Source: Thermoanaerobaculia bacterium | Lineage (GTDB): Bacteria; Acidobacteriota; Thermoanaerobaculia; UBA5066 | Direction: 5' to 3' | DNA: 47,782 nt | NCBI GenBank assembly: GCA_038245905.1 | Contig: JBBRRY010000030.1 | Location: 1-47,782, forward strand | Part shown: positions 1 through 47,782 of the stretch, piece by piece | Layout of the letters: each line of letters starts with the position of its first letter | Numbering within the stretch: position 1 is the stretch's first letter | Program-made: the position numbers and the translations under genes | The notes under the pieces: generated by a model | What the model saw: the letters and a program-made list of their open reading frames with translations, nothing else | What the model was told of the DNA's origin: nothing | Databases searched by the model: none

Positions 1-71
1 CCCGCCTTCACCTGCTCGAGCTCCACCAGCCGCGCCCTCTCCTTCGTGCTCAGCCCCACGATCTCCTCCAT
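1..71 (-). CDS. Transposase N-terminus, partial (IS1202/ISNCY-like)
   Basis: Translated by hand: a G-rich RBS, ATG at 71, then MEEIVGLSTKERARLVELEQVKAG. This resembles the (M/L)SxKExxRLxxxxxVxxG start of these transposases. Confidence 0.7.
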   Translation of the reverse strand, partial: MEEIVGLSTKERARLVELEQVKA

Positions 72-141
72 CCGTGCCCCCCTCTTCAGAGGTGACACTT
101 CTATCGAGTTATCGAGGTGACACTTTCATGGAGCTACGACA
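1..141 (-). mobile_element. Left end of an IS1202/ISNCY-family insertion sequence, truncated by the window edge
   Basis: The minus strand begins TGTCGTAGCTCCATGAAAGTGTCACCTC at 141. The 12-bp motif GAGGTGACACTT occurs at 89-100 and 114-125. A TGT terminus with repeated subterminal sites precedes a transposase-like start. Confidence 0.75.
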
Positions 142-207
142 ACACCGTCAGGGTCGTTGACACGCGGCTTGGTGCGACGATACGCTCGCCGCGCCCGCTG
201 GGAGGTT

Positions 208-666
208 GTGACGAAGAAAGCCCTCGCCGCCGCCGCCGTCCTTCTCGTCGGGGGCGCGTACCTCTTCGGCCTCGTCCCGCAGCGGCAGCGCCGCCTCGCC
301 CTCGAGGTCGAGGTGTCGTCGCTCGGGCACCGCCTCGAGATCGCCGAGGACCGCGCCCGGCTCGGGACGATCTTCGCCCGGGCGCACGGCCCGGTCGAGC
401 TCGTCGCCCAGCGAAACTACGGCCAGGCCCAGCAGCTCTCCTCCGTATTCTTCGATGACGTGAGGGCCGAGGCCGGCCGGACGCACGAGCCGGCGTTCCG
501 GGACCCGCTCCTCGGCGTCCTCGCGCTCCGCGACGCCGTCACGGCCGCCCTCTCGAAGGGCGACCCCGCGGCTCTCGAGGAGTTGCGCCGCGCCGCGGCG
601 CTCCTGCAGCCCGTCCTTGAGAAGCCCGCGGCGGCCGCGGGGCCGGCGAAGGCACCGCCGCCCTGA
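208..666 (+). CDS. Hypothetical protein with N-terminal membrane anchor/signal and coiled coil
   Basis: GGAGG RBS at 201-205, GTG at 208 in frame with ORF 157..666. Hydrophobic N-terminus. TTGACA (157-162) and TACGCT (181-186) form a plausible promoter. Confidence 0.7.
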   Translation: MTKKALAAAAVLLVGGAYLFGLVPQRQRRLALEVEVSSLGHRLEIAEDRARLGTIFARAHGPVELVAQRNYGQAQQLSSVFFDDVRAEAGRTHEPAFRDPLLGVLALRDAVTAALSKGDPAALEELRRAAALLQPVLEKPAAAAGPAKAPPP

Positions 667-680
667 CTCTCGACGAGCGA

Positions 681-710
681 AAAAAAACGGGGGGCCTGTG
701 GGCCCCCGTT
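681..710 (-). terminator. Rho-independent terminator, possibly bidirectional
   Basis: GC-rich hairpin AACGGGGGGCC-TGTG-GGCCCCCGTT next to an A run (U tract on the minus strand), between convergent genes. Confidence 0.8.
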
Positions 711-736
711 CGGACTCACCCAGAAGGGCGTCCGGA

Positions 737-1033
737 TCAGGCGAGAAGGGTCGTCGCGCCGATGTCGTAGGTCTCGACGCGCGGGATCCCCTCGAGCACT
801 GGGTTCAGCTTCTCGACGACCTTCGGGAACGTCACGGTCTGGTAGGTGTCCGCGTGCTTGCGGTCGTCCCAGAGACTGATCCCGAGGCCCACGTTGTGAT
901 TCACGAGCATGAGCTCCTGCTTGAAGCCTTCCTGCTTCTTGAGCATGGGGAGGACCTCGTTCGTGAAGAGGGTGTTGAACTCCTTTTCGCGGCCGGTCTT
1001 GATCTGGAAATGGACATTACGAGCAAACTTCAT
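737..1033 (-). CDS. Small ABM (antibiotic biosynthesis monooxygenase)-like dimeric alpha/beta barrel protein
   Basis: 98 aa from MKFARNVHFQIKTGREKEF, with KQEGF and ISLWDD patterns typical of the ABM fold. Confidence 0.7.
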   Translation of the reverse strand: MKFARNVHFQIKTGREKEFNTLFTNEVLPMLKKQEGFKQELMLVNHNVGLGISLWDDRKHADTYQTVTFPKVVEKLNPVLEGIPRVETYDIGATTLLA

Positions 1034-1135
1034 GGAGAGTATTCCTGACTCCCTTGCCGGGGGTTGAAAGTGTACAGGCCTGTTTCGAAATCGTCGGGTC
1101 GAGCACAGCAAGGGAAACAAACTCGACCCACCAAT

Positions 1136-1164
1136 AATCTAGCAAACAATGCCGTGATTGTCAA
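1136..1164 (-). promoter_or_regulatory. Sigma70-type promoter for the ABM-like gene
   Basis: Minus strand reads TTGACA-17 nt-TAGATT with an extended TGn. Confidence 0.75.
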
Positions 1165-1193
1165 CTTGGGTGGTCTTCGCGCCCTCGTGGCCG

Positions 1194-1892
1194 TCAGGAG
1201 GCGCTGCGTTTCGTGGACCGTCTCGTCGCTCCGGCTTTCCCGGGCTGTACCCGCTCGACTCCGGCGAGCTGCTCGTCGAGGACCCGGCGGAGGGTTGCGA
1301 AGGGAATCGGCATGGTGAGGTACTCGTTGACTCCGAAGACGCGAAACGCTTCGTAGCGATACCCGGGGGCCGTGTAGAGCGGCGTCATGATCACGACGGG
1401 GATCTTCGCGGTCGTGGGGCTTCCTTTGAGGATCCGGCAGAGGGCACGGCCGTCGTGGCGGGGCAGGAGGGCGCGTGCGAGGACGAGGTCGGGGGCGTGG
1501 GTGCGGACGAGGCCGAGAACCTCGTCCCCGCGGCGCGCTTCGACGACGCCGTAGCCCAGGGCGCGGACGGCACCTGCCGCGAAGCCTCGCACGTGCGCCT
1601 CGCTCTCGGCGACGAGGACGAGAGGACGCGCCAGGGCGAGAGGGTCGGGATTGTGGATCGCGGCTTCGTCGACGTGGTGTTCGGCCCGTCGCCGCGCCCA
1701 GAGCGCCGCGGGCGCCGCGAGCCAGAAAGCCTGCTTGTACGAGCGGGGCGCCTGACAGAAGCACTTGAGGCACGCAGGGCAGCATAGCGAACGGACCCGT
1801 GCGATGCAGCTGCACCAGGCCGCTTCGAGAACGTCGAAAGGTGCCCGGCAGCTGTAGCAGATCTGCGAGACCCTTTTGACGGCGCCTTTCAC
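1194..1892 (-). CDS. Cys-rich (putative Zn-binding) domain plus atypical response-regulator receiver domain
   Basis: N-terminal CYSC...CSC...CCPACLKCFC. C-terminal REC fold (LVLVAESE, PDLVLARALLPRHDG, IPVVIMT, YLTMP). GTGA overlap with the upstream mscS. Confidence 0.8.
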   Translation of the reverse strand: MKGAVKRVSQICYSCRAPFDVLEAAWCSCIARVRSLCCPACLKCFCQAPRSYKQAFWLAAPAALWARRRAEHHVDEAAIHNPDPLALARPLVLVAESEAHVRGFAAGAVRALGYGVVEARRGDEVLGLVRTHAPDLVLARALLPRHDGRALCRILKGSPTTAKIPVVIMTPLYTAPGYRYEAFRVFGVNEYLTMPIPFATLRRVLDEQLAGVERVQPGKAGATRRSTKRSAS

Positions 1893-2806
1893 GAACCCGC
1901 CCCCGGGGTCCCGGTCACCCGAACGTCGAACACGGGCGCCTCGACGAGATGGAACGTCGCCGAGGCGAGTCCGACGCGCCCGCCGCTCGCGTCGATCCGG
2001 TCGAGGATGCCCGTGAAAAGGCGATCCTTGACGCTCCGCCGCTTCTTGTAGTCGACGACGTAGCGCAACGTGTACTCGATCCAGTTGTCGTTCGCGACCA
2101 TCGTGAGGACCGGTCCGACCTGCGCGTCCTCGATCAGGTACTTCTTCACAAGCTCGTCCCAGGAATTCCGCGCGATTTGGGTGAACTCACCCACGACCTC
2201 GTGCGCGACGCCGAGGAACAGCTCGCGCGCGAGCGCGCGGTCGCTCCCGTATTTCACGGGGATCACGATCTCGTCCCAGAGGAAGGGAAAGTCGGCCGAG
2301 TAGTTGAAGACCGGCTCCTTGAAGACGAAGCTGTTCGCGACGCGCACGATCCGCCCGTTGTAGAGGTCGGCGTTGACCCACTGGCCGCACTCCATGAGCG
2401 TCGTCCGGAGAATCCCGATGTCGATCACGTCGCCCTTGATTCCTCCGAGCTGCACGCGGTCGCCCGGGCTGTAGAACCCGCCGAAGGAGACCGCGCCCCA
2501 CCCCGCCACGCTCGCGATCACCTCCTGGAGCGCGAACGCGATCCCCGCGCCCGCGACGCCGAACGCGACCGTGAGCTGGCCGAGCTTGCTGCTGAAGACG
2601 ATGGACGCGAGGAGGAGCGCCGCGAGGTAGCCGAACAGCGTCACGAACTTGCGGGCCCGGTAGCGGGCGTCACCCGTTTGCAACGTCCTTCCGACGAGCC
2701 TCTTCAGGAGGTGGACGCCCGCCGCGATGACGAGGAAGCCCAGCCCGAGCATCACGAGCTTTCCCGTGACCGGGTCGAAGAGAATCTTCTTGAAGGATTC
2801 TTCCAT
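1889..2806 (-). CDS. mscS: Small-conductance mechanosensitive channel (MscS family)
   Basis: GVAGAGIAFALQ, PGDRVQLGGIKGDVIDIG and PVFNYS motifs. Start reset to MEESFKK. Confidence 0.9.
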   Translation of the reverse strand: MEESFKKILFDPVTGKLVMLGLGFLVIAAGVHLLKRLVGRTLQTGDARYRARKFVTLFGYLAALLLASIVFSSKLGQLTVAFGVAGAGIAFALQEVIASVAGWGAVSFGGFYSPGDRVQLGGIKGDVIDIGILRTTLMECGQWVNADLYNGRIVRVANSFVFKEPVFNYSADFPFLWDEIVIPVKYGSDRALARELFLGVAHEVVGEFTQIARNSWDELVKKYLIEDAQVGPVLTMVANDNWIEYTLRYVVDYKKRRSVKDRLFTGILDRIDASGGRVGLASATFHLVEAPVFDVRVTGTPGAGS

Positions 2807-2810
2807 TTCT

Positions 2811-4565
2811 TCAGGCCTTCTCGGCCGGAGGTTTCGGCGCCGGCGCGGGGCCGACGCCGAGGAACCGGAACGCCGGCGCCTCGTACGTCTTCGGCAGGTG
2901 CTCCCCGGGGATCGTGACCTGGTTGCCGTCGCGCAGGGCGCCGTAGTGGGGCGACATGATCTCGATTCCCGCCTCGTTGAACTTGTCCTGGATGTTCGCG
3001 TGAAGGTCCGAGTACGTCGCCGCCATCCGGCCGGCCTTGTCCGTGAAGGCGTTGATCTCGTACGTGACGTAAAAGTCATCGAGGCTCGTCTGGAGGACGA
3101 ACGGCGGCGGGTGCTCGAGGAGATCGCCGGTCATGTAGGCCGCTGCGAGGAGCGCGCCATGAACGTCCCGCCAGGGCGCGTCGTAACCGATCGTGACGGA
3201 CGTGTTCAGGATGAGAGCCCGCTCGCGGGCCGACGTCGAGTAGTTGAGGATGTGGCTCCCCAGGACCATTCCGTTCGGGATCGTGATGTGGACGTTCTTG
3301 ATCGTGCGGACGCGGGTCACGAGAAGGCTCTTCTCGATCACGTCGCCGACGGTGTCGGCGATCTTCACGCGGTCCCCGACGCGGAACGCCTTCGTGTACG
3401 TCAGGATGACGCCCGCGACGATGTTCGAGATCGCCGAGCTCGACGAGAGCGAGAAGAGGACCCCGAGGAACAGCGAGACGCCCTTGAACGCCGCCGACTG
3501 CGAGCCGGGGATGTAGGGAAACGCCACGACGGCGGCGAAGGCGATGACGAGAAAACGGGCGATGTCGTACGTGGGGGTCGCCCAGTCCCGCTCGAACCCC
3601 GCGATCGCGATCGTCCCGTTCTCGATTTCGGTGAAAAAGAGCCTCACGAGCTTGAGGCCCCAGCGCGTGAGGATGATGATCACGACGAGAAAGAAGAGAT
3701 CCGGGAGATACACCACGAAGGACCACCAGATCGACTTGAGCGGGGTCGCGACGTAGCCGAAGAGCGGACCCACGAGCCCACGGGTCCACGGGAAGAAGCT
3801 CAGGGCGATGGGGACGTATACGAGGACCGCCGTCACGAGGATGGCGAGCCGGATGGCACGCACGAGCCCCTTGAGCGCGTCGGTCATGCGCGTCGCGCTC
3901 ACGATCTCGAGTTTCTGAATCCGGATCGCGGGGATCCGCGTCCCCCTCCACATTTCGAGCTTTCCGAGGACCGCAGGCGTCCCCCTCCTGAGACCGACGA
4001 AGAGGAAAATGAGGAGGACCGTTACGAGCAGGACCCAGAGGCCGTCGACGACGAGCTGCTTGACGCCGATCTCGCGCCTGGCCCTGTTCACGGCCCGCTC
4101 GATCACCCGGGCACGGCTCTCGGCGAGCGCGCGCCGGTCCACCCCGGCCGCCGCCGCCTCGGAGTCCGAAACGCTCGCGAGAACTTTCTCGCCGGCGAGG
4201 ATGTCGGTCGTCGTCTCGTTGTCGCCGACCGTCAGGACGATGTCGCCGGCAAAAGCCTGGCGCGCGAGCTTCCGCAGGCGCTGCGCAGCCGCGGCCGCCC
4301 GGTCCTCGGCGCTGAACGGTCCGAGTTGGCCGGAGACGTGGAACAGGGTCTTGCCGTCGAAGGCGAGAGGCGCTCCGGCAGCCGTGGGGGAGGGCGTTGC
4401 CGCCGCAGGACTGCCGGTCGCGGGCGGGAGCGTCGTCGCCTCCGGGGCCGCAAGACCGCGGCCCGAGGGCAAGAGAGCCGCTGCCAGCACGGCGGCCCCG
4501 AGCAAGGCGCTGGACGGCCTGCGCCGCGTGACTCCACGGGCGAACACGGCTTGCGACGCTATCAC
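2811..4565 (-). CDS. mscS: MscS-family channel with large periplasmic N-terminal domain
   Basis: Signal-like N-terminus, then ISNIVAG, FRVGDRVKIADTVGDV, IPNG and GIEIMSP. GTG start overlaps the stop of the upstream mscS. Confidence 0.88.
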   Translation of the reverse strand: MIASQAVFARGVTRRRPSSALLGAAVLAAALLPSGRGLAAPEATTLPPATGSPAAATPSPTAAGAPLAFDGKTLFHVSGQLGPFSAEDRAAAAAQRLRKLARQAFAGDIVLTVGDNETTTDILAGEKVLASVSDSEAAAAGVDRRALAESRARVIERAVNRARREIGVKQLVVDGLWVLLVTVLLIFLFVGLRRGTPAVLGKLEMWRGTRIPAIRIQKLEIVSATRMTDALKGLVRAIRLAILVTAVLVYVPIALSFFPWTRGLVGPLFGYVATPLKSIWWSFVVYLPDLFFLVVIIILTRWGLKLVRLFFTEIENGTIAIAGFERDWATPTYDIARFLVIAFAAVVAFPYIPGSQSAAFKGVSLFLGVLFSLSSSSAISNIVAGVILTYTKAFRVGDRVKIADTVGDVIEKSLLVTRVRTIKNVHITIPNGMVLGSHILNYSTSARERALILNTSVTIGYDAPWRDVHGALLAAAYMTGDLLEHPPPFVLQTSLDDFYVTYEINAFTDKAGRMAATYSDLHANIQDKFNEAGIEIMSPHYGALRDGNQVTIPGEHLPKTYEAPAFRFLGVGPAPAPKPPAEKA

Positions 4566-5437
4566 GTCCCCGCGGAGAGACTTCCGCTCTTCATGTGCAG
4601 TTCCCGCTGCGGGTAGGGGATCTCGATCGACTTCTCGCGGAACGCCCGGGTAATCGCGAAGTTCAGGTCGCTCCGGAGCATGAGCGGCCGGGTCGTGAAG
4701 GTGGCCGTCCACACGCGGAGGATCAGGTTGATCGCGCTGTCTCCGAACCCGTCGCACACGACGTCGGGCGCGGGGTCCGCGAGGACGCCCGGGTGCTCCC
4801 GCGCGACCTCGAGGAGGACCGCTTTCGTGACCTCGAGGTCCGACCGGTACGAGACTCCCACCGGGACGGAGATCCTCACGTTGCGGTCGCTGTAACTCCA
4901 GTTCACGACCGTGGACGTGATGAAGCTGGAGTTTGGAACAATCATCGCGATGTTGTCGTTCGTGACGATCGTCGTCGCGCGCGGTGCGATCTTCACGACG
5001 TCGCCGTTCACGCCGTTGACCTCGATCCGGTCCCCGACCTTGATGGGGCGCTCGACGAGGAGGACCAACCCGCTGACGAAGTTGCTCGTCACATGCTGGA
5101 GGCCGAACCCGATCCCGACCCCGAGCGCGCCCGCGACGACCGTGATCGCGTCGAGCCGGACCCCAAGTCCCTCGAGGATCGCGAGAAGGCCGAGAACGAT
5201 GACCACGTATCGGACGATCGATCCGACGGCATAGCGGACGCCCTCGTCGGCGCTCCCCATTCCGATCCGTCCGGCCAGGATCCACCTGCGGAGCATTCCG
5301 GAGAGCCAGAACAGCGCAAGAAGGGCCGCGAGGAGGACGAGCAGGGTCGTGACGCTGAACGTCGCACCTTCCGAATGGAACAGCGGCGCCTTCAAGGGGG
5401 CGGCGGCCCTCCCCAATGTGTCGAGAAGATCCTTCAT
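4562..5437 (-). CDS. mscS: MscS-family channel (MscK-like C-terminal core)
   Basis: GALGVGIGFGLQ, SNFVSGLVLLVERPIKVGD, VVNWS and IEIPYPQR motifs. Confidence 0.92.
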   Translation of the reverse strand: MKDLLDTLGRAAAPLKAPLFHSEGATFSVTTLLVLLAALLALFWLSGMLRRWILAGRIGMGSADEGVRYAVGSIVRYVVIVLGLLAILEGLGVRLDAITVVAGALGVGIGFGLQHVTSNFVSGLVLLVERPIKVGDRIEVNGVNGDVVKIAPRATTIVTNDNIAMIVPNSSFITSTVVNWSYSDRNVRISVPVGVSYRSDLEVTKAVLLEVAREHPGVLADPAPDVVCDGFGDSAINLILRVWTATFTTRPLMLRSDLNFAITRAFREKSIEIPYPQRELHMKSGSLSAGT

Positions 5438-5520
5438 TCGCAGGCAGGATAGCATCAAAATCATTTGAGCTCAAACGGATAATGTAGATGCGCGGCTGGC
5501 CTCTGCGGTATTCTGGACGG

Positions 5521-6402
5521 ATGAAACGGATTCGCGTCGCCTCGCTCCAGTATTTCATTCGCCCCGTGACGACCTTCGACCAGTTCCGCGACCAGGTCGC
5601 CGGACTCGTCGACACCGCCCGGGACTACAAGTGCGACCTCATGGTATTCCCCGAGTACTTCACGCTTCAGCTCCTCACGCTCGGTGACGTCCGTCGGCCG
5701 ATCCGCGACCAGGTCCGGGCCCTCTCGGCGCAGGCTCCGCGGTTCCTCGAGCTGATGGAGGGCCTCACGAGGGGCTCGAAGATGCACGTCGTGGCCGGCA
5801 CGATCCCGATGGAGCGAGACGGGAAGATCCGGAACGTCTCCCACCTCTTCACCCCGTCGGGGGCCCACGGTGAACAGGGGAAGCTCCACATGACGCGGTT
5901 CGAGTCCGAGGAGTGGGGCGTCTCCCCGGACACGAACCTCCGGGTCTTCGAGACCTCCCTCGGCCGCCTCGCGATCGCGGTCTGTTACGACGTCGAGTTC
6001 CCCGAGGTCGCGCGGGCCGCGGCGCGCTCGGGCGTCAACGTCCTCATCGTGCCGAGCTGCACGGACGACCGGCAGGGCTACCTCCGGGTGCGGTACTGCG
6101 CCCACGCGCGCGCGATCGAGAATCAGCTTTACGTCGTCCAGTCCTCGACGGTCGGCTCCCTCCCGATGGTGCCGGCCGTGTCCCTCAACTACGGGCAGGC
6201 CGTCATCGTGACGCCCAGCGACTTCGCGTTCGCGCGCGACGGCATCCTCGCCGAGGGGATCCCGAACCAGGAGACGATGGTGATCGGCGAGCTGAACCTC
6301 GAGACGATCGCCGAGAGCCGGGCGACGGGGACCGTCCTGCCTCTACGAGACAGCGAGGAGACGTCCGCGATCGTCTCGCGCCTGGAGATCGTCAGCCTGT
6401 GA
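5521..6402 (+). CDS. Carbon-nitrogen hydrolase (nitrilase superfamily, YhcX C-terminal-like)
   Basis: Catalytic triad motifs FPEYF, GKLH and CYDVEFPE, plus ARAIENQ. Confidence 0.92.
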   Translation: MKRIRVASLQYFIRPVTTFDQFRDQVAGLVDTARDYKCDLMVFPEYFTLQLLTLGDVRRPIRDQVRALSAQAPRFLELMEGLTRGSKMHVVAGTIPMERDGKIRNVSHLFTPSGAHGEQGKLHMTRFESEEWGVSPDTNLRVFETSLGRLAIAVCYDVEFPEVARAAARSGVNVLIVPSCTDDRQGYLRVRYCAHARAIENQLYVVQSSTVGSLPMVPAVSLNYGQAVIVTPSDFAFARDGILAEGIPNQETMVIGELNLETIAESRATGTVLPLRDSEETSAIVSRLEIVSL

Positions 6403-7049
6403 GCGCGAGGGTCCAGGTCCGCCCGATGCGTTCCGAGGACATTCCCGCCATCATCGCGCTGTGCGGGCGGGTCTACCCGCATTCGGCGCCCTGGACGGCC
6501 GAGCAGCTCGAATCGCACCTGAGGGTCTTCCCCGAAGGACAGCTCGTCGCCGTGGACGAGGGCACGGGCGCTCTTGCAGGGATGGCGGCCAGCCTCATCG
6601 TCTACTGGGACGACTACGATCTCATGGCCTCGTGGCGCGACTTCACGGACCACGGCATGTTCACGAACCACGATCCCGAGAGGGGGCGGACGCTGTACGG
6701 AGCCGAGGTCATGGTGGATCCGGAGATGCGGGGCCGGGGGATCGGCGGCGCGATTTACGCCGGACGCCGGCGCCTCACGGAGCGTCTCGGCCTCCTGCGG
6801 ATCCGCGCGGGGGCGCGCTTGCGCGGCTACGGGCGGCACGCGGACGCGATGTCGGCCGAGGAATACGTCAAGAAGGTCGAGTCGGGCGAGATCCACGATC
6901 CGACCCTCTCGTTCCAGATCGAGCACGGATTCTCGCCGCTCGCGGTCGTCAAGAACTACCTCACGAACGACCCCGAGAGTCTCGGCCACGCCGTCGTGAT
7001 CGAGTGGCTCAACGCGAAAGCCTCGGCGGGCCGGGTCCCCCCGCGCTGA
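6399..7049 (+). CDS. GNAT family N-acetyltransferase (YhcX N-terminal/YkwB-like)
   Basis: GTG overlaps the hydrolase stop. Motifs FPEGQLV, VDPEMRGRGIG (acetyl-CoA binding) and DPTLSFQ...YL..DPES. Confidence 0.88.
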   Translation: MSARVQVRPMRSEDIPAIIALCGRVYPHSAPWTAEQLESHLRVFPEGQLVAVDEGTGALAGMAASLIVYWDDYDLMASWRDFTDHGMFTNHDPERGRTLYGAEVMVDPEMRGRGIGGAIYAGRRRLTERLGLLRIRAGARLRGYGRHADAMSAEEYVKKVESGEIHDPTLSFQIEHGFSPLAVVKNYLTNDPESLGHAVVIEWLNAKASAGRVPPR

Positions 7050-7057
7050 AGGGTCTC

Positions 7058-8401
7058 GTGCACCCCGAGCACGTCTTCCTCCTCCTCTTCACGCTCGCGA
7101 CCGCCGTCGCGCTTGTCGCGCGCCAGCTCCGCCTTCCCTACACGATCGCGCTCGTCGCGACAGGCCTCGCCCTCGGGACGCTCCAGCTCGTGGATCCTCC
7201 CCACCTCACGCAGGAGCTCCTCTATGCGCTGATCCTCCCGGGGCTCCTCTTCGAGGCCGCGTTCCACCTTCGCGCGTCAGACGCGTGGCGCAACCGCCTC
7301 GCGATCCAGGCGCTCGCGGTCCCGGGCGTCGTCGCCGGGATCGCGGTGACGGCTGGCCTCCTCCTCGCCGTCTCGAGGACCGGCGGCGCCCTCGGCGGGT
7401 TCACGCTCGCACAGGGAGTGGTCTTCGGCTCGTTGATCGCCGCGACCGACCCGGTCGCCGTCGTCGGCCTCTTCCGCCCGCTCGGCGCCCCCGCCCGCCT
7501 CCGCGTCCTCGTCGAGGGAGAGAGCCTCCTGAACGACGGTACCTCGCTCGTACTCTTCACGCTCGCGCTCGGATTCGCGGCCGGGCGCGTCGTCTCGGGC
7601 AGCGGGGTCGCCCTCGACTTCGTCCGGATCGCCGGGGCGGGCCTCGCCGCGGGGGTCCTCGTAGGCCTCGCCGTCTCGAAGGTCATCCAGCGCGTGGACG
7701 ACCCCATGATCGAGATCACACTCACGACGATCGCGGCCTACGGGTCGTTCGTCGCGGGCGAGACGGTGCACGGGTCCGGCGTCCTCGCGACCGTCTCGGC
7801 CGGTTTGCGAGGCACGAGGGAGCGGCTCCCCTGGCGGTGGAGCGTCGTGATCGGCTGGGCCGGCTTGCGCGGCGCCCTCTCGATGGTGCTCGTCCTCGGC
7901 CTCGCGCGCTCCTTCCCGGGTCGCGAGCTGCTCGTCACGATGACGTTCGGGGTCGTCCTCCTGACCCTCCTCGTTCAGGGGCTCACGATGCCGCCGCTCC
8001 TCAAGGCGCTCGGACTCACGCGGGAGACCGAAGGGCGCGCCGCATACGAGCTCGAGCGGGGCCGCCTCGCGGCCGTTCACGCGGCGCTCGCCCGGCTCGA
8101 CGAGATCCGCCGGACGCGCGATGCGCACCCCGAAACGCTCGACGCCCTCCGGGACTCTTACACGGTGCGCTCCCTCGAGATCGAGGAGGCAATGACGCAG
8201 CTTTTCCGGGGAAAGGAGGCTCTCCGGGCCGAGGAGCTCGAGTCCATCCGGCGCCACCTCCCGCACGTCGAGAAGGATGCGGCCATGGAAGCGCTGCGCA
8301 AGGACGCGATTGGCCGCGACGCCTACGGGAAGCTCCTCGGGGATCTCGACCGGCGCCTGCTCGAGCTGGACGAGGGGACCGGCCGGGACCGCGACGCCTA
8401 G
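7058..8401 (+). CDS. CPA1-family Na+/H+ antiporter (NhaP/YjcE-like) with an apparent in-frame internal deletion; possible pseudogene
   Basis: ATDPVAV, EGESLLNDG, GLRGALS and TLLVQGLT motifs. SGVLATVSAGL is joined almost directly to RERLPWRW. Confidence 0.8.
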   Translation: MHPEHVFLLLFTLATAVALVARQLRLPYTIALVATGLALGTLQLVDPPHLTQELLYALILPGLLFEAAFHLRASDAWRNRLAIQALAVPGVVAGIAVTAGLLLAVSRTGGALGGFTLAQGVVFGSLIAATDPVAVVGLFRPLGAPARLRVLVEGESLLNDGTSLVLFTLALGFAAGRVVSGSGVALDFVRIAGAGLAAGVLVGLAVSKVIQRVDDPMIEITLTTIAAYGSFVAGETVHGSGVLATVSAGLRGTRERLPWRWSVVIGWAGLRGALSMVLVLGLARSFPGRELLVTMTFGVVLLTLLVQGLTMPPLLKALGLTRETEGRAAYELERGRLAAVHAALARLDEIRRTRDAHPETLDALRDSYTVRSLEIEEAMTQLFRGKEALRAEELESIRRHLPHVEKDAAMEALRKDAIGRDAYGKLLGDLDRRLLELDEGTGRDRDA

Positions 8402-8417
8402 GAGCGCGTGAGGCAGC

Positions 8418-8480
8418 TCCGGCCGCTGACGCCTCGGCGTCGGAGACGCTCGCGACAATCAGCTCTCCTGCGAGAATGTC
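8418..8480 (-). pseudogene. Fragment of an MscS periplasmic-domain paralogue
   Basis: Translates to DILAGELIVASVSDAEASAAG versus DILAGEKVLASVSDSEAAAAG at 4143-4205 (16/21 identical). Confidence 0.75.
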
Positions 8481-8501
8481 GGCCTTGAAGATCTCTCCGC
8501 G

Positions 8502-9392
8502 TCAAGGCTCCACCGCGTCGAGGACGGAGTATCGAACCGTATCCTTCCCCTCCCGCTTGCCCTTCAACAGGAGGCCGTCGGCGAGGGCAATCAGGTGCGC
8601 CACATCGCGCGGCGGGACGAGGCACACGAGCGCCCCCATCGTGAGAGTCACCGGAGTTCCGGGCTGCTTCTGCTCCGCCTGCAGCGCCTGGCGGAGCTTC
8701 TCGAGGGTGGAGCGCGCCGCCTCGAGGTCGGTCTCCGGCAGCAGGAGTCCGAACTCGTCCCCGCCGAGGCGCGCCGCCCGGTCCGTGCTTCGAAGCGTCC
8801 GTTTCATCGTGCTCGCGATCGTCCGCAGGACCGCGTCGCCTGCGTGATGGCCGTGCCGGTCGTTGATGTTCTTGAAATCGTCGACGTCCACGTAGACCAG
8901 CGTGAACGGGTGCCGATACCGTGACGCGCGGGCGAGCTCGACGCCCATCTCCTCATGGAAAGAGCGTGCGTTTCCGATTCCGGTGAGGAAATCGGTCCGC
9001 GCGGAATGCACCTCCGCGTCGAGGCGGGTTCGGAGGCGCGTGAGCCCATAAGCGGCGGCCAGGAGAACCGCGAGGCGCCGTGTCGTATTTGCCGCCGCGA
9101 TGGCTGGCCGGGGCTGGGTCGCTTGAAGGGTTTCGACGGCGAGCCAGACACAGACGCTGACGACGGCGACTCCCGTGGCCCTCCGAAACCCCGCGAACCA
9201 GGCGGTCGCTCCGGCGGGAAGTGCATACACGAGGGAGAGTCCGAGCTCGGGCCCGGCGAGGTAGTCGAGGATGCCGAGTGCGAGCGCGAGGCCGAGGGCC
9301 GCGAGCGTCCAGAACCCGGGTCGCCGGACATCCGAGTCGGCCGACGTGGAATCGGAAACGGGAGGTGACTCCGGCGGGGGCTGTGGTTCCAG
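8502..9392 (-). CDS. Membrane-bound diguanylate cyclase (GGDEF)
   Basis: TDFLTGIGN, DVDDFKNINDRHGH and RLGGDEF motifs. The hydrophobic N-terminal frame is open upstream of the track start (9230) to a CTG at 9392, preceded by GGAGAGGAGG. Confidence 0.85.
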   Translation of the reverse strand: MEPQPPPESPPVSDSTSADSDVRRPGFWTLAALGLALALGILDYLAGPELGLSLVYALPAGATAWFAGFRRATGVAVVSVCVWLAVETLQATQPRPAIAAANTTRRLAVLLAAAYGLTRLRTRLDAEVHSARTDFLTGIGNARSFHEEMGVELARASRYRHPFTLVYVDVDDFKNINDRHGHHAGDAVLRTIASTMKRTLRSTDRAARLGGDEFGLLLPETDLEAARSTLEKLRQALQAEQKQPGTPVTLTMGALVCLVPPRDVAHLIALADGLLLKGKREGKDTVRYSVLDAVEP

Positions 9393-9482
9393 AGGGTCCT
9401 CCTCTCCGAGCGATTTCCGGGCGCGAGGATTATTGCCGAGAGCGCGTCGAGGCGAGTCGGGTGTTCCTGGTGTGCGCAGAGA

Positions 9483-9869
9483 TCAGGGGCGCGGCGCCAT
9501 CCCGAGAATCTCCGCGGCTCGCACACGGGCCGCGCGCTCGATGCCTTCGCCCACGATCGAGCAGATGCTCAAGAGGGCGGGGTCCGCGATCGCGTAAAGC
9601 GTGCGGCCCCCCTGCCTCTTGCGGCGGACGATATCCGAGGATAGAAGGACAGCGAGATGTTTGCTCACATTCGCTTGCGTTCCGCCGACGTCGGCCACGA
9701 CCTCGCTTACCGAAGCCTCGCCGCGTGCGAGCCGGCGGAGGATCTTGAGCCGCGTCGGCTCGGAGAGCGCCCGAAAGCGGGTTGCGACCTCCTCGCATCC
9801 CGCGTCCGTTGCGGGCAGACTTGCCGCGCCGCAGGGCGCGCGTCGGCCCGGATCAAGCGCCCGCGGCAC
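9483..9869 (-). CDS. ArsR/SmtB family transcriptional repressor (start uncertain)
   Basis: FRALSEPTRLKIL...SVSEV...TQANVSKHLAVL winged HTH, with Cys near helix 1 and in the C-terminal helix. Confidence 0.88.
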   Translation of the reverse strand: MPRALDPGRRAPCGAASLPATDAGCEEVATRFRALSEPTRLKILRRLARGEASVSEVVADVGGTQANVSKHLAVLLSSDIVRRKRQGGRTLYAIADPALLSICSIVGEGIERAARVRAAEILGMAPRP

Positions 9870-10263
9870 TCGCGATGACTCTCTGGAGGGCGGCTGTGAC
9901 CTCGAGGCCGACGGAAGCGAGCTCGGCGACGCCCACGAGTCCGAGAACGGATCGCGGATCCATCGCACGAACGACCGTCTGGCCGCGCTCGACCGACACG
10001 GTCACGTTGCAGGGAAGGAGGACGCCGACCTCCGGCGCCGCCGACAGAGCCTTGAAGGCCGAAGGGGCATGGCAGGCGCCTAGGATCAGGTAGGGCGGGA
10101 GGTCTACGCCGAGCTTCTTCTTCATCGTGGCCGAGACGTCGATCTCGGTTAGGACGCCGAAGCCCTCGGCCTCGAGAGCTTTGCGAGCGCGGGCGACGGC
10201 CTCCTCGAACGGAAGCGAGGAACGCGCCTCGAGAGCCACGGATGGGGCGGCGGAAATTGTCAT
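9853..10263 (-). CDS. DUF302 domain protein
   Basis: GFGVLTEIDV, YLILGAC, VGVLLPCNV motifs. AAGGAGG RBS. Confidence 0.88.
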   Translation of the reverse strand: MTISAAPSVALEARSSLPFEEAVARARKALEAEGFGVLTEIDVSATMKKKLGVDLPPYLILGACHAPSAFKALSAAPEVGVLLPCNVTVSVERGQTVVRAMDPRSVLGLVGVAELASVGLEVTAALQRVIASAAGA

Positions 10264-10276
10264 GAGGTCCTCCTTT

Positions 10277-10554
10277 TCAGGCGTCCCAGGACTCGAGCGT
10301 CCAAGTGACGACGTGGGGCCGCGACGCGGAGCCTTCGACGCCGGAGAGCGCCGCACGCAGCTCCGGAACGTCCTCGTCCCTCACGAACGACATGATGATC
10401 GTCGACGTCTTCGGGAACGCGGCCGAGCCGAGGTGCCGGCCCGTGGACCCGAAGCCGCGCGCCTCGACCTCCGTGTAGCCGGTCACGCCGGCGCGCTCGA
10501 GGGCGAGCTCGACTTTCTCGCGGCACTCCGTCCCGGCGAGGACCATGAGCATCT

Positions 10555-10558
<4 letters not shown>
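10277..10558 (-). CDS. Small P-II-like transporter-associated protein (PG0541-like)
   Basis: 93 aa, VKMLMV...GVTGYTEVEARGFGSTGRHLGSAAFP (GlnB-like fold pattern). GTGA coupling to the RND stop. Confidence 0.75.
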
Positions 10559-13823
<3,265 letters not shown>

Positions 13824-13827
<4 letters not shown>

Positions 13828-14939
13828 CGGGCGGTTCCCCTCGTGTCCGTTACGGGCGAGCCATCGGCCGGGGCAGCTGCGAGGCCGAGGAGAATCGTCT
13901 CGCCGCCGGCGACGCCGGAGAGGATCTCGACCTTGCCCGCGGAGGAGGCGCCGGTCGTGACGACTCGGGAGCGCGCCCTGCCGGCTTCGTCCTTCATGAC
14001 GACGAGCGTCATGCCGCCGCTCGTGAGGACCGCCGTCTCGGGTACGAGGATGGAGGGCCGCGCCGCGGAGTCGAGGATTGCGTGGCCCGTGAGGCCGGTC
14101 GCGACGGGCGCGCCGGACAGCTCGAGTGTCGCCGTATACGTATGGCTGCCAGGATCGGCGCCGGGAGACATCTCGACGACTGTGCCGGTGAGCGTGCCGG
14201 CGACGCCGTCGACATTCACGGGGAGCTTCTTCCCGACGGCGAGGCCCGACGCGGCGACGGTGCCGGCGGGGACCTGCACGACGAGGCGGCGGCCGGTCGC
14301 GGACTCGACCATCACGAGCGGCCGCCCGGGTGCCGCGAGGTCGCCCGCCTCCACGAGGCGTTGGGACACACGGCCGGCGAAGGGCGCCGTGACGCGGGAC
14401 TCCTTCGCGACGGAGGAGGCTGCTTCCACCGCGCCTTCGCCCTGCTGGACGGCGCCCTTTGCCTGCTCGTACTGCATCCGGGCCATGTCGAGCTCGAGCG
14501 CCGAGGCCGAGTTCGAGGCCGCGAGCGCCTTGTAGCGTTCGTAGTTGCGCTCGGCGAGGGAGAGGGCGGCGCGCGCCTGCGCGGCCGCGCCTTTCGCCTG
14601 CGCCTCTTGGCCCTTCGCCGTCTGGGCGTCGATCTCGACGAGGACGTCGCCGGCCTTCACGAACTGGCCGACGCGGGCGGGAACAGCGACGACGTTCGCC
14701 GTCACGCGCGAAGAGACGGCGGCCGAGCGATCGGCGGTGACGGTCCCATAGAGAGTCAAGCGCTCGGGAAGAGTCGCCCGCTCGACAAGTGCCGTGGCAG
14801 CGGTCACTGGGAGAAGAGAAGGAGAATTCTGCTTAGAAGGTGAATGCGAGCCGCCGCAGCCCGCGAGCGCTGCCGCGAGCAGCCCTCCCACCACCTTCGA
14901 AGAAATTCCGAAACCGAATCCGAATCCGATCTTTCTCAA
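13824..14939 (-). CDS. RND periplasmic adaptor (membrane fusion protein), lipoprotein
   Basis: LAGC lipobox, lipoyl motifs (GQFVKAGDVLVEID, VTAPFAGRV) and alpha hairpin. Confidence 0.92.
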
Positions 14940-16324
14940 TTCGTTCCTCCATTCAAAGCGCTCTCGGGCCGCCGGCCCGCCTTCACGGCGAGCTTCAGGG
15001 CCGCCGCGTGCGCGTCGGCGCGGGCGACGAGCTCGCGCGTCTCGGCCTCCCGGCGGGCCGACGCGGCGTCCAGGAGATCCAGCGTCTTGACGACGCCCGC
15101 CCGGAACCGGTCGTTCGTGATCCGTTCGCCCTCGCGCGCGGCCGCGAGCGCCTTCTCGGCGGTCGCGTGCCGGGCCTCGGCCGTCTTCGCTTCTTCGTAT
15201 GCCTTCCTCACCTCGAGGCGGACGCCCTCGCCGAAGCGGGCGACGTCCTCGCGCCCGGCCCTCGCGTCCGCCCGGGCCGCGACGGCGGCCGCGCGGTCAG
15301 CGCCTCCCTGGAAGAGGTTCCACGTCGCAACCGCCGTGATGGAGCCGGACGTCCCGGTCGAGCCAAACGGCTTGTCGCCATACAGCTCACCCTTCCCGAC
15401 GAGCGCGAGCTTCGGCCAGAAGGGCGCCTTCTTCACTTTCTCCTCGAGCTCGCCCGCCGCGAGGAGTTTCTTCGCCGACGCGAGGTCGGTGCGGCCCGCG
15501 GCGGTCGCGAGCCATCCCTCGACGGGCGTCGCGACGGGGCGCGGGTCCGGAAGGGGGGCGAGCGTCCAGGTGGCGCCGCCGTCGGCCCCGAGCCGGAAGG
15601 CGAGGTTTGCGTTCGCGACGCGGACGCGGCCTTCGGCTTCGGTCAGGAGGTCGTCGGTCTTCGCGAGCTCGACCTCGGCCCTCAGGAGCTCGGACTTCAC
15701 GATCATGCCCTGCCCGACGTAGTCGCCCGCGAGCTTGACGTGGGCGGCGACCGTCTCGCGCGCCTTGTGGAGGAGGGCCTCGTACTCCTCGGCCTGCGCG
15801 ACCATGACGTAGGCCTCGGCGGCGGCGAGGGCCGCGTTGTCGGCCGCCCACGACGACGTGTCGGCGGCCGACTCGGCAGCGAGCTTCGCCTGGTCGATCT
15901 TTCCCGAGAGCTCGCCGCCCGTGAAGAGCGGGAGGACGATCTCGGCCCGGGTGATCCCCGTGTTCAGCGGCGACGCATCGTTCGGGTTCGACGAGACGAA
16001 CTCCGGAAACGAGAACGTGCCCTGGTTGAGCTTCATCGCGAAGACCTCGGCGGGGTTGTTCGTGCGCATGAAGAGCGACGTCAGATTGAGTGCCGGGAGG
16101 CGCATGGCCTTCGCCTGGGTGGCGCGGGCCTCGGCGGCCTCGAGGCGGGCCGCGGCGGCCGTGACGTCCCGGGCACTCTCCCGGGCCCTCTGCATCGCGC
16201 CGGCGAGGGTCAGGGACGAAGGTGCCGGGTCGGGGGCGGCCGTGGAGGCGGGGTGGGCCGCAAGGGCCGCGGCGGCCGAGAAAACCAGCACGGCGCGTCC
16301 GACGGCAGGGGTCTTGACTGTCAT
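14936..16324 (-). CDS. TolC family outer membrane efflux protein
   Basis: Signal peptide, LPLFTGG and WNLFQGG repeats, first gene of the MFP/RND operon. Confidence 0.9.
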   Translation of the reverse strand: MTVKTPAVGRAVLVFSAAAALAAHPASTAAPDPAPSSLTLAGAMQRARESARDVTAAAARLEAAEARATQAKAMRLPALNLTSLFMRTNNPAEVFAMKLNQGTFSFPEFVSSNPNDASPLNTGITRAEIVLPLFTGGELSGKIDQAKLAAESAADTSSWAADNAALAAAEAYVMVAQAEEYEALLHKARETVAAHVKLAGDYVGQGMIVKSELLRAEVELAKTDDLLTEAEGRVRVANANLAFRLGADGGATWTLAPLPDPRPVATPVEGWLATAAGRTDLASAKKLLAAGELEEKVKKAPFWPKLALVGKGELYGDKPFGSTGTSGSITAVATWNLFQGGADRAAAVAARADARAGREDVARFGEGVRLEVRKAYEEAKTAEARHATAEKALAAAREGERITNDRFRAGVVKTLDLLDAASARREAETRELVARADAHAAALKLAVKAGRRPESALNGGTN

Positions 16325-16361
16325 GAAAATTACTATATAACTACATATTGATAGATGTCAA
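16325..16361 (-). promoter_or_regulatory. Sigma70 promoter of the TolC-RND operon with overlapping AT-rich putative ArsR operator
   Basis: Minus strand TTGACA-18 nt-TATAGT-7 nt-ATG. Imperfect inverted repeat ATATA-N12-TAGAT in an AT-rich patch between divergent operons. Confidence 0.7.
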
Positions 16362-16394
16362 CCGGCACCGGACGCCGGTTGCAAGGAGAAACAA

Positions 16395-16628
16395 ATGACC
16401 GTCAACGACGCACTCCGCGCCATCGCCGGATTTTTCGTCCTCGCTTCCGTCGCTCTCGGATACTGGGTGCACCCCGGTTTCTTCCTCTTCACGGCCTTCG
16501 TGGGCGTAAACCTGCTCCAGAGCGGGTTTTCCAAGTGGTGCCCGATGATCATGATTCTCAGAAAGGTAGGGCTTAAGGAGACGCTTGACGAGCCAAAGGC
16601 CGCCTGCTGCGCCGGAGAGACGGCGTGA
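16395..16628 (+). CDS. DUF2892/YgaP-like small membrane protein
   Basis: Two TM segments, VGVNLLQSGFSKWCP motif, AAGGAG RBS, C-terminal AACC. Confidence 0.88.
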   Translation: MTVNDALRAIAGFFVLASVALGYWVHPGFFLFTAFVGVNLLQSGFSKWCPMIMILRKVGLKETLDEPKAACCAGETA

Positions 16629-17011
16629 AATACGACGTGTCGTTCCCGGGCGGCGCCGCCGTCGACGCGTCCGTCAACGGGTTCACGGTGAGGACTGACC
16701 AGCCCGCGCCCCTCGGCGCCGGCGCGGCCCCCGCTCCGTTCGACCTCTTCATCGCGTCCATCGCGACGTGCATGGGCTTCTACGCCATGCGCTTCTGTCA
16801 GGAGCGCGGGATCGCGACCGAGGGGCTCGGCCTCTCGCTCGAGACCGTGCGCGACCCGGAGAAAAAACGCCTCTCCTCGATCGACGTCGCGCTGAGGCTG
16901 CCCGCGGGATTCCCCGAGAAATATCGCGGGGCGATCGCCCGGGCCGTCGACCAGTGCGCCGTCAAGAAGCACATGCTCGAGCCGCCCGCGTTCACGCTGA
17001 CGGTCGCCTGA
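16625..17011 (+). CDS. OsmC/YcaO-N-like family protein
   Basis: TDQP...APAPFDLFIASIATC and DQCAVKKH (two conserved Cys). Confidence 0.88.
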   Translation: MKYDVSFPGGAAVDASVNGFTVRTDQPAPLGAGAAPAPFDLFIASIATCMGFYAMRFCQERGIATEGLGLSLETVRDPEKKRLSSIDVALRLPAGFPEKYRGAIARAVDQCAVKKHMLEPPAFTLTVA

Positions 17012-17017
17012 GGCGGG

Positions 17018-17395
17018 TCAGCCCGCGCCGAAGAGTCCCCAGGAGAGCGCGGCGAGGACGAGGAGCGTCACGCCGACGTAGAGCCGGTCCTTCGCGCGCG
17101 CGAACTCGACGAGGCACAGGACGACGCGCGCGATGGGCGTCGCGATGAGGAGAAGGACGCCGAGCTGCATGATTCCGCGCGGATCGGCGTGCGCGGCGTC
17201 GCCGATGACTCCGGAGAGCGTCCGGAATGCCGCGGGCTCACCCCGGAAGACGTGGAAATCCGCCCGGCGTCCCCCATCACGGAAGAGGTAGGGGACGAGT
17301 CCGAGAACGATCACGGCGCCGGAGAGAACGACGCCGAACCGCAGGATGCCTCCGACCTCGCGCGCCAGGCGCCTTCCGCCGCGGCCCGCCGTCAC
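17018..17395 (-). CDS. DUF1634 membrane protein
   Basis: ILRFGV...QLGVLLLIATPIARV...D.LYV motif. GTGA overlap with the TauE gene. Confidence 0.85.
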   Translation of the reverse strand: MTAGRGGRRLAREVGGILRFGVVLSGAVIVLGLVPYLFRDGGRRADFHVFRGEPAAFRTLSGVIGDAAHADPRGIMQLGVLLLIATPIARVVLCLVEFARAKDRLYVGVTLLVLAALSWGLFGAG

Positions 17396-18228
17396 ACCGC
17401 GCCCCTGAGGCCCTGGACGATCATCTGGAAGCCCATCACGAGGACGACCGCCGTGAACACGAGGCGCAGGACGTTCGACCGCACGGCCGAGAGAATCCGC
17501 GCGCCGAGCGCCGACCCCGCGAGGACGCCGAGGACGACGGGCGCGGCGAGCGCGGGGTCGATGTACCCCCGGGCCAGGTAGACGCCCGCACTCGCCGCCG
17601 CCGTCACGCCGATCATGAAGTTGCTCGTCGTCGTCGAGACCTTGTAGGGGAGTCTCAGGACCGTGTCCATCGAGAGGACCTTGAGGGCCCCGGACCCGAT
17701 CCCGAGGAGTCCCGACACGGCGCCCGCGACGACCATCAGGAGCCAGGCGAGGGGAACGCGGCGGGGAAAGTACGCCTGCTCGCCCCGAAGGGACGGATAG
17801 GAGCCGTTCAGGAGCAGCCGCGTCGCGAGCGGGTCCGGTTCCCGGGCCTCTTCCGCCGCGGCGTGCCACCGCCACGAGAGGGCCGTCGTTCCGAGGAGAA
17901 CCGTCCCGAAGATCACGGCGATCGCGGACGTCGCGATACGCGCCGCGAGAAAGGCACCGAAGAGGGCCCCGACGGTCGTCGCGACCTCGAAGAACAGGCC
18001 GATCCTCACATTCGAGAAGCCTTCGCGCACGTAGGCCACGGCGGCGCCGCTCGAGGTCGCGATGACGGCGACGAGCGCGGTTCCGATCGCGTATTTGATG
18101 TCGACGCCGAGCGCGAGCGTGAGGAGCGGGACGAGGACGACTCCGCCGCCGAGGCCCGTGAGGGCGCCGACGAAGCCGGCGGCCGTCGCGCCGAAGAAGA
18201 GGAGCGCCGTAAACCCGAGGATGCTCAC
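17392..18228 (-). CDS. Sulfite exporter TauE/SafE family permease
   Basis: GALTGLGGGVVLVP and SGLLGIGSG repeats, STTTSNFMIGVT. Confidence 0.9.
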   Translation of the reverse strand: MSILGFTALLFFGATAAGFVGALTGLGGGVVLVPLLTLALGVDIKYAIGTALVAVIATSSGAAVAYVREGFSNVRIGLFFEVATTVGALFGAFLAARIATSAIAVIFGTVLLGTTALSWRWHAAAEEAREPDPLATRLLLNGSYPSLRGEQAYFPRRVPLAWLLMVVAGAVSGLLGIGSGALKVLSMDTVLRLPYKVSTTTSNFMIGVTAAASAGVYLARGYIDPALAAPVVLGVLAGSALGARILSAVRSNVLRLVFTAVVLVMGFQMIVQGLRGAV

Positions 18229-18238
18229 GCGCCGACCG

Positions 18239-18946
18239 TCAGCCCGGCTCGGCGAGAATTGACGTGAGTCGCTCGACGACGGCGGCCCCCGCGCTCTTGT
18301 CATACGGGGCGTCGTAGAACGCTGCGAGGTCGAGCGGCGGGTGAAGCGTCAGGTGGCACCTCCGGAGCATCTTCCCCGGGAGCTGCTTGTAGAGAAGGAG
18401 CTCGCGGAAGCCGTCGACGCGCACGGGTACCGCCACCGCCTTCGTGCGGTGGAGGAGCTGGGCGACCCCCGGCCTGAGAGGCGCGCCCTTCAGCGTCGTG
18501 CCGGCGGGGAAGTGAAGCAGCCATCCGTCCGCGATGGCCTCCTCGACTTTCGCGATGCCCTCGAAGTCCGCTCCGCGCTTCACGTCCTTGCCGCCCTCGC
18601 GAAAGCTGCGCCGGAACGTCACGCCGCCGGCTTTCGTGAAGAGCTGGGTGACGAGGTTCTGCTTCATCGTCTCCGTCGCGGCCGAAAAGCGCACGAACGG
18701 GTTCTCGAGCGGCAGGTGATGCCGCACGTACACGAGGTCGAAGAATGCGAACGCCTCCATGAAGTACGTCATGTGGTTCGAGAGGAAGATGACGTTTCGG
18801 CGCGGGAGTGTGTCGATGATTCCGTCGCCCGTGGCGTGAACCCGGTTCAGGAGGCGGAAATAGGGAATCGTGAAGCCGAGCCCGAGGCTCGTGATGAGTC
18901 CGCGGCGAAGCCAGCGGTCGGCGAATGTCGAGGCGAGGCTGGACAA
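18239..18946 (-). CDS. Lysophospholipid acyltransferase (PlsC-like)
   Basis: IFLSNHMTYFME (variant NHx4D block), FPAGT and VPV motifs. Confidence 0.8.
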   Translation of the reverse strand: MSSLASTFADRWLRRGLITSLGLGFTIPYFRLLNRVHATGDGIIDTLPRRNVIFLSNHMTYFMEAFAFFDLVYVRHHLPLENPFVRFSAATETMKQNLVTQLFTKAGGVTFRRSFREGGKDVKRGADFEGIAKVEEAIADGWLLHFPAGTTLKGAPLRPGVAQLLHRTKAVAVPVRVDGFRELLLYKQLPGKMLRRCHLTLHPPLDLAAFYDAPYDKSAGAAVVERLTSILAEPG

Positions 18947-18975
18947 TGTGTGGGGATTCTAGGACGAGGGCGCGG

Positions 18976-19485
18976 TCAGCCGCGTGCGAAGACTTCGATT
19001 CCCCAGACGACCATGTCGGTCGACTTCGGGGCGTGGCCGAGGCGGCGGACCATCGCCGCGATCTGGCCGCGGTGGTACGTCTGGTGGTTCACGACGTGCC
19101 GGACGACCGCCCAGAAAGGCGCCGTCTTCGCCTCGCCCTTGAGGTTCTTCCACGTAAAGGGCCCCGCGAGGCGTTCGGGCGTGAAGGCCGGCAGGGTTCG
19201 CCGGTGCTTCTCCTCGGCGGCGAGCAGGACCCTTGCCGCATCCTCGAGGCCGGGCAGCTCTTCGACCGTCGCGAGGCGCGTTGCGTCCTTTCCGGCGAAG
19301 CGCTCGGCCCAGGCGTCCGTAGCGCCCGCGAGGTGGACGAACGTGGCGCGCAGCGAGGGCCAGCCGCCTCCCTGCTCCTTCACATAATCGGCTTCGGACA
19401 GCGCGCGCAGCGTCTCGAGGACGCGCGCGTTCGCCCAGGAGTTGTAGAGGGTGAGGGAGACGAGGTCGTCCGTTGGAGCGGTCAC
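18976..19485 (-). CDS. DinB family protein
   Basis: YNSWAN, SLRATFVHL and HVVNHQTYHRGQ motifs. GTGA overlap. Confidence 0.9.
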   Translation of the reverse strand: MTAPTDDLVSLTLYNSWANARVLETLRALSEADYVKEQGGGWPSLRATFVHLAGATDAWAERFAGKDATRLATVEELPGLEDAARVLLAAEEKHRRTLPAFTPERLAGPFTWKNLKGEAKTAPFWAVVRHVVNHQTYHRGQIAAMVRRLGHAPKSTDMVVWGIEVFARG

Positions 19486-20474
19486 TTCGCGGGATCCCGG
19501 ACGATGGTGTTCGTGAGGGTGCCGAGCCCGTCGATCGTGAGGCTCACGACGTCGCCCGGCTTCAGCCACTGATCGTGCGTGATCTTCGAGCCGTTCAACT
19601 CGAGGAAGCAGCCGGTCCCGACCGTGCCCGAGCCGATGACTTCTCCGGGCTCGAGAGTCACTCCGTCGGCTGCCCGCTGGATGATCTCGGCGAAGGTCCA
19701 GTTCATCTGGGAGACGTCTCCGTCGGAGACCGGCACGTGATTGACTGTCGCGGTCATGCGTGCTTTCAGGACGTTGCCCTTCAGCGAGGGCGAGAGGCGG
19801 TCCTGGAGATCGTCCTTCGTGACGAGCCACGGCCCAAGGCCCGTCGCGAAGTCCTTGCCCTTGGCCGGGCCCAGGTTGAGCTTCATCTCGTCCATCTGGA
19901 GGGCACGGGCGGAGAAGTCGTTCATGACTCCGTACCCCGCGATAGCGTCGTCCGCCTCTTCGAGCGTCGGGTTCGTGATCCTCTTTCCGATGACGCAGAA
20001 GGCCTCGAGCTCGAAGTCGAGCTTGTCGAGGCGGCCTCGACCGACGCGCAGCTCGCCGGGGCCCACGACCGCGAGCGCGTTCGTGAAGTAGAAGACGGGA
20101 AAGGCGTCGAACTCCGGAATCATCTCGAGGCCCCGGTTCCGGCGCGCCGTCTCGACGTGCCGGCGGAACGCGTAGCCGTCCCGAATCGAGACGGGCCTGG
20201 GAAGCGGCGCGAGGAGCGTGACCGCCTGCTCGGAGTGGAACGCCTCGCGCGGCAGCTCCGAGGCCATTGCTCCCAGAGAGAGCGCGCGCGGAAGGAGCTC
20301 GTCGAGCCTTTCGAGGAAATCGATCATCCCGAGCTTGGCAAAGGCCGCGTCGGCGCGCGCAAAATCGAGGATCCGGTCTTCTCCGACGACCGCCCCGAAA
20401 CGCGGCCTTTGGGCCGCGAAGATGCCCGAGGTCGAGGCATCACCCTCCACGGGGAGGAATGTGACGAGTCTCAT
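19482..20474 (-). CDS. Fumarylacetoacetate hydrolase family protein
   Basis: LDFELE, NDFSAR, KGKDFAT.LGP and GSGT motifs. Confidence 0.92.
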   Translation of the reverse strand: MRLVTFLPVEGDASTSGIFAAQRPRFGAVVGEDRILDFARADAAFAKLGMIDFLERLDELLPRALSLGAMASELPREAFHSEQAVTLLAPLPRPVSIRDGYAFRRHVETARRNRGLEMIPEFDAFPVFYFTNALAVVGPGELRVGRGRLDKLDFELEAFCVIGKRITNPTLEEADDAIAGYGVMNDFSARALQMDEMKLNLGPAKGKDFATGLGPWLVTKDDLQDRLSPSLKGNVLKARMTATVNHVPVSDGDVSQMNWTFAEIIQRAADGVTLEPGEVIGSGTVGTGCFLELNGSKITHDQWLKPGDVVSLTIDGLGTLTNTIVRDPAK

Positions 20475-20527
20475 CGGCTGAGAGTCTATCGCCGCGGACC
20501 TCCGTCCGCCGTAAGCTTCCTGGAGAC

Positions 20528-21214
20528 ATGCCACGCCCGTTCGGCCGCGACCGCATCGCGGGGGCGCGGGAGGGGAAGCTTCTCCTCTCCTGCGCGGAGC
20601 CGAAGGGATGGCGCGCACGCTCTCCAGGGACGGCCACGTCGGCCGACCACCCGGGGACGTGCGTGCGCTGGGAAGGACAGCTCTTCGAGGTCGAGGACCT
20701 CGAGACCCACGCGGACGGGAGTCTCACGTACACGCTCGCCCTCTGGGACGAGCGCCACGCGATCCGCGTCCTCACGACCTACGACGAGGGAACGGAAGCC
20801 GAGAGGATCAAGGAGACACGCGCCGCGACCCGTCGGGTCGAAGGGCGCATGGCGCTGCTCCTCGTGTCGCCGTTCGTGGGAAACCTTCCGGCCTCGGTGC
20901 AGGAACGGCTCGAGCACGAATACAACGTCCGCGCTTCCACGATGTCGGTCGCCTCCGCGCTTCCGCCCTGGATTCTCGGGTGGATCGCCCTCATCTTTCT
21001 CCTGGCGTCGGCGTTCGGGGGCGGGGGCTTCTTCCCGACGCGGGTCCTCGTGTTCGGCGTCTATCTCCTCGCCGAGTCGACGGCCCGTCTCGCCGTCTGC
21101 CTCGTTCAGGACAAGCCAATAGGCTCACCTCTCGGCACGCTCATCTATGAGGTATGGCGCCTCCTCGGGCGCGCGAAGGCCCGAGCCGAAGGGCGGTCCG
21201 TCCCGAGATCCTGA
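20528..21214 (+). CDS. Hypothetical membrane protein
   Basis: 228-aa ORF with host-like codon use, GGAG RBS and C-terminal hydrophobic segments. Confidence 0.7.
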   Translation: MPRPFGRDRIAGAREGKLLLSCAEPKGWRARSPGTATSADHPGTCVRWEGQLFEVEDLETHADGSLTYTLALWDERHAIRVLTTYDEGTEAERIKETRAATRRVEGRMALLLVSPFVGNLPASVQERLEHEYNVRASTMSVASALPPWILGWIALIFLLASAFGGGGFFPTRVLVFGVYLLAESTARLAVCLVQDKPIGSPLGTLIYEVWRLLGRAKARAEGRSVPRS

Positions 21215-21233
21215 TCTTCGCTTCTCGACTGCC

Positions 21234-21977
21234 TCAGGCCACCGGCTTCCGCGCGGTCACGATGCGCATCGGCGGATAGGTCTCGAAAAGGCCGAGGCCG
21301 GACCTTTCAACCTGGAAATCCGCTTCCTCGAAAGCCGCCGCATAGAGCGCCGTCTCGCGGAAGTCCGAGATGAGCGCGACACCCCCGGGCTTGAGAACGC
21401 GTCCGATCTCCCGGCAGGCTTCCGCGCGGCCCTTCGTATCCGGAATGTTGTGGAGACAGACATTCGAGAGGACGATGTCGAACGATCCGTCGGGAAACGG
21501 CATGCGGCGCGCGTCGGCGTTCCGGACCTCGACATGCTCGGCGACGCCCTCCGCCTCCGCGTTCGCGAGGAAGCTGTCGGCGGTGTTCCCGGTCAGATCC
21601 GACGCGTTCCAGATGTCGATCCCCACGACCCGCCCTGTCGTGAGCTTCTTCGCGGCACCGATCGCGAGAAGCCCGCGCCCGGTACCGACGTCTAGGACGT
21701 TTTCAGCGCCCGTCCACGGGATCATCGCGAGCATGCGGTCACGATGGCGGAACTTGCCGACTTCGGCGTAGAGGATCATGAGGGCGCCCCCGAGCAGGCA
21801 CGAGACGGCGCCGCCCACGAACATGCCGCGGACCTCCAGCATCACGCTCGTGCCGCCCACACGGAAGGGCCCGACGCTTCGGGGGCCGAAAAGCACTGCC
21901 GCGAGCAGCAGCCCCCCGATGACGAAGAGGTTTCGGATCACGCCCGGGGCGTCGACGCCGTAGTCCACCTTGCGCAT
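21234..21977 (-). CDS. Class I SAM-dependent methyltransferase with N-terminal TM segments
   Basis: VLDVGTGRG, PFPDGSFD and RVLKPGG motifs. Confidence 0.92.
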   Translation of the reverse strand: MRKVDYGVDAPGVIRNLFVIGGLLLAAVLFGPRSVGPFRVGGTSVMLEVRGMFVGGAVSCLLGGALMILYAEVGKFRHRDRMLAMIPWTGAENVLDVGTGRGLLAIGAAKKLTTGRVVGIDIWNASDLTGNTADSFLANAEAEGVAEHVEVRNADARRMPFPDGSFDIVLSNVCLHNIPDTKGRAEACREIGRVLKPGGVALISDFRETALYAAAFEEADFQVERSGLGLFETYPPMRIVTARKPVA

Positions 21978-21994
21978 GATGAGATGCTACGACG

Positions 21995-24265
21995 ATGCCG
22001 AACAGGCTCGCCCTCGAATCCTCGCCATACCTTCTCCAGCATGCGCACAACCCAGTGGACTGGTATCCATGGGGAGACGAGGTCTTCGAGAGGGCGCGCC
22101 AGGAAGATCGCCCCATTTTCCTCTCGATCGGGTACTCGTCTTGTCACTGGTGTCACGTGATGGAGAAGGAGTCGTTCGAGAACGAAGAGGTCGCGCGGTT
22201 CCTGAACGATCATTTCGTCAGCATCAAGGTGGACCGCGAAGAGCGGCCGGACGTCGACGACGTTTACATGACGGCCGTCCAGCTCACCTCTGGCCGTGGG
22301 GGCTGGCCGCTGTCGGCATTCCTGCTGCCCGACCGCAAGCCGTTTTTCGCGGGAACGTATTTTCCGCCCGACGACCGGCACGGGCGTCCGGGATTCCTCT
22401 CCCTCCTCAAACGGCTCGAGGCGGCGTGGCGCGAGAAGCGGGCCGACCTCGAGAGCGGCGCGGCGGAAATCGCGGCGCAGGTGGCCGCGGCGTCCGGCGT
22501 CGCGGCGCGCGGCGCGCCAGAGCCTCTTGCGCCCGCGAGCCTCGGCCTCCTCGGAAGCGCGCTGTCGCGCCTCTTCGACCCTCAGAACGGCGGCTTCGGC
22601 GACGCGCCGAAGTTCCCGCCGCATCTCGCGCTCGCGTGGCTCCTCCGCCGCGGAGCGGCCGGGGACGGGGCGGCGCTCTCGATGGCGGAGGCCACGCTCG
22701 AGGCCATGGCGCAGGGCGGTATCCGCGACCATCTCGGCGGCGGCTTTCATCGATATTCCACCGACGCGCGCTGGTTCCTCCCGCATTTCGAGAAGATGCT
22801 CACGGACAACGCGCAGCTTCTCGGCGTCTACGCACGCGCCTGGGCGCTCACGGGAAACGACCTCTTCGCGCAGGTCGCACGTGAGACCGCGGAGTATCTC
22901 CTCCGGGAGATGACGGGGCCCGAAGGCGGGTTCTACGCGTCGACGGACGCGGATTCGGAAGGCGAAGAAGGAAGATTCTTTTGCTGGGACCCGAGCGAAA
23001 TCCGGGAAGTTCTGGGCAAGGAAGACGGGGAATATTTCTTAGAATGGTATTCGGTCAAAGAGGGAGGCAATTTCCACGACGAAGCGACGGGGCACCGCAC
23101 CGGCGCCAGCGTTCTTCACCTTTCTAAGAAAGTCTCCTCTACTCCGGGTGCGGAAGATCGGCTCGCGCCGCTTCGGCACAAGCTTCTCGGCGCGCGAGCA
23201 AAACGAATTTCTCCCTCCCTCGACGACAAGCGCGTCGCCGGCTGGATCGCGCTCGCGGTATCGGGCCTCGCGATCGCGGGCCGGATCCTCAACGAAGTGC
23301 GCTACCTCGAGGCGGCCCGCGCAGGCGCGCGATTCCTCCTGGAGGACTGCCGCGACGGCGCGGGGCGGCTTCAGCGCATCTGGAAAGACGGTGTCGCGAA
23401 GATCCCCGCCTTCCTCGAGGACGAGGCGTTCCTCGTCCATGCTCTTCTCGACCTGGCGGAAGGGGACGACGAGGGGGGGCCGGGGGTTTGGCAGGACGAG
23501 GCGATCGCGGCGGCGGCCTCGATGCGCGCACGCTTCAAGCGCAAGGACGGCCCCGGATTCACGTTCTCGGGCGAGGGGAACGAAGAGCTCCTCGTGAACG
23601 CGCGCGATCTCTTCGACAAGGCGACCCCGTCGTCCTCCGGTGCCGCCGCGTGGGCTCTCGCGCGCCTCTCGCTCCGGACGGGCGACCGCGATCTCGCGGG
23701 CGAAGCCCGCGAGGCAGTCGAAGAGGTCTCGTGGCTCATGGCGCGGTCGCCCCACGGCACGGAGTCGTGGTACTTCGCATACGAGACGCTCCTGGAGTTC
23801 GAAGACAGATACGGATTCGGAGTCGGAGGTTCTTCGAGTGTGAAGAGGGGAGGCGAGGCGGGGGAAGCGCCCGTTCGCGTCGAGGCGACTGCCGTCGAGT
23901 CGAAGATCGTGCGCGGCGGCAAGGGTGCGATTCGCCTCCGGCTCACGATCGCGGAAGGCTGGTACCTCCAGGAACCCGGCGGCCTGAGAATCGAAGCGAG
24001 GATCGGGGAGGGCTCCGGTTCTGATTCCGGATTCACCTTCGAAGAAATCCCCCTTCCGCCACCCGAACGCATCGAAGACACGAGCGGCGAAGTCGTCTGC
24101 GGCTGGCAGGGGACCTTCGAAGCAAATCTTTCTTTCTCTTTATCTCCGAAAGCGTCGAAGGGAAGAAAAGAGATTACCGTTCGCATGCGCTACCGCGCGT
24201 GCGGCGAAGGGTCTTGCCGGCCCGAGGCCGTTCTTTCCCTCGAAGTCCCCGTGGAGATCGTCTAG
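21995..24265 (+). CDS. YyaL/SPATA20-like thioredoxin (DUF255) + six-hairpin domain protein with C-terminal DsbD-N-like domain
   Basis: [36 protein letters not shown]. The C-terminal Ig-like part has IAEGWY and ACGEGSC. Confidence 0.9.
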
Positions 24266-24269
24266 CGGC

Positions 24270-24788
24270 TCAGTGCCCCGCGACCTTCTTCTTCACGTAG
24301 CGGACGCCCGCGCCGATGACGGGGACGTGCTCGTACACGAACGCTCCCATGTCGAAGTAGTCGCGGTGGTAGACGGCCTTGCCGTTCTTGAACTTGATGT
24401 GCGAGACGCCCGGGACGACGATCTCCTTGCCGCCGTCCAGCCCCTTGTGGCGCATGTGCATGACCCAGGGCGCGACGACCTCGTCGCCCTGTCCGACCTC
24501 CTTGTCGAAGTCGAACCGGATCGAGATGAGGTTCTCGTACATCTTCGCGTAGTAGGCCTTGATGCCGGCGACGCCGCGGATCTCGGAGACGGGGTCGCGG
24601 AAGAGGACATCGGGCGCGTAGAAGTCGTCGAGACGGCCCATCGAGTCCTTGTTCAGGCCGTTGAAGAACTCGGAGATGGACGGTTTGGCTTTCGGGGCTT
24701 GCGACACGGCGGCCTCCTCGGGGCGCGCGGGCGCGGCGGCGGCGAGGAGAGCGAGGCAGAGGATGGTGACGGCGGGCCGCTCGAGCAC
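24270..24788 (-). CDS. SnoaL/NTF2-like protein with signal peptide
   Basis: FYAPDVLFRDP and HRDYFD motifs. Confidence 0.85.
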   Translation of the reverse strand: MLERPAVTILCLALLAAAAPARPEEAAVSQAPKAKPSISEFFNGLNKDSMGRLDDFYAPDVLFRDPVSEIRGVAGIKAYYAKMYENLISIRFDFDKEVGQGDEVVAPWVMHMRHKGLDGGKEIVVPGVSHIKFKNGKAVYHRDYFDMGAFVYEHVPVIGAGVRYVKKKVAGH

Positions 24789-24861
24789 GAAGCACCCCTT
24801 TCCGCGGCGGAGACCGCCGCTGGACGTCTCTACGACGGAAGGGCCTCCGGAGGATCTCAGC

Positions 24862-25638
24862 CTAGCTGATGTAACTAGCTCTGCGGTCTCTAAGCACCGG
24901 GAACTTCGCCCGTGCGTCGGCGACCCTCGCGGGGTCGACGTCGACGAGAAGGACCGTCTCGACGCCGGCGGCGCTCACGAGCGTCTCGCCCCACGGTGAG
25001 ATCGCGGCGGAGTCGCCGAGGTGGGGAATGCCGTTGCCGTCCTCGCCGACCCGGTTGACTCCGAGGACGTAGCAGAGGTTCTCGATCGCGCGCGCGCGAA
25101 GCAACGTCTGCCAGTGCGCGCGGCGGCGCTCGGGCCAGTTCGCGATGACCACGAAGGCGTCGGTCTCGTCGGTTGCCAGGCGGAAGGGCTCGGGGAAGCG
25201 CAGGTCGTAGCAGATCTGCGGCGTGACGCGCGCGCCCGCGACCTCCCAGGTGACGACCTTCGATCCCGCGTCGTAGTGCTCGTCCTCCTTCGCCATCGAG
25301 AACGGGTGGATCTTCGAATAGCGCGAGACGTCGCCGTCTGGCGTGACGAGGAGGGCGTTGTTGACGGGCAGGCCGCCCGGGGCGCCGGTCTCCGCCAGCC
25401 CGGCGATGACATGGAGGCCGAGGCCGCGCGCCATGGCCTGGAGCCAACGTTCCGTGGGGCCGCCCTGATGCTGCGCGATCTTGGCGCCGTCCATCGAGAA
25501 ACCTGTCGCGAACATCTCGGGCAGGAGGGCGAGGTCGGCGCCGCCGTCGGCCGCCTGCTTGAGGAGGTTTGCGGCGCGCGCGTGGTTCGCTTGCCAGTCC
25601 TCCCACGCGAGATCCATCTGAAGCAGGGCCGTTCGCAC
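24862..25638 (-). CDS. Nitrilase-family omega-amidase (YafV/Nit-like)
   Basis: LPEMF, YSKIHPF, ICYDLRFPE and ARAIEN motifs. Confidence 0.9.
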   Translation of the reverse strand: MRTALLQMDLAWEDWQANHARAANLLKQAADGGADLALLPEMFATGFSMDGAKIAQHQGGPTERWLQAMARGLGLHVIAGLAETGAPGGLPVNNALLVTPDGDVSRYSKIHPFSMAKEDEHYDAGSKVVTWEVAGARVTPQICYDLRFPEPFRLATDETDAFVVIANWPERRRAHWQTLLRARAIENLCYVLGVNRVGEDGNGIPHLGDSAAISPWGETLVSAAGVETVLLVDVDPARVADARAKFPVLRDRRASYIS

Positions 25639-25705
25639 GGCGGGATTATGGACGCCTCCCGGGGGGGCAGGTCGTTATGATCCCGGCCGAATGACAGGAG
25701 ACATC

Positions 25706-25987
25706 ATGGCCGCAAAAAAGGGCTCCTCGTCCGCGGACAAGTTCAATGACGCCAAAGCGCGCGTCGAGAAACTCCCGAAGCGCCCGTCCAACGACCAGCT
25801 TCTCGAGCTCTACGCGTTCTACAAGCAGGCCACCGAGGGCGATGTCTCCGGCTCGCGGCCGGGAATGCTCGACCTGAAAGGCCGCGCGAAGTTCGACGCC
25901 TGGGCGAAGAAGAAAGGCGATTCGAAGGAAGACGCGAAGAAGAAGTACGTCGCCCTCGTGGACAAGCTCGAGGCCGATCTCCGCTGA
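25706..25987 (+). CDS. Acyl-CoA-binding protein (ACBP)
   Basis: LLELYAFYKQATEGD and AKFDAW motifs. AGGAG RBS before ATG 25706. Confidence 0.92.
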   Translation: MAAKKGSSSADKFNDAKARVEKLPKRPSNDQLLELYAFYKQATEGDVSGSRPGMLDLKGRAKFDAWAKKKGDSKEDAKKKYVALVDKLEADLR

Positions 25988-26012
25988 TCCGGCGGACGGA
26001 AGCGATCCCCGT

Positions 26013-26489
26013 CTATTTCGAAGCCGTCAAGAGCCTCTTGGCCATCAGGATCTGCCCCACGTGATACGACGTGTGGTCGATCGCGAGGAGCACGGAGCGC
26101 AGGATCGTCTTTTCCTTGTGGCCGGGGATCTTGGCAAGGAGATCCGGCGTCGACTTCACGAGTGCCTGAAAGGCCTCGCGATCGGCGGCGATCGCGTCGA
26201 GGCTCGCCTTCCACGCGCGCGGACCGGGCGGCGTCGGTGTCTTCGGCCAGTACGCGGCCGGCCAGGTGCCCTCGACGTAGTTCGAATCGCGGCAGAAATC
26301 GAGGAGATCGTGCTGCGCGAGCCGGATGTGCTCGAGGAGCTCCCACGGCGAGTGCGAGAACCCCTTCGGCCTCTTTCCGCGGAGGCGCGCGGACAGGCCC
26401 TTCACGGCATCCTCGAGGCTGAGGTGCGCACTCTCCCAGGAGAGCGCATGCGAGAGATGTTCGCGCAGAGAGGAATCGTTTCGCAGCAT
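26013..26489 (-). CDS. DinB-2 family protein
   Basis: HSPWELLEHIR and DHTSYHVGQ motifs. Confidence 0.88.
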   Translation of the reverse strand: MLRNDSSLREHLSHALSWESAHLSLEDAVKGLSARLRGKRPKGFSHSPWELLEHIRLAQHDLLDFCRDSNYVEGTWPAAYWPKTPTPPGPRAWKASLDAIAADREAFQALVKSTPDLLAKIPGHKEKTILRSVLLAIDHTSYHVGQILMAKRLLTASK

Positions 26490-26549
26490 GGCTCATTCTC
26501 TCAAGAGAGGCACGCGGCTTAACGCCGGCCCTCTGCTACGCTGAAAGCG

Positions 26550-27962
26550 ATGCCGGCGACTCTCCTCCAGAAGGTCTGGGACCTCCACGCCGTCCGGAAG
26601 CTCCCGACGGGGCAGACACAGCTTTTCGTCGGCCTCCATCTCGTCCACGAGGTCACGAGCCCGCAGGCGTTCGAGATGCTACGCGCGCGCGGGTGGAAGG
26701 TGCCGTTCCCGTCGCGCACGGTCGCGACCGTGGACCACATCGTGCCGACGGCGAGCGTCGCGCGCCCCTTCGCGGACGCCGCGGCCGAGGAGATGCTCAC
26801 GTCGCTGCAGAAGAACTGCCGTGACTTCGGCGTCCCGCTCCACGACCTCGGCTCCCCCGAACAGGGCATCGTCCACGTGATCGGCCCCGAGCTGGGCCTC
26901 ACGCAGCCCGGGATGACGATCGCCTGCGGCGACAGCCACACGTCAACGCACGGTGCGTTCGGCGCCCTCGCGTTCGGGATCGGGACCTCGCAGGTGAGAG
27001 ACGTCCTCGCGTCGCAGTGCCTCGCGATGGACCCGATGAAGCTCCGCCGCATCGACGTGACGGGGCGGCTCGCGCCCGGCGTCTACGCCAAGGACGTCAT
27101 CCTCTCGATCATCCGGACGCTCGGGGTCAAGGGCGGCGTCGGCTTCGCATACGAGTACGGCGGCGAGGCCGTGGCGCGGATGTCGATGAACGAGCGGATG
27201 ACGCTCTGCAACATGTCGATCGAGGGCGGCGCCCGCGCGGGCTACGTGAACCCCGACGAGACGACGTTCCAGTACCTGAAGGGCCGGCCCGCCGCGCCGA
27301 AAGGTGACGCGTGGGAGCGCGCGGTTTCGTGGTGGCGGTCGATGGCGTCCGACGCGGACGCCGCGTACGACGACCGGGTGACGTTGGACGGCTCGGCCCT
27401 CGAGCCGCACGTCACGTGGGGGATCAATCCCGGCCAGAGCGCGGGCGTCACCGGGCGCGTCCCGAAGCCCGCCGACGCCCTGCCCGAGGCGCGACCCCAG
27501 ATCGCCGAGGCGCTCGAGTACATGGGCTTTTCGGGCGGCGAGACGATCGCTGGGACGAAGATCGACGTCGCGTTCATCGGCTCGTGCACGAACGGGCGCC
27601 TCTCGGACCTCCAGGAAGCCGCGCGCGTCGTGAAGGGCAGGAGGGTCGCGGTGGGCGTCAGGGCGCTCGTCGTGCCCGGGTCGAACGCCGTGCGCGCGGC
27701 CGCCGAGAAAGAAGGCCTCGACGCGATCTTCACGGACGCGGGCTTCGAGTGGCGCGGCGCGGGCTGTTCGATGTGCCTCGCGATGAACCCGGACCGGCTG
27801 GAGGGGCGGCAGGTCTGTGCGTCGTCGTCGAACCGCAACTTCAAGGGCCGGCAGGGGAGCCCCACGGGGCGCACGCTCCTCATGAGCCCCGCGATGGTCG
27901 CGGCCGCCGCGCTCGCAGGCGAGGTGGCCGACGTCCGGCCGCTCCTCAGAGGCGATCGATGA
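26550..27962 (+). CDS. leuC: 3-isopropylmalate dehydratase large subunit
   Basis: [30 protein letters not shown] and [10 protein letters not shown] motifs. Confidence 0.97.
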
Positions 27963-28564
27963 CGCTCTCCGCGATCCGGCGCGTCTCCGGCACCGCGCTT
28001 CCCCTCCGCGGCGACGACGTCGACACCGACCGGATCATCCCGGCGCGCTTCCTCGTCTCCGTCACATTCGAGGGGCTCGGCGCGCACGCGTTCGAGGACG
28101 ACCGGCGCCAACGCAAGGCGAAGGGCGAGACCCATCCTTTCGACGACGCGCGCTTCTGGGGCGCGCGGATTCTTCTCGTGAATCGAAACTTCGGCTGCGG
28201 ATCCTCGCGCGAGCACGCGCCGCAGGCGCTTTTCCGCGGCGGCATCCGGGCGGTCGTCGGCGAGTCGTTCTCGGAAATCTTCTTCGGAAACTCCGTCGCG
28301 ATCGGACTCCCTTGCGTGACCCTGCCGCGCGAAATCGTGGTCGAACTTCAGGCGCTCGTCGAAGGCGATCCGAAGTTCGCGCTCTCACTCGACCTCGAGT
28401 CGGAAACGCTCGTCGCGGAAGGGAAGACATTTCCCGTTTCAATTTCCGAGAACGCGCGCGAAGCGTTCCTGTCGGGACACTGGGAGGGGACCTCGATGCT
28501 GCTCGAGCGATTCGACGTAGTGGAGGCGCTTGCGAAGCGCCTCCACTACGTCGCCGGGTTCTGA
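27959..28564 (+). CDS. leuD: 3-isopropylmalate dehydratase small subunit
   Basis: [11 protein letters not shown] and [11 protein letters not shown] motifs. ATGA overlap with leuC. Confidence 0.96.
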
Positions 28565-28635
28565 GCGAAAAAGACGTTGGAGATGTGGAAGCCGGGTGGC
28601 CGCAGGTTGGAACGGACAAGTACGACGTTCCTGGG

Positions 28636-29535
28636 TCAGCGCCCGGGCGCCGGCGCGGACCGGTCCGACTTCACGAGCTCGAGGAAGGCGTGGGCGGAGT
28701 TGCCGAAGTTGCCGCCCGACCGGTAGACGAGACGCAGCTCGCGCGGGCGCCGAAGCTCGGGCAGGAGCGTAGCCGAGAGCCTAGCGGCCTCGATCTCCGA
28801 GAGCGCGCAGCGCCGGGGGAGGAGGGCGACGCCCATACCGCGCTCCACGGCGCGCTTGACGCCGTCGAGGCTGGGGAGGGACACGCGGATGTTCAGCGGC
28901 AGTCCGCGTTCCTCGAAGCGGCGGAGGACGCGCTCGCGCGCGGGCGACGGGTCGCTGTGGGCGATCACGTTCTCGCGCCCGAATTCGGCCATCGTGACGG
29001 TCCGGCGCTTCGCGAAGGGGTGCTTCGGGTTCGAGAGGACGACGAGCTCGTCAGAGCCGAGGACGACCGTCTTCAGGCCTTTTTCGCCGGGGGAGAACGT
29101 CACCACGCCGAAGTCGAGGCTCGCGGCGAGGACGTCGGCGCCGAGGAGGCGCGATGCGGAGCGCTTGACGTCGAACTCGACGCCGGGATGCGTCTCGCGG
29201 AAGCGCTCGATGAGCGGGATGAGGATCTCGACCCCGGACTCGTTCGCGCCGATCACGACGCGGCCCCGCTTCATGTCTTTGAGGTCGCGCACGGCCCGCT
29301 CGGCCTCGCCAGCCACCGCGAGGACGCGCTCGGCGTAGTCCTTCAGGGTCCGCCCCGCCTCCGTGAGACGGGCGTCGCGTGTCGTGCGGTCGAACAGCCT
29401 CTCGCGGAGGACCGTCTCGAGCCGGCGCACCGCCTGGCTCACGGCGGACTGCGTGCGGAACAGACGCACGGCGGCGCGGGAGAAGCTCCGCTCCTCGGCC
29501 ACGGTGAGAAAGACGCGCAGGGACGGCAAGTCCAT
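28636..29535 (-). CDS. LysR family transcriptional regulator
   Basis: SFSRAAVRLFRTQSAVSQAVRRLE HTH. Divergent from the ilv operon. Confidence 0.95.
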   Translation of the reverse strand: MDLPSLRVFLTVAEERSFSRAAVRLFRTQSAVSQAVRRLETVLRERLFDRTTRDARLTEAGRTLKDYAERVLAVAGEAERAVRDLKDMKRGRVVIGANESGVEILIPLIERFRETHPGVEFDVKRSASRLLGADVLAASLDFGVVTFSPGEKGLKTVVLGSDELVVLSNPKHPFAKRRTVTMAEFGRENVIAHSDPSPARERVLRRFEERGLPLNIRVSLPSLDGVKRAVERGMGVALLPRRCALSEIEAARLSATLLPELRRPRELRLVYRSGGNFGNSAHAFLELVKSDRSAPAPGR

Positions 29536-29598
29536 AAGCAGATCTAATGTTATCAGCAAAAAAAGTAGTTTGACGAAATGCCCTGGCTGCGGTGCAAT
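29534..29598 (+). promoter_or_regulatory. Putative LysR T-N11-A box and sigma70 promoter of the ilv-leu operon
   Basis: ATAAGCAGATCTAAT (T-N11-A) upstream of TTGACG (29570-29575)-17 nt-TGCAAT (29593-29598). Confidence 0.65.
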
Positions 29599-29604
29599 GC
29601 GCCC

Positions 29605-29679
29605 GTGAGTTCCCGCGTCCTCGTTCCGGTCCTGATTGATCTCCTCGTCCTTACGGCGAGCGGGGTGCAGGCCGGCTGA
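29605..29679 (+). CDS. ilv operon leader peptide
   Basis: GTG start. [24 protein letters not shown] has a dense Val/Leu/Ile run. Not in the ORF track. Confidence 0.85.
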
Positions 29680-29738
29680 CGCGATTCAACATCGAGCAAG
29701 CCGCCCCGCACCCCGAAAGGGGGCGGGGCTTTTTTATT
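29661..29738 (+). terminator. Attenuator (antiterminator plus terminator) of the ilv-leu operon
   Basis: GCCCCGC-ACCCC-GAAA-GGGG-GCGGGGC-TTTTTTATT. Upstream CGGGGTGC is complementary to GCACCCCG in the 5' arm. Confidence 0.88.
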
Positions 29739-29768
29739 GCCAGAAGAAGAAGGGAGATCGACAGGGAC

Positions 29769-31484
29769 ATGAGGAGCGACGCGATGAAGAAGGGCCCGGC
29801 GCGGGCGCCCGCGCGCGCGATGCTCCGCGCGATGGGCCTGACGCCCGAGGAGATCGCGAGGCCGCTCGTGGCGGTCGTCCACTCCTGGACCGATCTCGGC
29901 CCCTGCAACGCCTCTCTTCGCTCCCTCGCGGAGGACGTGAAGGCCGGCATCCGCGAGGCGGGCGGAACGCCGTTCGAGTTCGGCACGATCGCGATCTCGG
30001 ACGGCATCTCGATGGGGACCGACGGCATGCGGGCGTCGCTCGTCTCCCGCGAGGTCATCGCCGATTCGATCGAGCTCGTCGTCATGGGCCACGCGCTGGA
30101 CGCGGTCGTCGCCCTCTCGGGCTGCGACAAGACGATTCCCGGGACGGTGATGGCCCTCGCGCGCCTCGATCTCCCGTCCGTCGCTCTCTACGGAGGTTCG
30201 ATCGAGCCCGGCCGCGTGGGCGGAAGGGACGTTACGATCCAGGACGTCTTCGAAGCGGTCGGCGCACACTCCGCCGGAAAGCTCTCCGAGGCTGGACTCT
30301 GCGAGGTCGAGGCCGGGGCCTGCCCCGGCGCGGGCGCGTGCGGCGGGCAGTTCACCGCGAACACGATGGCGACCGCGCTCACGTTCCTCGGCATCTCGCC
30401 GATGGGCGCGAACGACGTGCCCGCGACCGACCCCGAGAAATCCTGGGTCGCGCGCGCCGCCGGCCGGCTCGTCATGCAGCGCCTCGCCGACGGCCTCACG
30501 CCTTCGAAGATCCTGACGCGCGCCGCCTTCGAGAACGCGATCACGGCCGTGGCCGCGACCGGCGGCTCGACGAACGCCGTCCTGCACCTCCTTGCGATCG
30601 CGCGCGAGGCCGGCGTCCCGCTCGTCCTCGACGACTTCGACGCGATTTCGGCGCGGACGCCGCTCTTCGTCGACCTCAAGCCCGGCGGGCGCTTCACGGC
30701 GCCCGACCTTTCCCGCGCGGGCGGCTCGAGGCTCGTCGCCAAGAGGCTCGGCGACGCGGGCCTCCTGAAGCATGCGATCACCGTCTCGGGACGCTCGCTT
30801 CTCGAAGAAGCCGCCGAGGCGCGGGAGACGCCCGGGCAGCAGGTCGTGCGCGAGATCGCGAGGCCGCTCAAGAAGTCGGGCGGGCTCGCGATCCTCAGGG
30901 GAACGCTCGCGCCCGAGGGCTCCGTCGTGAAGCTCGCGGGGCACGAGCGCCTGAAGCACACCGGCCCGGCGCGCGTCTTCGACGGCGAGATCGCGGCGTT
31001 CGCCGCCGTCGAGCGCCGGCAGATCCGCGCGGGCGACGTCGTCGTGATCCGCCACGAGGGCCCGAAGGGCGCGCCGGGCATGCCCGAGATGCTGGCCGTC
31101 ACCGCCGCGCTCGTGGGGCAGGGCCTCGGCGAGACGGTTGCTCTCGTCACGGACGGCCGCTTCTCCGGCGCGACGCACGGGTTCATGGTCGGCCACGTCT
31201 CGCCCGAGGCGGCGGCGGGCGGCCCGATCGCGCTCGTCTTGGACGGCGACATGGTGACTCTCGACGTCACCGCCCGGCGGCTGGACCTCGAAGTCGGCGA
31301 CGAGGAGCTGGCCGCGCGCAGGCGTTCCTGGCGCGCCCCCGCGCCCCGCGTCACGACCGGCGTCCTCGCGAAGTACGCGCGCCTCGTGTCCTCGGCTTCC
31401 GAGGGTGCGGTGACGAGTCCGATGGCTCCCGCGAAGCCCGTTCCCAGCGCGCACGAGAACGTCGGAGCCGGGGTGAGCGCGTGA
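29769..31484 (+). CDS. ilvD: Dihydroxy-acid dehydratase
   Basis: [25 protein letters not shown] and TDGRFSG motifs. Confidence 0.97.
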
Positions 31485-33211
31485 GCGCCCGCTTCCAGCC
31501 GCGGGAGCGCACGCGCGTCCGCGCCGCCGACGCGCTCGCCGCCGAGCTCGTGGCACAGGGCGTCACGCACATCTTCGGCCACCCGGGCGGCGCGTCGCTC
31601 CCGCTGTACGACGCGCTTCTCTCTTCGCCCATCACGCACCTCCTCATGCGGCACGAGCAGTGCGCGGCGCATGCCGCCCAGGGCTACGCGCGGGTCACGG
31701 GGCGGCCGGGCGTCTGCCTCGCGACCTCTGGCCCGGGCGCCACGAACCTCATCACCGGCCTCGCGGACGCGATGCTCGATTCGACGCCGGTCGTGGCGAT
31801 CACGGCCCAGGTCGCGACGCTGCTCCTCGGCCGCGACGGCTTCCAGGAAGCCGACATCCTCGGCATGACGGCGCCCGTCACGAAGCACAACTGGCTCGTC
31901 CTCGAGCCGCAGGAGCTGCCGGGAACCGTGCGCGAGGCCTTCCGCCTCGCGGCCTCCGGCCGGCCGGGCCCCGTCCTCGTGGACGTGCCGCGCGACGTCC
32001 TGCAGGCCGAGATCGACTGGGAGGAAGGAACTCCGACGGCGTCGCTTCCGCGTCGCGCCGACGCCGTGCAGCTCCGCAGGGCGGCCTTCGCGATCTCGAA
32101 CGCGAAGCGCCCGATCCTCTACGTCGGCGGCGGCGTGATCTCTTCAGGCGCGTCTCACGAAGTCCGCCGGCTCGCGAGAAAGACGCGCATTCCCGTGACG
32201 ACGACGCTCATGGGGAAGGGCGCCTATCCCGAGACGGACGCCCTGTCGGTCGGCATGCTCGGCATGCACGGCACGGCCTACGCGAACTGGGCGATGAACG
32301 GCAGCGATCTCATCATCGCGGTGGGCGCGCGCTTCGATGACCGCATCACGGGCAAGCTCGCGACGTTCGCGCCGCACGCGAAGGTCGTCCACATCGACAT
32401 CGACGAGGTCGAGATCGGCAAGATCCGCAAGGCCGACTTCCCGCTCCACGGCGACGCGCGGGCCGTGCTGCTGCAACTCCTTCCTCTCGTGGGCGCCCCC
32501 GACACGGCGGACTGGTGGAGACAGATCGAGGCGTGGAAGGCGGAGGCGCCCCTCCGGTACCGGCAGGAAGGCGACGTCATCCTTCCGCAGTTCGCGATCG
32601 AGAGCCTGTGGCGGCTGACGAAAGACCTCCGCCCGATCGTCACGACGGACGTCGGCCAGCATCAGATGTGGGCCGCGCAATTCTGGAAGAGCGACGAGCC
32701 CGGCACGTTCATCACCTCGGGCGGCCTCGGCACGATGGGCTTCGGATTGCCGGCCGCGCTCGGCGCGCAATGCGGGCGGCCCGACCGGCTCGTCATCAAC
32801 CTCAACGGCGACGGCAGCTTTCAGCAGACCATGCAGACGCTCGCGACCGCGGTCGAAGCCCGCCTGCCGCTCAAGATCATCGTCCTCGACAACCAGGGGC
32901 TCGGCATGGTGCGGCAGTGGCAGGACCTCTTCTACGACCGCCGCTTCTTCTCGGTGGCGCTCCGGAACCCCGACTTCGCGAAGCTCGCCGAGGCGTTCGG
33001 CGCCGCGGGCTTCACGGCGCGGCGGCCGGACGAGCTGGACGACGTTTACCGCCAGGCGCTCGCCGTGAACGACCGGCCCGCGCTCGTCCACGTTCACACC
33101 GAGCCGACCGAGAACTGCTTTCCCATGTGGCCGGCCGGCCAGTCGATCGACACGATGGTCGTCGAGGACCCGAAATACGCGGCGACGACAGGCAAAAAGG
33201 GAGAACGCTGA
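31481..33211 (+). CDS. ilvB: Acetolactate synthase large subunit
   Basis: [24 protein letters not shown] and GDG...N ThDP motif. GTGA overlap with ilvD. Confidence 0.96.
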
Positions 33212-33495
33212 TGGAACAGATCTTCGAGATCAGGATTCAGAACGTTCCTGGGATTCTGGCGCGGGTGGAGTCGATCTTCCGGCGGCAGCGCGCACCCATC
33301 AGGGGGATCTTCTTAGAAGGGGAAGAAGGATTGGCGGCGCGTCTCACGGTTGCGGCCGAAGCAGACGGCGAGGGCGCGGAGCTTCTGAGAAAGCAATTGA
33401 TGCGGCTCGTGGATGTGCAGGACGTTCGCGATTTCGCCGAGCAGCGGGCGCCCGCGTCCGAATCCTTCTTCACCTTCAAAGAAAAAACAGCCTGA
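33211..33495 (+). CDS. ilvN: Short ACT-domain acetolactate synthase small subunit (IlvN/IlvM-like)
   Basis: 94 aa, [15 protein letters not shown]...[14 protein letters not shown] coupling between ilvB and this gene; ilvC follows. Confidence 0.8.
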
Positions 33496-33527
33496 CGCGA
33501 AGATCGAAGCAAGCAGGAGAGAGAGCT

Positions 33528-34541
33528 ATGGCGACAATCTGGTACGACAAGGACGCCGACATTTCCCGCCTCAAGGGGCGGACGGTCGCGATCATCGGAT
33601 ACGGAAGTCAGGGGCACGCGCATGCGCTGAACCTCAGGGACAGCGGTATCTCCGTGGTCGTTGGTCTCCACGCGACGTCGAAGTCGGCCGCGAAGGCGAA
33701 GGCGGAAGGGCTGACGGTGCTTTCCGTCGACGACGCGGCGAAGCGCGCCGACATCGTCATGATCCTGACGCCCGACACGGGCCAGAAGAAGCTCTGGGAC
33801 GAGTCGATCGCGCCGCACATGAAGGCCGGCAAGACCGTGATGTTCGGACACGGCTTCAACATCCGGTTCGGACAGATCGTCCCGCCCGCGGACGTGGACG
33901 TGTCGATGATCGCGCCGAAGGCGCCCGGCCACCGCGTGCGCGAGCTGTTCCGGGACGGCGAGGGCACGCCCGCGCTCCTCGCGATCGAGCAGAATGCGAG
34001 CGGCCACGCCCGCGAGGACGCTCTGTCTTACGCAAAGGCGCTCGGAGCCACGCGCGCGGGCGTTCTGGAAACGACGTTCGCCGAGGAGACGGAGACGGAC
34101 CTGTTCGGCGAGCAGGCCGTCCTCTGCGGTGGCACGGCCGCGCTCGTGAAGGCGGGATTTCAGACGCTCGTCGACGCGGGCTACCAGCCGGAGGTCGCGT
34201 ACTTCGAGTGCCTGCACGAGCTGAAGCTCATCGTCGACCTCATGTACCGCGGCGGCCTCAACTACATGCGCTATTCCATCAGCGACACGGCCGAGCACGG
34301 CGACTACACCGCCGGCCCCCGCATCGTCACCGAGGCGACGCGCGGCGAGATGAAGAAGATCCTCCAGGAGATCCAGGAGGGGACGTACGCCGAAAAGTGG
34401 ATCGACGAGAACCGCAACGGGCGCCCGTCGTTCGAGGCGACGCGCGAAAAGGAGAAGGGCCACCTCATCGAGAAGGTCGGCGCCGAGCTGCGCGCCCGGA
34501 TGCCGTTCCTGAATCCCGTCGTCGTCGACAAGGTGGCCTGA
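33528..34541 (+). CDS. ilvC: Ketol-acid reductoisomerase (class I)
   Basis: [21 protein letters not shown] and SISDTAE motifs. Confidence 0.97.
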
Positions 34542-34542
34542 G

Positions 34543-35802
34543 ATGGAAAGCGACGTTCCGGCCCGCATCACGATTTTCGACACGACGCTCCGCGACGGCG
34601 AGCAGGCCCCCGGCTTCTCGATGCGCGAGGCCGAGAAGGTGCGTCTCGCCCGGAAGCTCGATTCCCTCGGCGTTGACGTGATGGAAGCGGGCTTCCCGTT
34701 CGCTTCCGAGGACGATTTCAACTCCGTGCGCGCGGTCGCGCGCGAAGTGCGGCGCCCGATCGTCGCGGCGCTCGCCCGTTCCGTGGACGCGGACATCGAC
34801 CGCGCGGCCCAGGCCCTGGAGGGCGCCGCCCGGCCGCGGATCCACACGTTCATCGCGACGTCGGATCTCCATCTCGAGCACAAGCTCAGGATGTCGCGCG
34901 CCGAGTGCCTCGACCAGGCCGCCGGCGCCATCCGGCGCGCCCGCCGCTACGTGAACGACGTGGAGTTCTCGGCCGAGGACGCGACGCGCAGCGACCCGGA
35001 CTTCCTCGTGGCCGTCGTCGAAGCCGTCATCGACGCGGGCGCCACGACCGTGAACCTTCCGGACACGGTCGGCTACGCCACGCCCGACGAGATCGTCCGT
35101 TTCTTCCAGACCGTGCGGGCGCGCGTCCGGGGGTCGGATCGCGTCGTCTTCTCGGCGCACTGCCACAACGACCTCGGGCTCGCCGTCGCGAACAGCCTCG
35201 CGGCTCTGGAGGGAGGCTGCCGCCAGCTCGAGTGCACGGTGAACGGCATCGGCGAGCGTGCGGGGAACGCCTCGCTCGAGGAGATCGTCATGACGCTGAA
35301 AGTGCGGCCCGACAAGCTCCCGTTCACGACGGGAATCGTCACGACCGAGCTCTTCTCGTCGAGCCAGCTTCTCGGGCAGATCACGGGCGAGCCGGTGCAG
35401 TCGAACAAGGCGATCGTGGGGCGGAACGCGTTCGCGCACGAGGCCGGCATCCACCAGGACGGCATCCTCAAGGACCGGCGGACGTACGAGATCATGCGGC
35501 CGGAGGACGTGGGCGTGCCGGAGACGACGTTCGTCCTCGGCAAGCACTCGGGGCGCCACGCGCTGATGAATCGCTGCTCGGCGATCCGGATCGAGCCGAC
35601 ACGTCACGAGCTGGACGAGCTCTACAAGCGCATGATCGCGCTCGCGGACCGGAAGAAAATCGTGAGAGACCACGACCTTCTCGAGCTCTGGGGGCAGATG
35701 AAGCGCGCCGCATCGCGCGCGACGGCGCCCGCTCCGGCCGCATTCGCGTTCCGTGACGAAGCGCATCCCGCCGACGAAGCGGGCTACGGGCATGGGGTCT
35801 GA
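34543..35802 (+). CDS. leuA: 2-isopropylmalate synthase, short form lacking the C-terminal regulatory domain
   Basis: [31 protein letters not shown] and LGKHSG motifs. Only 419 aa. Confidence 0.93.
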
Positions 35803-36910
35803 CGTGGGGCGACGTGCGCGGATCGCGGTCCTCCCGGGCGACGGGATCGGGCCGGAGGTCACGGCCGCGGCGGTATCGGTCCTGAAGGCCGTGGCCGCGC
35901 GGTTCGGGCACGACTTCGTCCTGACGGAGTGGCCGATCGGCGCGCACGCGCTGCGCGAAAAGGGGAGCCCGCTCCCCGAGGACACTCTCGCGGCGTGCCG
36001 CGACGCGGACGCCGTTCTCATGGGCGCGGTCGGCGACCCCGCGTACGACCTCTCGCCCTTCGACGAGCGGCCCGAGTACGGGCTCCTCCAGCTCCGGAAA
36101 TCGCTCTCGGTCTACGCGAACATCCGGCCCGCGCGGCTCTACAAGGCGCTCGCGGACGCGGGGCCGCTGAAGCCCGAGATCGCGCGCGGCCTCGACCTCG
36201 TCGTCGTAAGGGAGCTGACGGGCGGCCTCTATTTCGGGACGCCCCGTTCGATCGACCTCGCGGCGGGGACGGCCGTGAACACGCTGCCGTACACGCGCCC
36301 CGAGATCGACCGGATCCTCGAGAAGGCGTTCCGTCTCGCGAAGACGCGGCGGAACAAGGTCACGTCCGTCGACAAGTCCAACGTCCTCGAGACCTCGCGC
36401 CTCTGGCGCGCGGTTGCGATCGAGGCCGGCAAGCGCCACCCGGAAGTCACCCTCGAGCACCAGCTCGTGGATTCCTGCGCCATGAACCTCATCCTCTTCC
36501 CCTCTTCGTTCGACGTCGTCGTCACGGAGAACCTCTTCGGAGACATCCTCTCGGACGAAGTCGGCGCGCTCGTCGGCTCGCTGGGGCTCCTGCCATCGGC
36601 AAGCCTCGGCGACGGGCCGGGGCTCTTCGAGCCAGTCCACGGCTCGGCCCCGCAGATCGCGGGGAAGGACGTCGCGAATCCGATCGGCGCGATCGCGACG
36701 GTCGCGATGCTGCTCGGGGACGGGCTCGGCCTTCAGGAAGAGGCCGCCGCGGTCCATCGGGCGATCGAGGCCGCGCTCGACAAGGGCGCGCGGACGGTGG
36801 ATCTCCTGCCGCGCGGGACTCGAACCGCTTCAGCGCTCGGGACGCGTGAGATGGCACGCGCGATCGCGGACGGGATTCCGGCCACGAACTCTGTGCGTGT
36901 GACGGTCTGA
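35792..36910 (+). CDS. leuB: 3-isopropylmalate dehydrogenase
   Basis: [28 protein letters not shown] and EPVHGSAP motifs. Confidence 0.96.
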
Positions 36911-36924
36911 AAGTGGAGGCTGAA

Positions 36925-37902
36925 ATGCAGTCGAAGGCGGGAATGCAGGCGAAGACGGGGATGGAATCGAAGACCATCTGGCTGAACGGGGAGTTCGTCG
37001 ACTACGAGAAGGCGACGGTCCATTTTCTGACGCCCGGCCTGCACTACGGGATCGGCGTGTTCGAGGGCATCCGCTGTTACGAGACGGACCGGGGACCTTC
37101 GATCTTCAGGCTCGACGAGCACATCGCCCGCTTTCGCCAGTCCGCGAAGGCCCTCGGCTTCGACAGCCTCCCGTGCACGGAGGAAGAGCTCGTGGAGGCC
37201 ACACTCGGCGTGGTGGAGCGCAACGGATTCACGGAGTGCTACATCCGCCCCCTCCTCTACCTCGACGCGGGCGGCTGGAACCTGAACCTCGACGGCGGCA
37301 AGCCCACGATCGGCATCGCGGCCTGGAAGTGGGGCGCGTACCTGGGTGCCGACGCTCTCGAGAAGGGCGTGCGGGCAAACGTCTCGTCGTTCACGCGCCA
37401 CCACCCGAACGTCTCGATGACGAAGGCGAAAGTGATCGGCAACTACGCGAACAGCTTCCTCGCGAAGACCGAGTCCGTGCGGCTGGGCTTCGACGAGGCG
37501 ATCATGCTCGACCCGCAGGGCTACGTCGCCGAGTGCACGGGCGAGAACCTGTTCCTCGTGAAGGACGGGCAAATCGTCACGGCGCCTTCGGCCGCCATCC
37601 TCGAGGGCATCACGCGCGACGCGCTCATCACGTTCGCAAGGGATCGCGGCTTCCCGGTCGGCGAGCGCCCGATCTCCCGCGACCAGCTCTACACCGCGGA
37701 CGAGGTTTTCGTGTGCGGAACCGCCGCCGAGTGCATCGCGCTCCGGGAGATCGACTTCCGCACGATCGGGGATGGCGTCGCCGGGCCCGTGACGCGTGTG
37801 CTCCAGAAGGACTTCCACGCGGCTGTCCGCGGCGCCCACCCGCGCTCGAAGGACTGGTGCACGTTCGTGAAGGGCGCCGAGGAAGAGCGCAAGTCGGCTT
37901 AG
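36925..37902 (+). CDS. ilvE: Branched-chain amino acid aminotransferase
   Basis: LHYGIGVFEGIR, KAK...NY, ECTGENLF, LEGITR and GTAAE motifs. GGAGG RBS before ATG 36925. Confidence 0.96.
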   Translation: MQSKAGMQAKTGMESKTIWLNGEFVDYEKATVHFLTPGLHYGIGVFEGIRCYETDRGPSIFRLDEHIARFRQSAKALGFDSLPCTEEELVEATLGVVERNGFTECYIRPLLYLDAGGWNLNLDGGKPTIGIAAWKWGAYLGADALEKGVRANVSSFTRHHPNVSMTKAKVIGNYANSFLAKTESVRLGFDEAIMLDPQGYVAECTGENLFLVKDGQIVTAPSAAILEGITRDALITFARDRGFPVGERPISRDQLYTADEVFVCGTAAECIALREIDFRTIGDGVAGPVTRVLQKDFHAAVRGAHPRSKDWCTFVKGAEEERKSA

Positions 37903-38047
37903 TCGGTCCTCACCGCATCTGGGCGGCGAGACCGTAGAATCGGGCCGGAGACACTTCATTAGAGCGCTGATTCCGCCTCAGCCGCCTCGGCTCACATGGT
38001 GCATCTGAATCGTGGCCCGCGCGTGGATGCCCGTTTAGTCTCGGGGC

Positions 38048-38311
38048 ATGGAATCTCCCGTCGACGAGCGCGCTCCCGTTTTCGGCCACGACCTGCTCTT
38101 GCTCCTCCAGAAGATGGGAGGGAGGGTACGAGCCGAGGATCTCCGCAACGCGGCCGCGGGCGCATTCGGCGAGGACGCCGTATACGCGAACTGTCACGGC
38201 GCCCGCTTCTCGTTCGACGAGGTCCTCGCGTTCTTCGCCTCGAAGGGCAAGCTCGAGCATCTCGACGACGAGGTCTTCCTCGGGTCTGTTCCCGCCTGCT
38301 CCGGCCACTGA
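38048..38311 (+). CDS. YecH/DUF2492-like putative metal-binding protein
   Basis: GHDLL...FGEDAVYANC...FFASKGK...ACSGH pattern. Confidence 0.78.
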   Translation: MESPVDERAPVFGHDLLLLLQKMGGRVRAEDLRNAAAGAFGEDAVYANCHGARFSFDEVLAFFASKGKLEHLDDEVFLGSVPACSGH

Positions 38312-38312
38312 A

Positions 38313-39995
38313 TCAGGGAGAACGTCGGGCCGCGCCGGGCACGGCAAGCGCGGCAACAGCCACCTTGCCGTGGAGAATCTCGCCGGCCTTGACCTGCGCC
38401 TGACGGGACATGTCGATCGACTCGCCGAGGATCCGGGCCATCTCCTGCGGAGCGTGGAAGCCCATTGAATTTTCAGCAGCCACGGTGTCGAGGCGCCACT
38501 GCGCGGCCCGCTGCAGCTCGCCCAGCTCCTTGATCGCCGGGTCCTTCTCCACGATCGCGCGCCACGAGGCCAGCAGGTTCGCCTTCGTCTCGGCGGCCAG
38601 CTTCTTCTCCTGGTCCTCCTTGCCGAGCTTCTGGAAGTCCGCGCTCTTCTCCAGTGAATCCTTCGCCTTCGCGGCGGCGCCCGCGCGGTTCTGGTCGTCG
38701 TAAGGCTTCCGCACGGCCACGATGGCGTCGATCATCGCGACCGCCGCCTGGCCCGCCCGCGACATGAGGGCGAAGTGACGATCCTGGATCGCCTCGACCC
38801 GGCCCTTCAGCTCCTCGTCGCTGTAGGGGTGGCAGGTCGCGCAGGAGCGGTTGACCGAGAGGAGCGGGCTGCCGACCCAGTGCTCCGAGATCTTCTGGGC
38901 GCCGTCGCGCTTGTAGGGCATGTGGCAGTCGGCGCAGGCCACGCCGCTTCTCGCGTGAATGCCCTGGCTCCACATCTCGAACTCGGGGTGCTGGGCCTTC
39001 AAGACCTCCATGCCGGTCTCGGCGTGCGTCCAGTCCTTGAAACGCTGCCCCTTCACCTGCATGCCGTCGTAGAGGTGCTCCATCTCCTCGACCTTGAGCC
39101 CCTCGGCCCACGGGAAGAAAACGGTCGTGCCCTTGCCGCAGAAATACTCCACGTGGCACTGGCCGCAGACGTAGGAGCGCTTCTCCTGGCGGCTCGCGTC
39201 CACGTTCGGATCGTAGGCGCGTGCGCGGCCGGTCTTGCGCCAGCGCTCGATGCTCGGGAGATGCGGCACCTCGGCGGTGGAAGAGGCCAGCTTCTGGATG
39301 GCGGTGATGAAGGCCGGCCGGGTGATGCGCAGCTCCATCGATCCGGGGACGTGGCAGTCGACGCACGAGACCGGATGGGCCTTGCCGCCGGTGAGCTGTT
39401 CCAGCTGCTTGTGGGTGTCCCAGTAGCTGAGCTCGCTGACCGCCGCCAGGCCCTTCTGGATCTGCTCGGCCTCGCTCGCTTGAGGCGCGGCTTCCTTCCC
39501 GAGCTTCCGGTAGAGCGGCATGATCGAGGCGTGGCAGTGCATGCAGTTGCCCGACTGCTTGTTCTCGGCGGGCACGTTGCGCTTCGTGTTCTCCTGGTCG
39601 AAGAGCATGAAGGCGTGGCCGCGGCGGTCGCGGTAGTCGACCGCGAACAGGTACCCGGCGAAGATCCGTGACAGCCACGGGTCACGCGCGGCCTTCTGGG
39701 GCGGCACGACGCCCTCGGCCCCGCCCCACCCGCCGCCGTACTTCGTGTGGGTCGGCTCGGACGTGCGCTTGTAGCCGTCGAACTCGCGCGGCCAGTTCGT
39801 GCCCCACTTGGCCGGGTCCACGTCGTTCTCCGTCACCTCGACGAGCTTGACGTAGGAGTTCTTCGCTTCCTGCTTTCGCTGGGCGATGTTGACGAGCAGG
39901 GCGGCCACTCCGAGGGCCCCGAGGGCAAAGGCGGCTGCGACGAGGGTGATGAGCAGCCCGCGCTTCTTCGGGGGGGCCGGGTTCTCTGCGGACAT
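38313..39995 (-). CDS. nrfA: Pentaheme ammonia-forming cytochrome c nitrite reductase (CXXCH active-site type)
   Basis: Five heme motifs CMHCH, CVDCH, CGQCH(VEY), CADCH and CATCH, plus KAQHPEFE and [17 protein letters not shown]. Confidence 0.93.
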
Positions 39996-40036
39996 GAGGT
40001 GCTCCTTCTTGGGCGTTGTGGCGTCGGAGATGGTGC

Positions 40037-40495
40037 TCAGCGGGCGTGGCCGACAGAAGCGTGGCAGCGGACGCAGGAGACGTCGCCGCCATGCGTTATC
40101 GAATCCACTAGCTCGGAGTGGCAGCGGCGGCAGTTGGCCTCGACGACTGCCGAGCTTTCGGGCCGGGCCCGGATGACGTCCGGATAGCCGCCGAGCGTGA
40201 AGGCGAGGGAGTGGTGCCAGCCGTTCAGGGCCTTGACGACGTATTTCGAGATCAGGCCGTCCGGCGTGTGGCAGTCGTTGCAGGTCGCGACGTTGTGATG
40301 AGGAGCGGTCTGCCAGCCGGCGTAGTGCGCGCTCATCGCGTGACAGTTGTTGCACGTGGCGGGATCGTTCCCCATGTAGGAAGAGCCCTTCGCGTAGTAG
40401 AAGGCGTAGCCCGCCATCCCGAATGCGAGGCCGGCCGCGGCGGCTGCGAGCGTCAACGCGACCCCAACGAGAGAAAAGCCGCGGCTCGTCGTCAT
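40037..40495 (-). CDS. nrfH: Tetraheme cytochrome c nitrite reductase small subunit (quinol dehydrogenase)
   Basis: One TM segment; CNNCHAM, CNDCH, CRRCH and CVRCH motifs. Confidence 0.93.
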
Positions 40496-40514
40496 GAACG
40501 CCCTGAATCCACGG

Positions 40515-43500
40515 TCACGGACGGAATCCGTTCGCGACGAGAGGCTTCGCGTTCGTCTGGGGCACGTGGCAGGCCGTGCAGACGTACCGGCTGCCCGCGA
40601 TCTCGGCGCGCTTCACGGCCGGAGCGTTTCTAAGGTCGACGTAGTGGCTCGCCGGGATTGGCACGGGGCCGCCGGGCTCGGGCTTGTCGAGGGCGTGGCA
40701 CGTCAGGCACGCGTTGTCGGCCCTGGTGATCGGGAGGATGCCGTCGACCGTGTGCGGAATGAGCGGCGGTGCGGAGGCGAACAGGCGCGGAAGGAGCTTG
40801 CCGTCGCCGGGGTCCTTCGTCACGTACTCGTAGGATTTCGGGGCGGGGACGCCCGTGACGGCGGATTTTTCGAGGCCGAGCGTCTTGTCGGCAACGCCCT
40901 TCGTCTCCCCGGCCCCCGCGCCCGCCGTGAAGAAGAACGCGAAGAGGGCCGCGGCCACGACTTTCGTGACCTTCACGGCGCACTTCTTGAAATCGGTTTG
41001 CTTCGAGATCGGGCACGTGGCGTCGAGGGTGATCTTGTTGATGAGGATCGACTCGTCGAACCAGGGAACGTACACGAGGCCGCGCGGCGTCCTGTAGCGG
41101 CCGGCCGTCTCCACGGCCACCTGGATCTTCCCGCGGCGCGACTCGATCCAGGCGACGTCGTTCCGCTTGAGGCCGCGCTGGGCGGCGTCTTTCTCGTGCA
41201 TGTAGAGGAGCGCGGCCGGCATGGCCGCGTGGAGCTCCGGAACACGCCGCGTCATCGTCCCCGAGTGCCAGTGCTCCAAGACACGGCCCGTAGAGAGCCA
41301 CAGGTCGTACACGGCGTCCGGGATCTCGGGCGGCGCCGCGTACGGGCGGAAGAAAATCTTCGCCTTGCCCGCGAGGGCGACTTTCGCGGGATCCGTGACC
41401 TTCTCGAGGTCTCCCTTCGGGAGCGCCTTCATGGCCTTCCCGTAGAAGTCGAAGCCGCTGCCCTTTCTCGCGTAGGGGTCGTAGGCTTCGTTGAAGCGCC
41501 AGAGCGTCTCCTTGCCGTCGACGACCGGCCACCTAAGGCCGCGCACGTCGTCCGCCATGTAGCGGTCGAAGGGCGCGAGATCGTGCCCGTGCCCGCGCCC
41601 GAAGCCGGCGTACTCCTCGAAGAGGGCCTTCTCGGGGAACCACGCGGCGCCGAGCTGGGCGGCGGTCGCGTTTGCGTGTCCCTTCGCGACGGGATCCGGC
41701 CAGAGCACCTTCTTGTTCGCGGGCGTGGCGAAAAGAACGTCGTAGAGCGTGCTGTCGGGCGAGTGGCCGAGCGCCGCGGCGCCTTCGAGGATCGAGGGGA
41801 GCCTTCCGTCCGTGAAGCCCTCGGCCTTCAGGCCCGGGAGAGGCTGCTCGCCCCAGACCTCGCGCAGCTTGAACCGCTTCGAGAACTCGAGAATCTGCCA
41901 GAGGTCGGTCTTCGCGTCGCCCGGCGCGGGGACCTGCTGCCGCCAGAGCTGCGTGCGGCGCTCGGAGTTGCCGTAGCCGCCCCATTTCTCGAAAATCATC
42001 GCGCTCGGCAGGATCAGGTCGGACACCTTCGCGCTGATACCCGGGTAGGCGTCCGACGTGACGAGGAACGTGCCCGGCTGCCGCGCGGCGGCGAGCCAGT
42101 GGTTGTTGTTCGCGGTGGACTGAAACGGGTTCGTGACCTGGATCCAGAGCCACTTGAGCTTCCCGTCCTCGAGGTCCCGCATCATTTCTGTGATGTGGCT
42201 CCCGACCTTCGGGTTGATCGTCTTCTGCGGGAGCTTCCAGTGCTCCTCGGCGTGGGCGCGGTGCTCGGGATTGTCGACCGTCATGTCGGCCGGGAGGCGG
42301 TGCGCGAACGTGCCGACTTCGCGCGCGGTGCCGCACGCGGACGGCTGGCCTGTGAGCGAGAAGGCGCCGCTGCCCGGCTTCGCCTGCTTGCCCGTGAGGA
42401 GGTGGACCATGTACGCCTGCTCGTTCACCCACGTCCCGCGCGTGTGCTGGTTGAAGCCCATCGTCCAGTACGACACGGCCTTGCGCTTCGGGTCGGCGTA
42501 GAGGTTGGCCAGCTCCTTGAGCTTTCGCTTGTGCTCTTCGAGCGGCTCGTCCGCGTCGCCCCTCGTGAGGCTGGCGACGAAGTCGAGCGTGTAGGGCTCG
42601 ACGGCCTTCTTGAAGTCCTCGAAGGTGATGAGCCAGTGGGCAGCCGCTCCGGCGGCGTCCTTCTGCGGGCGCGTATGCGTGACGGAGGGGTCGAGGCCGC
42701 GGCCGATCGCCTCCTCCTTCGTGAGGACGACGGTGCGCTGATGGCTTCGCGTGTCCTTCTCGGAGTCGAGGGCGTGGTCTTCGCCGGGGCGCATCCCGAA
42801 GCCGATGTCGGCGGGGCCAGTCGCGAAGACGCAGTGCTTCTCGACGAAGTCCTTGTCGACAGCGCCGCGCAGGACGATCTCTCTCGCGATGTAGTTCCAG
42901 ATCGCGAGGTCCGTGTTCGGCTTGAAGACGATCTCGGTGTCCGCGCCGGCCGACGTGGGCGTCGTGTACGTCGTGAGGTTGAAGATCCGATACTCGGGGC
43001 GCGCGAGGCGGGCGTCGACGATGCGCGACCAGAGGATCGGGTGCATCTCGGCCATGTTCGCGCCCCACGTCACCACGGCGTCCGTCTTCTCGATGTCGTC
43101 GTAGCAGCCCGAGGGCTCGTCGATGCCGAACGTCTGCATGAAGCCGGTGACGGCCGAGGCCATGCAGTGCCGGGCGTTCGGGTCGAGGTTGTTGCTGCGC
43201 CAGCCCGCCTTCACGAGCTTCGCGGCCGCATAGCCCTCCATGATCGTGTACTGGCCGGAGCCCATCACGCCCACGCCGCTCGGGCCGAGCTCCGCATGAA
43301 CCCTCTTGAACTGAGCTTCCATCTCCTGGAACGCGCGCTCCCAGCTCACGGGGAAGAAGTCGCCGTTCTTGTCGAACTTCCCGTCCTTCATGCGGAGGAG
43401 GGGCTTCGTGAGGCGGTCCTCGCCATAGAGGATCTTCGCGTTCGCGTAGCCCTTTATGCAGAGGAGGCCGCGGTTCACGGGCGCGTCCGGGTCACCCTTC

Positions 43501-43715
43501 ACGGCCACGACTCGTTCCGCTTTCGTCCCGACGAGAATCCCGCAGCCTGTCCCGCAGAAGCGGCAGACGCTCTTGTCCCAGGCCACGCCCGCATCCAGGG
43601 GCGCCTGCCCGGCGGCCGCGAAGGCGTCCTCTGCGACCGGGATTCCCGCGGCGGCGGCCGCCGCGAGCGCGGCGCTGCGCTTCAGAAGCTCCCGGCGTGT
43701 GCTGCTCTGGTTCAT
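40515..43715 (-). CDS. napA: Periplasmic nitrate reductase NapA fused in frame to diheme NapB
   Basis: Tat motif [16 protein letters not shown] [4Fe-4S], NARHCMAS Mo ligand, and NapA C-terminus [19 protein letters not shown]. Continues without a stop into PPLIPH...CLTCH...SHY...[11 protein letters not shown] (NapB). Confidence 0.93.
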
Positions 43716-43969
43716 GTTCCCTCCGCGTCTTCCTCGAGATCCCCGAAGTAATGGCAGACGAGCTCGGCCGAGAGAAGACCCGGCAAGGCCTGGATGAGCC
43801 TCAGGCCGTCCTCCTGCTCTTCGGTTGTCCCGGATTCCTGCGTGACCACGATGCGGCCCCGGGCCGCGTCCGTGAACTGGACCTCGACGCCGGGCAGAAC
43901 TCCGAGCCGCTGCACGCCTTCCGCGAGCCCCGAGGGCGCGACGTGGACGACGATGCTCGAGATATTCAC
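43712..43969 (-). CDS. napD: NapD chaperone (start could extend to 44020)
   Basis: NISSIVV...LPGVEV...GRIVVTQE...[12 protein letters not shown] pattern. ATGA overlap with napA. Confidence 0.88.
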
Positions 43970-43979
43970 AGCGTTCGAG

Positions 43980-44020
43980 ATCTTAGTCCCCGGGTAGGGT
44001 CCCCGTATGACGGATGTCAT
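43980..44020 (-). promoter_or_regulatory. Putative CRP/FNR-family class II promoter of the nap-nrf operon
   Basis: Palindrome ATGAC-N4-GTCAT (44007-44020) centred about 41 bp upstream of the start site implied by the -10 TAAGAT (43985-43980). Confidence 0.6.
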
Positions 44021-44106
44021 GGACCTTTAGTAGCAGCCATCACCACCAAAGGTATTACTGGAAGTACATTGTTTACAATGTTTACGATGTATGCAGTGGG
44101 AAATCG

Positions 44107-44138
44107 TTGACAGTCTTATAGAAAGTGTCGACACTTTC
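44107..44138 (+). promoter_or_regulatory. AbiE promoter with perfect 18-bp palindromic operator
   Basis: TTGACA (44107-44112)-17 nt-GACACT. GAAAGTGTCGACACTTTC (44121-44138) overlaps the -10. Confidence 0.75.
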
Positions 44139-44142
44139 CCAC

Positions 44143-44742
44143 ATGAACAGCCGGGAGAGGGTAGCGAAGCTCGCGAAGGGGCGCGGCGTGTTCAAGGCGA
44201 GTGAGGTCCATGACCTCGGCATCCACACGCAGGTCCTGACCCGGCTCGAAAAGGAAGGCGTGATCGAGCGCGTCGCCCGTGGCCGGTACAGGCTCGCTCT
44301 CAGCGAGGTCACGGAGCACCACGGCCTCGCCCTAGCTGCCAGCGTCGCGCCGAAGGGCGTCGTGTGCCTCCTCTCGGCCCTTCGCTTCCACGACGTCACG
44401 ACTCAGAACCCATTTGAGGTCTGGCTCGCGGTCGAGCGGCGTTCGCGCATGCCTCGCACCCCGTACCCCCCGCTTCGCGTCTTTCGATTCTCGGGCCGCG
44501 CCTTCACGAGCGGAGTAGAGACGCACAAGATCGAGGGCCAGCGTGTCCGCGTCTACAGCCTCGCGAAGACGATCGCCGACCTCTTCAAGTATCGAAACAA
44601 GGTTGGGATCGACGTGGCGGTCGAGGCGCTGAGTGAGTCGTGGCGCGCCCGGAAGATTAGGCCAAGCGACATCGATCCGTACGCCCGGATCTGCCGTGTC
44701 AAGAAGCTCATCCGGCCCTACCTCGAGGCGCTCACCGCATGA
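44143..44742 (+). CDS. Type IV toxin-antitoxin AbiEi-family antitoxin
   Basis: N-terminal wHTH (LTRLEKEGVIERVARGRYRL), VVCLLSAL.FH, KTIADLFKYRNKVGIDVAVEAL. Confidence 0.9.
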   Translation: MNSRERVAKLAKGRGVFKASEVHDLGIHTQVLTRLEKEGVIERVARGRYRLALSEVTEHHGLALAASVAPKGVVCLLSALRFHDVTTQNPFEVWLAVERRSRMPRTPYPPLRVFRFSGRAFTSGVETHKIEGQRVRVYSLAKTIADLFKYRNKVGIDVAVEALSESWRARKIRPSDIDPYARICRVKKLIRPYLEALTA

Positions 44743-45540
44743 GCGGGGCGGACACGGCTCTGGCTCAGTCGATCCAGACGCGCATCGTGAGCCACGCGCT
44801 GGGCGGGCGAGACGGTCCGCACAACTCGCGACGCCGACCTGCTGGGCTATGGCGTACTCACCCAGGACGAAATCATCAGGATCTTCCGGGAGATCGCCTC
44901 GGCGCCGAGCATCCCGGGTGACGGCGTTGTGTTCCTGCCAGAGACCGTGAGGGTGTCGCCCATCCAGGAGGCTGACCAGTACGGCGGCGAACGAGTGACG
45001 TTCGAAGGCCGACTCGGCAAGGTGAAGCTTCCGCTACGGGTGGATGTCGGGATCGGCGACGCCGTGTACCCGCCGCCCGAATGGCTGGAGTACCCGTCGC
45101 TCCTGAACGTCCCGAGGCCGGTGCTTAGGGCCTATCAACCTGAGACCTCGATCGCGGAAAAGGTCCATGCGATGGTCGATCGGGGCGAAACGAATAGCCG
45201 CATGAAGGACTACTTCGACATTGCCGAGCTCGCTCGCATCCGCGTGTTTGACGGCAGCGCGCTCTCCCGGGCCCTCCGAGAGACCTTTGAACGACGGGGG
45301 ACGCCAGTCCCGGCTTCGCCCAAAGGTCTGTCAATCGCATTCGGCCGCGATCCCGAAAAGCAGCGGCAGTGGGAGGGATTCGTGACGAGGAACCGGGTGA
45401 GCGCGACGAGGGGATTCGAAGTCTCGGTCATGAGCGTGGCCCGGTTTGTTCAGCCGGTGCTGATCGCGGTTTCGAGGGGCGAATCTCTCATCAGGAGTTG
45501 GCCTGCGGGCGGCCCATCGTGGATCCCGGAAGGCGAGTAG
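44739..45540 (+). pseudogene. AbiEii-family nucleotidyltransferase toxin, frameshifted by a deletion near 44799
   Basis: MSGADTALAQSIQTRIVSHA in one frame. WAGETVRTTRDADLLG...DVGIGD...AEK...NSRMKDYFD in another frame from 44800. The ERxLxRL...KG segment is absent. Confidence 0.85.
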
Positions 45541-45547
45541 GCCCTCC

Positions 45548-46207
45548 TCAGGCCGAGAGCGCCGAGACCGCCCGCGCCACGACCGCGAAGTGGCACACAG
45601 CCGCCGCGATCACGAGGGCGTGGAAAATCTCGTGGTAGCCGAACACGTTCGGGAAGGGGTCCGGGCGGCGGAGGGCGTAGACGGCGGCACCGAGGCTGTA
45701 GACGACGCCGCCCGTTGCCAGGAGCACGACGGCGCCGGTCCCGAGCGCGGCCTTCAGCGCCGGCAGGAGCGGAACGGCGGCCCAGCCGAGGAGGACGCAG
45801 ACGAGCGCCACGAGCGCTTTCGGCGCGCGCACCCACGCGATGGACATCACGATCCCGAGGAGCGCCCCCGCCCACACGATGCCGAGAAAGATCCAGCCGC
45901 TGCGGCTGCCGAGGAGGAAGCTGAGGGGCGTGTACGTCCCCGCGATGAGCAGGAAGATCGCGGAGTGATCCAGCCGGCGCATGACCGCGCGGCCCTTCTC
46001 CGACCAGTTCCGGCGGTGGTAAATCGCGCTGACGGCGAGGAGCGACACGAGGGAGATTCCGTAGATGAGCGCGCCGAAGCGGGCGCGCGCCCCCGAGGCG
46101 AGGAACACGAGGATGGCCCCCGCGACGAACGCGACGAACGCCGCCACCTCGTGGAGGACGCCGCGCAGGAGCGGCTTGGCGTGAGACGGATTCTCGGGAG
46201 ATCCCAT
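45548..46207 (-). CDS. Hemolysin III / PAQR family membrane protein (TrhA-like)
   Basis: SAIYH, RRLDHSAIFLLIAGTYTP and GYHEIFH motifs. Confidence 0.93.
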   Translation of the reverse strand: MGSPENPSHAKPLLRGVLHEVAAFVAFVAGAILVFLASGARARFGALIYGISLVSLLAVSAIYHRRNWSEKGRAVMRRLDHSAIFLLIAGTYTPLSFLLGSRSGWIFLGIVWAGALLGIVMSIAWVRAPKALVALVCVLLGWAAVPLLPALKAALGTGAVVLLATGGVVYSLGAAVYALRRPDPFPNVFGYHEIFHALVIAAAVCHFAVVARAVSALSA

Positions 46208-46379
46208 GGCACTCTCGATCATGCACCCGGCGGGGGCCGCGCGCGATGACCCGCGCCTGTTCCTGCGCTGCTCCAGGCACCCAGTAATGGCCATCATTAG
46301 GAACTTGAGCGAAAATCCCCGCAAATGCTCCTAGCTATGTCCGCCTCCGCTGCCGCCGAATACTAGTTAGGCCCCGGAA

Positions 46380-47084
46380 ATGCCCTCACTTTCTGAGCAA
46401 CAGCACATAGAACTTGTGGTGGCGGTCTGCACCGCGCTTCTCGGCATCCTTGTGATTATTTTTCTCCGCAGGCTGCGTCGCCCACCGCCGCTCGAGGCTG
46501 GCCCTGCACCCACCGACGAAGATGAGGACGACTCGGCTTACGTCGAAACAGACGCTCACTCCGCTTCGGCGGCACCGCTCCCGGTCGCACCCGGTGAGGA
46601 CCCCAACGACCTTGCCGAGCGAAAGACAGCCATTACGAATGTACTCATAGGCTGTTACTTCTGGTTCTACCTGCTCGTGTTCGGCGCTCTTGGCGGCATC
46701 GGACTCCTACTTTTCCAGCTCCTCACCGGAAGCTCCGTTTCCGAGGTGTTCCTGCTCTGCTCTCTTGCCATCATCTCGGCCCTCGTACTTGTTGGCCTGG
46801 TGAAGCGGCGCTTGCCCTTTCAGGAGCCAGAGGCCGCGCCCCGTGAGCGAGACCTATCGATCATCACTGTGTGTTACGTGACGCTTTCCGGCATCGCGTA
46901 TCTGATCCACCCTGATCGCGGACTCCTCTACTTCGTCGTTGGTATCAACGCGTTTCTGGTCTACATGCTCGTCATCTATTTCCTGACACGCTCGCTCCTC
47001 TCCCGTCGCATACGCGGCGAGGCGCTACTACCCGCCGTCGCGCCAGCGCTCGAGTGCGCGTGGCTTCTCTCAAAGATTCTCTAA
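46380..47084 (+). CDS. Hypothetical multi-TM membrane protein (cassette 1)
   Basis: 234-aa ORF with several hydrophobic segments and atypical codon use; starts just after GTTAGGC. Confidence 0.7.
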   Translation: MPSLSEQQHIELVVAVCTALLGILVIIFLRRLRRPPPLEAGPAPTDEDEDDSAYVETDAHSASAAPLPVAPGEDPNDLAERKTAITNVLIGCYFWFYLLVFGALGGIGLLLFQLLTGSSVSEVFLLCSLAIISALVLVGLVKRRLPFQEPEAAPRERDLSIITVCYVTLSGIAYLIHPDRGLLYFVVGINAFLVYMLVIYFLTRSLLSRRIRGEALLPAVAPALECAWLLSKIL

Positions 47085-47096
47085 GCGGCCATAGTC

Positions 47097-47161
47097 GGGG
47101 CTTTTAACCCCGCGTCGTATCGGACTCGCTACGCTCGCCGCTGAATTCGATATCGTTATGC
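47097..47161 (+). other. attC-like recombination site (about 60 bp)
   Basis: GGGGCTTTTAAC...GGACTCGCTACGCTCGCC...GTTATGC. The left end approximates the reverse complement of the cassette 5' end GTTAGGCCCC. Confidence 0.7.
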
Positions 47162-47182
47162 GTCTAAAGGAAGGAGCGAGTC

Positions 47183-47599
47183 TTGATTGAAGCCCTCGTT
47201 GGTGCCGCGGTAGGTGTTCTCACGATCGTCTTGGCACGGGTCATTCGTGGGCAGCGTTGGTTGTATTCAATAGGACTGCTCACTCTGCCTGGCTTGTACG
47301 CATTCTTTGCTCTACAAGCCGGTGAGCAGCCCGTGGCCGTCAAAGAAATGATCTACGGTGTTCCGTTTCTCGTAGCTGGGCTGGTCTTCGCATTTGTGAG
47401 CGTCCGTCAGTCGGCGGTAGTCGTCGGTGCATTCTGGATACTTCACGGGCTGTACGACCTGGCGCATAGTCAGCTCATCACAAACGCTGGTGTCCCTGGT
47501 TGGTATCCCGTTTGGTGTTTCTCGGTTGATGTTGTTATTGGCGCATATCTACTATGGCTGTCGCGTCGTATCCCCAATGGAAATCTTCGCCAGGTGTAA
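47183..47599 (+). CDS. Small membrane protein, DUF6010-like (cassette 2)
   Basis: AAGGAG RBS and TTG start. HGLYDLAH...VPGWYPVWC...D motif. Confidence 0.72.
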   Translation: MIEALVGAAVGVLTIVLARVIRGQRWLYSIGLLTLPGLYAFFALQAGEQPVAVKEMIYGVPFLVAGLVFAFVSVRQSAVVVGAFWILHGLYDLAHSQLITNAGVPGWYPVWCFSVDVVIGAYLLWLSRRIPNGNLRQV

Positions 47600-47625
47600 G
47601 TCCGGCCCGGGAAGTTCAGCCCCCC

Positions 47626-47782
47626 TCAGGCGGTCGTCTTGTGGAACCGCGAGACGGCGAGGGCGATGATCGCAAGGGTGTAGAAGGTGAGCCAGGCGAC
47701 GGGCTCCCAAAGCTCGGTCAGCGGCGCGCCCCTCAGGACGATGCCGCGCACGACCTGGATGAAGTACTTCGCGGGGATCAGG
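47626..47782 (-). CDS. ABC-2 type transporter permease C-terminus, partial
   Basis: Translated by hand: LIPAKYFIQVVRGIVLRGAPLTELWEPVAWL...RFHKTTA*. Confidence 0.8.
   Translation of the reverse strand, partial: LIPAKYFIQVVRGIVLRGAPLTELWEPVAWLTFYTLAIIALAVSRFHKTTA

What the first reader, a model, noticed from the sequence alone, without database searches (positions are those of the whole stretch)
38313..44020. Minimal single-operon DNRA module napD-napAB-nrfH-nrfA with no napC/napG/napH
Seen: all genes are co-oriented with overlaps or gaps of about 40 bp or less, and NrfH is the only quinol-oxidising component in the operon. Established: Nap normally draws electrons from NapC or NapGH, and NrfH belongs to the NapC/NirT family. 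Inference: one NrfH may feed both reductases, possibly in a nitrate-to-ammonium supercomplex that limits nitrite release.
Basis: partly seen in the sequence, partly recalled or inferred. Interest (0 to 1): 0.7.

Follow-up and report, generated by a model that had tools for sequence, protein, structure and literature searches.

The report
Nitrate-to-ammonium operon with fused NapAB
Four adjacent genes encode a nitrate reductase and an ammonium-forming nitrite reductase behind one likely control site; the shared-electron-donor idea is untested and has precedents, but the two nitrate reductase subunits are read as one protein that keeps an internal export signal and is likely cut in two.

Summary
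The operon is real: napD, one napA-napB ORF, nrfH, nrfA; no napC, napG or napH found in this 96%-complete genome. The shared-NrfH/supercomplex reading is possible but unsupported. The single-operon layout occurs in 4 of 10 nap-bearing genomes of the genus. One family member has the same Nap and no NrfH. 22 of 27 loci of this NapA type have no nrfHA next to them. The genome holds other quinol oxidisers (five Rieske/cytochrome b clusters, NrfD-type complexes, an ImcH-like cytochrome) and narG. Qcr-fed Nap, and NrfH or CymA feeding both enzymes, are in print. What ties nap to nrf in every layout is a palindrome, ATGAC-N4-GTCAT, likely a Crp/Fnr-type operator; its left half is the 'ATG' taken as napD's start. 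The unusual part is the fusion. It is intact in 8 genomes, bridged by contigs from two studies, and arose at least twice. It keeps a full signal peptide at the junction (signal peptidase I site or lipobox), using NapA's last lysines as its charged end: likely a Tat-plus-Sec polyprotein. The scan noted a similar operon on another genome and this fusion as a separate finding.

The parts
44007..44020 (.). Palindrome ATGAC-N4-GTCAT, likely operator of a Crp/Fnr-family regulator
   Evidence: 1 match in the window against 0.04 expected, 4 of 100 shuffles reach 1; exact copy 51-52 nt before the napD start in 7 of 12 napD loci examined; 5 of 7 exact genomic copies lie at gene edges before nitrogen-oxide genes, the reversed control pattern occurs 0 times. 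Regulator assignment is inference.
43980..43985 (-). TAAGAT, -10-like hexamer 21 nt behind the palindrome
   Evidence: Same hexamer at 21-22 nt in all 7 loci with the exact palindrome; promoter function inferred.
   Evidence: PF03927 aa 18-92 of the long form; relatives begin at the same place.
40515..43715 (-). Single 1066-aa ORF: twin-arginine signal, NapA (aa 5-919), internal signal peptide, NapB
   Evidence: nearest solved structure is the 924-aa NapA 9pxt_A.
40911..40973 (-). Internal signal peptide at the junction (aa 915-935): KVTK, an uncharged hydrophobic run, then A-G-A before G-E (predicted signal peptidase I site)
   Evidence: Read by eye from the sequence, no predictor available; 16 distinct h/c-regions in fused homologues: 11 end in L/F-x-A-C, 5 are signal peptidase I type.
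40518..40910 (-). Predicted mature NapB, diheme cytochrome c (CxxCH at aa 1003 and 1046)
   Evidence: PF03892; matches to 3ml1_B, 1ogy_B, 1jni_A.
40037..40495 (-). nrfH, membrane-anchored tetraheme quinol dehydrogenase
   Evidence: TIGR03153 over cut-off; CxxCHxM at heme 1 and Lys88 align with D. vulgaris NrfH 2j7a_C, His95 at the place of its Asp89 (the role of those residues is from PMC-library passages and recall).
38313..39995 (-). nrfA, pentaheme nitrite reductase of the all-CxxCH type
   Evidence: PF02335; heme 1 motif CMHCH; RGH, CHVEY and QHPE stretches align with solved NrfA 6v0a.

Best explanation
This is a nitrate-to-ammonium operon made of two separately movable modules (napD-napAB and nrfHA) behind one likely Crp/Fnr-type operator, in which NrfH likely serves NrfA, NapAB likely draws electrons mainly from quinol-oxidising complexes encoded elsewhere, and the fused NapA-NapB chain is likely cut at its internal signal peptide. 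Shown: gene order, the fusion, the conserved junction motif, the palindrome and its positions, absence of napC/G/H matches, presence of other quinol oxidisers. Inferred: (1) one transcript from the napD promoter; (2) NapA is made first and held in the cytoplasm by NapD while the internal signal sends apo-NapB through Sec, where hemes are attached; (3) signal peptidase I (here) or Lgt plus signal peptidase II (lipobox relatives) frees NapB; (4) NapA, after its short hydrophobic tail is released or trimmed, takes up its cofactors and leaves by Tat, giving a 1:1 NapAB; (5) NapB is reduced by a Rieske/cytochrome b or NrfD-type complex, with NrfH at most a side route.
For: Modules: in the 10 nap-bearing genomes of the genus the layout is co-oriented in 4, back-to-back in 4 (one with two genes between), unlinked in 2; nrfH is over cut-off in 19 of 29 genus genomes, nap in 10 of 29. 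Operator; in back-to-back relatives one palindrome has a -10-like hexamer on each side. Donor: among 27 long-type napAB loci with 2 kb or more on both sides, 0 have napC, 0 napH, 2 a napG/F-like match, 5 nrfHA; 49 of 51 short-type loci have napC. G031 (96% complete) has fused napAB, no NrfH, no NapH-length match. Three Gallionellaceae-type genomes with this napAB have no PF03264 match but all have an NrfD-family gene. All 11 genomes of the family with this Nap have 2-7 cytochrome b genes; the window's genome has 5 and 4 NrfD-family genes. Qcr-dependence of the same long NapA type in C. jejuni: PMC6195509. Fusion: in frame in 7 of 10 genus genomes plus G031 and one metagenome locus; one more genome has the same junction with one extra base; 2 are split. 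Contigs of two studies cross the junction without gaps. One origin for all fusions is rejected (AU p 4e-8). Junction: Cys and the Ala before it are kept in 11 of 11 lipobox-type h/c-regions; 14 substitutions among nine 16-aa regions bring in no charged, amide or proline residue (neutral chance 0.008 to 0.08); close SPase I variants keep A-x-A with x = G, R, W.
Against: No expression, genetic or biochemical data. Every nap-bearing genome of the genus has nrfH and 8 of 10 keep it adjacent, which fits a functional tie. The only Rieske/cytochrome b cluster that shares the palindrome and sometimes adjoins nap is the nosZ-linked one, and it is found in only 5 of those 10 genomes. Two of the three Gallionellaceae-type genomes gave no cytochrome b match (completeness not given). 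No direct evidence of cleavage. RseP, the protease that might trim NapA's tail, is over cut-off in 9 of 11 genomes but not in the window's own. An in-frame GTG lies within the last NapA codons in 9 of 9 intact fusions examined (13 of 30 split high-GC loci as background), so an internal start is not excluded. In C. jejuni NapH remains essential even with Qcr, so how this Nap does without it is unexplained.
Confidence: 0.45

Rival explanations
1. Donor rival: NrfH is the main quinol dehydrogenase for both NapAB and NrfA, as CymA is in Shewanella, with or without a stable supercomplex.
For: nrfH in 10 of 10 nap-bearing genus genomes, adjacent in 8; nrfHA also adjoins this napAB in two distant lineages (L078/L079, L127); no napC/G/H in the genome; residual NrfH-to-NapB transfer in C. 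jejuni (second-hand in PMC6195509 and PMC3475470).
Against: G031 and three Gallionellaceae-type genomes have this Nap without NrfH; 22 of 27 long-type loci lack adjacent nrfHA; nrfH is common in the genus without nap (9 of 19 carriers); G029 and G030 put nrfHA beside a Nap that has its own napG/H, so adjacency does not imply a shared donor.
Confidence: 0.3
2. Donor rival: the ImcH-like NapC/NirT-family cytochrome of the porin-cytochrome cluster on contig C12 feeds a periplasmic cytochrome pool that reduces NapB.
For: A matching PF03264 hit in a roughly 490-aa frame is found in nearly all genomes of the family searched, G031 included; it lies with DmsE- and MtrC-like decahemes; ImcH is a NapC/NirT-family quinol oxidiser found in Acidobacteria (bioRxiv 2023.05.03.539133, passages).
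Against: Never adjacent to nap in the loci read; no palindrome at that cluster among the 7 exact sites; absent from the three Gallionellaceae-type genomes. The ImcH label rests on domain layout, not on a family model.
Confidence: 0.15
3. Fusion rival: NapB is translated on its own from an in-frame GTG inside the end of napA, and this keeps the signal peptide under selection; the long product is a by-product.
For: A GTG at one of two valine codons before the hydrophobic run in 9 of 9 intact fusions with DNA; in G031 it has a Shine-Dalgarno-like stretch (-6.5 kcal/mol).
Against: The GTG is not at one fixed codon; pairing energy is -0.5 to -0.6 in the eight genus-level cases, against -10.0 for napA and -7.3 for nrfA; the split sisters carry the same GTG; no stop codon means all NapA still carries the tail.
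Confidence: 0.2
4. Fusion rival: the chain is not cut; the hydrophobic run is a linker or membrane anchor of a covalent NapAB exported whole.
For: Simplest reading of one ORF; selection for hydrophobicity alone would also fit an anchor.
Against: The invariant lipobox Cys with L/F at -3 and Ala at -1 (11 of 11) and A-x-A in the others are cleavage signatures; a true transmembrane segment would leave NapA and NapB on opposite sides of the membrane (inference); both independent fusions join at the same point and keep the whole h- and c-region.
Confidence: 0.2

Closest known systems
Campylobacter jejuni / Wolinella succinogenes Nap plus NrfHA (PMC6195509: passages and Discussion part 1 of 2 read; Pittman 2007 seen only as cited)
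   Same: Long NapA type (best PDB match 924 aa), no NapC, NrfHA with all-CxxCH NrfA in C. jejuni (PMC12285233 passages), Qcr feeds Nap, NrfH gives residual transfer to NapB.
   Different: They have essential napG/H; napA and napB are separate genes; nap and nrf are not one operon here described.
Shewanella CymA (PMC12285233, passages)
   Same: One NapC/NrfH-family protein serves nitrate and nitrite reduction.
   Different: CymA is a free hub; here the protein is a true NrfH encoded directly before nrfA, and other quinol oxidisers are present.
Sporomusa ovata nitrate reduction island (PMC12780646, passages)
   Same: nap and nrfHA clustered and induced together.
   Different: Has napGHC, no NapB fusion.
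Bradyrhizobium japonicum FbcH polyprotein (recalled; paper not held)
   Same: One ORF for two redox subunits with an internal signal peptide that releases a c-type cytochrome.
   Different: The first part there is a Sec membrane protein; here it is a folded Tat substrate, and most relatives carry a lipobox rather than a signal peptidase I site.
Actinobacterial Rieske protein targeted by Sec then Tat (PMC3471235, outline and short abstract only)
   Same: One chain uses both export routes.
   Different: Order reversed (internal twin-arginine after Sec helices) and no cut into two subunits.

Membership tests
Periplasmic nitrate reductase NapA | Twin-arginine signal, 4Fe-4S motif, NapA family model over cut-off | tested here: met
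   TIGR01706 1310.6 bits (cut-off 930.55), PF04879; STRRELLK in the sequence.
NapB | Two CxxCH motifs, PF03892, own Sec signal peptide | tested here: met
   the signal peptide is internal.
NapB | Encoded as a separate gene | tested here: not met
   No stop between napA and napB.
NrfHA | nrfH (tetraheme, CxxCHxM, TIGR03153) directly before a pentaheme nrfA | tested here: met
NrfA | CxxCK at the catalytic heme | tested here: not met
   CMHCH; the all-CxxCH subgroup is known and active (PMC12285233).
Classical nap operon | napC and/or napGH in the operon or genome | tested here: not met
   genome 96.4% complete.
CymA-like shared quinol dehydrogenase | Needed for both nitrate and nitrite reduction | not testable with these tools
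   Needs mutants.
Qcr-coupled Nap | Rieske/cytochrome b complex present | tested here: met
   5 cytochrome b genes with Rieske neighbours; 11 of 11 family genomes with this Nap.
Qcr-coupled Nap | Nitrate reduction depends on that complex | not testable with these tools
   Needs mutants or inhibitors.
Signal-peptidase-processed polyprotein | Internal n/h/c signal peptide conserved at the junction | tested here: met
   16 of 16 distinct junction regions; read by eye.
Signal-peptidase-processed polyprotein | Cleavage shown on the protein | not testable with these tools
   No proteome or RNA data held.
Crp/Fnr regulon | 5-4-5 palindrome about 41 nt before the transcription start and a cognate regulator | tested here: inconclusive
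   Spacing to a -10-like hexamer fits; a Crp/Fnr gene lies behind one copy of the site in this genome and back-to-back with napD in G024; binding untested; the motif differs from the recalled FNR consensus.

The most novel reading that the evidence does not exclude
A bacterial respiratory enzyme made as a Tat-plus-Sec polyprotein: a molybdoenzyme that must fold in the cytoplasm and its cytochrome partner that must cross unfolded are encoded as one chain. It is cut at an internal signal peptide whose charged end is NapA's own C-terminus, in most relatives at an internal lipobox. This arose at least twice, and it sits in an operon where NrfH could also feed it.
Probability: 0.5. Interest if true: 0.75.

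Novelty: new variant of a known kind. Interest (0 to 1): 0.47.

Why it matters
The operon adds sediment and soil Thermoanaerobaculia-type bacteria to likely nitrate ammonifiers. It also shows a widespread minimal nap(D)AB cassette that works without NapC or NapGH, so 'no napC/G/H' should not be read as 'NrfH must be the donor' or 'non-functional'. If fed by a Rieske/cytochrome b complex, this Nap would conserve energy. The fusion matters more. It would be a natural test of how a cell routes two halves of one chain through Tat and Sec, and of whether the lipoprotein machinery can act on a signal 920 residues into a protein. It can be tested in E. coli with one gene. Public records name these 1069-1083 aa proteins simply as NapA or periplasmic nitrate reductase, so napB would be scored as missing.

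Tried and rejected
Assembly artefact for the fusion: rejected. NrfH-NapB complex prediction: no answer, score 0.00, not used as evidence either way. AlphaFold model of the whole ORF: NapA confident, residues 922-1066 below pLDDT 50 because only 9 of 65 rows cover them; uninformative on the junction. Alignment A3 misplaced the NapB-only rows and was dropped. No RNA holder listed. A terminator-like hairpin at 40953-40938, in the junction codons, is at chance level. The nosZ-linked Rieske/cytochrome b cluster as obligatory donor: rejected, 5 of 10 genus nap genomes lack a match. Whether the split genes of G022/G028 are ancestral or re-split: unresolved (AU p 0.22). ATGAC-N7-GTCAT occurs 9 times, all inside genes, and was set aside as coding background. 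Literature: ten full-text searches; the listings and the passages read showed no NapA-NapB fusion, no bacterial Tat-plus-Sec cleaved polyprotein and no ATGAC-N4-GTCAT motif. Most subscription papers are not in the library and no supplements were read, so absence from print is not established.

Full report
Observation. The minus strand carries napD, a 1066-aa ORF, nrfH and nrfA, with a 4-nt overlap and gaps of 19 and 41 nt. Family models identify NapD, NapA followed in frame by NapB, NrfH and an all-CxxCH NrfA. The genome is 96.4% complete. It gives no match for NapG or NapH or for relatives' NapM-like tetrahemes. The NapC/NirT model matches only nrfH and a 484-aa five-heme protein in a porin-cytochrome cluster. 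The closest named homologues are labelled Thermoanaerobaculia. The genome also has narG over cut-off, so this operon is not its only nitrate reductase.

Is it one unit? In this genome probably yes: there is no room for an internal promoter between genes, and the scans found none. Across relatives it is two modules. This Nap is in 10 of 29 genomes of the genus and 11 of 63 of the family. In those 10, nrfHA follows napB in 4 (G000, G022, G024, G028), stands back-to-back with napD in 4 (G001, G002, G021; G014 with two genes between), and lies on another contig with other genes flanking nap in 2 (G015, G019). nrfH is over cut-off in 19 of the 29, including all 10.

What links them is a palindrome. 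ATGAC-N4-GTCAT lies at 44007-44020, once in the window against 0.04 expected. An exact copy stands 51-52 nt before the napD start, followed by TAAGAT, in 7 of 12 napD loci examined. In three back-to-back loci the same copy has a second -10-like hexamer towards nrfH, and G014 has one copy for each gene. G022 and G028 keep a three-mismatch site with a hexamer at the same spacing between napB and nrfH. The window's genome and G024 have none there. Five of the seven exact copies in the genome precede nitrogen-oxide genes: nap, a Rieske/cytochrome b-nosZ operon, an operon ending in a Crp/Fnr gene, and small genes behind norB and behind a RIC-like gene. The reversed pattern occurs 0 times. I infer a Crp/Fnr-type operator. 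Its left half is the ATG read as napD's start; the GTG at 43969 gives the 85-aa protein seen in relatives.

Who feeds NapAB? In C. jejuni, whose long NapA type this is, a Qcr deletion abolishes nitrate respiration, while NrfH is thought to give only the residual growth of a napG mutant (PMC6195509). Among fetched loci with at least 2 kb on both sides, 49 of 51 short-type napAB have napC. Of 27 long-type loci, 0 have napC, 0 napH, 2 a napG/F-like match and 5 nrfHA, three of the five being close kin of the window. These loci are the best 80 plus 80 matches to one query, not a random sample. G031 has the fused Nap, no NrfH and no NapH-length match; its only PF02335 match is partial, in a 618-aa frame. 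Three Gallionellaceae-type genomes with this napAB have no NapC/NirT match; all three have an NrfD-family gene and one has cytochrome b (completeness not given). So this Nap type is found without NrfH. The window's genome offers five cytochrome b genes and four NrfD-family genes, and all 11 family genomes with this Nap have cytochrome b genes. Against this: the one such cluster that shares the palindrome is in only 5 of the 10 genus genomes, and nrfH accompanies nap in all 10. G029 and G030 place nrfHA beside a different Nap with its own napG/H, so adjacency alone says little. I put a Qcr/NrfD-type main donor at about 0.5, NrfH at 0.3, the ImcH-like protein at 0.15. Nothing here speaks for a supercomplex.

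The fusion. The reading frame runs from NapA's last motif into two CxxCH motifs in 7 of the 10 genus genomes, in G031 and in one metagenome locus. G021 has the same junction with one extra base. G022 and G028 have a stop and a separate napB. It is rare: 24 of 191 locus records with the NapA end motif were fused, all from these sources (records overlap), and 3 of the 120 listed proteins (of 1269 hits) carry both domains. Contigs from two studies cross the junction without gaps; one may be the source sample. A tree with all fusions in one clade is rejected (p 4e-8); whether the split pair is ancestral is open (p 0.22).

The junction is a complete signal peptide. NapA's own K/R-V/I-T/S-K supplies the charged end. 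An uncharged run of 15-25 residues follows. Of 16 distinct regions, 11 end in L/F-x-A-C and 5 are of the signal peptidase I kind; the window and its two nearest variants read A-G-A, A-R-A and A-W-A. Among nine 16-residue regions, 14 substitutions introduce no charged, amide or proline residue; the neutral chance is 0.008 or 0.08 depending on whether proline is counted, and the sequences are related. Both origins delete only the stop, the spacer and the start of napB. Established knowledge: NapA folds and binds cofactors in the cytoplasm and leaves by Tat, while c-type hemes are attached in the periplasm to chains that arrive unfolded. A cut between the two solves this conflict. SecA can target a hydrophobic segment far from the N-terminus, and RseP can degrade cleaved signal peptides (PMC9360617, passages). 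RseP is over cut-off in 9 of 11 genomes but was not found in the window's own. Cytochrome c assembly genes are present. An internal GTG start is the main rival: such a codon exists in all nine intact fusions with DNA, but at no fixed place and, outside G031, without a ribosome-binding site. I put cleavage of a polyprotein at 0.6, internal start at 0.2, uncut chain at 0.2. I reached this reading, before one search showed that the scan lists the fusion as a separate finding.

Verdict. The finding as posed is a real operon of known parts, and its headline mechanism is precedented and not the best supported. The parts not found in my ten literature searches are the repeatedly evolved NapA-NapB chain with a retained internal signal peptide and the operator motif. 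Class: new variant of a known kind; interest 0.47.

Noticed in passing
window 44125-45540 (+): AbiEi antitoxin and a broken AbiEii-type nucleotidyltransferase gene (split over ORFs 44739-44921 and 44929-45540) sit directly upstream of the nap promoter; no relative's locus read has them there. A perfect 7-bp inverted repeat (ACATTGT-TT-ACAATGT, 44066-44081) lies between them and the nap palindrome.
   Followed up: partly
G000:C72:2-3898 and C55:9571-10565 (L235, L239): narG over cut-off, split across two contig ends, followed by a narH-like start and preceded by a diheme cytochrome c gene, an unusual neighbour for Nar.
   Followed up: partly
G000:C15:67010-78006 (L240): Operon of a flavin/4Fe-4S oxidoreductase, Rieske protein, cytochrome b, five-heme cytochrome and Sec-type nosZ with accessory genes, behind the same palindrome; adjacent to nap in G001, G015 and G019.
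   Followed up: partly
G000:C12:52082-60969 (L044): Porin-cytochrome cluster (MtrC-like, DmsE-like, 11-heme, cytochrome b, ImcH-like), suggesting extracellular electron transfer.
   Followed up: partly
L040:3113-4726 (G024): The fused napAB ORF is only 538 aa, with large in-frame gaps in NapA; misassembly or decay.
   Followed up: no
L042:4406-11006 (G030), L043:6307-12777 (G029): Other genera of the family pair nrfHA with a different, short NapA plus a tetraheme, napD, napG and napH.
   Followed up: partly
window 38048-38311 (+): YecH/DUF2492-like small metal-binding protein converging on nrfA with a 1-nt gap; also near nap in G015 and G019.
   Followed up: no
window nrfA, about aa 430-490: Long charged helical insertion makes NrfA of this genus 547-563 aa against about 485-499 in other loci; also present in G030, which has the other Nap type, so not tied to the fusion.
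   Followed up: partly
L080, L081, L138, L150, L153, L143, L148, L152: A stand-alone nap(D)AB cassette of the long type, with no napC/G/H beside it, occurs in Gallionellaceae, Holophagaceae, Myxococcota and Methylomirabilis records.
   Followed up: partly

Follow-up and report, generated by a model that had tools for sequence, protein, structure and literature searches.

In the window analysed here, which is a stretch of 47,782 nucleotides from a Thermoanaerobaculia contig (JBBRRY010000030.1), NapA and NapB are encoded by a single open reading frame. This gene is a real fusion, maintained by selection, and not an assembly error, and the segment that joins its two halves is, as judged from its sequence, NapB's own Sec-type signal peptide minus the n-region. 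NapA and NapB are a textbook case for two export routes and separate partner genes. NapA is exported folded and cofactor-loaded via Tat and NapB passes unfolded through Sec and receives its haem in the periplasm, so the two are usually encoded by separate genes. From its sequence, the fused protein is one that the cell probably must cut in two at the membrane, and a conserved fusion with a Sec signal in mid-protein bears on how two translocases and a signal peptidase handle one chain. The features of the window that are relevant to this interpretation are as follows.

43712..44020, minus strand: napD, 102 aa (Pfam NapD, 63.9 bits, cut-off 28); its stop codon overlaps the start of the fused gene
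40515..43715, minus strand: fused napA-napB ORF, 1066 aa plus stop
43608..43715, minus strand: twin-arginine (Tat) signal peptide, about residues 1-36 (motif seen in the translation, cleavage position predicted)
40962..43607, minus strand: catalytic part of NapA, residues 37-918 (from Pfam, NCBIfam, alignment and PDB chain ends)
40974..40976, minus strand: in-frame GTG codon (Val914), candidate internal start in a rival model
40911..40961, minus strand: internal signal-peptide-like h/c region, residues 919-935, with Ala-x-Ala at its end
40518..40910, minus strand: mature NapB part, dihaem, residues 936-1066 (from Pfam NapB and PDB matches)
40037..40495, minus strand: nrfH/napC-type tetrahaem quinol dehydrogenase, 152 aa, four CxxCH motifs (Pfam Cytochrom_NNT, 33.1 bits, cut-off 24.1)
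38313..39995, minus strand: nrfA, pentahaem cytochrome c552 nitrite reductase (Pfam Cytochrom_C552, 373 bits)

The original prediction described a 1066-aa frame that begins with a Tat signal and a complete NapA and runs on into a dihaem NapB, and this description is confirmed by translation, Pfam and NCBIfam, with no internal stops in 40515..43715 (minus strand) and the same letters at the junction. The Pfam domains are Molybdop_Fe4S4 (residues 45-97), Molybdopterin (101-614), Molydop_binding (805-913) and NapB (964-1065), the last of which (PF03892) scores 97.8 bits against a cut-off of 25.1. The NapA half matches the NCBIfam equivalog NF010055 with 1346.4 bits (cut-off 904; residues 5-919 correspond to positions 3-830 of the 830 in the model) and TIGR01706 with 1310.6 bits (cut-off 930.55). 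The NapB half scores 63.4 on the enterobacterial equivalog NF008609, which is under the cut-off of 230, and it is therefore a family member and not an instance of that equivalog. The twin-arginine motif, STRRELLK with RR at residues 7-8, is found at the N-terminus of NapA, and the residues taken to be the 4Fe-4S cysteines (C51, C54, C58 and C86) and the Mo-ligand motif RHCMAS (with C184) follow; all five cysteines are invariant in a 33-row alignment. The NapB half contains two CxxCH motifs, CLTCH at 1003 and CTACH at 1046, and its PDB matches include 3ML1_B (E=1.2e-16), 1OGY_B (E=2.9e-16) and 1JNI_A. Solved NapA chains stop at residues aligned to positions 918/919 of the fusion, residue 14 of 1OGY_B is aligned with residue 954, and the mature NapB of 1OGY begins at most a few residues away from the predicted cut. 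Canonical NapAB (Cupriavidus necator 3ML1/3O5A, Rhodobacter sphaeroides 1OGY; E. coli NapA 2NYA) shares the Tat-signal NapA with its 4Fe-4S cluster and Mo-bisMGD, the dihaem NapB and the upstream napD. However, it consists of two genes and two precursors, each with an N-terminal signal, whereas the window has one ORF in which the NapB signal is internal, lacks its n-region and comes right after the NapA C-terminus.

The read evidence for the junction, which the original prediction had proposed to check, takes the form of contigs that cross it without gaps in three sequencing runs. The run from the probable source sample (X1) gave one contig over 40515-41500 with no differences, and two runs from another study (X2 and X3) gave a 693-nt contig over 40515-41135 with 29 substitutions and no gaps; insertions or deletions are listed in none of four runs. 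The X2 and X3 substitutions correspond to the linker of an independently assembled 1066-aa protein, P0002 (T930A, G934R and G936A). An artefact or a decaying gene, arising by mis-assembly or by a recent stop-codon loss heading to pseudogenisation, is a concern because every source is a metagenome-assembled genome, because one relative (G021) has a 1-nt insertion, and thus a frameshift, at the junction, and because the NapA of another (G024) is a mosaic with an internal deletion; some copies may indeed be decaying. However, separate assemblies and samples agree on the fusion, all catalytic and haem motifs are kept in six full-length copies from two genera, and the NapA identity among fused copies is 0.87-0.92. 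The fused gene is also the sole napA and the sole napB of a 96%-complete genome, and must therefore supply both functions. Artefact or decay is thus extremely improbable, and assembly error or recent stop loss, one of the explanations initially put forward, is rejected, with the fusion intact in six related genomes of two genera, in metagenome contigs and in a second sample.

The junction is not unique to this assembly. In a search of 61 genomes, it recurs in frame in eight of the 11 relatives in which NapB was matched, the remaining three comprising two split forms and the one with the 1-nt frameshift, and three further fused junctions are present among 32 metagenome loci. Single proteins with both NapA and NapB domains, for which a search in relatives had been suggested, are thus present, and the six that are full length preserve the Tat motif, the Fe-S cysteines, RHCMAS and two CxxCH motifs; the twin-arginine motif is kept in all five full-length fused genes other than that of the window. 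In a broad search, both domains occur together in three proteins among the best 120 of 1124 matches, and a search for longer proteins detected five, all from the same lineage. None of the best 150 of 959 representatives is longer than 326 aa, and no fused cluster outside the lineage was found in these broad searches (best 120 of 1124 matches; best 150 of 959 representatives). Within the scope of the searches made, the fusion is found in one Thermoanaerobaculia family only, its carriers being a small set of uncultured acidobacteria. A 1103-aa open frame in genome G336 initially resembled a fusion, but is split: a stop codon ends its napA, and the long frame arose by accident from the high GC content. 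The Anaeromyxobacter loci L032 and L034 are cases of the same kind.

The linker of the window includes a 17-residue uncharged hydrophobic stretch (919-935) that ends in AGA↓G, where the arrow marks a predicted cut. Cleavage sites were called by the -3/-1 and lipobox rules, with [LVI][ASTVI][GAS]C closing the hydrophobic core taken as the lipobox, and a Sec signal was assumed to have a basic n-region, a hydrophobic core of about 7-15 or more residues and small residues at -3/-1. By these rules, a basic, n-region-like KKCAVKVTK from the end of NapA, a hydrophobic core and A-G-A↓G follow one another in the window's fused gene, all internal to the protein, and a signal peptidase I site is predicted after A935. 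The linker itself contains no cysteine, and the lipoprotein (signal peptidase II) class therefore does not apply to it. Among 11 distinct fused linkers, all have an uncharged run of 12-24 residues, seven have a lipobox (LLAC, LTAC, LVAC or FGAC) and four have a small-x-small site (Ala-x-Ala) instead, at the same alignment position. Three variants of the window type, AGA↓G, ARA↓A and AWA↓A, vary at position -2 alone. The lipobox is also present in the split relatives G022, G028 and the metagenome locus L061. The original prediction had missed both the lipoprotein signal in most fused relatives and the coexistence of split and fused forms within one genus.

A comparison with the split relatives supports the assignment of the linker. 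The NapB signal of G022 is encoded as MRNAFRSP-AAAALGVVFTAGALLAC↓VSTSSPSKK and that of G028 as MRSATRSP-..AALVAC↓ASTPSPSKK, while fused relatives read KVTK-VATALLAAVLAGALLAC↓ASTSSPSK.., with the lipobox and tether as in these two split forms; the h/c region of the window aligns with the h-region and lipobox of the same two separate signals. The best 10-residue Kyte-Doolittle window has a median of 2.65 in fused linkers (range 2.50-2.98, n=10) and of 2.58 in split NapB signals (range 2.31-3.43, n=9, with three of 12 loci unparsed), and the core hydrophobicity of the fused linkers thus matches that of genuine NapB signals of the same class. As for the proposed check of linker conservation, the core and cleavage motif are kept in a sequence that is only 47-53% identical: the mean pairwise identity of the h/c region is 0.47 for eight fused proteins and 0.53 for the seven of the genus type, compared with 0.87 and 0.92 for NapA and 0.76 and 0.86 for the NapB core. 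Given that the core and the motif persist while the segment drifts in sequence and takes indels, selection appears to act on the signal function of the linker and not on its sequence. The lipobox forms are close kin (NapA 0.92 identical), and part of this conservation may reflect shared ancestry rather than selection.

The NapB proteins of the three split relatives are about 79-83% identical to that of the window, and have the same lipobox and Ser/Pro-rich tether; in G022, nrfH and nrfA lie downstream as well, as they do in the window. The difference is that in the split forms a stop follows ..KV(T/A)KA, after which come a spacer, AG-rich and about 70 nt long in G022 and G028 and 15 nt long in L061, and then NapB's own Met and basic n-region. 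A deletion most probably created the fusion, taking out the stop of napA, the spacer between the genes and the Met and basic residues that form the n-region of the NapB signal peptide. Between the NapA C-terminus (..KVTK-V/A) and the start of mature NapB, it would have left the hydrophobic core and cleavage region of that signal peptide. Trees give the g1 clade a support of 100/100 and place the split pair G022 and G028 (98/99) inside an unresolved g1. A single clade of fused g1 members is not rejected (p-AU 0.48), and neither is a single clade of g1 and G031 (p-AU 0.47 for DNA, 0.42 for protein), so one fusion event and two are both possible. Placement of all fused rows in one clade is rejected (p-AU 0.0003), a trivial outcome given that the tight g1 clade includes split rows. 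As to polarity, the trees favoured neither fusion nor fission.

Of the explanations considered, a polyprotein that uses both pathways has somewhat better than even chances: Sec would export the NapB half, signal peptidase I or II would cut, and NapA would leave by Tat with NapD. After translation of the full chain, the C-terminus of NapA, which is conserved and rich in Lys (net +3), would replace the missing n-region, the internal hydrophobic core would engage Sec in an N-in/C-out orientation, and the unfolded NapB half would be threaded into the periplasm. The chain would then be cut by signal peptidase I at sites of the window type (AGA↓G), or by Lgt/LspA at the L-x-A-C lipobox of most relatives, and the cytochrome c maturation system would add two haems to NapB. 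The NapA half, still cytoplasmic and held at the membrane by the signal-peptide remnant, would have Mo-bisMGD and its 4Fe-4S cluster inserted under the control of NapD and then be exported folded by Tat, with the 17-residue remnant either pulled through or removed by a signal-peptide peptidase. The product would be an ordinary NapA and NapB pair in a strict 1:1 ratio, from one polyprotein and two export routes, and the order of export would be the reverse of the known Sec-then-Tat order. The original prediction had included a dual-pathway polyprotein cut by signal peptidase, and this is the best supported of its options, given the motif and core kept while the sequence drifts, although cleavage itself is predicted. 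The full sequence of events, with a Tat substrate and a Sec substrate (a lipoprotein in most relatives) in one chain that is severed at the membrane before NapA is Tat-exported with its remnant tail, has an even chance of being correct. Against the polyprotein, no precedent was found for Tat export of a substrate with an N-in/C-out C-terminal hydrophobic tail, and in the general view a hydrophobic segment stops transport by Tat. If true, the proposed sequence of events would provide the first Tat cargo that is at first tethered and later set free by Sec and signal peptidase, and the first internal lipoprotein signal peptide in a bacterial polyprotein.

The retained hydrophobic core and cleavage site would be equally well explained if NapB came mainly from a nested in-frame start near the end of napA (GTG, Val914), with the read-through fusion as a tolerated or minor by-product. 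The GTG at 40976 and the AAGAAG before it are present as originally described, the product predicted from Val914 has a perfect n/h/c Sec signal, and at least one in-frame GTG occurs within AV(K/R)(V/I)TK(V/A) at all eight fused junctions. However, the start codon is not conserved in position: the Val914 codon is GTG in five of the eight fused genes and GTC in three, a pattern shared with the split relatives. The AAGAAG is the Lys-Lys codon pair universal in NapA, without the GGAG core found ahead of the fused gene (GGAGG) and of nrfA (AAGGAG upstream of an ATG start). Because there is no stop codon, every ribosome translating NapA also makes the fused chain, the fate of which would still need explaining. 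A nested start finds no specific support and is unlikely.

Tat might instead export an uncleaved, covalent NapA-NapB, with folded NapA dragging apo-NapB along, haem attached afterwards, and the hydrophobic stretch acting as a linker or a peripheral membrane contact. The single Tat signal and the presence of NapD are consistent with this, and the stretch between K918 and the first NapB motif that is conserved (34 to about 51 residues) may plausibly extend to the NapB docking site. This leaves unexplained why a signal-grade core persists together with, at one alignment position, a lipobox Cys in seven of the 11 linkers and Ala-x-Ala in the other four, and a lipobox is meaningful solely if the segment is N-in/C-out in the membrane. 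Tat is also reported to reject unfolded or hydrophobic segments. The Tat-exported covalent NapAB that had been among the options initially offered does not account for the persistent core and lipobox, and export by Tat alone is quite improbable.

A protein with one hydrophobic segment between two domains is formally single-pass, and the segment could be a permanent transmembrane helix, with NapA inside and NapB outside (a Sec signal-anchor) or NapA outside (Tat tail-anchored) and NapB inside. However, the membrane would part NapA from its electron donor NapB, or the CxxCH domain would remain on the cytoplasmic side, on which c-type haem is not attached. The conserved Tat motif and napD also argue against this, as does the uncharged core, whose 12-24 residues and cleavage motifs are those of a typical signal peptide and not of an anchor. 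Tat tail-anchored proteins do exist (HybO, HyaA, FdnH, HybA and new ones in PMC10924467), but NapA has no occurrences in that survey. These proteins share with the fusion an N-terminal twin-arginine signal and a hydrophobic segment located towards the C-terminus of the Tat domain, and NapA after cleavage would resemble them. Their helix closes the protein and leaves a short tail in the cytoplasm, whereas that of the fusion ends in a signal-peptidase motif and is followed by 131 residues, including both haem sites, that must be periplasmic. An uncleaved membrane-spanning protein is therefore very improbable.

The preferred polyprotein can be compared with two other systems. The Bradyrhizobium japonicum fbcH cytochrome b/c1 polyprotein, said to have been described by Thony-Meyer and colleagues in about 1991, reportedly has an internal signal-like segment before a c-type cytochrome, at which signal peptidase cuts to give two subunits. 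As judged from its sequence, the fusion shares with it a single ORF and an internal signal-like segment before a c-type cytochrome; the upstream half of fbcH is a Sec-inserted cytochrome b, whereas that of the fusion is a folded, cofactor-loaded Tat substrate. Dual Sec/Tat membrane proteins likewise need both translocases for one polypeptide and have a cofactor domain that is Tat-exported folded; they are co-operatively integrated, with an even number of Sec-inserted helices, an internal twin-arginine motif, one Tat-dependent helix and a C-terminal cofactor domain (Tooke 2017). In these proteins the Sec helices come first and the product stays in one piece, whereas in the fusion RR is at residues 7-8 with no preceding helices, Tat comes before the internal Sec-type signal, and cleavage into two is predicted. 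Its order is thus opposite to that of the only known Sec/Tat co-operation, and neither NapA nor cytochrome c occurs in that paper (Tooke 2017). No description of a NapA-NapB fusion or of a lipoprotein NapB was found in the literature searches made, although the supplements of Tat surveys could list such proteins. The fusion bears on whether Tat can export cargo with a C-terminal hydrophobic remnant, and the fused and split forms of the same genus, about 80% identical, are directly comparable in one construct.

The host genome encodes all the machinery that the polyprotein model needs: TatC, LspA, two type I signal peptidases and cytochrome c assembly proteins. NapD belongs to a family of chaperones whose members bind the Tat signal peptide of NapA, according to PMC3712460. 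By Pfam, napD is directly upstream of the fusion in the window genome and in L015 and L036; a napD-like N-terminus was recognized upstream in L019 by eye only, and L014 showed no napD-like ORF of 90 aa or longer. The nrfH/napC-type gene begins 19 nt downstream of the fusion, and the arrangement napD-napAB(-nrfHA) represents a compact pathway for turning nitrate into ammonium in Thermoanaerobaculia of sediment and soil. Fused genes are currently labelled simply as NapA, as seen for the protein P0004, and NapB is consequently missed in such genomes.

The fused gene is the second of an operon on the reverse strand of the window:

43712..44020, minus strand, napD, first gene of the operon
40515..43715, minus strand, fused napA-napB ORF, a single frame of 1066 codons
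40037..40495, minus strand, NrfH/NapC-type tetrahaem protein, after the fusion
38313..39995, minus strand, NrfA, after the tetrahaem protein

Translation, Pfam and NCBIfam bear out the original prediction of a single 1066-amino-acid ORF with a Tat signal, a complete NapA and a complete NapB. STRRELLK is found in the N-terminus, and the NapA equivalog model is matched over its full length (1346 bits against a cut-off of 904; fusion residues 5-919 to model positions 3-830 of 830). Pfam places Molybdop_Fe4S4 at residues 45-97, Molybdopterin at 101-614, Molydop_binding at 805-913 and NapB at 964-1065 (97.8 bits, cut-off 25.1). The two parts are an ordinary NapA and an ordinary NapB, each belonging to its family; one fused protein (P0004) carries the database name 'nitrate reductase catalytic subunit NapA'. 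In alignments with solved structures, the NapA chains 3ML1_A, 2NYA_A and 9PXT_A end opposite K918/V919, and mature NapB 1OGY_B has its residue 14 opposite residue 954 of the fusion. Given these structure-aligned chain ends, only a hydrophobic stretch of 17 uncharged residues ending in Ala-Gly-Ala, plus a few N-terminal residues of mature NapB, lies between the natural proteins. Translation reproduces the predicted junction sequence, and the in-frame GTG at 40976 (Val914) is present with AAGAAG before it.

A contig from the probable source run spans 40515-41500 with zero differences, and a 693-nt contig found in two runs of another study spans 40515-41135, gap-free but with 29 substitutions; indels at the fusion are listed in none of the four runs. 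The linker substitutions T930A, G934R and G936A of the latter contig recur in P0002, a 1066-amino-acid protein from an independent assembly. Reads across the junction had been proposed as a check, and independent contigs do cross it without a gap; together with P0002, these contigs from separate studies argue against the assembly error that was among the original options. The fused gene is also the sole napA and the sole napB of a 96%-complete genome, and an artefact or a decaying gene is hardly credible.

NapB of the fusion type is carried by 11 of 61 related genomes. The junction is fused in frame in eight of these 11, seven from genus g1 (G000, G001, G002, G014, G015, G019 and G024) and one from genus g4 (G031); two relatives (G022 and G028) have split genes, and one is off by a single nucleotide. 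Six fused copies are full length and keep the Tat motif, the Fe-S cysteines, RHCMAS and two CxxCH motifs, and the G019 copy is truncated by a contig end. NapB was matched in 39 of 401 genomes sampled from the class; the 21 loci that this added are all without a fusion, and in the nine matches that have no locus the open frame never exceeds 533 amino acids. Among named genome contigs, seven of 24 loci are fused, all from genomes already counted, and the 32 loci on metagenome contigs comprise three fused, 21 split and eight without a NapA end in the locus. Holophagales and Anaeromyxobacter have a separate napB directly after, or overlapping, napA. In large protein collections, the fused clusters P0002, P0003 and P0004 are among the best 120 of 1124 matches, all five long NapB-bearing proteins come from the fused lineage, and none of the best 150 of 959 representatives exceeds 326 amino acids. 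That lineage belongs to the Acidobacteriota, class Thermoanaerobaculia, with every named contig derived from MAGs. The search for single proteins with both domains, suggested at the outset, was thus positive, and the eight fused relatives and three metagenome loci speak against a fusion unique to one assembly: it is a real, lineage-restricted variant of NapAB. Three candidates, L032 and L034 (Anaeromyxobacter) and L038 (genome G336), are not fused; their napB open frames of 834-1103 codons run across napA in a different frame, and since high-GC napB frames stay open in this way, open-frame length alone falsely suggests fusion.

The split NapB precursors are of the canonical lipoprotein type (a slash marks the end of the signal motif): MRNAFRSP-AAAALGVVFTAGALLAC/VSTSSPSKK in G022, MRSATRSP-...AALVAC/ASTPSPSKK in G028 and MTRSITSSSFPAALAAVLLASC/ATAPPAAKKE in locus L061. 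Fused relatives read KVTK-VATALLAAVLAGALLAC/ASTSSPSK.., with the lipobox and the Ser/Pro-rich tether of the split forms. Because the 17 residues from Lys to Cys in fused G015 equal the 17 from the end of MRNAFRSP to Cys in split G022, the fusion appears to have arisen by loss of the last codon or stop of napA, together with the spacer and the basic n-region of NapB. The Lys-rich NapA C-terminus, which is universal, occupies the position of that n-region. In the window and its closest variants the Cys and the tether are gone, leaving AGA/G (window), ARA/A (P0002) and AWA/A (G024); the site in G031/P0004 is LFA/A. Separate NapBs of other families in the class, read from L047, L049, L052, L054, L063 and L037, commonly have lipobox signals such as ..SLSC/G, ..LLGC/S, ..AMSC/A and ..LVSC/T, and lipoprotein NapB seems to be the norm in Thermoanaerobaculia.

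Across eight fused proteins, only the NapB tether, which takes indels, varies more than the hydrophobic core and cleavage region. The mean pairwise identity of that region is 0.47 (0.53 in the genus type), that of NapA 0.87 (0.92) and that of the NapB core 0.76 (0.86). Despite this drift, the linker conservation asked about originally is found at the level of the signal: in each of the 11 distinct fused linkers a stretch of 12-24 residues stays free of charge, and a cleavage motif is retained at one shared alignment column, as a lipobox Cys in seven linkers and as small-x-small in four. The three window-type variants differ at position -2 only (G, R, W), the pattern expected at a signal peptidase I site. 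The best 10-residue Kyte-Doolittle window has a median of 2.65 in fused linkers (2.50-2.98, n=10) and 2.58 in the N-terminal signals of split NapBs (2.31-3.43, n=9; three of 12 loci were not parsed). A lipobox makes sense only with the segment placed N-in/C-out in the membrane and NapB on the periplasmic side. A permanent transmembrane helix is very improbable, since it would misplace the haem domain, or the two redox partners, relative to the membrane; export of a covalent NapAB by Tat only, another of the original options, would leave the retained core and lipobox unexplained and is decidedly improbable.

On balance, the fused chain is perhaps best read as a polyprotein. In this scheme Sec would be engaged by the internal core, for which the NapA C-terminus would serve as n-region, and the NapB half would be exported unfolded. 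Release of NapB would fall to signal peptidase I in the window and, in most relatives, to Lgt/LspA, which would also modify it; haem would be added in the periplasm. Maturation of the NapA half would take place in the cytoplasm under the control of NapD, a protein that binds the Tat signal of NapA (PMC3712460), and export by Tat would follow. The new element would be a Tat cargo ending in a 17-residue signal remnant that is predicted to be inserted in the membrane. Such a remnant might pass through with the cargo or be trimmed off by a signal-peptide peptidase. Production of NapB by internal initiation at the in-frame GTG is unlikely: a GTG does occur near each fused junction, but its position is not fixed, the same codons occur in split relatives, and the upstream AAGAAG is merely a conserved Lys-Lys pair, weaker than the GGAGG (napAB) and AAGGAG (nrfA) sites. 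As there is no stop codon, the fused chain would be made even then.

Among the genes of the genome are those for TatC, LspA and two type I signal peptidases, along with four matches to cytochrome c assembly proteins. In a crude whole-genome scan, 135 open frames of at least 250 amino acids have a Tat-like N-terminus; CxxCH occurs in only two, the fused NapAB itself and a nucleotide-binding protein that is apparently cytoplasmic, so the fusion design is a one-off in this organism. Pfam identifies napD immediately 5' of the fused gene in three loci (window, L015 and L036); L019 has a napD-like N-terminus, recognised by eye only, and no napD-like ORF of at least 90 amino acids was seen in L014. 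In the window nrfH-nrfA follows the nap genes on the same strand after a 19-nt gap, and nrfHA also adjoins them in split G022. Because of this adjacency, and because the window's nap cluster contains no napC, napG or napH, the arrangement suggests that nitrate and nitrite reduction may share a single NrfH-type quinol dehydrogenase. By Pfam, unrelated convergent genes stand in place of nrfHA next to fused L014 and L036, and no haem-rich ORF lies 3' of the fusion in L015 or L019. Just upstream of the nap operon, an AbiEi/AbiEii pair (44125..45540, plus strand) comprises a 205-amino-acid AbiEi antitoxin-like gene and a 203-amino-acid AbiEii nucleotidyltransferase toxin gene matching only profile positions 75-222 of 238; an HlyIII-family gene lies at 45548..46324 (minus strand).

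To our knowledge, the nearest functional precedent is the Bradyrhizobium fbcH cytochrome b/c1 polyprotein, which is reportedly cut at an internal signal peptide; its upstream half is said to be a Sec-inserted membrane protein, whereas that of the fusion is a Tat cargo. The architecture also differs from dual Sec/Tat membrane proteins, in which Sec helices precede an internal RR motif (PMC5449189), and from Tat tail-anchored proteins (PMC10924467); the available text of the former mentions neither NapA nor cytochrome c, and that of the latter does not mention NapA. In the literature searched, with subscription journals and supplements outside its scope, neither a NapA-NapB fusion nor a lipoprotein NapB was found, and fused NapAB is apparently undescribed so far. 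With an internal Sec/lipoprotein signal still in place, it offers a natural system for testing how Tat, Sec and signal peptidase co-operate on a single chain.

Trees were built from the NapA C-terminal part and from NapB. The genus-g1 clade is supported at 100/100, with the split pair G022 and G028 (98/99) inside a g1 polytomy. Topology tests reject neither a single fused-g1 clade (p-AU 0.48) nor a clade of g1 with G031 (p-AU 0.47 for DNA, 0.42 for protein). The split state is probably ancestral, given that the outgroups are all split and that G022 and G028 keep an outgroup-like ..K(A)-stop ending; fusion may have been independent in G031. Since split L061 and fused P0003/L058 share a tether sequence, fused and split forms are close neighbours.

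The G024 fused gene (L018, ORF 2777-4393) encodes a protein of only 538 amino acids (P0122), whose mosaic NapA, with four large in-frame deletions, keeps window-protein residues 1-76, 232-349, 424-507, 618-672 and 854-1066; either the assembly is at fault or the gene has decayed in an odd way. In G021 (L004), one extra G (AAGGGTGG for AAGGTGG), about 30 nt past the DFKK codons, shifts napB to the +1 frame, and napA continues into a long Arg-rich out-of-frame tail; the linker has no lipobox and an Arg within the hydrophobic core. The extra G may have arisen in sequencing, or it may mark a recent pseudogene or a true frameshift site. In metagenome locus L062 a NapB match (1201-1581), 83% identical to that of the window, comes straight after a napD-like frame, and over 1200 nt no napA separates the two, reflecting either a napD-napB arrangement or a deleted napA. 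The spacer between the napA stop and the napB ATG in G022 (L009) and G028 (L010) is about 70 nt, AG-rich with GAAAG/AGAAG runs, and unusual against an otherwise GC-rich genome; that of L061 is 15 nt only and contains GGGAGG.
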